The notes beneath the pieces were generated by a model. It was not told where the DNA came from and did not search any database. It saw nothing but the letters and a program-made list of their open reading frames with translations. Source: Octopus vulgaris (Eukaryota). Taken from it: a stretch of DNA of 64,000 nucleotides. Location of the stretch: the NCBI GenBank assembly GCA_951406725.2, contig OX597820.1, positions 112,530,001-112,594,000 on the forward strand, read 5' to 3'. Every line of letters begins with the position of its first letter. Within the stretch, counting starts at the first letter, position 1. The position numbers were made by a program, and so were the translations under genes. Shown piece after piece: positions 1 through 64,000 of the stretch.

Positions 1-251
1 CAGACTTATCCCCCTCTGACTTTCATCTATTCCCCAAAATGAAAAAAAGCCCTGGCTGATCACCATTTTGCCAGTGACGTTTCTTGGAGTCACAAACAGA
101 AGGGTTCTTCTACGCTGGGATAATGGCACTTCAGCACCGCTGGAAAAAGTGTTCAGCCATCGAGGGGGACTCTGTTGAAAAATAAATCATCAGAAGTCTT
201 GTACCATGTTTTGTTCTTTTGAGGCTCAAGATTTTTCAGACACCCCTCGTA
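1..251 (+). mobile_element. mariner transposon 3' end
   Basis: Translates DLSPSDFHLFPKMKK ... GDSVEK*, then ends in TIR-like ttttcagacacccctcg-TA. Confidence 0.8.
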
Positions 252-1099
252 TGACCTCTTGGCTGAAACAGCTGTAAGAAACTATTCTACTTTCAATGTT
301 CTACGTTACATATTTTAATAATTACTGGTATTTTTATATGTGTAAAGCATAAAATGTTATACATGTATGTATATTGTTATAATAATTTTAAAAAAAAAAT
401 AAATAGACGTAATATAATGTCTAAAAGTTGATGAATACCACCTCTTGATCCCCTCTATTTTTTATTGCTGTATATATATATATATATCATCAACATCATC
501 ATCATTTAATGTCAGTTGTCCATGCTGGCATGGGTTAGATGGTTTGACTGGGCTGGCACACTGGAAGGCTGTGCCAGGATCCAGTCTGATTTGGCATAGT
601 TTTACACAGCCAGATGCCCTTCCTAATGCCACCCACACCAAGAGTGTAATGGGTACTTTTATGTGCCACCGGCAGGGGTGCCATTTGCATGACACTAGAG
701 TGCATTAATGTGCCAGTGGCACGGATGTCAATTTGCATGACACTGATATCTGCCACGACTGTGATTTTGCTTGGTTTGCTTGGGTCTTCTTCTCAAGTAC
801 GACGTAATGCCAAGGCCTTGCCTATTTCCTCCATGAGGCTCAATGCTCGAAATGAACTCAGCCACATTGCCTCTATATTAAGTAGAAAGTTTCCTATTCT
901 TTACTTTACTTGAAGTAATAGTTTGTCCTATACTTTTACAGGTGTAATAACTTGTCCTGTACTTTTCCAGGTTTATAATCTTCAGAATACTATTTCTCTT
1001 GCTCGTATTTTTCCATGTAATCCATGATTATCCAGGCATTGCTGTTAATAATGTGTCAATTAATAATTTAAGATTTTACCTTATAAAAATACATATGTA

Positions 1100-1139
<40 letters not shown>

Positions 1140-1171
1140 TTTATTTTAAGCAGCAGAAAATTCAACAAAAT

Positions 1172-1209
1172 CTGTTACTCTGAGTTTCTCGTTGCCGTTC
1201 ATCAGACAG
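1172..1209 (-). ncRNA. minimal type I hammerhead ribozyme motif
   Basis: ctgt CTGATGA acggcaacga GAAA ctc-a-gag TA acag: intact core, stems I and III pair, GUA triplet. Stem II is weak. Confidence 0.7.
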
Positions 1210-1245
1210 TTTTTGCCGTTCATCAGACAGTTTTTCTAGCAAAAA

Positions 1246-1281
1246 CTGTCTGATGAACGGCACAGAAACTCAGAGTAACAG
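1246..1281 (+). ncRNA. minimal type I hammerhead ribozyme motif (mirror copy)
   Basis: ctgt CTGATGA acggcaca GAAA ctcagag TA acag. Confidence 0.6.
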
Positions 1282-1556
1282 ATTTTGTTGAATTTTCTGC
1301 TGCTTAAAATAAAGCATATTACTCTACCACTGGTATTTGAGTACTCTTTTTTCCACCTTGTTTCACATTTATGTGTTTACTCCGGTATATATATATATAT
1401 ATATATATCATCAGTAGAAGTTAGAGAGTAAGTCAAAAGCTGAGAGTTTCGTGTATTGGCACTTATCAAACACAAATTTGTCCATTGTCACTCTGTAACT
1501 TGTGATGAAATAACTTCTAAAATACAAAATTTTGTAATAAATGTTAAGAGTAAACT

Positions 1557-1880
1557 CTGTTCTATGTGACACATTCTACCAGTATTGGAAGTTTGAAAGT
1601 GTTTAGTTAAAAAAAAAATAACTAAATAATCTGTACGTCTAATTGAATAGATCCGAAATGGAGGAAAGGCAAAGTCGACCTCAACGGAATTTGAACTCAG
1701 AACGAAATACTGCTTCTAAATTATGAAATTTTTTCAAAAACGTTATGAGTGAACCCTGTTCTATGTGACGCATTCTACCAGTATTGGAAGTTTGAAAGTG
1801 TTTAGTTAAAAAAAAAAATTAATGAAGTAATCAAAGTCAACCTCTGTGAAATTTGAACTCAAAAACGTAAAGACAGACAA
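1557..1880 (+). repeat. ~200-bp-period tandem duplication
   Basis: ctgttctatgtgac..cattctaccagtattggaagtttgaaagtgtttagttaaaaaaaaaa at 1557 and 1756, each followed by a SINE-B fragment. Confidence 0.85.
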
Positions 1881-2523
1881 AATACAGTTAAGCATTTCAC
1901 TCGACGCACTAACTTAGAAAGTAAACGTTGCTTTTAGGAATATATTCTTTATTCTTATAGCTGAAGCATTACTCTCTAACTTACTGACAGGAAATTTTGT
2001 AATATTTTCCTCATAACTCTTTTCCTACTAATTCTTGTTCAATGCAACTAGTGATTCTGAATTCCTCATGCATTTTTCAATCATTTAAGCCTAAGAAAGA
2101 TATACTTTTAATTTAAAATTAAAAAGTTTATCTTAATTGAAGGTGAATAGGTGCCTTACTGCCCCCACCTTGAGGTCACAGATATTTTGATGTAACTTTT
2201 TTGCTACTGAACAAAATCTCAAACTATTTATGCCAAAGTGTAGCCGAGGAGGTGTCCTCTTTAAAACTATTAACAGTTTGCAATTTAGTTGAGAACTGAA
2301 TTAGTGGTGAAGCTTGGAAGCTGCTGCGATTGATAAAATGGTGGACTTAAGAATATATTCAAGAATATATATATATATATACAACTTATAAATAAGGGCA
2401 AACGAAAAAATTTCTAATGCCAAATATGCCGAAATTGGACATATTATCCATAACCATATAATTTTTCACAATACGCACACTACTTGAAAAAAGGTCGACA
2501 GAAATTTCTAAAAAATTCCATTA

Positions 2524-2583
2524 TTACCATATCAGACTGATTTCAGGGTTAGTTCATAAGATCCCTCCCTTCGTCAGTGATAA
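2524..2583 (-). ncRNA. type I hammerhead ribozyme motif
   Basis: ttatca CTGACGA aggg..(18 nt)..ccct GAAA tcag-t-ctga TA tggtaa: all three stems pair. Confidence 0.8.
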
Positions 2584-4025
2584 ATGTGGCAAAGAAATAA
2601 ATGAGATACTTACTCATACCCATATACACACACACACACATATATATGATTCGCTTACAATTGTGCCAGTGTGCTGGCACAATTGTTATCCTGTTCAGTA
2701 TGAACAGTGGAATCAAAACTCAGAGTAACTCCAACCTCAATCCAATGGCTGCTGCAGGTGCTGATACTTATGCTGTTGTAGTTACTGTGTATCACTATGA
2801 GGCAGTTACACTGTTGAACCAGTGAAACAACCAGCCATCCAGTTAAACAACAACACAAACAACAACAACAACAACAACAACAACAAAAACAAAAACAACA
2901 ACAACAACAACAACAATATCGGCAACAGCAAGTATGAGAAGTTGGTGTAGGATTCCATTGTTGGTGCATGATGAGGTGTGATACAAGAAAAGCATGTTTG
3001 CCTGACATTCTCAGCAAATCATTTTTATCAGATAAACAGTTTTTGCAGTGTTTGATGCTGTGAAGGTCAGAATGTGTCAAAGCTATTTGAGAAGCAGTGG
3101 AGTGGGCATGAGAGGGTGAGTGTGAGATGGTAGTGACACTTTAGCGGGTGCCAGTGGCATTCAGTGCTTGCACTAATATGTGAATGAGGCAGGGAGTCAG
3201 AGAAGGGGTTGAGCTGGCATGATGCAGTGATAGATGGGATGTGTACAGTTAATGGATTAGTGTGGATTAATGGATTAGTTAAGTAACCTGAGGAGAGACA
3301 AAGAGAATGGTAAAGACAATTGAAGTAACAACATCAAGGATATGGACAGTATAGGGAGTAATAAATAGGATATAAGGGAGAGAGCTGTTGAACGTATAGG
3401 GCACTAATAGAAAGGGTATAAAACAGTGGGGGTCGGGGTCAAGCTGTTAGAACACACAAGGGATTGGGTACATGTAGGGAAGAGAGGGGGAGGGGGAGAG
3501 AAAGAGAGAGAGAGGGAGAGAGAGAAAGAGAGAGAGCTTATGTAGCACTCAGTATAGAAAAAGAGTGTAACAGCAGTAGAAGCAATTATGTAGGGTTGGA
3601 ATAAATGGGTTTCAAGTCGATATAAATGGTTATTGATGTGAATAGTGAGGCTGAGTTTGTTGGAGGTGACGAGAGAAGATACAATCTTGTCATATTGATT
3701 TCTGTCAGTTAACATCACTGTATGGTGACAGAGTACAGGTGTCAGTGTTGATGTAGGGGTGGTAGTTGCCGAAGATGGTGGGAAAAGAGTTGGTGATAAT
3801 ATTAGTGGTAACAGTTGTTGAGATTGTGGTGGTGGTAGTTGATCTCTTTTCTACCAGTGATCATGTGTGAGTGTGTGTGTGTATACACATATAAATGTAT
3901 ATACGTACATATGTTTATACACCTATGCACACATGTACAAAAACAATGGAACTTCAGTTTTTTTTTCTTTTATTTCCAATACGTTTATAGAAATCTCAAG
4001 TTCCTTCTGATCCACCATGACTATT

Positions 4026-4275
4026 GGAGGCACATGGCCTAGTGGTTAGAGCAGTGGACTCGTGGTTGGGGGATCGCGGGTTCGAATCTCCACGTGGCTC
4101 CGGTGGAAGGTAATGGCGAACTTCTGCTGACTCTTTCGCCACAACTTTCTCTCACGCTTTCCTCCTGCATCTTGCAGCTCACCTGCGATGAACTGGCGTC
4201 CTGTCCAGGTGGGGAACCTATATGCCAAGGAAACCAAGAAACCGGCCCTTATGAGCCAGGCATGGCTCAAGAAGG
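4026..4275 (+). mobile_element. tRNA-derived SINE family D (related heads at ~28016-28335- and ~61928-62030+)
   Basis: A box tggcctagtgg and B box ggttcgaatct, followed by a non-tRNA body. Confidence 0.75.
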
Positions 4276-4552
4276 AATACATACATACATACCATGACTA
4301 TTTACAACTGATTTTTATCAGTCACCATCGGTTTGTAAGCTGTGTCCCAGAAACAAAACAACAATTAGAATTTCAAAACATTGTCTACAATATATTAAAT
4401 AGGGAACTATATAAGCAATATATTTTCAATGTTCGATCTGAATAAAATCATATTATTTTAATTAACTGCTGGCATTTAAATACCAGCTTTTGGTGACACA
4501 AAATGCATTTACAATAGCAAAAATATAGGTCAGTTGACCCCAAAATGCTTAC

Positions 4553-4632
4553 CCCAAGGATCAAATGTTTTACTTCATCATCAGAGAGGAACGCAGGTTT
4601 CTGACTGACTTCTGTATGCGTTCGATTTGCTC
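4553..4632 (-). CDS. BMAL1: BMAL1/CYCLE exon, linker into PAS-A
   Basis: Acceptor ttttcaattgtAG and donor GTAAGC. Encodes (G)ANRTHTEVSQKPAFLSDDEVKHLILG, matching the BMAL1 KPxFLSDDExKHLIL motif. The phase-1 start fits the bHLH exon. Confidence 0.95.
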
Positions 4633-5156
4633 CTACAATTGAAAATATTAGCTTAGATTAAGAGCCAAAAACCATAAATGTATTCTTCATGACTATATTT
4701 TGTAGGTTAGGTAACAACACTGAAACTCCCTTATTAATCTATGTAGGTACTTAAGTGGTTTGGCAATAGTTGTCTGTGAGTTCAAATGCTGTCAATACTA
4801 AATTTATATTGTTTGAAGGTTATTAATGTTTCACCACAGATCAACTTTACTCCAATACATATGATAAAGGCATTCCAGCTTTAACAATCCCAGATTATTT
4901 TCATTTTCATTTTCATCTATAGCGTATTTAGCACTATATTATCCAACATATTGTTCTTTTTTTTTTTTTTACAAAAGATAGGATGTAACTAGAACAAAAC
5001 CTAACTTATATTACAAGAACTTAAGCAACTATGAAGTCATTAGTTTTTCTTTGTTATGTTTGGCAGTTGATAAAGCAACACCTAGAGTAGTATTCTGGAA
5101 CATTCAGCAGGAGACAAAACTAGAAGACTATACATACATACAACATAACACACACA

Positions 5157-5203
<47 letters not shown>

Positions 5204-5212
5204 ATATATATA

Positions 5213-5950
5213 TCCAAACAGATTGGCGAGGGTTTGCATCAGCAAGATTTGTATTATTTAGTGGAATTGATAAAAAAAAAAGGAGAATAGTGAAATAACC
5301 TTGGGGAGCAGAAAATGCAACATTTTGGACATAGCTCTACTTCAGGGAAAGTTGACACAAGAGAAATTTATGAGAGACAACTTGGTTTTACATTTTCTAA
5401 GTTAGAAAAACTGGCTGTGACAGAGAAAAGATGTTGGGATACAGGAGCTTCATTTGTGATTAGGAATGGAATTAGGAAAAGTGGGCAAAGTCAAGTGTGA
5501 AGGGAAAAGATGAAGTAGAAAGGGAAGTTGGCGGATAAGGAAGAAGAGGAAGAAAGGATGACAGACATTTTAACCACAATACCAAAGCAACATTTTCAAT
5601 TTTCTGCAGTTTTTAAACCTTCTCTTTGCTTATTAAACCGTTTCTTATTCTTCAGCCTGTCTCTCACCTAATCTTTTCCTCTCACCTCACTCTTGATTTG
5701 CCTTTTTCTCCTCTTCACTCCATTCCTCTTTCCTCCTACTTTCTCAAACTGTTTCTCCTCCCACTTTCTGTCAGGTATGAAGCTTCATTCTTTATTAGTT
5801 GCAGCCAGTTTTGTTTTAACTCAGAGAGTGGAAAACTATGCATGCTCTGTCTCATTAATTTCTCTCCAGTCAACTTTACCCCAAATGAGGACTGTCCAAA
5901 ATGCTGGATTTACTACTCTCCATGGCAAGTTCACTGTAATCTGTTTGTCG
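5213..5950. repeat. old diverged fold-back element
   Basis: Inverted segments such as cattttggaca/tgtccaaaatg, aaagttgac/gtcaacttt, aaaactggctg/cagccagtttt and caaacagatt/aatctgtttg. Confidence 0.65.
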
Positions 5951-6438
5951 ATTATACCACATACACACAAACATGCATGCATGCGCATATGCACACACAC
6001 ACACATGAGCGTGCACACATGCACATATGTACTATAAAAATTTACAGACTGCAAACAATATGAAGCAAGTTATTTTTAATGGTTAAACTCAAAGGAGGTA
6101 AAGCTACGACTAACAGCATCTGGAATATTAGACTAAAAAATTCTCTTGGACAGAAAAAGTTGAAGGCTACCCCATGGAACACAAACCCACATTTTCTATA
6201 GCCATGACATGTCTTAACCATTAAATCAAAGCAACATTTCAAATCTTTTGGAGATCCACCATTAAAAATAATTTACAATATATGTATGTATGTGTGCCTG
6301 TATGTATGCGTGTATGTATGTGTGTATGAATGTATGTGTCTATGTTTGTATGTATGTATGTGTGTGCATTTATATATGTTTGTATGAATTTATATGTATG
6401 TATTACACACACACACATATAACATCATGGGTGAAAAA

Positions 6439-6508
<70 letters not shown>

Positions 6509-7004
6509 CACCCATTTGTACACATTGAAAAAATACACATATATTAATATATATATATATGTATTTAAATATATATGTGTGTGTGTGTGTGTATTTATAT
6601 ATGTATATTATTATGCACATGCATATATCTATCTATATACATTATACTGTAGTTGTCAGTTATTCCAAACCATTAAGTTTCTTGTGTATTACAGGTCTAA
6701 TTCTTATGTGCTTTGTAGTATCAAAGCAAGCAATTCTTCAAACAGCATGTTTGCCAAACAGAATAAAATAATAGAAAAAAAACAGGAAAATTTTTAAATG
6801 GAATTATATAGAAATAGTCTGAATTCACCCCTACCCAACTAGATGATTAATAACAGACGATTAATTCCTAATGTTTGTAGAATAATATAGAATGAGTTTA
6901 GTGAAGTTAACGTGCATTTATATACAATTCTTTATGACAATATATGTATCATACTTATATGTTTTATGTGCACAAAACTTTTAATGCACATCTGATGGTA
7001 TAAA

Positions 7005-7215
7005 CGGCAGTGAGCTGGCAGAAACGTTAGCACTCCGAGCGAAATGTGTAGCCGTATTTCGTCTGCCGTTACGTTCTGAGTTCAAATTCTGCCGAGGTCG
7101 ACTTTGCCTTTCATCCTTTCAGGGTTGATTAAATAAGTACCAGTTATGCACTGGGGTCGATATAATCGATTTAATCCGTTTGTCTGTCCTTGTTTGTCCT
7201 CTCTGTGTGGTAGAA
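7005..7215 (+). mobile_element. SINE family B (others ~13905-14108+, 14297-14497-, 24943-25155+, 25177-25505+, 60047-60220+, 61166-61380+, 61696-61905+)
   Basis: Repeated gagctggcagaa..gttagca..gagttcaaattc..gaggtcgactttgcctttcatcctttc..aagtacc, often next to (TTA)n. Confidence 0.85.
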
Positions 7216-8823
7216 TTAGTAGTAGTGGCAACAACAGCAGCAGCTTTTCTTTACCCTTTTCTTTCTACTTCTGTCCGCAGGAGTGTTTGTTTCACTGTGC
7301 CTCCTTTCCCACCTTTCATTGTACACACAACAAACTGGTTGGTGTCAGGAAGGGCATCAACTACAAAAACTATGCCAAAGTAGGCACTGGACCATGGTGT
7401 GGCTTTCAAATCCACTGGATCCTGTCAAACTCTCCAACCTACACCAGCAGAAAACATGGATGTTAAGTGATGATGATTGTGCTTCTTACATACAACTTCA
7501 TTATTACTGACATAGATACATTTACAGATAACTTGTTTGCAGATGATCTGATTAACAAATATCATTTATCAATGACCCCTATATAGAGAAAATATATGTT
7601 TCTGAAGTTATATCAATATATGTATTTCTTCAGCATCTCAGAGAGCTAGGAGACACAAAAACACATTTCTACACATGCAGCTCTTCATACATATTTCTCA
7701 TTCATTTTTCAAGACCAAAGACCTTACGCGTCTTATACAGTGTTTATGACACATCTCAAGAACTCTATGCATTTTTTATGATACACAAAGAAACATTTCC
7801 TCTGTTTAGCATACATGCATGCACTGACACATATACATGCATGTGCATGCAGACACACATGCACATGCACACATACAAACACAGACACACACTACACACA
7901 CACTCATATACATATGTGCATATTATTCCACAAATAGGTTCAGCTTACCAAACAAGTGTAGGAAGTCATTGATGATGATGATGATGATGATGATGATAAT
8001 GGTGATAATAACTATAGTAATACAAATCAAGGGAATTTTGATCACCTTGACTTTGACTAAATAAATATAATCTGTGGGTTCTGTGAATTACGATTGGTTG
8101 CTAAGTAACATCTAATGTTATAAAGAAGTGGGGCAGTGTTTGCTAACTCACATGTAGATAATGACACCCTTATACATGTATGTGTGTGTGTGTGTGTGTG
8201 CGCATGTGTGTGTATGTGTGTGTATGTGTTTGTGTGTGCACTTGTATATATGTAGTGTAGATGTACATAATGTGAGTAGTTGTGTAGTTCCTCTACAGCA
8301 AGAATCTTATTATGTTTGGATCCTCTTCCCTTACACTTTAACCCTTCGTCTCCTAGTGTAAACTCACCTCTCTCTATTGTAGTCCTACTCAGTTGAAGTG
8401 GATTTCAATCTTACAAGCTGCATAGAAACCTCACGAGCTAGTGTTATGAAAAAAGGCACCCAATACATGGTGTAAGGTGGTTGGCATTTGGAAGGGCAGC
8501 CATAGAGACCATGTCAAAGCAGACATCGAAACATGATGCAGTTTATGACCCTTTGGACCTGACAAACTGTCAAACTGTCTAGCCCATGACAGCATTCAAT
8601 GTGGACATTAAAAGACGATGACAATGAGATGATGATGTAGGTGTATATATATATATATATATATATAGGCACAGGCATGGCTGTGTGGTAGGAAGCTTGC
8701 TTCCCAACCATACAGTTCCAGGTTCAGTCCCACTGCATGGTACCTTGGGCAAGTGTCTTCTACTATAACCTTGGGCCAACTAAAGCCTTGAGTATATTTG
8801 GTAGACAGAAACTGAAAGATACC

Positions 8824-8871
<48 letters not shown>

Positions 8872-9172
8872 GTATATATATGTATATACCAACAAGTGTG
8901 TTTTGTTTCTGTATTTGTCCCCAATCACTGCTTGACAACCAATGTTGCTGTATTTGCATCCCTATAACTTAGTGATTGAGCAAAAAAGACCAATAAGATA
9001 AGTACTTGGCTTGAAAAATAAGTCCTGGGGCTCAATTGTTCAACTAAAAACCCTTCAAGTACTTTTGCCTCATCATCAGCATCTATGCTGCCATGAAGAG
9101 TCAACTAACAATTATAATGAGAGTAAAAAATGTTGCATAGACCTTACTGAGAACACTTTTACATCAAAGCCT

Positions 9173-9273
9173 ACTCAGCATATATATACTCAGCATATAT
9201 ATACTCAGCATATATACACTCAGCATATATATACTCAGCATATATATACTCAGCATATATATACTCAGCATAT
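9173..9273 (+). repeat. 15-bp tandem repeat, ~7 copies
   Basis: Unit actcagcatatatat. Confidence 0.95.
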
Positions 9274-10214
9274 GCACACTCTCAGACATACAGGGGAAAA
9301 CATGTGTGACAACACTTTTGAAATATATTCGGAGCTTAAAAAGCAAAAGAACCAACTACAACATTAAATAGTCCATTATAAAATCTGCTCCAGTCTATTT
9401 TAATGGTAACAAGTGCCAACCCTTCTTAGAAGAACAGTCTAACATACTCACTCAACCTCTCAGATTGTTAAATTCTAAATTGGAGTTGATTTCTTCATGT
9501 CTCTCTTAAAGAAAGTCTTGTCTAAGATTCTTTAAGCTGCCAACTGGATAAAACTCAAAATTTCCTAATCATCTCTGGAAATGTTCATGCCTTATGTCCA
9601 TTGACTCACCAATAAACTGTTTGATGCATTAATGTTATTTATCAATCTTTACAGGTATCCACCATAACAGAATCCAACCTTTACATGTTTGATATACGCC
9701 ACATCACATCACACCACAACCTCATAGCTATCACAGTTTGGAAATCACTCTCTCATCTTCATAACACAGCTTGCATAACATAGATTTGGATGCTAATGCA
9801 CTTACAATACACTACAGTTTACTCTTTTACTTGTTTCAGTCATTTGACTGCGGCCATGCTGGAGCATCACCTTTAGTCGAGCAAATCGACCCCATTCTTT
9901 GTAAGCCTACTACTTATTCTATTAGACTCTTTTGCTGAACCACTAGGTTACGGGGATATAAACACACCAGCATCGGTTGTCAAGTGGTGTTGGGGGGGGG
10001 GGGGGGGACAAACAGACACACAAACATATACACACACACATACATATATATGTATATATATACATATATATGACGGGCTTCTTTCAGTTTCCGTCTACCA
10101 AATCCACTCACAAGGCTTTGGTCAACCTGAGGCTATAGTAGAAGACACTTGCCCAAGGTGCCATGCAGTGGGACTGAACCCGGAACCGTGTAGTAGTCAT
10201 GTGAGCTTGATTGT

Positions 10215-10719
10215 GCCATTTTTTTCTTTCTGGTTTTACAGTGTAAGCATGGCGGTTCCAGTAGCAATGTGCACCAAAGAAGAACAAAGAGCAGTGATCC
10301 AATTTCTCTGATCAGAAGGTGTGTCAGGTGCTGAAATTTATCAGAGGCTTTTAGCACAATATGGGGACTGTGCACCACTGTGAAGAATTGTGTATGAGTG
10401 GATTGAGATATTAAAAGTGACCAGACAAGCATGATGCACAAAGAGGAAGCAGCATACCCGTCAACCTCCACCACTGATGAGAAGATTCAGCAAGCTCGAG
10501 AATGGTGAATGGTGAACCAGTTCCCCATTACCATCTCTCACATCACTGCTGTTTGTTCTTCTTTGATGCACATTGCAAGTGGAGAAAAATGGTGTGATCA
10601 GGCTCAAACTTTGTGCACATGACCACAATAGTGCAAACTATAAGCACACATGCGCAGAAGGCTGTGTGACAATAATAAAGATATGTTATGGTGAAAATGA
10701 GGATAATTTTTGACTTCCC

Positions 10720-10724
<5 letters not shown>
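10215..10724 (+). mobile_element. mariner fragment (N-terminal HTH region, rearranged)
   Basis: MCTKEEQRAVIQFL*SEGVSGAEIYQRL-like translation and TIR-like ttttgacttcccctca-TA end. Confidence 0.65.
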
Positions 10725-10776
<52 letters not shown>

Positions 10777-10781
<5 letters not shown>

Positions 10782-11061
10782 TGCAGTGTGGAAGGTGTTT
10801 ATAAGCCATTTAAGAAACACACAAAAACCGTTAGATTCACTTCAACATTTAAGTTTAATTTGTCAAAATATTTTCATCGCTTTGAGACCGCGACCTGTTC
10901 ACTGACAAAAGTTTGTGCAGCACAATGTTTTTTCAGTGAACAGGTCATGGTTTCAAACAGACGAAAATATTTTGACAAATTAAATTTAAATGTTGAAGTG
11001 AATCTAACGTTTTTTGTGTGTTTCTTTAATGGCTTATAAACACCTTCCACGCTGCAATTGT
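10777..11061. repeat. TA-flanked fold-back element (~130 bp arms) with variant hammerhead-like motifs
   Basis: 10777-10905 is inverted at 10933-11061. The ORF track shows mirror ORFs. Confidence 0.9.
10859..10909 (-). ncRNA. hammerhead-like motif, G3:C8 core variant
   Basis: tttgtca GTGAACA g gtcgc-ggtctcaaa-gcgat GAAA atat TT tgacaaa: 7-bp stem I, 5-bp stem II and palindromic stem III. Confidence 0.6.
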
Positions 11062-11155
11062 TTGCGTTCCAGCACACGATCTCAGATCAAGTCATTCGCT
11101 ATGCAAGTACATCTCCATATATATATATATACACACACACATATACAGCCATTGA

Positions 11156-11260
<105 letters not shown>

Positions 11261-11279
11261 TTTATCGCACTTTGACTTT

Positions 11280-11337
<58 letters not shown>

Positions 11338-11339
11338 TT

Positions 11340-11714
11340 GTGGTACCACTGCCGGTGGCACATAAGAAAACCATCTGAACGTGACCGTAGCCAGTACCGC
11401 ATTGACTGGCCTCCGTGCTGAGGGCACGTAACAAACACCATCCAAGCATGGCCGTTCGCCAGCCTCGTCTGGCACCTGTGTCGGTGACACATAAGAAAAC
11501 ACCATCCGAGCGTGGCCGTCTGGCACCTGTGTCGGTGGCACATAAAATCACCCACTACACTCTCGGAGTGGTTGGCGTTAGGAAGGGCATCCAGCTGTAG
11601 AAACACTGCCAGATCTGACTGGCCTGGTGCAGCCTTCGGGCTTGCCAGACCCCAGTTGAACCGTCCAACCCATGCTAGCATGGAAAGCGGACGTTAAACG
11701 ATGATGATGATGAT
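11340..11714 (+). mobile_element. SINE-like or LINE-3'-end family C with (GAT)n tail (others ~485-900-, 19808-20105-, 31755-32280+, 44815-45180+, 45200-45615+, 47088-47570-, 49900-50320+, 60298-60850-)
   Basis: Shared 3' end aggaagggcatccagctgtagaaa..cccatgctagcatggaaagcggacgttaaac(gat)n, preceded by variable numbers of internal caccatccgagcgtg modules. Confidence 0.88.
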
Positions 11715-11853
11715 ATATATATTAATATACACACACATATACAGCCATTGATGCATATATATATATCAGATCATCTGTAAACATAAATCCGAAAAAAGAA
11801 GCACACTACAAGTTACAGAGCAGTATATATTAAAGTTAGATAAGGCTAGTTTA

Positions 11854-11916
11854 TGGGATTATCTTAGGTTTCAAGTCCATAAAGGGCCTGGCTTTATGGT
11901 ATATCATCAGATCCCA
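11854..11916 (-). ncRNA. hammerhead motif with degenerate stem III
   Basis: tgggat CTGATGA tata ccataaag..ctttatgg actt GAAA cctaaga TA atccca. Confidence 0.6.
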
Positions 11917-11993
11917 AAGATCTGTGAACTAAAGGCCTCTCTACTGAGTGGCCTCTCTAGAATAGGGAGGAGGAAATGAGATCATTACTCAAG

Positions 11994-12118
11994 GTCAACA
12001 AAGGGGATTCTTTCCCCTTGGCTATCGGTCACTGATGTCAACAGAGGGGGATGTATCCCTTTGGCTATCGGTCACTGATGTCAACAGAGGGGGATGTATC
12101 CCTTTGGTTATCGATCGC
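11994..12118 (+). repeat. 43-bp tandem repeat, ~3 copies
   Basis: Unit gtcaacagagggggatgtatccctttggctatcggtcactgat. Confidence 0.9.
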
Positions 12119-12246
12119 TGGAGGCCCTGTTATCTCATGAGTTCTAATAAGTTAGCAGGAATGAGTAATGAGCTTATTCTAGAGAGGCCTTTAGCCAACA
12201 GGTTTTGGGATTTTGAGATACTAGAAGGCACCAATGATTATAGTAT

Positions 12247-12346
12247 TCTACGCTGAAGAGAAAAGAAGTTTGGGTAACGTAGAATTATTTAATATTTAAT
12301 TCTTATGCTTTCCTAAAAACTTGATTTCGAAACGTGCGTCCGTAGA
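12247..12346 (+). ncRNA. type I hammerhead motif with extended stem II
   Basis: tctacg CTGAAGA gaaa..(~60 nt)..tttc GAAA cgtgcg TC cgtaga: 6-bp stem I and GUC triplet. Confidence 0.78.
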
Positions 12347-12537
12347 TAACTTAAAATTGTATGATAGATTGCCGTCAATTCATTCTCTCTTACCTGTTTG
12401 TGTTTGCCTTCCAATTGCTGTGTTTTTTACTGAGATCTCCTTTTTAGTAGAAGAAATAGCTATAACTCTTTGACTGCTATTTCTAAATTCGGTCTGTGGT
12501 AAGGCAATTCGTTGCTAAACCCTTTATTGCTTAGTAT

Positions 12538-12580
<43 letters not shown>

Positions 12581-12586
12581 CACATA

Positions 12587-12654
<68 letters not shown>

Positions 12655-13517
12655 TGTATGAATATTCATATGTGTGTATGTATATACATGTATGCAATAT
12701 CAGCATAATAAATAAATTAAAGTCGTTAAATGTTGCTTAAACAGCTGCTGCAAGTTGAGCTTGGTTGGTCAGATAGTGTGCATATTTTGAATGATAGCAC
12801 AGTATATAGACACCAGCTACATAGACAATGCATATATAGTAGTAGCATATGTATAGTCAGTAAATGCCAACTATAGTATCATTGTTTATACTGATAAGAG
12901 AGGTATAGTACATGGATGCTGCGCAGACACATACAACATGCAAATCAAAAAGAACCATGAGGAATGTGTGTGGTTAAAAAAACGTTTGTTTTGTAATCAC
13001 ATGCTCTTGCATTTGAGGTGCCACACAGTGACACCTTTAGCACCTTCAGCAAGAAATTTCTACTTCTAATAGCCTCACGTTGACCAATACATTGTGAGTG
13101 GAATTTGGTAGACAAAATACTGCACAGACCATGCCAATATAGACAGCCAGCCTGAACAGCCCTTCATCTAGTCAAACCATCCTGTCAAACCATCAACCCC
13201 ATGCCAGCATGGAAGACGGATGTTGAATGGTGATGACGATGATGAAGCACACACGTACACGTACACAATGTGTATAAATACACATACATACACAGGTGCA
13301 GGAATGGCTGTGTGGTTAAGATGCTTGCTACCCAACCATCGGTTACGATGACAAGTGTTCCATTTGATCAGATCAGCAGAACAGCCTGCGAATGAAATTA
13401 ATGAGCAAGTGGCTGAATCCTTTAAATGATGTTAAATGATGATGATGATATATATTTGGAGGGGGATTTTCTAGATGCAATCTCATGGTCAGTCATTACC
13501 AAAAGGGGTTTTTACTC

Positions 13518-14125
13518 TGATGTTTTATCAAGACAATGCATGACCCCACACTGCAAAGATCACAACACAGAAGATCGAAGAGCTTGGTTGGGAAAAAGTT
13601 CCTCCTCCACCTTATTCTCCCGACCTTGCTCCTTCAGACTACCATTTGTTTCGTAGTTTACAGAATCATTTGGGAAGACATAACTTTCGCAAGCCAGGAG
13701 GAGGTCAAAACTGACATTTCAGAGTTCTTCACTTTGAAACCAAAAGCGATTTACATTGATGGGATTAAAAAGCTTGCAAATAGATGGAAGGAAGTCATAG
13801 ATAAACATGGAAAGTACATTGATGATCAAATTTCAATTAAATATAATATTTGATCACTTGTTTTCATTATTCAAAATTCAGACAGAACTTATGGGATGAC
13901 CTGGTAGATAGCAAGCTGGCAGATTTGTTAGTATGCCAGGCAAAATGCTTAGCATCATTTCAGCTGTCTTTACCATCTGGGTTCAAATGCCATTGGGATT
14001 GACTTTGCCTTTGATCCTTTCGGGGTTGGAAAAATAAGTGCCACTCAAGCACTGGGGTTCATTTAATCAATTTAGCCTTTCCTCCAAAATTGCTGGCCTT
14101 GTGCCAATATTTTAAAGCAATATAC

Positions 14126-14164
<39 letters not shown>

Positions 14165-14169
14165 CATAC

Positions 14170-14233
<64 letters not shown>

Positions 14234-14242
14234 GTATGTATG

Positions 14243-14279
<37 letters not shown>

Positions 14280-14887
14280 GTATATTGCTTTAAAATCTTG
14301 GCACAAGGCCAGCAATTTTGGAGGAAAGGCTAAATTGATTAAATGAACCCCAGTGCTTGAGTGGCACTTATTTTTCCAACCCCGAAAGGATCAAAGGCAA
14401 AGTCAATCCCAATGGCATTTGAACCCAGATGGTAAAGACAGCTGAAATGATGCTAAGCATTTTGCCTGGCATACTAACAAATCTGCCAGCTTGCTATCTA
14501 CCAGGTCATCCCATAAGTTCTGTCTGAATTTTGAATAATGAAAACAAGTGATCAAATATTATATTTAATTGAAATTTGATCATCAATGTACTTTCCATGT
14601 TTATCTATGACTTCCTTCCATCTATTTGCAAGCTTTTTAATCCCATCAATGTAAATCGCTTTTGGTTTCAAAGTGAAGAACTCTGAAATGTCAGTTTTGA
14701 CCTCCTCCTGGCTTGCGAAAGTTATGTCTTCCCAAATGATTCTGTAAACTACGAAACAAATGGTAGTCTGAAGGAGCAAGGTCGGGAGAATAAGGTGGAT
14801 GAGGAACTTTTTCCCAACCAAGCTCTTCGATCTTCTGTGTTGTGATCTTTGCAGTGTGGGGTCATGCATTGTCTTGATAAAACATCA
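13518..14887. repeat. near-perfect ~1.37 kb palindrome (inverted duplication of mariner 3' end + SINE around a symmetric TA tract)
   Basis: 13518-14127 is the reverse complement of 14278-14887 with only about 2 visible mismatches. The ORF track shows mirror ORFs 13536..13853(+) and 14552..14869(-). Confidence 0.95.
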
Positions 14888-15901
14888 CTCCTTTTCGATT
14901 CATTAAAGTGGGTCTTTTTTTCTTCAAAGCTTGGTTCAAACGCTCTAATTGCTGACAGTTGACTTGAGCATTGATTGTTGCATTAGGTGGTAACAATTCA
15001 AAGTGAATTACTCCTTTGCAATCCCACCAGACAGAGAAGAACCTTTTTTCCATGAAGTCCCTTCTTGGTTGTGGTTGAGCTTTTTCCTTTTTACCAAGCC
15101 ACTGTTTATGATGTTTAACATTTCGACAGAAGATCCATTTTTTGTCACTAGTCACAAGACTATCCAAAAAGGGTGAGATGAGTTTGTGAGAATGGAGAGA
15201 AAAGCAGATGTCAACTCAGGATTTGCAGTTGCTTTCAGACAATTCATGTGGCACCCATTTTCCAAGTTTAGGAACCTTTCCAAGTTGTTGAAGATGATGA
15301 TGAACAATTGTATGGTTTGAACTAAACTTTATTGCCAATTCTTCAACTGATAATGCAGGATTTTCTTCAAGTAATGCCTCAAGGAGCTTATCATCAAACT
15401 CAACTGGACGTAATGTTTGATCTTCATCTTCAAGGCTGAAATCTCCACTTCTGAATTTTGCAAACCATTCTTTCCCATAAACTGAGTGTATGTTTCGAGT
15501 TGCTTGGGCTGCAGAGTTTCCTTTTTTGTACTCATAAAGCATTATGTTCCTTAAATTCTCTTTGGATACTTCCATGTTAGAAAGGGCTTTAATCAAAGAA
15601 ATTTTAATTCTGTTATTCTGTAAAATAATATTTAATTACATTATTTACATTTGACAGATATTTGTCCTTGTTTGTTGTTAACAACAAACAAGATGAGGAC
15701 AAATATCTGTCCAATGTAAATTATGTAAATAATGTACATAATTCCTCATCTCTTAAATATAGAACTGTAATATTTAATTAGTTTAAATGTACACAAATGC
15801 ATAAAAATAATTCTTAATTCCCTTAGACATTCTAAAATACTATTAAATTTTATTCAATTTTAAAAGAGGTAAAATCGGACAGAACTTATGGGATGACCTG
15901 A
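14501..15901 (-). mobile_element. mariner-family DNA transposon with frameshifted transposase
   Basis: TIRs caggtcatcccataagttctgtc / gacagaacttatgggatgacctg with flanking TA. ORF pieces contain KWVPHELS, VTSDKKW, WWDCKGVIHFELL and FYQDNA. Confidence 0.95.
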
Positions 15902-16330
15902 TATATATGCAGGTATATTGATGTGGGTGCGTATGTACATGTGTGTATCTGTCTGTGGGCGTTTATGTATTTTTATGTTAAACAGCACTGCTGGTTTAAA
16001 GAAAATAAGTGTTATCATAAAAAGGGGACTTAGCCAGTCAATAAATACAGATTGATAAAGTAAATAGCAAACTGAGATAATTACTGGAGTCAGTTTGATT
16101 AGGTAAAGCCTTTAAAGGTAAGTGTCCCAGAGTGGTCATACTCTAATGATGAAAACCAGTAAAAAAAAGGATTAACCACATACAGAAAGTAGTTGTAATA
16201 ATGTGATGTACAGTATTTATAAAAATGAAGAAAATGTTGTCAGATAATTAAATATATTTGCATGAATTGTTGGAAAAGTAAATTTCACACTCACCGGTAA
16301 AATTCCCACTTTTTTCTTATTTTTATTGTC

Positions 16331-16367
16331 CTAAAATTTTCGTTGCGTCTTGCAACCTTTTCAATAG
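16331..16367 (-). ncRNA. hammerhead-like motif, U3:A8 core variant, inside fold-back element 16285-16436
   Basis: cta TTGAAAA g gttgc-aagac-gcaac GAAA at TT tag: the same extra G and ultra-short palindromic stem III as the 10859 motif. Confidence 0.5.
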
Positions 16368-16825
16368 TTTTGACTCAAAACAAATTTTAGGACAATAAAA
16401 ATAAGAAAAAAGTGGAAATTTTACCGGTGAGTGTGTTAAATAATAAGGCACAAAAAGAAAATGACTCTCCAATAATTTCATTATTATTAAAACAGAATAT
16501 GCTTCAACACACGAACTCATATAAAGAATCTTGCAAACCAAATCCAAAAACGAAATAAATTTCACAGCTACTAAGGATAATACCAACCACTAAATTAACA
16601 AAATGAAATCTCTATTTTTTCAATATAACTCATTGAATCATATGTATCTAGCCAGAAGAAATGCTAATAACAACAACTACAACAGCAACAACAAAAACAA
16701 TATAAATAGTGGATTAAGCAGTGAAAACCTTGACATGTGTAATGAATCAGAGCACAAGTGCAAATAAATGCTAAGAGACCTTTATGAAACTTATATGCTT
16801 GTTAATGGCTTAACTGGTTGTTATA

Positions 16826-16893
<68 letters not shown>

Positions 16894-17603
16894 CCTGTCT
16901 GTCTGTCTGTCTATATACATACATATATATATATGTATACACACACACACACACACATATATATCATATATATATATATTGCCTTAGTCAACTGGTTCTG
17001 TATCAGTGGATTCATTAAAGCTGCAATCAGCGAAGTTTGCTAGTCATAGTAGTGGGGTGGACAGTGAGATATTTATAACCTATTGACAGATTTTTCATTC
17101 GTACCCACCTACCCCTCACTTTCTTAGCAACAACTCCAATGACATTTTACCTGCTGGCTGCCATAATTTTTGAACTCCAACAGGTACTTGATGCACAAAT
17201 TGCACATTTAGTTTATCTCTTTTTACAGAAAATTCAACTAATACTACTGCAACCTCCTTCTCCTCCTCCTCCTCCTCCTCCTCCTCCTCCTCATCATCAT
17301 CATCATCTACTAGTGCTGCTGCTGATATTACTGCTACCACATGACTACCACTACTACCACCATGAATAATAATATTTCTTATTTTGGCGTAAGGCCATCA
17401 ATTTAGAGGTGGGGGAAGTCGATTACACCAACCCCAGCACTTGACTGCCACTTTATTTTATCATTCCTAGAATTGACCTTGGTGATCTGAGGTCAATATG
17501 ATTGATTTCAAGGCAATGCCTTAGAATGGCTGCAGTTGAAGGACTGAAACATGCAAAAGAATATACTAAAAGAAAAGAATATATATGTATACATAACAAT
17601 CAC

Positions 17604-17761
17604 CTCGTAGAGCTTTCATATGTTGCACAGCCATTCGCAACACTGTCAGTTTGTCTAGTTTTCTGTTCATAGCATTGCACATGGGAATCATAGCTGATAG
17701 TTCTGTTATATAGGAATTCATTTTATCACGGCGACGTTTTTCAATTTCACTGTGGTTTTGC
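17604..17761 (-). CDS. BMAL1: BMAL1/CYCLE bHLH domain exon
   Basis: AG/GT-bounded 158 bp encoding (R)[52 protein letters not shown](G), the characteristic CYCLE/BMAL1 bHLH. Confidence 0.97.
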
Positions 17762-18711
17762 CTGAAATATTGAAAGTGTAAAAATAAATTTTAAAATTGA
17801 AAGATTTAATTTTATTTCATAAATTGTTTTTATTTTAAATGAACACTTCTTATTTGAGAGGAAGGAAATGAAAATTTAAAATACATTAGGAAAATACAAT
17901 GATGGCAACTTTAACTTGATTTGATCCTATAAATAAAAGTTCTCAAGTCAGTTTAAATATCAAAACACTGAGTCTTGAAAAGCAACAATTGCTACAGTAA
18001 TGTCTACAACCACAAATAAAAACCATTTCTACAAACCCACTGAAAGACCACATCAGAATCTTTAACTCTTTTAGCATATCCAGCCAAAATGTCTTATGTT
18101 CAGACTGGCCAGATGGGGCCTCTCACACCAATCCAACAACATCATTCTAAAGAGTAACAGTTGCCTCATCCAAATCTCAGAGCTACAAGATAATGCCTGA
18201 TTCCTTCAAATGTTGGGCCTCACAGAGGTGACAACAAGTGACCCAGACCAAGCCAAGTGAAACCACAGTCGTGGCCATTGCTAGTGGGATGTAAATGGCA
18301 CCTGTGAAATCTAGTTGTGGCTGTTATCAGTGTCATATAAATAGCACCCATGCCAGTGGCAAATAAACATCACCCATTACACTCTTGCAGTTTAAGCTGG
18401 AGTTTAGGCAGCATGTCAACCTGAGCAATAATGGTGTGTGCCTAATGAATGACATCATCAGTCATAATAGTGGTTTCTAATTTTGGCACAAGGCCAGCAG
18501 TTTTGGGGAGGAGATAAGTTGATTACATCAACATCAGTGTTCAACTGGTACTTAATTAATTTAAACTCAGAGTATAAAGCCAGTACCTCAGTTTTCAAAC
18601 AACTCTGATCATGAATGACTTCTGCTTTATCTCCATCTCCTGTCTTTCTCATATTCATTTAATACAGTAGTACTTTGGTTTACGAACACCTCTGATCATG
18701 AATAAATTGTG

Positions 18712-18762
<51 letters not shown>

Positions 18763-18780
18763 TAGATAGATAGATAGATA

Positions 18781-18847
<67 letters not shown>

Positions 18848-18865
18848 TGTATATATATATACACA

Positions 18866-19734
18866 TACAAAGGGTAACCCAAAAGAAGCCGGAATTTTGT
18901 AATATTATTTTATTCACTTAGTCTACACTTATATTGCTTTCAAAGTATTCTCCATTTGAAGCAATGCATCAGTCCAGGTGCATTTTCCACAATTTGAAAC
19001 AGTGCTGGAACTCTTGCAAAGTGATGCCTTTTAATGCCTCCATTGTTTTTTCCTTCACATCTTCCACATCAGCAAATTCCATAGCACCAGCTTTTGTCAC
19101 CAGTGATGACCTTTGAAAAAACGTTCAGATCAACTTCCAATTGTTCTTTCAGTTCATGACAGGCATTCAGTTGTGACTGCTTTTGATCTTCCGTGAGCAA
19201 ATGAGGCACAAATTTTGCTCCAACTCTGCGTTCGCAATTCCTCACTCAGAATTCGTTGACAGGAGCTCCAGGAAAGACCAGTCATCAATTGTTTGGTGAT
19301 GGTCCTCTAAATTCAATTCATGAATTTTCATATTTTCATTCATTTGGGAGGCTGACAGCAGTCCTCATTGAAGCTGGTCTTCAAGTGACAAGTGACCATT
19401 CCTAAAGTATGGAAACCACTTTTAAACTTGTGTTTTGCACATGGTAACAGCCTTGTACACTGATTAAAGATTGAGAAGTATTTTGGCTGCCCTTTTTCCA
19501 AGCTGAAAATGGAATTTCATAAAAGCAAGCTGTGCCTTAATTTCATCCATCGCAAAAATCAGTGCACTTCAAAACAAAGAGACATCACATGACAGTATGA
19601 TTCTAGTTGATGGCGCCAGTTAGCAGACAGATGCTCAAAGGTTGCATCAAATGGGTTTTAGCAGTGGAAGCCTGAACTACAATGGGTTTGTCCCACCAAG
19701 AACGTTTCTGGTTACTTTTGTATACCACCTTGTA
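18866..19734 (-). mobile_element. internally deleted degenerate mariner
   Basis: Imperfect TIRs tacaaagggtaacccaaaagaagccggaa / ttctggttacttttgtataccaccttgta. The C-terminal WKMHLD*CIASNGEYFE motif is on the minus strand. A related 5' end lies at about 28790-28975. Confidence 0.7.
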
Positions 19735-20104
19735 TATATATATGTGTGTATGTGTATATATATATTTATATATGTATATACATATATATGTGTATATATA
19801 TATATAATCATCATCATCATCATCATCGTTTAACATCCGCTTTCCATGCTAGCATGGGTTGGACGATTTGACTGAGAACTAGTGGCCCAGATTGCTGCAC
19901 CAGGCTTGATCTGGCAGAGTTTCTACAGCTAGATGTCCTTCCTAGCACCAAAGACTAGATGGCTGGTTGTCTTTTCTGACACAAACCACCTTATAGAGTG
20001 GACTGAGTGCTTTTTATGTGGCACCAACAGTGGTGAGGTCTGTTTGGCATGGTTTTCACAACTGGATACCTTTCCAAACACCAACCACTTTACTGTGTGG
20101 ACTA

Positions 20105-20146
<42 letters not shown>

Positions 20147-21712
20147 ATATATATATTTGTATATATACACTTCATGTATATTCTATATCAAAGAGTAACG
20201 AATTTGTTATATATGTGGATGTAAAAAAATTTGTCATTGAAACTGGGGATTTGTGTATATAGTTTCAAGCTACCATAAGTGGACATAAAAATGTAGGTTC
20301 GTTAGTATATATACTTAGATACTTATGTGAAACGACTTTGTCATTTTAATTTTACAGCTACACTATGCACACATATGTGCACATGCATGCAAACATGCAT
20401 ATCTAGATAATTAGACGGATACTGTCGATGAATCCAGATGCAGAACTGTAGCAATCATTAAGTAATAATTATTGACATCACAACTATATAAATGAATACT
20501 TGAGCTGATTGAGATACCAAATACACCCTCTCATCACTGTGTGTGTGAGTGTGTGTGTGTACGCATGTGTATATATGTACATATGTGTACACATACACAC
20601 ACACACATATCAATAAATAAATGTATATATAAATGTACATATATATGTTTATATGTTTGTATGTATGTATGTATGTATGTATGTATGTATGTATGTATGT
20701 TTGTATGTATGTATGTATGTATGTATGTATGTATGTATGTATGTATGTTTGTATGTATGTATGTATGTATGTATCCACTACCTCATCCAGTGTGGCCTAC
20801 ACTTTATAATAACTCCACTGCTATTATTACTATCCTCATTGTTATCCCTGCAAGCGCTATCACAACTCCACCATTATAATACCCCACCAGCATCAGCATC
20901 ACTACCACCATCATGACAATTACTATTGCCATGTCACCACCATCTCTACAAGCACTACCACCTCTTGTAGCGCCAATATCCCCATAAATGCCATCATAAT
21001 TCTGCTGCCATCATCTTAACAATGACAACATCCTTAATACTTCCACATTTCATCATAATACGAGAGAAAGATAAATAATAAAAAATATACAAATGGAAAA
21101 AAGATAAACAAAATGCTTAATCAAATTTGTTTCAATCAGTTTAAGTGTAAATTGAATTCTGTTATGATTTATTTCTTGTAAAAAAAATGGCATTTTTGTT
21201 ACCTAAAAATATTTATGGTTTTTTCAGTTTTTTAGGTCCTTTTCATCGTTCTTTCTCCATCTCTTTTCTTACTTTCTCTCTCTCCTTATCTCCCTTTCTT
21301 CAGTTCTTTCTCCCTCCCTCACTCTACCTGTTTGCCTGCCTATCTCTATTTTGCTGTCTGTCACCCGAATGAATAAATAAGAGTATAGATATGTGAGAAA
21401 CTCAGAGTAGTTAAGTTGCAAGAAAGTGGATCATCAGCTTCAAACAAAGAAATAAACTATATTTTATGTACCAACTACCATTTCTTTGTTTATGTACCAG
21501 TGTGCATGTGTACAAAGACACACACACGTATGTATATACATGCACACATGTGTATGTGTGTGTGTGTGTGTGTTTATATATATATCTATCTGTCTGTTTG
21601 TCTGTCTGTCTTTCTCTTTCTGGTTTGCCAGTCCTCAGTCAAATCATCCAACCCATGCTAGCATGGAAAGCGGATGTTAAAGAATGATATATATATATAT
21701 ATATATGTGTAC

Positions 21713-21852
21713 CTGCTGGCATTTCCTGTCAATAAGTTGTCCTCTAGCTTTGGTCTTTCGAATTCCTCTGGAGTAGAAGAACTCTCCCTTTCTTGCAAAA
21801 GAGAAAGGGCTTGATGTAATTGACTTATATCCTTCCCTAAAATTGCTGACAT
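21713..21852 (-). CDS. candidate alternative N-terminal or cassette exon of the BMAL1-like gene
   Basis: Unique open island between microsatellites: MSAILGKDISQLHQALSLLQERESSSTPEEFERPKLEDNLLTGNAS(R). It ends AG|GTACAC in phase 2, compatible with the bHLH exon. The donor is weak. Confidence 0.35.
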
Positions 21853-21910
21853 TTGAAACCAATATACAAACATACACACACATAAACAAACACACACATG
21901 CACACACACA

Positions 21911-21958
<48 letters not shown>

Positions 21959-22040
21959 AAACTGAGAGATAGATAGAAATAGGAATAGGGAAAGAGAGAG
22001 GAAGAGAAATAGATAGATAGTAGATAAATATACATATATG

Positions 22041-22086
<46 letters not shown>

Positions 22087-22119
22087 AATATTTATAAATA
22101 TACATAATATAAATGGTAT

Positions 22120-23262
22120 ATATATGCATGTATACACACATATATGTACATACTTACATATATATGTATATACATATGCATGTGTGGGCAAAGGACATCA
22201 CAGAACATAAACAACAAAAAATCCGAAAATATGGAATATGAATACATGGAATATGAACTTTTTTGTGAACAATGAAGGAAACAAATGGAAAACAAGTAAT
22301 GCAACATGAGGAACGACCCTTCATCAGTTGTCGACTGTTTTTTTAATCTGTATTTCGAGTATTTCGCAACAAGATATGTCTTCGATAAAACAGTTCTTCC
22401 CGTGAAGCAAATTAAATAAAATTTGGGATTTTGTGGAGGTTCAGAATTGGTAACAAAAACAGGACAGTGAAAACAAACAGGAAGGGCTGTTAAGTCTAAA
22501 CAAAGTGAGGTAATGAATGCAAAGAAGCAAGCTTGGACAGGAGACAGATAGGAATATGTCTGAATCGTCCAGCTGTGTCAGGAGGAAAGAAAGAAACACA
22601 AGTTAGGGAAAGAAAGAAATATGGCTGATGGTCACGTGTTTGCAGGAGTCTTGTAGTCTTCCTTTCTCTAATTTTTTCTCTCCCCTTTATCGTTCTCTTT
22701 CTGTCACTCTCTCTCCCTCACTCTTCCTCCTTTGCTCTCTCCCGTGGCTCCCACATGACCATCGACTATCTTTCTTTCTTTCCCTAACTTTGTTTCCTCC
22801 TTATACAGCTGGACGAATCAGTCGTATTTTTGTCTGTCTCCTGTTCAAGCTTGCTTCTTCACATTCCCTACTCACTCCGTTTAGGTTTAGCAACCCTTCC
22901 TGTTTGTTTTCACTGTCCTGTTTTTGTTACTAATTTTGACCATCCACAAAATCCCAAATTTTATTTAATTTGCTCTGTGGGAGCAACTGTTTTATCGAAG
23001 GTGCATCTTGTCGTGAAATGCTCGAAATATGGATTAGAAAAAACAATTGACAACTGATGAAGGGTCGTTCTTTATGTTGTGTGTCTTGTTTTCCCTTTGT
23101 TTCCTTTGTTGTTTGCAAAAAAGTTCTTATCCTATGTATTTGTAGTCCATATTTTCGTATTTTTTGTTGTTTACATTCTGTGATGTCTTGTGCTCACATA
23201 TGCGTATGTATATACGTATATATGTAAGTATGTACATATACATACGTATATATGCATATATA
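22120..23262. repeat. large diverged fold-back element (~500 bp arms)
   Basis: About 22120-22638 is inverted at about 22751-23262. Each arm carries CTGATGA (22320-22326 minus; 23054-23060 plus). Flanked by TA-rich tracts. Confidence 0.85.
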
Positions 23263-23477
23263 TATAAATTATTTATATTATTACATGATTGAATGCCATG
23301 CATCCATTTCCAAGTAAGTTTTATCTATATATACATATGCATATATAGATGTATGTATGTGTATATATCTATATCTATCTATCTATCTATCTGTCTATAC
23401 ACACACACACACACAGATATGTACATATGCATATATATATAAATATGTATATATTTATATTCATATATCTATATCTA

Positions 23478-23533
<56 letters not shown>

Positions 23534-24025
23534 AATCAATCTTGGTGGAATATATTATTTTTATAATTGATATTGCTGGAATTGAAAATGCTAGCAGGAG
23601 TCTTGTAGTCTTCCATTTTCCCTTTCCTTTACTCTCTTAGTCATTCCATCATTTTAATAATACCTTTCAAACATGTTGGTATATATATATATATATATAT
23701 ATAAAACTGCCACTAAATATCCACAGTAAACACTAAATATTTATAATGAAAGAAAAATAAAGAGAATCTATATAGGTCTGTGAATAAATATATGCATATA
23801 TTATATGTATTTGTGTAAGGCAGATGAATATGGCATACAAACCAGTGCAAATGTATATATACATATATATATATATTGGCCTGGTCGCTTAGCCAGCGGG
23901 GTGGTGTAATTCGAAGGCTAAAACAATGCGAACGCATTGTAACCAGCGATGTGTAACAACATCTGATGGTCTGGTCGGTTACTTGATCACATGGTATATA
24001 TATATATATATACGTATATATATAC

Positions 24026-24094
<69 letters not shown>

Positions 24095-24379
24095 GATAGA
24101 TAGATAAGTGTATCTATATATAGATACACATCTATATGAGCAGGAGTAGTGGGTAAGCATCATAGTCATGTGTTGAGAGGGAATTTTTATTTTGAGTTCC
24201 AGTTCTACAAAGTTCAAAAGATTGAGATTCAATGAAGTAAGACTCTGTCAAAGGAAGGAATTCGACACCAAAGAGAAACTCTTATCTCTGTGAGTCAGTT
24301 TGGTTCAGGAATGATCTCAATGATAGTTTATGGGGAACATTAAAAAAAGAAATGCAACAAACAAAAAGCCATGGATTAC

Positions 24380-24445
24380 CTTGCATATTTCTTAGGATCG
24401 TCAGTATTGCTGCAAAGGTCATCATCATCATCACCACTTTCAAAG
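24380..24445 (-). CDS. BMAL1: BMAL1/CYCLE-like exon preceding the bHLH domain
   Basis: Long polypyrimidine acceptor (ttttcttttctttctttcAG) and donor GTAAT. 66 bp, phase 2-2, encodes (D)FESGDDDDDLCSNTDDPKKYA(R) and joins both neighbours in frame. Confidence 0.88.
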
Positions 24446-24761
24446 CTGAAAGAAAGAAAAGAAAATGTTTATTTCTATATTCCTTCTTGTGTTTTATTTT
24501 GTGTACAGTACATGCAGTTCTAGCTTTCATTGTTGTCTTTCTTTACTTGACCTATTGTTGCTTTCTGTCCCCTCATTTACTCTTGGCCTGAGTACTGAAT
24601 ACAATACACTCATTCATAAATTAAGTACCAGTTGAACGCTGAAGACTTAGCCCCTTCCCCAAAACTACTGGCCTTGTGCCAAAAATTTGAAACCATTATT
24701 ATTATTACATTTATATATTTGTTTTGCAAGATTTTTTATGTGAAATCATGTGTTGAAACAG

Positions 24762-24868
24762 ATATTGTTGTATTTAGGAATGGTCATTTTGTCAGTTTAG
24801 CCAATAAAAACACATGCTTGTGTTTTTATTGGCTAAACTGGCAAAATGACCATTCCTAAATGCAACAA

Positions 24869-24871
<3 letters not shown>
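24762..24871. repeat. near-perfect 110-bp hairpin next to (TTA)n
   Basis: atattgttgtatttaggaatggtcattttgtcagtttagccaataaaaacac / gtgtttttattggctaaactggcaaaatgaccattcctaaatgcaacaatat. Confidence 0.9.
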
Positions 24872-24922
<51 letters not shown>

Positions 24923-27900
24923 CATCATTATTACTATTATTAAGGTAGTGAGCTGGCAGAATCGTTAGCATGCCAGGTGAAATGCTTAGTGGTATTTTGT
25001 CTGTCACTATATTCTGAGTTCAGATTCCTCGAGGTCAACTTTGCTTTTCATCCTTTCAGGGTCAATAAATTAAGTGCCAGTGAAACACTGGGGTTAGAGT
25101 ATTCGACCAGTCCTTTCCCCACAAATTTCAAGCCTTGTGCCTATAGTTCAAAAGATTCTTATTATCATTATATGTAAGGTAGCAAGATGGCAGAATCATT
25201 TGCATGTCAGACAAAATGCTTAGTGCCATTTCTTCTAGCTCCTTACATGATGCAATACATGATTATAATATGTTAATGTAAGCAAATCTTTCAATTTACA
25301 TTATTAATCAACACATACTTATCAACGAGAGAGTCTCTATGTTGTAGTCATCTGTCCTGATAGAAATATTTCAAATTCTACCAGTGTCAACTTTGCCTTT
25401 TATCCTTTCAAGTCAACAAAATAAAGTACCCTTTACATACTGGGATCAATGTAATCCCCTTGCCTCCCCACTTCAAAATTGCTGGCCTTGTGCCAAAATT
25501 AGAAACACTAATTATTCTTATATGCATTTTGTTTTTGTTGCTTTCTTTAACCCTGGGTTAGACTTAACTGAGTAGGCCTATGGCCAAAAGCATTCTTGTC
25601 ATGATCATCCAAACTTTCTATACAATTTAACTCAGACTACAAGAGGTAGACTATTTAGTGGTTAACATTTCAACTGCTAGCAGTGCTAGGGTCAGATCAT
25701 TCCATAGGTGACCTAATATGAAATGCATCCTTCCAGGTATTTTCTAAAAGAATGTATGATTCGAGGGAGATTTGGCAACTATTTCTATCAGGACAGATGA
25801 CTACAACATAGAGACTCTCTCGTTGATAAGTATGTGTTGATTAATAATGTAAATTGAAAGATTTGCTTACATTAACATATTATAATCATGTATTGCACTG
25901 GCTTCTAATGATGACATTGATCAATAGGCTTCTTCCAACAATTACCATCTACCAAACCCTCTCACAAAGATTTGATCAACCAAAAACGTAGCTAAGACAT
26001 TTTTTTTTACAAAGGCTAAACTTACTCTTTAGAGTCAGAAAATATTTCAACTGTGTCAGGATCCAAAGAGATATTTCAAATTATACTCTGCCGCAAAGAA
26101 CATTTGATTGATGAGTAAATCTCCACTCAATAATAATTTACAATCACTAGCTCAGCAAATTTTCTATGTTGTGTCACAGTCTCTTCATCTTTAACTACAA
26201 TAGTTCCTGCTTTTTTCAGTTAGCAAGCAGAGTAAATACCGTATGTTTTCACCTCTTCATCTCCTGTCATCTCCATAGTTTTTCACTAAAGTCCATATTA
26301 AACACTTTGCTCTGAACCTTCCTTTTAAGGGCTGCAATGCTCTGGAACCCTTGCTTTGCTAACATTTTTCCTTACAGACATCAACAAAGAAAAGTTCAAG
26401 TTAAACACCAACTGCATTAACCTTATAAGTCTTCCTTGGTTTAAGTCATCATCATCAAATATACAAGGAGTATAGCTCAGTTGATGATTCTATAGTAATA
26501 TTCAGCATTCAGCACCTTGTAAATTCAGTACGAGAAAAGGCCACGGCATATCAATTCCCATACTTTATGATAATATTCCTTATCAGGTGATCTGACCCAT
26601 ATTTCAACCAATTGTTTTTCTGTAATAATTGTATAGGTGTCATGGTTAATGGAAAATACCATGTAGTTTGCACCAAATCATTTTTGTAAATTAGATGCTT
26701 GGGAAATACAAGGCAAAGGAGCCGGAGGACTCATAAAGCTTTGTTGGTTAGCTGCTAGCTATGATGCTCAAACCTCTTACTAAGCATGAAGACATAGCTT
26801 TTTGCTTCTTGACAAACTACTGGTATTCAACACAGTAGCTTTTTGTAAAGTAACAATTGTAACATTAGTCTGTAAATAAACATGTTAATAAAATATAAAT
26901 ATTTGACTGGTTTTACTTGGGAGCAGCCAAATAATCCAGCTCTGACCTGATCCGTTCTACAGTACCATCCTCCATGAACTAATCTTGTGCCTGAAAATTG
27001 CTGACTTAAGGAGTTACATCAAGTAGTTGTTGATTCATGGAGTGGATGATTTGATGTGACCTGTCTGGAAATGTCAACAAAGAACGTGGGTATTGAGCCA
27101 CCTTCTCTAATTAATTATTAAAATAGAAGCCCTTTCTGTAGAATCCTCTTCGACTAGACTACGAACACATCACACAACTCTCTGTAATTATCTAGGGCAA
27201 ATTGTAGTGGTGAGGCAGATATCACAGCAAACAAAGCTGCTTGACAACTTACTCATTGTCATGTGAGCCAATAAGACACTAAATATGATTAATTAGAGAA
27301 GGCAACACAATCCCCATGTCAATCAGATATCTCTCCTTAAAGTACAGCTAACTCATTAGGAGACATAGTTAATTATACTCTTCATAATATGTAGCAAGGT
27401 GCCTGGGTGTTGAGCAGGAATGGTGGGATGTGTCTAGAGAACAAAATAAACTAACAGATGAATTATTTCAGAGTTGTACTTGCATGGCAAATTACTTCAC
27501 CTGTGAAAATAACCATTTAAGTGATTTAAATCATTTAAAACACAAAGAAATTGTTATATTCATCTTTTATTTATTTTCTGAGGTGATAAAATTTCTGTTG
27601 CATTTTTGCAACCTGGTCACTGACACAATTCCACTTACATCTATCAAGAATTAGTTACATGCAAATTTTTATAAGACTTGAAGGTCATGGAAGAGGAGGA
27701 TTTCTTTATAGTTTGTTGTTGTTGAACTTTGGGGAGTGATGGTGTACTGCATAGTTACTCTTTGAATGTTCGATGTGTTGGTTGATGCTTGTCACTGATA
27801 GATTCCATTCTATTTTCCCTCTTTGTCTGTATTGTCTACAACTTACATATTTCATCTTCAATATACCTCCACTTTTTTCCTTGTGTAGGGATGGTTTTGA

Positions 27901-29008
27901 ACATATGAAGACATCATTTGCTTTGTATATGTATAAAATTATGAGTGGTGTATTTGCTTATAGTACAAGTTCATAAAAATTACATTTTTACTAAAATGAT
28001 GTATTTAAAAAAAAACTGGCACTGTGTCGGTTATGACAAGAGTTCCGGTTGATCTGATCAATGGAACAGCTTGCTCATGAAATTAACATGCAAGAGGCTG
28101 AGGACTCCATAGACATATGTACCCTTAATGTAGTTCTCAGGGAGATTCAGTACGACACAGAATGTGATGGTGACAAGACTGTCCTTTGAAATATGGCTAC
28201 CACTCATTTATGTCAGCTGAGTCAACTTGAGCAATGTGAATTAAAGTGTCTTGCTCAAGAGCACAATGTGTCACCAGGAATCGAACTCACAATCTTATGA
28301 CCACGAGCCAAATACCCCTAATCACTAAGCCACTGTTAAAGTAAATAACAAAACTTACAAGAAGCAAATTGTATCCATGATATTTAAAAAAATCCCCATT
28401 GACAACCTTTTTATGCCTCCCACTGACAATCTCTCTTTTTCACCCATTGAAAATCTTTCCACACTTTCCATTGACAACCTCTCTACACATACCCACATTC
28501 CACTGACTTCTAAACATCCCAAGAAAAGTTTAGTTGTACTGAGCATTGGGTTATGGATAGAGTACAAAACTGTGAATAGAACATACAAATTGTGTATATT
28601 CCATTCAAATATTGCAAGAAATCCTATTGCAGACCAACAGTAATAAGAAAAGACTCTGTTATGTCCAAATCTACCAAACTGATTTAGTATATTCCAACAT
28701 GCATCTTTGAATGTAGGTTCTAGGAATGATTGCACATGGTCCTTCTCGATATCTTATTTAGTATACTATATTTCTTCCATTACATTTGATATGTGAAATT
28801 ATGGCACACATCATACAATCATTTTTTAAAATGTCGGGCTTACAGATGACAACAATACTGGTCGGTAGACTGATGCCTGAGGGTTGCATCAATTGGCTTG
28901 TAGTGGTGGGAGCCTGAACTACAATGGTCTTGTCCCACATAGAACATTTGCGGTTACTATAGGTACCCCCTCGTATATATATATATACATATATATACAT
29001 ATATATAT

Positions 29009-29070
<62 letters not shown>

Positions 29071-29077
29071 GTATATA

Positions 29078-29163
<86 letters not shown>

Positions 29164-29444
29164 TACATATTGTTGTTGTCATCATCATCATCATCCCCAT
29201 TATTTTTTTTAAACATTTGCTTTTAGTCCATGCTGACATGGGTTTTGACAAGACAGTATTCCATAGCCAGATGCCCTTCTTCACACATATACTTAATTGT
29301 TTTGCATGTAATATACTTTATTTTATGACTTTGAATGTTGAACCACTGTTGAATGAGTGTCAGTACAAAGACACATAGAAATAAGTACACACACTCACAG
29401 GTACACATAATGTCTGTATGTATGTGTATATATATGTGTGTATG

Positions 29445-29490
<46 letters not shown>

Positions 29491-29614
29491 ACGGGAAGCT
29501 TTATGAAAATAAACAAAAGACGAAGGCAGGTGGAAAACAAACGAACAATTGTATATATATATATATATATATACACATATATATACATACAAGCACATAT
29601 ATACATTTATACAT

Positions 29615-30060
29615 ATATAGTGCAGCCCTGGGTCAAGAGGGTTGCTGCTGGAAGACCTTATGTCTGGCAACAGGACTCTGCACTATGCCACGCAAGCAAG
29701 AGGACCCAGTAATGAGTGTCAGACAATTTCTGCGACCACATCACCCCTAACACCTGGCCACCTAACTCCTGAAACTGCATTGATTATTATGTGTGGTGTG
29801 CAGTTAAGAAAGAGACCCAAAAAAACTCATTGTAACATCGAAGATGAACTGAAGGTAAGGATTATAGCAGCATTCACCAACTTAACAAGGAAACTGTCCA
29901 GAAGAGCTGTAGGAGATGCCAAAGTCGTCGTCTAGAGGCCATGATTGAAGCCAATGGTGATTTTATTGAATAAATTTATTGTTTAGTATTTCAAGATAAT
30001 TTTATGTAATTTTGGTAAATTTATCTGTTAAAATGAAATATCAGTGTTATTTTCATTTTT
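29615..30060 (+). mobile_element. Tc1-like transposase 3' fragment
   Basis: RPYVWQQDSALCHASKRTQ, WPPNS.. and IEANGDFIE* motifs. Confidence 0.75.
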
Positions 30061-30082
30061 GTATAATTTAGATGAAAGTTTA

Positions 30083-30129
<47 letters not shown>

Positions 30130-30131
30130 AT

Positions 30132-30292
30132 TATTTATATTAAGGGCATTACTATACATAAATACCTCATGCTAGGAGGGACTCTTAAAGTCAAAACTAC
30201 CATATTTTATTATGTTTATTATGGTAGTTTTGATTTTAAGGATGCCTCCTAGCATGATGCATTTATATATATAATGACCTTAATATAAATAT
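30132..30292. repeat. diverged hairpin element (~70 bp arms)
   Basis: tcatgctaggagg..aaaactaccata / tatggtagtttt..cctcctagcatga. Confidence 0.8.
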
Positions 30293-30855
30293 ATTTAAAG
30301 GGAATAATTTATAAATTTTTCCCTTATGAGGTTTGTTTACACTAACTACTTGATAAATTCTTATAAAGATTTTATCCTATTTTTAAATTGTGTATATATA
30401 TATATAAAATATTAGAAAAAAACCCCACCTTTTATCAATTCAAAATGAACAATTAAATTACACCATCTTTTTTTTTTTTAATATATTATATTATTTATTG
30501 ATATATAGGTGGATTATGTATTTGTAATACTAAATTGAAGTTAATTAGGTATTATATTTTTTGATATTTAGTCAATTTTGTTATAGATTGTTATATTAAA
30601 TCTATAGATACTACACATGTATATTTATTATATGGTTAGCTTATGTAAGGAGTTTGCCTATATTTGAAACATTTCTTATTTTGATTACAATTTAATGACT
30701 TGTAATAGCTTTGTGTATTTTATTTAATTTTAAAGTATTTAATTATTGAAGTATTATTTTATTTTTCACTTATGTATATTTAGAATTTTCATATATATAT
30801 ATATATATTAAAGTATATTTATTAATTAACTATTTTATTGTTCTATTTTATTTTT

Positions 30856-30942
30856 AACCTGATGAGTGACTATATTTATATGCTAGTGATTTCTCTACTA
30901 CTGTAATCATTTCTTAAATAGAGCAGCGAAACACGTGTCGTT
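30856..30942 (+). ncRNA. type I hammerhead motif with extended stem II, in TA-flanked element 30405-31200
   Basis: aac CTGATGA g..ctatattta..taaatag..c GAAA cacgtg TC gtt. The element has 30406-30467 inverted at about 31043-31107. Confidence 0.72.
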
Positions 30943-31198
30943 TTTCTACCTATTATATACATTATATTATTTTTGTAATTTACTTAATCTTAACTTTTTA
31001 ATTGTTATTTTAATTTTAACTTTTCTATTATATGTAATTTTCTAGATGGTGTAATTTAATTATTCATTTTGAATTGATAAAAGGTGTTTTTTTTCTAATA
31101 TTTTATATATATATTATATTGTGTGGAATTTGATTTAGTATTTCTAAACTGAATTCTTTTTCCTTGTAAGTTTGGATTTTATTCCCTCAAATAATAAT

Positions 31199-31233
<35 letters not shown>

Positions 31234-31364
31234 CAATAAGGATATGAAATCTTCTGAAAGGGATGCTACCATCCAAGTTCCCTGATTATATCCAGTTATC
31301 CATTGCTTCAATGAAAAACCGAAGATGTTAGTTTCACATAGATGGATATGTGTATATAAATATT

Positions 31365-34300
31365 CGTGTATGAGAAAAAGAAATGGAAAAATTAATACAT
31401 AGACATCAATTTATTTGAACAAATTCCATTCTGTATAATATCAAATTCTTTACACTTACAACCGTTTCCATACCCAATTAATTCGATTTGAGGAATAAAT
31501 TAAATTAAGTTAATTTAAATTTTCATATCAAATATTGTAAATTGGGTTTTTCATCAGGGGAGAGAATTTATTAGAAAGGAGCTACATACAACATGTTGGA
31601 TGACCTTTGATGAACTCAGATATGTATGTTTTAGCAACAGGTGTATTTAAAAAGACCATTACTCTTCTTAGGTATTTGAGCATGTGTGTGGTAAAGTGTT
31701 GAAAACCATGAGATGATGATGAATTAAAACTGTTTACTAATTACTATAGTTGAATCAAAATCAAAATCAATTCGATGATTGGCATCTGTGCTAGCGGGGT
31801 GCAAAGAGCACCATATGAGTGTGATCATTGACAGAGCGGCTATTTGAGTATGATCGTTACCAGCGTCGCCTTACTGGCACTTATGCCTGTGCCAGTAGGG
31901 TGCCAAGAGCACCATCCGAGCGTGATCGTTACCAGAGCAGCCAACTGGCTTCTGTACCTGTGGCACTTAAAAGGGCACCATTCGAGCGTGATCGTTACCA
32001 ATGTCGCTTCACTGGCACGTGTAAAAAGATTCAAGCAAGGTCGTTGCCAGTGCCGCCTGACTGGTCCCCATGCCGGTGGCATGTAAAAAGCACTCACTAC
32101 ATTCTTGGAGTGGTTGGTGTTAGGAAGGGCATCAAGCTGTAGAAACTCTGCCAGATTAAGATTGGAGCCTGGTGCAGCCATCTGGTTCACCAGCCCTCAG
32201 TCAAAATCGTCCAACCCATGCTAGCATGGAAAGCGGACGTTAAACGATGATGATGATGATGATGGTGATGATGATAATGATGAACATTATGTCATTGATA
32301 TTAATGCACAATAGTGAGAAAAGAAATGAATGATCTAGTCAAGGAAAGCATAAATATAAACAAATCAAATTAAGAAATTAATAAAGTTAAAACCAATTTT
32401 AAATTATCACATTGCATCTCTAACTTAAATTAATTAACTATTCATAAGCTATTAATCATATATTCTCGAGATATGTGCCTTAATTAAAGTTTCAGTAAAC
32501 TGTATATAATATATACTACTGTTACCTGCACATAAATCCTTATATTCATATCAATCATTTAATTTATACAGTAATATTAAAATGATATCCAGTAAAAATT
32601 ATTTACTCATTTTAGTTATAGATGTAAGCATATTAATCATGAGATACTGCCTGATTCAAGGTTCCTGTAACCTTACAATTATATCTAATTTATTCTTTAA
32701 ATTACATCTGATGGTAGTTTCTGAGAACATATTTATAGGCGTGAACATATGAAAAACTAGTCTCCCTCCTTGCATTCAGGAGTTGACACCTTGAATACAA
32801 GATTTCAAAAAGTTCCTCCATACAGAGTAAACAAAAGATATTTCCAACTTTATAGGTACTAGCCTTGCTTACAACCTTCCACTCCACAGCAAAACTGTGT
32901 TTTTGAATTCTCAAAATTCCTGTTTTTGAATTCTCAAATAAATTTACTGAAGCTGATACAAGATGACTTCTTTCTATTATTAAAGGTATAAATGTGATTA
33001 GTGATGCGCTTTTTGATATAATTTTCTGTTGCTCCAATGTAAAAGAAACTCTTACATTCAGACATCACTCTACATTCCTTTGTTTACAATAGTTTTTAAA
33101 TAAACAGTTACTTTTAACCTTGCAATTACAATGCATATTATCACTACTATTCATATTATTATTTTGATTTATATCTTTACATTCTGTGTAATGGTTATTT
33201 ACTGTGTTACCTATACTCTACAGGTTGAGATGGGATTTTATGTGGGTTGCTTCCCTTTGTACATTAGAGAAACTATGAATCCATTTATTACTAATATTTT
33301 CCCCTAGAGAATCATAATTGTTGCATTTCATTAGGTGATTATTGTTATGAAAATTTTTCATTCATTAAGTTAAGAAATAATCTGGGACAAGTTATTAGAA
33401 ACCGAATATGCAACTCTGAGAAATCTGGGGTTAATTATATCATAATATCTATTTTCTTTGGAAAAATGTTTATAAAAAAAATTTGTACAAAGATCCAACA
33501 AACTAAATTATTCTTAATTTGCTGGGTGAATGGAATGATCATCTAAATAATGTTCTTATCAAGTGATACATTATAATTTTCAAATTTTCGAACCTTATTA
33601 TACATATAAGGGGTTTGTCCTTTTCTTCTACTACTGCAAGTCCTAACTTTATAAGGACTATCTAATAAACGAGGCAATAGATTGGTTTTCATATTCTGTA
33701 TATCATCGTTATCTATTATTTCTACCCTTATTTCTATTTCTATCGTGTCCTTTAAAATTATTGCTATTGTGAGTAACATCCATGCCATCAGAGCAACCAT
33801 GGTCCATATTTTGCTCACAATACTTTAATTTCTACCTATACCCAGCTTTGCTGAGTGCTATATTATGATAGTCAACATTTCTGTTAGAAGTATCCTTTTT
33901 AGATGATAAATTAGAAATCCTTCTAGAAATATTGTAAGCTAAAAAGTTTATTTAGAGAATCAGGATGATTACCTCCCATATTTATATATTCAAGATTGGA
34001 GTTAGGCTTATGGTATGGTTCATAGTTACCAGTATTGAGATTTATGTTAACATATAGGAAGTTAACTGACTTGTGTTCATTTTCAATTGTTATGAAGAGT
34101 CCAAAATTTTGTAAAAACCTGTAAAATTTCTTCTTACATATTTCTAATTTTCTACCAGATAGGCTTCTGATTGCAAAAAGGGCATCATTCCTATAAAGAC
34201 CTCTTGCAAGTTCAAAAAATCCCTTCCTAAGATAAAAAGAATATAAATACCTACTAAATCTATAATTTGGGCAGAATCCGTATAAGCCATAGCAATATCA

Positions 34301-35005
34301 AAACCATTACAACTATCTTTCTTAACCCAATTCTGGTTTTCAAACTTTATAACCGTTCTTCTGGCAGCTAAAATGACATTAATTTCCTCCATATTTAGAT
34401 TTGAGTTTCTTTTCAGGAAGAAAAGGGCCTTGTTTAAAACTACTTGGTTAATTGTAGAGTAATAACTGTCAATATCTATTTGTACAAATTTATTTCTACT
34501 TTTGTATTTAATGCTGTTAAACCAATTTATTACCTCATAGCTATTAGACCAAATTTGCAATCTTATCTTTTCCTTAAGGACTGGTATGTACTTATCCAAA
34601 ATAGCCTTACTTAGTTTACCCAAGTCAGATTTCCCTGGGCAAATCAATCTAAACTTAGGGTTTCCATAAAAGTTGTTTTTGTGATCCTTTAAAATAAATC
34701 TAGGTCTCTTAGGAACAAAAGGTTCAGTTCTATCACCGAATTTGTAATTCTTCATGATCTGTTTAAAAATTAAGTTGGTAGTTTTTAATGTACTCTTTTT
34801 AGATATTGATGAAATACCCAAATTTATTATATCTGATATCAAAATTTAAATTAATTTAATTTAATTTAATTCCGCAAATTGAATTAATTGGGTATGGAAA
34901 CAGCCCTAGGTGTAAAAAATTTGATGTTACACTGAATGGAATTTGTTCAAATAAATTGATGTCTATATATTAGTTTCTCCATTATCTTTTTCTCATACAA
35001 GAATA
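31365..35005 (-). mobile_element. decayed, 5'-truncated Penelope-like retroelement (RT + GIY-YIG) with inverted terminal-repeat copy; interrupted by a SINE-like insertion at ~31755-32280
   Basis: RT motifs FVQIDIDSYYSTI, FDIAMAYTDSAQIIDLVG and frameshifted GLYRND (about 33870-34800). Linker CNCKVKSNCLFKNYC, FYIGATEN and C-terminal CLLCMEE..LLNARRE (32700-33135). About 31370-31555 is repeated inverted at about 34808-35000. Confidence 0.9.
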
Positions 35006-35358
35006 TATATACATATACATATACATACATACATACATATGCTACATTCATACATACATATACATATATATGACCTTGCTTTAACATGAGTAGTACTAAC
35101 ATCGTATTGCTATTATAAATCTACATATCAGTTGGCTTTGCTTGACTTTCATTTTTATGTAGCAATATTCAATTATATAACTGCATGTTATATATAAACA
35201 AAGAATATACTTCTTTTATTTGGTCTGCAACAAAAGGGTGTCACTAATGTGAATGACATGGGCTCAATTTTTGATGACACAAACATATATAGAATAACTG
35301 TATTTATGATAATATTGAGTTTACTAATGAAAACTAACTGTATTAAAAATGTATTGTG

Positions 35359-35404
<46 letters not shown>

Positions 35405-36028
35405 TTTTATTGTTTCAATAATTTGACTGCAACTATGCTGGGGCACCACCTTGAAGGGTTTTAGTCAGACAAATTGACCCTGGGATTTATTTTTTAAGCC
35501 TAATACATATTCTATTGGTTCCTTTCTTTCTGAACCGCTAAATCTTATAATTTCTGAGACTTGTGGGGGAAAGGGTAAAAGTTATCCTCAGACTAGAGAC
35601 CTAAAGTGAATGCTAGTAGCAGAGTGAGCTCTGCTAGAGTCACCCAAAGACCAAATGGCAGTGGTAAACTAGATGATACACTAAGTTTATCACTAAAGAT
35701 GCCCAAGAACCAGGTAGTAGCATTGAACCAGGTTCTATCTACCACTAAAGATACTCAAGGACTGGCAGGTGATGTTAAACTAGAATGGGTATTAAATCTA
35801 CCACCCAAAAACTCAGAATCCAAGAGTCATAACAAATACCATAATACAAAACATGCAAAGCTTTAATAATTCAACATATCCTCTACTCTTACTGTACTTT
35901 ATTTTATCAACCACAAAAGTGAAGCAAAATTGACCTCAAGTGAGATCTGAACTCGGAGCACAGAGAGCCAAGCAACTACCGCATGCACATTGTCCCATGT
36001 TATCTTACCTCTGCCAATTTGCCACTAA

Positions 36029-36326
36029 AGATAATAGTACTATAGAACTAGTGACAGTGGTACCTTACAGCTAGAGATAATGGTACCATGCAATTAGGGA
36101 CAATGGTACCATAGGCTAGGATAAACATGGGATAATGGTACCACACAACTGGAATAATGGTACCATACTATTAGGAATAAAGATATTCAATAAAGAATGA
36201 TTGTAGCATACAACTGAAGATAATGGTGCCATACAACTAGAGATAATGGTACCAAACAACTAGGGATGATGGTACCATATGACTAGGTGTATTGGTACCT
36301 TGCAACTAGAAATGATGGTATCATGC
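36029..36326 (+). repeat. ~22-bp minisatellite, about a dozen diverged units
   Basis: Unit approximately gataatggtaccatacaactag. Confidence 0.85.
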
Positions 36327-36428
36327 ATAGAAACTGTTGTCTAGTATTTTCTTATCAGTATAGTATCAAAAGACAAACTTATTGCTGACAACAACATCTA
36401 TTAATTCCCATCTAAGCCTACTTTCAAC

Positions 36429-37760
36429 TATGAGGGTGGGCTAAAAGGTTCATAGGCTGACTAAGAAGGAGTTATCATACAGTTTTTAAATTTGGCATGC
36501 ATTAAATTCAACCTTTACTGATGCTAACTGCATATTTTCTTTCCAGGTAAACTCACATTGGATACAGATCCGAAGACTTGGAAAAGTGGTACTAGAGACA
36601 TTTTGTGAAAATGGATAAAATCTGGCACTGTGGTGTTATCAAATATCTTCAGAAAAAGGGGTTAGACCCCAAGGTCATTCAAGCTGACATGGTTGCTACA
36701 TTAGGGGATGATGCTACAGCTTAATCAATAGTGTAAAAGTAGGCAGCTGAATTCAAGAGAGGTAGGGAGAGTCTTGAAGATGACCCAAAGTCCAGGCATC
36801 CTACCACAACTACCACCCAAGAAAGAATTGACTATGTTTACTACATGATGATGAATGACAGATATTTAAATGTTAATCAGATAGCTAAAGCTGTAGGCAT
36901 CTCCAGTGAACGAATTGAGAACATTCTGCATAACAAACTTGGCATGTCAAAGAATTCTCCTTGGTGGGTGTAACAACTTTTGATACCTGATCAAAAGCAC
37001 ACCAGACTGTTCATATTGCAGGCAAACTTGGCACTTTTTGAAGCAAATCCAACCAGTTTTATTGAACGCATCCTCATCCAAATTGAATGTTGGGTTCACC
37101 ACTTTGAGCCAGAGGTCAAACAGTAGTCTATGCAATGGAAACACCTGTCTTTTTCCCCACCCAAGAAGGCCAAGATGGTGTCATCAGCAGGGAAGATGAT
37201 GGCCTCCATCTTCTGAGATGCAAAGAGCATTGTGTTCATTGACTACCTTCAGAGAGGCCATACTATTAGTGGAGAATACTATGCCAACTTGCTAAGGTAG
37301 CTGCAAAAGGCAATCAAGTCAAAACAGCCTGGAAAACTGAAGGGGGTCCTGAAGGGGGTCCTGCTTCACCAGGACAATGCTCCTGCACATAAGTATGTGA
37401 CTGCAATGGCTGCTGTGTGTGACTGTGGCTTTGAACTGGTTGATCCCACATGAACTGGTTGCAATGGCTGTTGTGTATATTCTCCTGATTAGGCACCATC
37501 TGACTATTTTTTTTGTTTTCCAGCATGAAAAAACACTTGACTGGGAAGCAGTATTGGACCGATGATGGGGGTGATATCTGCTATTGACTTTTTTGAGGGT
37601 CAGGATGAGAGCTTCTATATCACAGGAATCCAAGTGCTGCAGCACCGATGGAAGAAGTGTATGGACTGCAGAGGAGACTATGTTGAAAAATAAAACACAT
37701 TTGGTCAAGTTCAACCATTGCATTACGGTCAGCCTATGAACATTTCAGCCTAAGCTCATG
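36429..37760 (+). mobile_element. full-length degenerate mariner transposon
   Basis: TIRs tatgagggtgggctaaaaggttcataggctgac / gtcagcctatgaacatttcagcctaagctcat. The transposase remnant runs from MDKIWHCGVIKYL through LLHQDNAPAHK to GDYVEK*, with stops and frameshifts. Confidence 0.88.
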
Positions 37761-38929
37761 TGTTGGATCATGGGGTAAAGACAGATATTTTGGTTTTATT
37801 TTGATTTTGTTCTTATGCCAGAGTATGAAGAAGCAATAATACAATGAAGGTATTGATTGACTTATTCAAAGACAAATGGAATAACTTTGTTTGGTAGACA
37901 AGGTAGTGGCAATTTCTCATATTTATCATTTCTATAAGTAATAATCGATTTTCAAATAAAAAATTTTAAGCATTTAAGAACAAATAGTAACTGTTACATG
38001 CACTTTTAATTTATTACTTACTATTTACTTCCCCTCTCTGTATTGTATATACACACATATGAAATACATACACACATACATACATGTATGTATGTATGTA
38101 TGTATGTATGTATGCATGTATGTATGTATGTATGTATGTATGTATGTATGTATGTATGTATGTATGTATGTATGTATGTATGTATGTATGTATGTGTGTA
38201 TGTATGTATGTATGTATGTATGTTTGTATGAATGAATGAATGATATATTTTATTTTAGTCAAATTAGTCTCTTATTACTCTCAGTTCACCTGTGGTAGGT
38301 GGACATGGTCTTCAGGCAAATTGTGACTGGAAATTGATGGGGTTTGCATATTCATAACAGTTTTCCTGTTATAGGGTGTGGCGACAAGGATAAAATATGA
38401 GAAATTTACCTGAATATCCTATGCTCCTACAGGTGTAACTCAGAGTAGTAAGATATGGACTCAACCAAAATCTCCTAGTATAATAAAGAGTGTAGTTTTT
38501 TTATATATTTGTATATATATATATTTGACCAGAATCACACTGGATGTGAAGGAGAAGATATAATAGTAATTCAGTGATGGAAAAGTAGTGAGAGTAATAG
38601 CCCTTACTGAGAGGGAGTGAGAGAAAGTAATAGCAATGAGAGAAAGGAAGGGGTATAGATGAATAAGGAAGGAAGGGGTGAAAAAAAAATCAGTGTTTCA
38701 ACTCCGTGTGAGTATATGTGTGTATGTGTGTGTGTGTAGAAGGGAAGTATGTGAATGTTTGTGTGTGTGATTATTATGTACCTTAAAAATACTGCAATTA
38801 ACCATCATTACTGATGGCACGTGGTCAGCTAGTAAATTATATTGATACTGAGAATTCTTTTCTCTGATATATTTTAGATATATTTCTCAGTGTGTGTATG
38901 TGTAAATATATGTGCATGTGTATGTATAT

Positions 38930-38970
<41 letters not shown>

Positions 38971-39944
38971 CATACACACACACATATATATATATGCCTA
39001 AGTGTGTATTATGGGAACTGATTCAAAATGCATAGAGTCGCTGTTTATTATAAATATATCTTCATCACCATCATTTTAACATTCTTTTCCATGTTTGCAT
39101 GGGGCAGATTTTCTACAGCTGGATGCCTTTCCTGCCACCAACATTCACCTGTTTACAAACAAAGGAAATATTTCCTCATGGCCAGACATGCTTTTGCAGA
39201 ATATTGGAAATGAATGCTGTTGCTCATTTATTATCTTTTTTATTATCATTTTTTATCTTTTACCCATTTCAGTCATTAGACTGTGGCCATGCTGAGGCAC
39301 CACCTTGAAGAATTTCTGGTCATATGAATTGATCCCAGTTCATAGCTGAATGTAGTTATTTAGTGAAAGAAACTAACATAGGTACTCTTTCATGTAGACA
39401 TAAACCAGAAATTTGGGTTGTGGAGAACAGTCAAATTATATCAACCCCAGTACATGAATGGTATTTTATTCTATCACAACAAAAATTACCTCAACAGAAT
39501 TTGAACTCAGAATGGCTAGATACTGTATGGCATCTTTATGATGTTCAAATGATTCAGCTGATTGTTGGTGTCTACCTCTTCCTCATCCTCAATATCATAT
39601 CACTTTTTTGTCATCATCATACTACAAAGAGCACCATGACTGTCATCACCACTACAAGTATAATCACCATAACTGGAAACGGTTCCAAGCAGGAATTGAA
39701 CATGAAACACATATTCGACACTGCAAAACTTTCCTACCACTCTACTGATGGTGATGATAGTGATAACTATGATAACAACAACAATAACAACAACAGCAAT
39801 GTTTCAACATCCACTGTTTGATGCTGGTATGGGTTGGACAAATCTGTTGTAGAGCATGACACCATTGAGTCAGTTGTCATCTCATTTGTGGGACAATGAC
39901 TGAATGAATGAGTTAAGGGGACAAATATATGTTCGGTTACTTAC

Positions 39945-40077
39945 TCAATGAGGGAGCCTTTCCGTTTCCTTGTTTGCTCCATGGCTGCTCCCCACTTGCC
40001 CTTTGCTGATGCACTGGCAAGTGATGGTGAAGCCTGCAAGGCAGGTGGCTGTAAGTCCTCAGGGACAGAATATGTGT
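39945..40077 (-). CDS. BMAL1: BMAL1/CYCLE-like exon with probable start codon (ATG 39982-39980) and RKRKGS nuclear localisation motif
   Basis: Acceptor ttctgtttatttttcAG and donor GTAAGT. Reads TYSVPEDLQPPALQASPSLASASAKGKWGAAMEQTRKRKGSLI(D). The ATG is in GCAGCCATGG Kozak context, RKRKGS matches the BMAL1 N-terminal NLS, and the phase-2 end fits the next exon. Confidence 0.88.
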
Positions 40078-40285
40078 CTGAAAAATAAACAGAAGAAAGG
40101 AAAACATCAGTTTAAATGGTAGATAAGATAGACTATAATACAAGGTATAATAGTAAAGGTGTGAATATACTTAGCCCTTTCTCCCTCTCATTATTGCTAA
40201 TGTTGTTATCATTATTACCAACATCCCTACCTTTAACAATCTGAAAAAAAATATCCTCCAGGTCATGAAGAGGTATGAGCCACTG

Positions 40286-40324
<39 letters not shown>

Positions 40325-40479
40325 CATATATATATAAGCAGTGGCAGTCACCATATCAGGTACCTCTGATGAGCACAGAGTTACATAACTGGATTGTTAC
40401 CTAACTCTCCATTGAATTCCTAGCTTAAAACCATTTGGTAAGATCAACCATAATGGATATATAATACTGTACACTTTGG

Positions 40480-40527
<48 letters not shown>

Positions 40528-42858
40528 TAAAAATGAAATGAAGCAGAGCAAATGATAAATTTTATTTTGGAGGATATGGCAATCTTATTTCAGCTAGATG
40601 AGATGAGGCAATGCATACAGAATAAAAGTGCTTTGAATTTGTGGATATCTGTAGAAAATTTGAACCCAAGACATATTCTTCCAAAATTGACAACAGTGAT
40701 TTAATAGCTTTTCTTTTTTCACTGTTGTTTTCCGTGTTTTAAAATACATTATATGAGGCAGTAAAACTTACAGACCATTATGTCCTTTGTCATTTCATTT
40801 TTAAGATCTTCCTATCATTTTTGATCTTTCCTCACAAGGTTTTCTCTCTTCTATTTCCCTCTTACTGTCATTCATCTTCTAACAGACCACATCATTTTCT
40901 TTTCCCATTTCTCTTTATCTAACATAAGTATAGGCATAGCTGAGTAGTAAGAAGTTTGCTTTGTAACCACATGGTTCTGGGTTCAGTCCCACTGCATGGC
41001 ACCTTGAGCAAGTGTCTTCTACTATAGCCTCGGGCTGACCAAAGCCTTGTGAGGGGATTTAGTTGATGGAAATATTTGGTTGATGGAAATATATATATGC
41101 ACACTTTATTAAAGCTGCAAAACCTTCACAGACTGTTACTCAGAGTTCCACATTCCTGTTTATAAGACAGTTGTAATCATATTGCCTGATGAATGGTAAT
41201 GGGAAACTTTGAGTAATAGTTTTTGAAGATTTTGCAACATTAATAAAAACATACTTCTCTACCTTTGGTATTTATGCACTAAGTTTTTCCACCTTGTTTT
41301 GCATTTATGTTCTTACTTGCTTTATAAATCCATCTTGGGACTGCCTATTTTGGATTTCTTAAACAAGGGATTTATTAACTGAAGGAACAAAATTCACCAA
41401 TTTATTAAAAAAAATATATGAATACACGCATAAAAACAGTATAAACAATGTCATTGAATGAAAAATTTGTTGAGTGTTGTTTGCTTTGCTGGACGCTTTG
41501 CTCACAACTCTGCATTGATTTTTTCTTTTAGAGTTCTAAAAAGATTCATGTCCCTGAAATCAAAACTTTCAAGGCCACTTTCTAATCAAGTGAGATAGTA
41601 TCTCATTTCAGCTGGTGTTCCAGAACTCTTTCATCAACATCAACATTGGAATCGTCATTTTCATTTCCTTTGGTTTCCTTCTCAGATTGCTGAATGTCAT
41701 GAATGATCTCATCTAGTTTTTCTTCTTCAGTGATGATTTCTGGAGCAACAACAGCACCATCATTGTAACCTTCAGCTTTGTTATGTTCAAACAATTGAAT
41801 CATTTCTGCCACAGACTTGTCCTGCCTCTCTCTTTTCATTTTGAACAACTTGTGTGTGTCTCACTCTCTGCACGAATGACGAGAATGACTTGTTTTTTCA
41901 GCCTTATATACTAACAGGTAGGCTCCAGCAGCCACAACTAACCAGCTGTCATGTGGTACACTCCATCATCAAATGAATGAGAAGGTCATATAATTTTGAC
42001 AAGAGGTGTCTTGGAGCCTACTTTTTCACTTGAATGACAGGGCTGTGTGATAGGTTCCAGCAGCCACCACCAGGTACTACATGTTCATTGATCTATTTTT
42101 GGATGATAGAGTGTACGATGTGACAGCTGGATGGCTGTGGTTACTGGAGCCTACAAGTCAGTATTTAAGTAGGATGTTTGTACCATAGAGCCAGGGTTAT
42201 CTCATATAAGTAACAAAAAGGTTAAATCATCCATTTTCTTTCTTCAGCTTCTGCACCTTCTACACTTCATTTTAAACATCAACAAGTCCCAGTTATCTTA
42301 TGTATACCCCATCTTGGAAGTTTCTAGAATCCTTTCAAACTCATTGCATGGACTGAGAACAATTGAAATAAAAAGTAGACAACGACGGCACTGCTCCTCA
42401 CGACCACCACTACAAAATATACTCCAACAATCACAAAAAAAAATGGAAATAGGCACAGAGTGGTTGTGTGATAAGAGGCTTGCTTCCCAACCACATGGTT
42501 CCAGGTTCAGTCCCACTGCGTGGCACCTTGGGCAAGTGTCTTCTAGTATAGCCTCAGGCCAACCAAAGCCTTGTGAGTGGATTTAGTAGACAGAAACTGA
42601 AAAATGTTCACTGTATATACCGATAGGATAAGTAATAGGCTTAAAAAAACAGGTCCTAGAGTTGATTTGTTTGGCTAAAACCCTTCAAGGTGGTGCCCCA
42701 GCATGGCTACAGTCAAATGACTGAAACAAGTAAAAGATAAAAGATAAGCAGTGTTTCACAGAGACTCATTCCAGTAGTAACAACAATGAAGAATGGACAG
42801 CACAGTGGTAAACATAGGGATCATGACATCATGACATACATAAATGCATGTGCATATA

Positions 42859-42896
<38 letters not shown>

Positions 42897-42909
42897 ATCA
42901 CATTCACCG

Positions 42910-42942
<33 letters not shown>

Positions 42943-43188
42943 CCATCTTCATCATCATCATCATTATCATCATCATCATCATCATTGCTTTAACATCCAG
43001 TTTTTCATGATTGCATGTTTATTGAGGTGGATTTTCTATGGCTGGATCTCCTTCCTCACCTGTTTACCAAACAGAGTAATAGTTCCCCATAAACAGTATT
43101 GGAAAGGAATGGTACTGCTTGTATGACAGTGAAACTCATTTCCAACTATCACACACTGTCAAAACAAGGAAATACAAAAATGCATATG

Positions 43189-43246
<58 letters not shown>

Positions 43247-43578
43247 CATATATATATATATCTCTTATGATAAAAGGCAGATTTTCTCTGCCTGTTCCCA
43301 TGTTCCTTTTTAATACAATTCTACAATATAGAATTTCTTCAATTAGAATTTACCTATGATTTTTCGAAGTAGATTCGATTCGGTCATGGCATATAAATTT
43401 CTTTCAATTTGACCCCCAATTAAGCAAAAATTTGAAAAACTCAATATTTTACGATTTCCCTCTCTCACTTCAAAGGCTTTACTCTGCCTATTACCACACT
43501 TTCTCTTTACACACATAGACATGCAAACATATACATATATGACAGTGTCAATTGTTGAAAGAAAATTGTAAGCTAAGA

Positions 43579-43645
<67 letters not shown>

Positions 43646-43792
43646 TGTGTGTGTGAGAGTCTGTGTGTGTGTGTAGGAAGTGAAGGATAAAAATATGGCA
43701 AGAAGTGGACAGATGTACATATATACATACATACATCCATACATACATAGATGTGTGTGTGTGTATGTATGTGTATTAATGTGTGTGTGTTA

Positions 43793-44178
43793 TCTCTCTC
43801 TATATAAAGCTGAAGTTGTCTGTGTGCACCAGGTTTGGTAGCCTTCAACTAACACTATCTCCTCCGAGACCCTGCGGCACAAGTTGACCAAAATTGAGAG
43901 TATGATAGAAGGGTTGCTCTTCCTTCCGTAGAAGATAAAATTCAAATCGGACCATGTTAACACCAAAAATTATTTACATCAAAAATGTGCTTTTTCTATG
44001 AAAATCCCTATTTTTTACGATTTTTTCACTGCTGTGTTGCCGCTTTTCGGTGTATTTCAACCAGAAAAATGTCCTCTTAAAGAGAATAACAAGCTACATA
44101 ATGCAAAATTTTTACTTTTCAAAAATTCCAATTCCAGCGGGTCGAAACAAACCCAAGCAACGCCGGGCGATACTGCTA

Positions 44179-44179
<1 letters not shown>
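43793..44179 (+). mobile_element. non-autonomous Helitron
   Basis: Begins A|TC(TCTCTC)TATATAAAGC. Ends with a GC-rich hairpin cccaagcaacgccggg shortly before CTAG|T. No TSD. Confidence 0.75.
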
Positions 44180-44227
<48 letters not shown>

Positions 44228-44465
44228 ATTTGTCAAGCAAGTGAAATCGTAGTCATGGGCAATGCCAGTGTTATGTAACTGGCACCCATACCAGTAGCGT
44301 TTAAAAAGCACCCACTACACTACAATGGTTGGCATTAGGAAGGGCATCCAGTAGTAGAAACTATGCCAAATCAGATTGGACCCTAGTGCAGCTCCCCAGC
44401 TTACCAGTTTTCAGTCAAACCGTCCAACCCATGCCAGCCTGGAAAACAGATATTAATAGAAATAG

Positions 44466-44504
<39 letters not shown>

Positions 44505-44745
44505 AACTTAATCAAAGGACATACTAAGTATGTCTACCTGCTAGAAATAACAGTCAAAACTCTTATTAAATCGCCAAAAATACACTGATGAAAACTACAG
44601 AAATCAAACATACTTAGTATGTCCTTTGATTAATTTTAATCCCTCGGCTATTTAATGCTATTTTTTGGCCTGCTATCGCCTGTGTCATCGATTCTGTTAT
44701 TATCATTTTTAAAATAGTTACATTAATAATAGAATTAATGACACC

Positions 44746-44817
<72 letters not shown>

Positions 44818-45898
44818 AACGTGGCCGTAGCCAGCACCGCATTGACTGGCCTCCGTGCTGGTGGCACGTAACAAACACCATCCGATTGTGGCTGTGCCAG
44901 CCTCGCCTGGCCTCCGTGTCAGTGGCACGTAAAAAGCACCATCCGAGCGTGGCTGTTCGCCAGCCTCATCTGGCACCTGTGTCGGTGGCACATAAAAAGC
45001 ACCCACTACACTCACGGAGTGGTTAGCATTAGGAAGGGCATCCAGCTGTAGAAACACCGCCAGATCTGACTGGCCTGGTGCAGCCTTCGGTCTTCCCAGA
45101 CCCCAGTTGAACCGTCTAACCCATGCTAGCATGGAAAGCGGACGTTAAACGATGATGATGATGATGATGATGATGATGATATATATATGTATATAATGAA
45201 TCAAATTTGAACCAATCCTATGACTGGCACCCGGCAGTTGCCAGTGCCACTGGACTGACTCCTGTGCAGGTGGCAAGTAAAGAAACACCGTTTCAACCCT
45301 GTGCTTGAGGAGACCTACTGAGTCAAGTACATCAACATCAAAAATCAATGGAATTTATAGTTGTGATCCCTGTGCCAGTGGCACATAAAAAGCACCATTC
45401 GAACGTGGCTGATGCTTCCGTGCCGGTGGCATGTAAAAAGCACCCACTACACTCATGGAGTGGTTGGCATTAGGAAGGGCATCCAACTGTAGAAACACTG
45501 CCAGAACAGACTGGAGCCTGGTGCAGCCTCCTGGCTTCCCAGACTCCAGTCGAACTGTCCAACCCATGCTAGCATGGAAAGCGGACGTTAAACGATGATG
45601 ATGATGATGATGATGAACTTCTTTCAATTTCTGTCTATCAAATCTCACAAGGTCTGGTCAGCCCAGGGCTAAAGTAGAATATGCTTGCCCAAAGTACCAC
45701 ACATTGGGATTGAACTCTGAACTGTGCAGTTGGAAAACAAAGCTCTTAAACATGCAGCCATGCTTATACACATGTATTTGTTTATGTATCTCATCAGTAG
45801 AGTTACTTATACAAAAAGATTCAATTCAACACAAAATGATGTCATAAGAGTCATCCTCAAAGCAACCGTCTGAAGTAATGGTAACTGCTACTTCTTAC

Positions 45899-46043
45899 AT
45901 TGCTGCGATAAAGTTCATCCATCCAATTTATCAAGAACCTGAACCAGAGAAGACTAAACATTGATCAGTTCTAACAGTTTTACCAGTTCCTTAAGTCCTC
46001 CTTCCCTCCCTCTCTTTCCTCCTCCTCCTCCTCTCTCTCTTTT
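45899..46043 (-). other. candidate 5' UTR exon of the BMAL1-like gene
   Basis: Pyrimidine-rich acceptor cttccattctatctattccAG, purine-rich body and strong donor GTAAGA. There is a stop in the BMAL1 frame. Confidence 0.4.
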
Positions 46044-46370
46044 CTGGAATAGATAGAATGGAAGTGTTTTATTGCTTTTTATAGTAATGTCTGATGTAGT
46101 AATGGAATACATTGGAGTTTGGCTTAACGTGACAGAGAAGTTAGATATAATAAATGCAGATAAAAAGGGAAAATATAATAAAATATAAATGCAATACAGA
46201 ATTAATGCCTCTTGTATGGAATTTGGTATGTGGAAACTGTACAGAAACCATTATGTGAGTATATACATATATATATACATACATATATATATATGTATAT
46301 GTATATATATAAAGTTACATATATATGTATATATGCATGTGTCTGTGTATATGTGTATATATATATATAC

Positions 46371-46456
<86 letters not shown>

Positions 46457-46478
46457 CACACACACCACACACACATAT

Positions 46479-46518
<40 letters not shown>

Positions 46519-46603
46519 CCCTGCTTCCTTTTCCTGAGCGCCTATTAATAATAATACTGTAATTGTTCCATTGTTGTTGTTTTTTTGTTTTCCCGTTTGG
46601 ATT

Positions 46604-46635
<32 letters not shown>

Positions 46636-48203
46636 CATGTATTCACATAATGGCTTATGTGCAGTTTTCATATACCAAATTCCATGTGACTTGGACAACC
46701 CAAAGCCTTTTGAGTGGATTTAATAGATGGAAACTGAAAGAAGCCCATTGTATAAGTATATCTCTATGTATGTTTGTCTTTGTGTTTATTCCCACATCAC
46801 TGCTTGATAACTAGTGTTGGTCTGTTTATGTACCCCTGTAACTTAGTGGTTCAGCAAAAGAGACCGATAGAATAAGTACCAGGCTTAAAAAAAAATGTGT
46901 TCTGGGGGTCAATTTGTTGGGCTAAATCCTTGAAGGTAGTGCCCCAGCATGGCTGCAGCCCATTGACTGACATAAGTAAAAGATAAAAGATATACATGCA
47001 AGCACACACACACACACACACACACACACATGCACACACACACATGTATGCACGTCTGTATGTATACATAGATACACACACATATATATCATCATCATCA
47101 TCATCATCGTCATTTAACATCCACTTTCCATGCTGGCATGGGTTGGACGGTTTGACTGGGGTCTGGGAAGCCAGGAGGCTGCACCAGGCTCCAATCTGAT
47201 CTGGCAGAGTTTCTCCAGTTGGATGCCCTTCCTAATGCCAACCACTCCGAGAGTGTAGTGGGTGCTTTTTACATGTCACCAACATGAGGGCCAGTCAAGT
47301 AGTACTGACATTGAACATGCTTGAATGGTGAGCCAGTCAGGTGGCACTGGCAATGATCATGCTTCAATGGTGCTTTTTACATGCCAGTGTTACAGGACCA
47401 GTCGAGCGGCACTGGCATCAACCAAGCTCGAATCATGCCAATCACGTGATACTGTCATCGGCCATGACAATGACTTCACTTAACTCAACAGGTCTTTTAG
47501 CGCATTTTATTGCCCAATGATTGAAGGGTACTCTTAGACAGGCTGGTTATGCTACACTGGCATAGGCCAAACTTAGAAGCACCAAGTGTGTTGGTATTCC
47601 ACAGAAAATAAAGGAATTCAGGATGGCTTTACGCACTGAAGAAAGTGGCCAGCAAGCCTCTACAGAGAATCAAACCCTATACCTCTCAAAATTCCTGCTG
47701 AACACTGTACCATTAAGCGAAGAAAGCCCTGACATATATGTTTGTGTATGTATTTGTGTATATGTATGTATGCATGCGTGTGTGTGTATATTAAAATTCT
47801 TCAAGACAGTGCCTTGAAAAAGTTAAAGATATATATATTACTAACGAATCCCAAGAAGAGTGAAATGCACCTAACATTCCTATGAGTCACTGCTACAATG
47901 GTGTTCATTCTGTTTCAATATATATTGTTTTTAACACAACCTGTTTATAAAAGGCTTTCTCCCAGACAAAAACCACAGAATCATGCCTCTCAACAGTGTA
48001 TATATGTTAAGTATGATATGCAGATGTCTGTTGTAATCTAATGCTGTTTCACTTGCATTCTCTGAAATTTTTGCAGCCCAGCAAGCACTCACAATAAATA
48101 TTAGTGGATGCACTATACACTGTTTCCTTTATATATAAGCACAAATGTATATGCATATATGTGTGTGTGTGTGCATTTGTGTGTGCCTGTATGTGTGTGT
48201 GTA

Positions 48204-48234
<31 letters not shown>

Positions 48235-49182
48235 CTGTGTTAGTGTCTCCATTTCTTGATATCACACAATAGTTGTAAATGAGTGCCACCATCATACAAG
48301 CAGTGTCCCTTGCTTCCAATGTTCCATGAGGGCACCTCCAACCAGGGGGGAAATATTAAATTGTTTGCAAACAGGTAAGGGTGGGCATTGGGAAGGACAT
48401 TCAGCTATAGAATATCTGTCTCAATGTATTCTTTCTGAGCCATGCAAGCATGGAAAAGCAGATGTTAAAATGATGATGATGATGATAATGAAACATTGAT
48501 TTGAAATAAGACAAAAGGCAACCCTTCCAGTTGTTACTGGTCATAATCACAAATAATGTTTCCCACGTGTGACCGTTTCCACTTTGAGGAAACTCATTCT
48601 GTAGACAACAAGAAATGGATGCCCAATACATACATTCTGGATAGGGGGGGAGGGAAAAGATGGAAAATTGAGGAAACAAATGACCTTGTTTAATAAAATT
48701 ACGACAGTTAAAGCTTTCTAAACTGGTCACGACAAAGAAGAATTATAAGAATGCAAAATCTATTTAGCATTCTCATTAATAGAATTATGAGAGGTTAGAG
48801 AGAGCAAAACAATTCAGTAGTTTTTTGTTTTTTTTGTGGCGGTGAAGGCCCCCCCCCCTGATATTTGTCAGTTTAGGAAGCATAGTTCTAAGACATAGAT
48901 GTCACAAGTTATTGCAGTTTCAGATTTTGTATGCTGGTCGTTAATGTGAAGTAGATATCATTTTTACCTTTGAACTTAATGTCAGTCTCTTTAGAAATAT
49001 TTTGAAAGAAGACAATCTCTAAGATTTATGGAAAAATCAACGATAAGTCAGAGGCTAGAATCTAGTTAGGATTCTATCAGAGAAAAATCTACAACAGTAA
49101 AATGGTTTGCAAAGCTTTGTGTTTGTAAAGTTTCTTTGTTTTGCATTCATACATAAATACATACATGCACATATGAGTGTGC

Positions 49183-49225
49183 GCACACACACACACACAC
49201 GCACACACACACACACACACACACA

Positions 49226-49276
<51 letters not shown>

Positions 49277-49434
49277 ACACACACACAGACACACAGACAC
49301 ACAGACACACACACACACACACACACAGACACACACACAGACACACAGACACACACACAGACAAACACACACACACACACACATACAGACACACACATAC
49401 GCACAGACACATACACACACACAGACACACACAT

Positions 49435-49470
<36 letters not shown>

Positions 49471-49576
49471 ACACACACACAGACACACGCACACACACAG
49501 ACACACACACACACAGACACACACACACACACAGACACATACACACACACAGACACACAGACACACACACAGACAA

Positions 49577-49608
<32 letters not shown>

Positions 49609-49620
49609 ACACATACGCAC
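49183..49620. repeat. long compound (CA)n/(CAGA) microsatellite
   Basis: About 440 bp of CA repeats. It is representative of many TA, CA, TATG, GATA, TTA and GAT tracts in the window. Confidence 0.97.
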
Positions 49621-50845
49621 ATGCCTGCACACCATGGACAGACAAAGTCTCAAACAAAACCCACACAAGCACATGCATATACAGACACACATACACCCAC
49701 AATTCTGCAATCATATACAAGCATAAAACCAGTCAATTTACATGTATTCATATAGAACTATAGAACTACATACATACATACATATATACATATATTATAT
49801 TACATTATTATATATAATATATACACAAAAATATATATATGTATAGAAATCTATTACACATAACCTTTCATGTATATTGCTCACACATACACAGGCGTCA
49901 AAATCAAATTTGATGACTGGCATCCGTGCTGGTGGAGTGTTGAGACCACCATCCGAGCGTGATCGTTGCCAGAGCAACAAACTGGCTTCCATGCCGGTGG
50001 CACGTAAAGAGCACCATTTGAGTGTGATCGTTACCAATGTCGCCCTACTGGCACTTGTGCCGGTGGCACGTGAAAAGACATTTGAGTGAGGTCGTTGCCA
50101 GTGTCGCTGGACTGGCTCCTGTGCAAGTGGCATGTAAAAAAACACCATTTGAGCGTGGCCATTGCCAGTACTGCCTGACTAGCCTCGTGCCAGTGGCATG
50201 TAAAAGTACCCACTACATTCTCGGAGTGGTTGGCATTAGGAAGGGCATCCAGCTGTATAAACTCTGCCAGATCAGATAGGAGCCTGGTGCAGCCATCAGG
50301 TTCACCAGTCCTCAGTCATACATACATATACACATACATACATACATACATACATACATACATACATACATACATACATACATACATACATACATGCATA
50401 TATATATATATGTATATTAGAAAGTTTTGAGATGATGTACAGGTATTTTATATTAGAAGAAATGAGGTACTCAGAAATTCGGATGGTTTTATATTTACAG
50501 ATATTTATTTGTATACTACATGTTTTTATACATCATATATCATATATCATATATTAGCGCTTTCGTCCATTCTAGTGGAGTTTTCAAATTGAACTAAGTT
50601 CTTTGGGAAAAATTTGACCATTTTTATAATGTTATTGAGTGTGTAGTGGCGGGGAGGAATATGAGATAGTACAAGAGGGTGATGAATGGGAAGAAAGGAG
50701 AGAGAGCATGTGTGTGTGTGTGTGTGTGTGTGTATCTGCAAGGAGTGTTAAAGAAAAAGAAGGAAAGGAAGAAAAGGGAGAGAAAGAAGAAAAAATTGTT
50801 TTGTTGGTCTCTTTTGTAGCTGGTCAGGATGTTTACTCCAAGCGG

Positions 50846-50911
<66 letters not shown>

Positions 50912-51579
50912 AAGCTTGTTGTATATATGTATACATATATATCTATGAGTGTGAGTTTATGTCTATGTTTGTTCCCCTTTACCACCACTTGGCAACCAGT
51001 GCTGGTGTGTTCACATTCCTGTAAGTTAGCAGTTTGACAAAAGAGACTGATAGAATAAGTACCAGATTTTAAAAAAATTAAGTACTGGGGGTTGATACAT
51101 TCAACTAAAAATTCTTCAAGGCAGAAGAAATAAAGATTTACATACATATATGCATATGTACATACATACATACATACATACATACATACATACATACATA
51201 CATACATACATACATACATACATACATACATACATACATACATACATACATACATACATACATACATACATACATACAAAAATACCCTGTTGTTGATATT
51301 GAAATTCAAATGAAAGAACCTTAGATCTAGGTTAGAAACTGGATCTTTCTCTATTGGTAAGAAATCTTGAAATAAAACTGAATAAGGACATACATACTTG
51401 TATAAATCATAGCAAATACGAGGAAAATAAGAGAGAGCGAGAGAGAGAGAGAAAGGGACTTGCTAGACAAAATGGGGAGAGAGGAAGACAAAAGTATAAC
51501 AGGCTGTTAGAAAAATAAATGAGAGGTAGATAGAAAAGCAGAAAAAGAAACACAGATAGATAGGTGAGTAGATAAACAA

Positions 51580-51648
<69 letters not shown>

Positions 51649-53099
51649 CAGATAGATAGATAGATAGGTAGATAAATAGACAGACAGACAGAAAGGAAAA
51701 CAGAAAGGAATAAAATCATTGATGTGTTTACATGTCATATAAACACATGGATGTTTGTGCACAAGCAAATGTCAAAGCGCCAAAGAACTAGTATCAAGTG
51801 GCTGTAGAAAAGTTATTCTAGCTAGATGCCAGCTACATTGCAAGATGTTTTACATACCCTCTCCACATCCATCTCCATCTTCCACCAAACCCAGTTGACA
51901 CTCAGTTTCTCATTTCATTACAGTACCATCCCAGCTGATACCACTGCTGTTGCATTGGATAAACACCAGTGAAGAGACCAGTCAGTGGTAGTGCGGTGGT
52001 GGCTGCAGTGGAATGGTGATGGTGGTGACTGATGTGGTAATGACGGTAGTACACATGATTTGACTCTTTAAAGCTACTGGTACACTTTAGTGGGTGCAAA
52101 TTCACTTGACCGTATCACTGGAAGATGCAAAAGTGGATAGCAACAGGGTTTTGTATTTAAAGCATCCTAATTGGCAGAAATATTGTTATTTCCAGCTGCA
52201 AACACAAAGTCATGTGGCTGCCCACTTCTGTGTTTTCCAGAAATCGCATCCACTGAAAACTGCTTGCAGATTCAAAGGGATGATCACCATTGTCGTCATC
52301 ATCACTGTTTAATCCCCGTTTTCCATGCTGGCATTATTCAATAGGAACTGACAAGCCAGAGGACTGCCCCGAGTTCCAACATTTACTTTGGCATGGTTTC
52401 TAGAACTGGATGCCTTTTCTAATTCCAACTACTTTATAGAGTGTACTGGATGCTTTTTTTTTTGTGGCAACAATACTATTGACACCAGCAAGAAAGAAAC
52501 CCACAACTGAATGGGATTGTAATATTGAGTGAGGTGGCTTTATGCCAGGTGTTGAGAAGTTAAAGTATAATAGAGGGACTTGAACAGGTGTCTTGCTGGA
52601 AAGGAAATACATGGCTACCCCAGCTGGAAAGAGAGAAAGAGATGGTGAGGGTGTACCCTTAAGGTAGAAGGTGAATATAAGAGAGATAATAGGGATAGGC
52701 TGTAGAGGTGGTAATTGAAATAGGGATGTTGGGTGTTATAGTATTGGTCATAGTACTGATGGAAGAGATAGGAGTTGTGATAGAACTATTTTGCTGTATT
52801 TAACCACAGAAAGGTGTTCTAGCCATGACCATCTCATTTAGACATGGCCACATTTTTGAATTCACTATCTCTACCACACACAGACATGCTTAGGAAATAA
52901 AAAAACAGCATAGTACCCACGACTTTTGGAAACATTTTTTCACTCTCATAATTTTCAAAACATGGAATAAATTCCCTGTGTCCATTGTTACCAGTCAGAA
53001 CAACTGCATCCTTAAAAAATTCCAAGCTTTTTAAATTTGCCAACACTACTCTTGATATCCTTCAGCATCCTTGTTTTTTATGACACTCTTACCGTTCAC

Positions 53100-53392
53100 T
53101 TTTCTGTCTTTTTGTTTTGTTTTTTTTTACTCTGCATCCTGTGCACATCCTACTTACTTTCATTGCCTCCTTTCTTTACTTGACTTATTTGTCTGCTCCT
53201 GTCCCTTTTTTTAATCTTTTCCAACAAGTTGTAGAGCCAGCTTCATTCCTCTCTAGCCTCTGGACGACCTCTGCTTTCAGAGTCCACGTCTCACTACTAC
53301 CTAGTATTGCTGTTTGTATATCTTCCTTTCACTTGGAGAGAGCGACCTTTGGTTGCCAACAAACATTCACTGATGACCATCATATGATGTTA
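53100..53392 (-). mobile_element. RTE-like LINE C-terminal fragment
   Basis: Degenerate translation LLATKGRSLQVKGR..TAILGSSETWTLKAEVVQRLERNEA, resembling the RTE LLYGSETW region. Confidence 0.6.
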
Positions 53393-53407
53393 AGGCGAGG
53401 AGACAGT

Positions 53408-53456
<49 letters not shown>

Positions 53457-54012
53457 TTGCAAACACACAAACGAGACAAGAGAGCTTCTATGTTGATGGT
53501 TTGACCTCCTTAGAAATAGCAACCAAATCTCCTTCATTTCACATCCTACCATCTTGAATAAATGAAACACACATTGGATACTCCTACTATTTTCTAAAAC
53601 AATGGGAGTAGCCATGGCTAGAATACCTTTAATCTTTGGCTAAATGCAACAAAAACATCTTTAAACACACTACAATAACAATTTTTATTTGCTTTTTAGA
53701 TTTTTGTCTTTTTCATTATATTCTCATGTTATTACTCCAAAAACTTTAAATATTTAACATTTTGTAGGTTTGGAATATTGGACCTCCTATGTTCATGATG
53801 TCCTCACAAATGAATCATTTAAATATAGCTCCATTCCATAAATATTTTCCTTTTGTGGCTGTGTGGTAAGAAGCTTGCTGCCCAACTATAGGGTTCTGGA
53901 TTAAGTCCCACTATGTGACACTTTGAGCAGGGATCTTCTAGTATAGCCTTCAGCCAGCCAGAGCCTTGTGAGTAGATTTAGTAGACAGAAACTGATAGAA
54001 GCCTGTCATATG

Positions 54013-54050
<38 letters not shown>

Positions 54051-54318
54051 TGCATGCATGTGTGTGTGTGTGTGTTTGTCTGTCCACCACCACCACCACC
54101 ATCACTTCATAACTGGTGTTGATGTGTTTATGCCCCTGTAACCTACCAGTTTGGCAAAAGAGACCGATAGAATATGTACCAGGTTTTTAAAAAGATTAAG
54201 TACTGGAATTGATTTATTTGACTATAAATTCTTCAAGGCAATGCTCTAGCATGGCTACAGTCTAATGACTAAAACAAGTAAAGAATATATAAAAAAAGAA
54301 AAATTTCATCAGTTTATA

Positions 54319-54715
54319 GGCGCAGGAGTGGCTGTGTGGTAAGTAGCTTGCTTCCCAACCACATGGTTCCGGGTTCAGTCCCACTGCATGGCATCTTGGG
54401 CAAGTGTCTTCTACTATAGCCTCGGGCTGACCAAAGCTTTGTGAGAGGATTTGGTAGACGGAAACTGAAAGAAGCCTGTCGTATATATGTATATATATAT
54501 ATGTGTGTGTGTGTGTTTGTGTCTGTGTTTGTCCCCCCAGCATCGCTTGATAACTGATGCTGGTGTGTTTACATCCCCGTAACTTAGCGGTTCGGCAAAA
54601 GAGACCGATAGAATAAGTACTAGGCTTACAAAGAATAAGTCCTGGGGTTGATGTGCTCAACTAAAGGCGGTGCTCCAGCATGGCCGCAGTCAAATGACTG
54701 AAACAAGTAAAAGAG
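54319..54715 (+). mobile_element. tRNA-derived SINE family A, most intact copy (others ~8668-9065+, 9815-10190-, 40933-41090+, 42451-42745+, 45615-45765-, 46690-46990+, 53856-54285+, 55720-55990-)
   Basis: Head ggcgcaggagtggctgtgtggtaag..ggttcagtccc with A/B-box-like motifs. The same body and tail (..aaatgactgaaacaagtaaaaga) are repeated many times in the window. Confidence 0.88.
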
Positions 54716-57700
54716 TTTGTATAAACCTCAAGAAATTTGATAAAAGTTGAATTATAGTTAGGGTATGTCTGCCATATTTCCTGATATTATCCATGGATGG
54801 TAAAAGTACACTTTCAAGGTTTAACATCATAGGATGTATTGCACTCTAGTATAATTAATGTTGCTTTATCATTAGGACTCTCATTGTCTTGACACTTATT
54901 ACATTTTACATTGGATATACAAGTGCCATCATTATTCTACAAGGCTGATCTTGTATCTACAACAAGGGTCAACTGCTAAATATTACAACCCTTGACATAA
55001 AACTAGATAAGACAACGTTAGTTGATAATGCTACTTAGCCTAATAAACAAGTGTTTTCTATGATGGAAGAAGATGAATCCCAAAAGAGGTCAGTTTGGAG
55101 GAGGAATGAAATGATTTTACTATCAAATGCAGTTAAAAGATTTGCTTAAAACTTATATTTGAACGAGATGCTGATACAAAAACTGCGTCTGTATATTGTA
55201 AATCTATCAATTACAGCAGGAAAAATTCTGCTTAGCTCTGAGTGATGGAATACACTAGTTTTGTAGAGAGAGAGAGAAACATTAAACAATCATTTATGTT
55301 GAAGGTTTGCTGGGCTCAGGTGTTTGCCGCAGCACTAAGTGTCAGAAATATCTCACAAAAATAAGAAAAAACAAAACAAAGCAATAGCAAAAACAAAACT
55401 TATTACAATCAATTTTAGAATGCCAATATGATATAGGACTTGATAGCTAAATAACGCCCTGAATAATATAATAATCCTGAATAATATTGTTCATCTTGAA
55501 CATAAACAGTCCGCCATTTTGAATTTTGATATTGGCTAATGAACTGTTGTCTGCTTCTTTTTTCTTCACCATCATCTTTCAGTGTCCACTTTTCAACGCT
55601 TGCATGAGTCAGATAAAATATGTTGAGCAGGTTTTCTATGGGTGAATTCCCTTCTTGTGGCCAACCCTCACCTCTCTCCAAGTAAGGTAATATTTTCCCA
55701 TTGTCAGACATGTTTTTCATGGAAGACTGGAAACAAATAACTTCATTTGTATAATGGTGATGCTTGTTAATGTCAAGACAAGGGTACACACACTCATACA
55801 CATACATACATATCCCATACATACATACATATACCCTGGGCTTCTTTCAGTTTCCATCTCCCAAATCCATTTACAAGTCTTCGGTTGGCTTGGGCAGCAG
55901 AAGGAGACACATGCCCAAGGTGCCATACAGTGGGACTGAACCAGAGATCACATGATTAGGAAGAAAGCATCTTAGCCATGTGGGACTGAACTAAAGACTA
56001 AACAGTTAGGAACTACAGTCACGCCAGTTTTGTAATTTTACACTACAGTAAAATGAATATTATCATTCTAGAATATACAGTCAGGTAAACTTCAAAATGT
56101 TGATGATAGCATGGAATCAAGAAGATTGATATTTGAAAACCTTAGTAAATTAGAAAATGAGTAAATTACATGTTTGATTACAACTTATGGCCATATACTA
56201 AAATAAGCCAATCTAGTATTGGTAATTATCTCTGCTTTAAGTAGCTGGGAGATAAAACTCCTCTTCAATAGGATGTTGGTCCATTAAGGTTGTATCCCTA
56301 GTTAGAATAACAATACTCTCTACTGCAAGTCAATGAGGTATACTCATCAATATCACAGTGTTGCTGGTAAATAAAAAGCAAAATTATTCTATATATGCTT
56401 CATATTTAAAAAAAGTGAGCTTCCATGTGGTCACTTGAAATGTTAGACATTGCTGTCAAATATCCTTCCAATCACTCCTACTGATTTTTTATGAGGACAG
56501 GGCATAGTAAATAATGTGTTTAGAAGATAGGATGGTTGTGGATGGAATGTTGTTTATCATGGGTCTGCTTGTACAAAGTTGATGTGGGGTTAACAACAAT
56601 TTAGAGCTCTGGAAATTCCATTTTTGAGAGTTGTCTCAGACATAAATATAACACCATGTTGGTGACAGAATACAAACCATTAAACTTTTGGCTGGTTGAC
56701 TGGTACTCTAATTACTTAACATCCATGCTATACATATATATAGAAATTATACTCATGCATCAGATAGAAACACTAATATACAAATAAACAAATAGACATG
56801 AACCCATTATCACAGATAGATAGAGAGATAGTAACTATCTTTCTCTATTATACTTCAGTGGAGTAATATACATATTTACACTTAATATGTATCAGTGTAT
56901 ACATACACAAACGTTTCTATTACATTAAAAAATATGCGATGCACACTCCAAATACACTCTTGAAGATACAAATGCACAGACAGACACATACACACACGAA
57001 TTCACACCTAAACATATACACAGATGAATGGTAAGCCTAACATGCTACTTGGTTTAACACTGACATCTGGTCGTTGGATACCTTTAACAAGGGGGAATCA
57101 CATAATCTGGTGGTCTTGGCACTGCAGATGTGGGAATTTATCTCCCAACTAGCAATATAAACAAGAGTGCATTTTGCAACAAAAGCCAATATGAGAGTTT
57201 CTCTCATAGAATCTACTGTAGTAAAGTTTGTTCTAACAGAACATCCATGTTTAAGTGGAGATAGAGATTACCTTTAACAAAGTTCACTCTGTTATTAGCA
57301 TACATACCAGAACCCTAGTTCTCTGACCTTGTTTTTTAGGTTTTTTATGAGGACATTGACTCCTGACTACAAGAACAACAAGCAAGGACTTCTTTGCTAT
57401 TTTTTCCAAGCTATTATGGACTGAAATTTTGTTCACAGGCTGTATCAGAGTTTAATGTTTTTACAACTTCTTGTATAACCAGTACCGTGGTGTATTTTGT
57501 AGGTTTTTCACAGCTGACAATCATCTTAAGAAATCATCTTTATAAATATCAATTTGTAAAACAGGGTGTGTTGGAAAAACCTTCTGTATTTTGTATGGTC
57601 ATTGATGAGGTGCAAGTAAAATTAGGCAGATGGTAGCAGTATCTTCATGCAGCTAATGTTTTACTGTTTTTTTTTTGGGTTTTTTTGCAGTTACCATTTT

Positions 57701-59318
57701 GTTTTCAACTAGTGTATACCATGCATTTGCTATTGAAATGTTTATAAAGAATGGTGAATCCAGAAGGGTTGTTTTTTTTTTTGCTGCTCCCTGTACGAGG
57801 TGAACATAAATCGTAATATTGAATTCATAGGTCTGAGAGAGTCTTAAAAGAACAGGGACACTACTACTCCTCTCCTGATTAAACAACAGAAAACAATGGA
57901 GTGGAATGGTTATCCAGATAGTCAGAGTTCTAGTCTCACCCGAAATGAAGTAGTTAAAGGCTGCAGATTGATGGAGCGATGTGTTGTTGAATCAAATCTA
58001 GTATTTGACTGGTTCTTGTTATTTATATCTTCCAGTTTAGAAACTTCTGAGAACGGTATTGCCTTATAGCATCGTCATAGTTGCTGATGTTGTCATTGAC
58101 ATCAGTGTCATCGCTGCTACTTCTGCTACTGCCATTATTTATCATCTGCATTCCATGTTGGCATGGGTTGGCCAGTTTCACAGGATCCAATGAATGAAAG
58201 GATTACATTGAGTAGTTTGCTTTGGTATGGTTTTTATGGCTGGATGCCCTTCTTAATGTCAACCACTTTACAAAATACTGGGTACATTTTACATGCCATC
58301 AGCACAGTAAAGTCACCAAGTCACTCACAATACAGAGTTGGGGTGCAGTACTAAGGGAAGTGGCTTTGTTCCAGGGGCTTGAAAAATGTTCTTAGTTTAA
58401 TGAATCTAAAAAGTGTGTTCAAAATCAGTCTGATTATAACTTTTGGTCCCTATTCTAGAAGGAGAGAGTTTTAATAAAAGTAATATGAGCAATCTTTGAA
58501 TTAAGATAAGACTATCAGGATCTCCTTTTGATGGCATATAATGAAAGAGAAACCATTGAATTATCTGTTTGCAATTCCTGTAATATGACACTGAATCAGC
58601 CTTTCCATGGAACCAAATTGAAGATCAGTATGTTTTGACTATTTAACCATAGTACAATTTAAAGTTCAACTAGTTTAATTATGTCTATTTAATCATGCCA
58701 CAGGTCAGCATTTACATTATACAAACTTTGGGTGGCTCTACCTGAATTGGCATGATTTTCATTTTAAGATTATTATATTATTCTTTACATTCTGGAGCCT
58801 AAATACAGCTGAATGCAACAACAGCATCAAAAACAACCATATGTAAAAATAATAAAAATGATAAAAAAAAGCAACTATAAAGATAGATATATAGATAAAT
58901 AGCGAGAGAGGGGGAGATGGGAGAGAGAGGGAGATGGGAGAGAGAGGGAGAAGGCAGGAGAGGGAGAGAGAGAGGGCAGGAGAGAAAGAGAGAGAAAGAG
59001 AGGAGAGAAGAGGGAGAGAGCCAGAATAGAGAGACTAATTCTATGAGAAATAAGTACATTTTAATCTGTATCTCTTAGAGAAGTCCCTCTGTTTCCACCA
59101 GTTTCCAAGCATGAGGAATCTCTCCCACCACCATTTGTATTGCAATGGTTACAATTACTTAAACTCTTAATGTAAACACTACCTTCAACAGTCTTAAAAG
59201 CACACACACTCACACATACAGGTGGCGACAAACACACACACATATATATACAGTCACATACATATGTCAAGCTCAAGCTATATACATAATGAAAGAAGAT
59301 ACGTAATGTAGGCTTATG

Positions 59319-59360
<42 letters not shown>

Positions 59361-59507
59361 TGTACATACACATATACACACCACTAACTAGACAGAACAA
59401 ACATAAAAACAAAAGCACAACATTCATACTCTACTTGCTCACACACGTACACATACATATTAAGCACTAATTAGACATACAATAAACATAGCACATCACT
59501 CACAGTC

Positions 59508-59546
<39 letters not shown>

Positions 59547-59956
59547 AAAACATGCACACACGCACACACTCTTACTATGCACAACATACACATACCCACA
59601 CAAACATAAACACACAATTCAAACACACACATACACATACAAAAGCTGACAAAATATTTAATAAGGACATATTTAAAAACACAAAAAGCATTCATCTTTT
59701 CAAAATCCATGTTTGTTCGTTTAATCTTTTTTCCTGGAGATTTCTTAGAAGATAAGCAACTTAATAGGAACATCTGCACTTTTCATTTCATCCATCACTA
59801 CTTTTATAGGTTACACTTGCTACCGTGCATTTGCTAGCATTGCAAAAATCTTAAAAGAAACAACTTTTGGTAGGAAAAAAAAAGGATACATTAGTGAGAT
59901 TAATCATGTATTATAATATACTGCTGTTATTATCATTATTATTATTATTATTATCA

Positions 59957-59989
<33 letters not shown>

Positions 59990-60004
59990 TCATCATCATC
60001 ATCA

Positions 60005-60045
<41 letters not shown>

Positions 60046-61394
60046 GTGGAAAGCTGGCAGAATCATTAGCACACTGGGTGAAATGTTTAGTGGTATTTCG
60101 TCTGCCGTTACGTTCTTAGTTCAAATTCCGCCGAGGTCAATTTTGCCTTTCATCCTTTCGGGGTCGATAAATTAAGTACCCCACCCTACTGCCCCCAAAT
60201 TTAAGACTCATGCCTATAGATCAGTGTTTCTCAATTATTTTTTGCCTATAGATCCCTTTGATTCCCATTTTACTCAGATAGACCCTCATATCCATTTCAT
60301 CATCATCGTTTAACGTCCACTTTCCATGCTAGCATGGGTTGGACGTATGATTGAGGGCTGGCGAACCCGATGGCTGCACCAGGCTTCAATCTTGATCTGG
60401 CAGAGTTTCTATAGCTGGATGCCCTTCCTAACTCCAACCGCTCTGAGAGTGTAGTGGGTGCTTTTACGTGCCACCAGCATGGGGCCAGTCAGGCGGTACT
60501 GGCAACGATCTCGATCGAATCTTTTACACATTCCACTGGCACAGATGCCAGTAAGGCGATGCTGGTAACGATCACGCTCGAATGATGTCTTTTACGTGCC
60601 ACTGGCACAGAGGCCAGATAGCTGCTCTGGCATTGATCATGCTCGGATGGTGCTCTTAATACCCCACTAGCATGGGGCTCGAGTGCCAGTAATGTGACGC
60701 TGGTAACGATCACACTCGAGTGGTGCCTTTTAAGTGCCACTGGCCCGGAAGCCGGTTAGCCGCTCTGTCAATGATCACACTCGTATGGTGTTCTTTGCAC
60801 CTCACTAGCATGGACACCAGTCATTGAATTTGATTTTGATTTTTGATTTTATCTTTATAATTAAATATAAGGAAATGAATAAAAAAATTGCTGAAATGTG
60901 TTGTGTATTGTGGAAGTAAGACCAGTTTATTGCATATAAACTTTAACAACAAAATCTTATATGGACCCTCAAGGGTTATGTGGAAGAAATGCTTAACAGC
61001 ATTTCTTCTTGCTCTTTATGTGCTGAATTCAAATATTGTCCATCTTTTGGACTTGACAAATGCAGTACTTGCCAAGTACTAGAGTCAATGTAATCAACTA
61101 ATATCGCCTACTAAAATTCCTGGTCTTGTGCAAAAGTTTCAAATAATTATATAATTATTATTATTAAGGTGGCAAGCTGATAGAATCATTACGATGCCGG
61201 ACAAAATGCATAATGGTATGGCTTCCAAATCATTATATTCTGAGTTCAAATGTCACTGAGGTTACTTTGCCTTTCATCCTTTCAGGTCAATAAAATAAGT
61301 ACCAGTTAGACACTGGGATCAATGTAATTGACTTCCTCTTCCCTGAAATTGCTGGCCTTGTGCCAAAATTTGAAACCATTATAACTAGCATCAT

Positions 61395-61640
61395 TATCAT
61401 TTTACTTCTCAGGGCTCTCGATTTTAATTGAAAGCAGACAGCAACCTGTTGTCAAAGGACTCACACGGTTTCATTCCATGATACTTAACACCCAAGTACC
61501 AATCTCAAAATTCTCCCAATAGAGCAGATTTTTGAGCATGTCCTACCCTCATGTCAATTCCAATTTCTCCAACATATTTCTCAAACTTGGTTGATAGTGC
61601 TCCCAGTGCCCCTACAACTATGAAGATGACATCCTCTCTC
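61395..61640 (-). mobile_element. 3' fragment of a restriction-like-endonuclease LINE (R4/Dong-like)
   Basis: Translation IVVGALGALSTKFEKYVGEIGIDMRVGHAQKSALLG resembles the C-terminus of this class. Confidence 0.55.
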
Positions 61641-61656
61641 TTCACTAACAACTACA

Positions 61657-61696
<40 letters not shown>

Positions 61697-64000
61697 GGTG
61701 ACAAACTGGCAGAATTGTTAGCATGTCGGACAAAATGCTTAGTGGCATTTCGTCCATCTGTATGCTCTGAGTTCAAATTTTTCCTACATTGACTTTGCCT
61801 TTCATCTTTTCAGGGTCAATAAGTACCCATCAAGCACAGGCATCGATGTAATCAACAAGTCCTCTCCTCCCAAACTTCAGGTCTTGTGCCTTTAGTAGAA
61901 AGGATTATTATTATCATTTTCTTTGTGAAGGTGCATGACCTAGTGGTTAGGTATTTGGCCCATGGTCATATGTGCATGGGTTCGATTCCAGAATTGGACA
62001 GTAAGTTGTGTCCTTAAGTAAGATAATCATTCAGACACTGAGTGCTGGTACAGTCTTCTCTCTCTCCCTCCAGCTGTAACATCCTGGATGCTTGACTGGA
62101 TCAGAAGGTGAAAGGGCAGAGAAGATGCCTGTGTTTGCTCATCCTCACATAGGCACTTAAAGCAACTAGTGAATACTAAGTGAAAGTAGCAGTATCCACT
62201 ATACGTGTTTTTGCATCATACTCAGTATTTGGAAATATTATCAAGTGAAAGTAAATGGAAAAATATTTTTTGTTAAATAAGCATCTTCTAATAAAGCAAA
62301 AGGAATTCAATTTCTTTTTGTTTACTCTACCTGGTAGGGGGACGAAAAAAAATTCTTTAATTTGCAAAATAGAAATTTTCTTCTATTTGTGAATTAATAA
62401 CATGGCTTCAAGAAATGGCTACGAAAATAATAAGGAAAATTAACACATTCTTACAGACAGCAAACAGAGGGAAAAAAAAAAGAAAAAATTTCAATTTCTC
62501 AGCAGAATACACATATTTTACAAGAAAATTAATAGTTTTCATAATTTTTATACAGAAAGTAGCAACATTATATTGAATAATTTAAACATGACTAATGATA
62601 AGAACAACATACACACATTTCCTCCTACCATTCTGGGGGAAAAAAAAATGAGTGAAAATTTTATTTGTGTGATAAAAGACAATCGTAGGTGTTTGTTTTT
62701 GACTAACTCTGCTCCAATAGAGAGACTTGAGGATGTATGACTTGCTGAATGAAGAAAAGGTTTAGAATCAACATTAATTTATTGATAGCTTCGAGTTCAC
62801 ATCTGAGTACATTCCCACGGTAGATGCAAACAATAATTCCTTCACTAAAGTGGTTGATCTTTATTGCTGGATATTTCTAGTTCCTCTGCTCCTTAACATG
62901 TGATGAGTCACCACTGGCTTAAGCAAGTTCCTCTATTGCATTACCACATCCACCAGCCACCATGTTGCAGCCCATGGTTTCAATGTCACCTGGTCAGGGA
63001 ATATTTTATTGAGTCTTGACTCCTCTAGATTCACTATATTTTGCTCAAAACCTCAAGATAAATATGACTCTTAACCATGCACAGCACCCTATTGTGTGAG
63101 GAGGCTAGGAGCATATCCATTATATCACCTCTGATTCTCAGAGTTTAGAGTAGATCTGATACACAACTGCCATTGTCAATTGCTTTTTATAATTGACTCG
63201 TGAAATTTATGTCTCTCTCTCACAAACACACACACACACACACACACTGCATACTCCTGCTAGTTCTTGTCACTCTTGACTCCTGAAGTCAAAATAGGAA
63301 TGGCTCAAACTAGCATTTTATTGTGTGTAGAGTGCAAACACTGAAGGTTGATATTGTCACTTCCTGCATTTTATGACTACATACTTTTAGGATCTGTAGC
63401 ATATTTTTTTAGATCCATTTTTGATTTTAACCTCATTGTTAGTTTTGAGTACTATGCACACAGTTCTGTTGGCTTTGCCTCAGCTGAAGGAGGTGATATT
63501 ATTCTGCACATTGGCTAGAGCCACTTGTAATTGCTCATTCATGGGCATGGGAAAGGCCCTGTGGCTTTTGAAATTCAGGAATTTGTTATTTTTCTGTCCT
63601 ACTGTTCAATAAGGAATTGAGACAAGGATGCACTCTCCTTTGTCACATATCTCTGCCAGGTACACCTTTTCTTCATTATAATGAAGAAAAGGAGTCCAGG
63701 CAACTTGCCCAGAATGATAGATAATTATCTATCATTTTGGGCAGGTTGCCTGGACCAATACAACTTTCTCTTTCCATCTGTTCTTGTCTTCCATGATATT
63801 TTTGAGATAGAAACTATTATTGATATTATTAGACAAGATACTCTGTCTAATACTATATTCCTTTGCCTTCACCTTTTTGATATAAATCTACCAAAGACCA
63901 CTGCTAGTTCTATGATATAAACTTCCTGTTTTAAAGTGATCTTAAATTAGAAATTTCATAATGATGATCATTTCCCAAGATTCTTTATTACTGTCAAATT

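Follow-up and report, generated by a model that had tools for sequence, protein, structure and literature searches.

A hammerhead motif within an inverted insertion

The window, i.e., the whole 64,000-nt stretch of Octopus vulgaris DNA analysed here (contig OX597820.1, positions 112,530,001 to 112,594,000), is AT-rich and microsatellite-rich throughout. On its minus strand, positions 16367-16331 read cta-TTGAAAA-g-gttgc-aagac-gcaac-GAAA-at-TT-tag, a predicted minimal type I hammerhead with U3 at 16364 (Table 1). Positions 3 and 8 (hammerhead numbering) pair with each other as a tertiary contact when the ribozyme is in its catalytically active fold. The first-pass annotation had given the motif's sequence and place correctly, as confirmed letter by letter, and had compared it with a second motif at 10859; the two have a common architecture of extra G, 5-bp stem II and palindromic stem III, with G3/C8 at the second site. 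When the window was scanned with a hammerhead descriptor that allowed only Watson-Crick pairs at 3:8, three matches were obtained (U-A at 16364, G-C at 10902 and C-G at 2577), compared to 0.2 per window in a control of 20 shuffled windows; with a stem II of at least 5 bp the shuffled-window rate fell to 0.05 (20 shuffles). The third hammerhead-like motif (2528-2583, minus) has the canonical C3-G8, with a stem I of 6 bp and a helix III that is longer and self-complementary. In an Rfam scan of 16250-16600, none of the 36 matches at E <= 10 was to a hammerhead model, and the scan of the whole window gave, among the matches listed (150 of 351), only sub-threshold hairpin matches and no hammerhead.

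The motif lies in a 266-nt head-to-head inverted insertion with an 11-bp target-site duplication (TSD) and a one-sided tail of ~55 nt. The feature is larger than 16285..16436, the extent first assigned to it, and occupies 16290-16555 between two copies of TAAATTTCACA. In the numbering used for this family (family A; 0 is the C of stem I), an arm covering -9 to +81 on the minus strand is joined head to head with an arm covering +28 to +188 on the plus strand, and the complete hammerhead motif is contained in the former. The inverted repeat itself, with arms at about 16286-16340 and 16382-16435, is real (fold z = -16), but the motif does not sit in its loop, as had been proposed: half of it falls within an arm. 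In the predicted fold, the part of the motif from A14 onward (stem III, U16.1, U17 and the 3' strand of stem I) belongs to the arm and would pair with the opposite one. Since half of the motif is in a repeat arm, the window copy is likely unable to fold as a hammerhead. The ATG of the element is found in arm 2 at 16461, where the frame is broken by a local rearrangement (ATG ACT CTC CAA TAA); this ATG and the N-terminal peptide are conserved in sister families. A search with four query proteins found no ORF of a Penelope-like element (PLE) in the window. Other inverted repeats in the window include a palindrome at 13518-14887, with 685-nt arms, 98% perfect and without spacer, and further long ones at 22109-23272 and 45425-47280.

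Table 1. Positions of the insertion, its predicted hammerhead and the comparison motif in the window.
Feature	Position	Strand	Remark
Predicted minimal type I hammerhead	16331..16367	-	Descriptor match; 1,404 exact copies genome-wide
Stem I CTA/TAG	16367-65 / 16333-31	-	Part of predicted hammerhead
Core U3-U4-G5-A6-A7-A8-A9	16364-58	-	Part of predicted hammerhead
Extra G	16357	-	Between core and stem II of predicted hammerhead
Stem II GTTGC/GCAAC and loop AAGAC	16356-42	-	Part of predicted hammerhead
GAAA	16341-38	-	Part of predicted hammerhead
Palindromic AATT helix III	U17 at 16334	-	Predicted cut between 16334 and 16333
Left TSD TAAATTTCACA	16279..16289	+	Last 4 nt common with arm end
Arm 1: 5' part of PLE pseudo-LTR (pLTR), family positions -9 to +81	16286..16376	-	98% to natural family copy
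Head-to-head junction, 5 nt matching neither arm	16377..16381	.	Junctions vary between copies
Arm 2: pseudo-LTR from +28 to core end (about +134)	16382..16498	+	Pairs with arm 1 over its first ~54 nt
PLE tail, about +135 to +188, ORF start	16499..16555	+	One end only
Right TSD TAAATTTCACA	16556..16566	+	Matches left TSD
Family B motif used for comparison (G3-C8), inside a different palindromic insertion, from a related PLE-type family	10856..10909	-	Descriptor match

Family A and its Penelope-like relatives

A canonical hammerhead has a 6-bp helix I, a loop-loop tertiary contact and an Rfam match; here stem I is 3 bp and Rfam gave no match. The features of the minimal hammerheads (min-HHRs) of PLEs are found instead. 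The core follows the pattern N3-UGA-N7-N8-A9 ... GAAA ... UH, with U17 at its end; pairing at 3:8 is Watson-Crick, with U-A in 129/131 family A arms that cover both sites; an extra G stands between positions 9 and 10.1 in 128 of 135 arms; the G10.1-C11.1 pair is G-C in 120 of 140; and helix III is a tiny palindrome, A-AT-T. Whether the copy is short or long, stem I consists of CTA/TAG and then runs into a mismatch. It had been suggested that this stem is short because it is truncated; since the long copies carry only the same 3 bp, truncation is not the cause. Its length lies within the 2-5 bp published for helix I of PLE motifs (PMC4209133), and a distant PLE family in the same genome has a U3-A8 motif with a stem I of only 3-4 bp. 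A bulged extension of stem I (GUC/GAC), predicted in the fold of the window copy, was rejected as a family feature since position +39 is mostly A (104 of 173 family A arms), with C in 68.

The 37-nt motif is present in 1,404 exact copies genome-wide, the reversed control in none. The genome search gave 1,037 first-look candidates, 40 of which were scored. The short family A unit spans about -10 to +188, and 47 of 59 loci proved to be two-armed head-to-head insertions, although the proportions are biased, because loci entered the samples for their similarity to the query and, in the second set, for having the tail. The tail end (+174 to +188) lay at exactly one side in 45 of the 47 two-armed copies and at both sides in none; on the other side of those 45, the arm ended at about +134 in 38 and was shorter in 7. 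The absence of two-tailed copies is not attributable to the choice of samples. TSDs of at least 9 nt were present in 31/47 two-armed copies versus 5/300 in a swapped-flank control. They varied from 9 to 15 nt, the arms were unequal with variable ends, and the junctions were variable as well. One locus (L081) held a partial direct repeat. None of 47 arms started at the predicted cut (+33 to +35); thus, the genome gives no direct sign of cleavage. A cluster of arm starts at +18 to +32 in one set of loci (L001-L030) was a query effect and was absent from the other (L062-L090). In these two sets, 15 truncated arms start at the common 5' end, and 9 of them show G at a site that is mostly C in the template; this G may be a reverse-transcribed cap that marks the transcription start. 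Contigs of four presumed RNA runs cover the pLTR, without strand, ends or level, and are neutral on expression. A candidate GT..AG intron downstream of the motif was dropped, as its supposed 3' splice site overlaps the conserved ATG; the same contigs contained no GT..AG joint, although contigs cannot prove absence.

Some family A copies run further upstream, and a search with this upstream region yielded 30 loci; in 29 of these, picked for their upstream sequence, the motif lies behind the common 3' region. Still further upstream, the long copies contain broken RT and GIY-YIG frames. The 428-aa frame of one locus (L191) contains YVDD and a CX4CxxC linker as well as a GIY-YIG domain that matches Pfam PF01541 at 28.7 bits (cut-off, 22.6; E 1.7e-6), and the frame is flanked by an intact-motif pLTR downstream and an inverted pLTR upstream. 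In two others (L193 and L207), the tail continues into the ORF; the start codon of this ORF is an ATG located 81 nt after GAAA. The motif lies in a PLE pLTR in L191, L193, L200 and L207. No intact full ORF of family A was found among 150 listed protein matches, where the longest frame in a close copy was 665 aa. The family A RT matched Pfam RVT_1 below the cut-off (E 0.008) and another PLE RT at E 4e-9; it has DKS where PLEs usually have DKG, and its linker motif fits both the Neptune and the Nematis clade.

EN+ PLEs carry direct or inverted pLTRs that include the ORF start, a one-sided tail and TSDs of 8-10 bp (PMC3846280, PMC8557442). Family A likewise has the ORF start in a direct or inverted pLTR, a one-sided tail and variable TSDs; the RT with C-terminal GIY-YIG and CCHH is present in relatives of the window copy and not in that copy itself. 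This order of domains, the CX4CxxC linker, the inverted 5' pLTR, the one-sided tail and the AT-rich targets resemble EN+ PLEs of the Neptune/Nematis type with CX2-5CxxC linkers (Craig et al., 2021, PMC8557442). Compared to those elements, family A differs in DKS instead of DKG, in a tail of about 55 nt rather than 30-40 nt, and in an ORF of about 1,310 aa, as judged from an intact sister family.

Related families were found in the same genome. A young sister PLE family (L294-L323, e.g., L299 in the G000:C17:6331771 region; also L201) has about 60% protein identity to family A and open frames of 1,310-1,312 aa in 10 of 150 listed matches. Its motif has C3-G8, with C instead of the conserved A9 in all complete copies seen; a copy in L154 has A9. 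In one alignment, the L154 row was disregarded for its wrong coordinates, and the stretch from L172, which came from the wrong side, was left out. A more distant PLE family, with a 781-aa RT-GIY-YIG protein, carries the U3-A8 motif in both pLTRs, and the motif was found downstream of 13 of 30 GIY-YIG loci. This family has many intact 781-aa RT-GIY-YIG frames and, at L140:768-4468 (also L139), an overlapping upstream frame of 479 aa, which suggests a two-ORF or frameshift layout. Family B, represented in the window by the palindrome at 10781-11116, whose two strands each carry a G3-C8 hammerhead (decayed on the plus strand), has 402 exact copies of its 51-nt motif. Its tail ends at a codon homologous to that of family A. 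No RT/EN ORF was linked to it within 1.5 kb upstream in 30/30 loci, and a search with its peptide gave only short frames among the matches listed; the tie of family B to PLEs runs only through a 31-aa peptide.

The 3:8 pair between and within families

The first-pass annotation had taken the swap from G3/C8 to U3/A8 in two dissimilar families as covariation and, hence, as a mark of selection on a hammerhead fold. Across families, this was upheld. We scanned 80 evenly spaced 10-kb stretches (800 kb) with positions 3, 8 and 9 left free, and 10/10 matches, from four sequence families, were Watson-Crick at 3:8 (6 C-G and 4 U-A); shuffles of the same stretches gave 0.9 matches per set, 0.2 of them Watson-Crick. 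Similarly, all 35 motif variants in 288 loci were Watson-Crick at 3:8, the variants forming about 11 groups by eye that are not phylogenetically independent. Related PLE lineages carry U-A, G-C or C-G (families A, B and A2, respectively), and stem II shows compensatory changes among related families (GUUGC/GCAAC, GUCGC/GCGAC and GUCAC/GUGAC). A hammerhead-type fold is likewise supported. The two families are dissimilar in their DNA but not in origin: the ORF-start peptides are homologous, as the scores were reached by 0 (A-B), 0 (A-A2) and 1 (B-A2) of 5,000 shuffles, and A and B are therefore diverged relatives.

Within family A, the covariation did not hold. Genome-wide, position 3 is changed in 90 copies and position 8 in 32, and only two copies have both changed (one C-G, one C-C), where about 1.9 would be expected if the positions were independent (hand calculation). 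U3C accounts for 77 copies, mostly with A8, and A8G for 17; the excess of U3C may reflect sequence context, or else the spread of a small subfamily in which the 3:8 pair was already broken. In 176 distinct arms, and with 10 subfamily-diagnostic sites set aside, core A/T sites diverge by 1.6% compared to 2.0% outside (p 0.43), and G12 by 11.4% compared to 13.1% at other CpG (p 0.66). A lower raw divergence of the core vanished once these sites were set aside. Genomic copies of family A decay neutrally. As grounds for giving up its reading, the first-pass annotation had named full-length copies without an extended stem I, or independent variation of positions 3 and 8; formally, we observed both, the latter within family A. 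They count against truncation and against selection on genomic copies, not against the hammerhead fold of the parent element. We infer that selection acts on master elements during transposition, which would produce covariation between families and not within them.

Origin and activity of the insertion

Taken together, 16290-16555 is very probably a short, head-to-head inverted insertion of a PLE pseudo-LTR; the minimal type I hammerhead predicted in it has the known U3-A8 pair, and this copy is likely inactive. More than a thousand such decaying copies exist in the genome, and this one is ordinary. It had been proposed that the motif belongs to a new, uncatalogued hammerhead subclass that depends on dimerisation. 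The lack of an Rfam hammerhead match, the real covariation of 3:8 across families and a literature search that retrieved no natural G3-C8 speak for this proposal, yet we consider it very improbable, since all of its defining traits are covered by one report. Cervera and de la Pena (2014, PMC4209133) described PLE min-HHRs in pLTRs with U3-A8, about 1,300 matches in Schistosoma, with a nucleotide between 9 and 10.1, palindromic helix III, short helix I, low activity seen only in dimers, and pairs on opposite strands. Natural U3-A8 is also found in Perreault (2011, PMC3088659), a review treats dimer-dependent PLE hammerheads as established (PMC6765202), and the motif sits in a PLE pLTR as published. 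For G3-C8, the search gave engineered variants only; Lunse et al. (2016) or the supplement of PMC4209133 may list it. Dimer-cleaving PLE hammerheads are reportedly a subject of the work of Lunse and colleagues. The listing from a search on octopus, Penelope and hammerhead contained no description of family A.

Family A has close counterparts. It resembles the metazoan PLE min-HHRs, including Schistosoma Cercyon (PMC4209133), in its pLTR location, extra nucleotide, G10.1-C11.1, palindromic helix III, short helix I and U3-A8, as well as in occurring mostly as single truncated copies with opposite-strand pairs and many families per genome. Helices I and II are 3 and 5 bp, compared to 4-5 and 7-8 bp in Schistosoma and 2 and 6 bp in Drosophila virilis (PMC4209133); unlike the min-HHRs in the part of that report covered here, lineages related to family A also show G3-C8 and C9. 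With the Anolis Poseidon element PAc (Frangieh et al., 2024, PMC11167929), family A has in common a hammerhead near the ORF start and, by the course proposed below, two internal RT starts that bound a tail in the ORF start and uncleaved RNA as template. PAc differs in having C3-G8 and an ORF start inside stem II, whereas the ATG of family A lies 81 nt after GAAA, and its activity has been shown, whereas the family A ribozyme is predicted from sequence. The non-LTR retrozymes (bioRxiv 10.64898/2026.07.22.740005) are likewise non-coding and PLE-derived with type I hammerheads, but they form head-to-tail tandem arrays of monomers, while family A occurs as head-to-head two-arm insertions (the 47 of 59 loci above) or as 5'-truncated PLE ends.

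A short palindromic repeat with over 1,000 candidates and sub-threshold matches to plant miRNA hairpin models could also be read as a MITE, i.e., a derivative of a DNA transposon, or as a hairpin-RNA gene in which the motif is incidental. This we regard as scarcely probable at all: in MITEs, both the terminal inverted repeats and the short TSD are fixed, whereas the arms here are unequal, with variable ends and junctions, TSDs of 9-15 nt and a one-sided tail; the longer copies join an RT/GIY-YIG ORF; and every miRNA match is far under its gathering score.

For the PLE insertion, we propose the following course. The element's transcript would start about 10 nt upstream of stem I, and the RT/EN protein would nick both strands of AT-rich DNA about 11-12 nt apart. 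Each nick would prime reverse transcription of uncleaved RNA, beginning at either +188 or about +134, two sites internal to the RNA; head-to-head joining of the resulting pair of short cDNAs would complete the insertion. This course is modelled on the anole element, in which both strands are cut and extended, the hammerhead needs protein and unprocessed RNA is the main substrate (PMC11167929). Alternatively, the palindrome could arise by self-priming (fold-back) on a single template, as proposed for the head-to-head pLTR palindromes of rotifer PLEs with an antisense template (PMC3846280). Nine of the 30 loci in L001-L030 fit simple fold-back by hand count, and these nine are compatible with either model; of the rest, one is even and one complex. 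However, in 19/30 it is the shorter of the two arms that extends to the 5' end, the window copy included (hand count in a query-biased set), and for those loci fold-back of one cDNA is impossible. Both outer ends also lie at two fixed sites, as expected from two RT starts. Fold-back therefore seems to us an unlikely, if respectable, substitute for two priming events.

Whether the hammerhead of the parent element still cleaves bears on a further alternative. The parent element's ribozyme would cleave its RNA after U17, though weakly, and the cut would require either two palindromic helices III pairing in a tandem transcript or the element's protein; that it cleaves in this way, as a dimer or with protein help, is a reading we favour to a modest degree. 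The palindromic helix III fits dimer-dependent cleavage as published, although in a modelled cofold of two family A monomers the lowest-energy structure was not the hammerhead dimer. The 3-bp stem I, 2-bp helix III, U17 and U3-A8 are all marginal for activity, and the family A ribozyme may be very weak or vestigial. It is conceivable, at rather low probability, that the hammerhead is a vestige that has stopped cleaving and persists as a signal for protein binding or folding, serving RT/EN loading or translation. Consistent with this are the minimal stems, copies made from uncleaved RNA, the C at position 9 in the young sister family, the 77 copies with C3, mostly with A8, and the anole element, where hammerhead mutants left insertion in vitro unaffected (PMC11167929). 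Against it stand the 3:8 pair kept in all 35 variants, the C3G/G8C rescue at 3:8 in the anole element (PMC11167929) and the weak cleavage of those PLE hammerheads that were tested (PMC4209133, PMC11167929). The window copy itself is likely silent as a ribozyme owing to the competing hairpin of the modelled fold: a transcript through it would form a hairpin of ~55 bp that buries half of the core.

As a bolder extension, to which we assign less than even weight, one PLE clade could constitute a natural core mutagenesis series (U3-A8 in family A; G3-C8 in family B; C3-G8 with C9 in the young family with intact 1,310-aa ORFs), with compensatory changes in stem II and all members still cleaving with help from protein or dimer. 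If true, G3-C8 would be a natural active core variant of a kind not found in our literature search, and twin priming by a PLE dimer, from two fixed internal starts, would have left its in vivo record in the short palindromes. As it stands, the finding means little by itself: the PLE minimal hammerheads already known gain one more family, and the proposal of a new subclass is set right. The two-arm regularity, with its one-ended tail in 45/47 copies, bears on how PLEs make inverted ends, and related families with three different 3:8 pairs offer ready material on whether marginal ribozymes cleave and why PLEs keep them.
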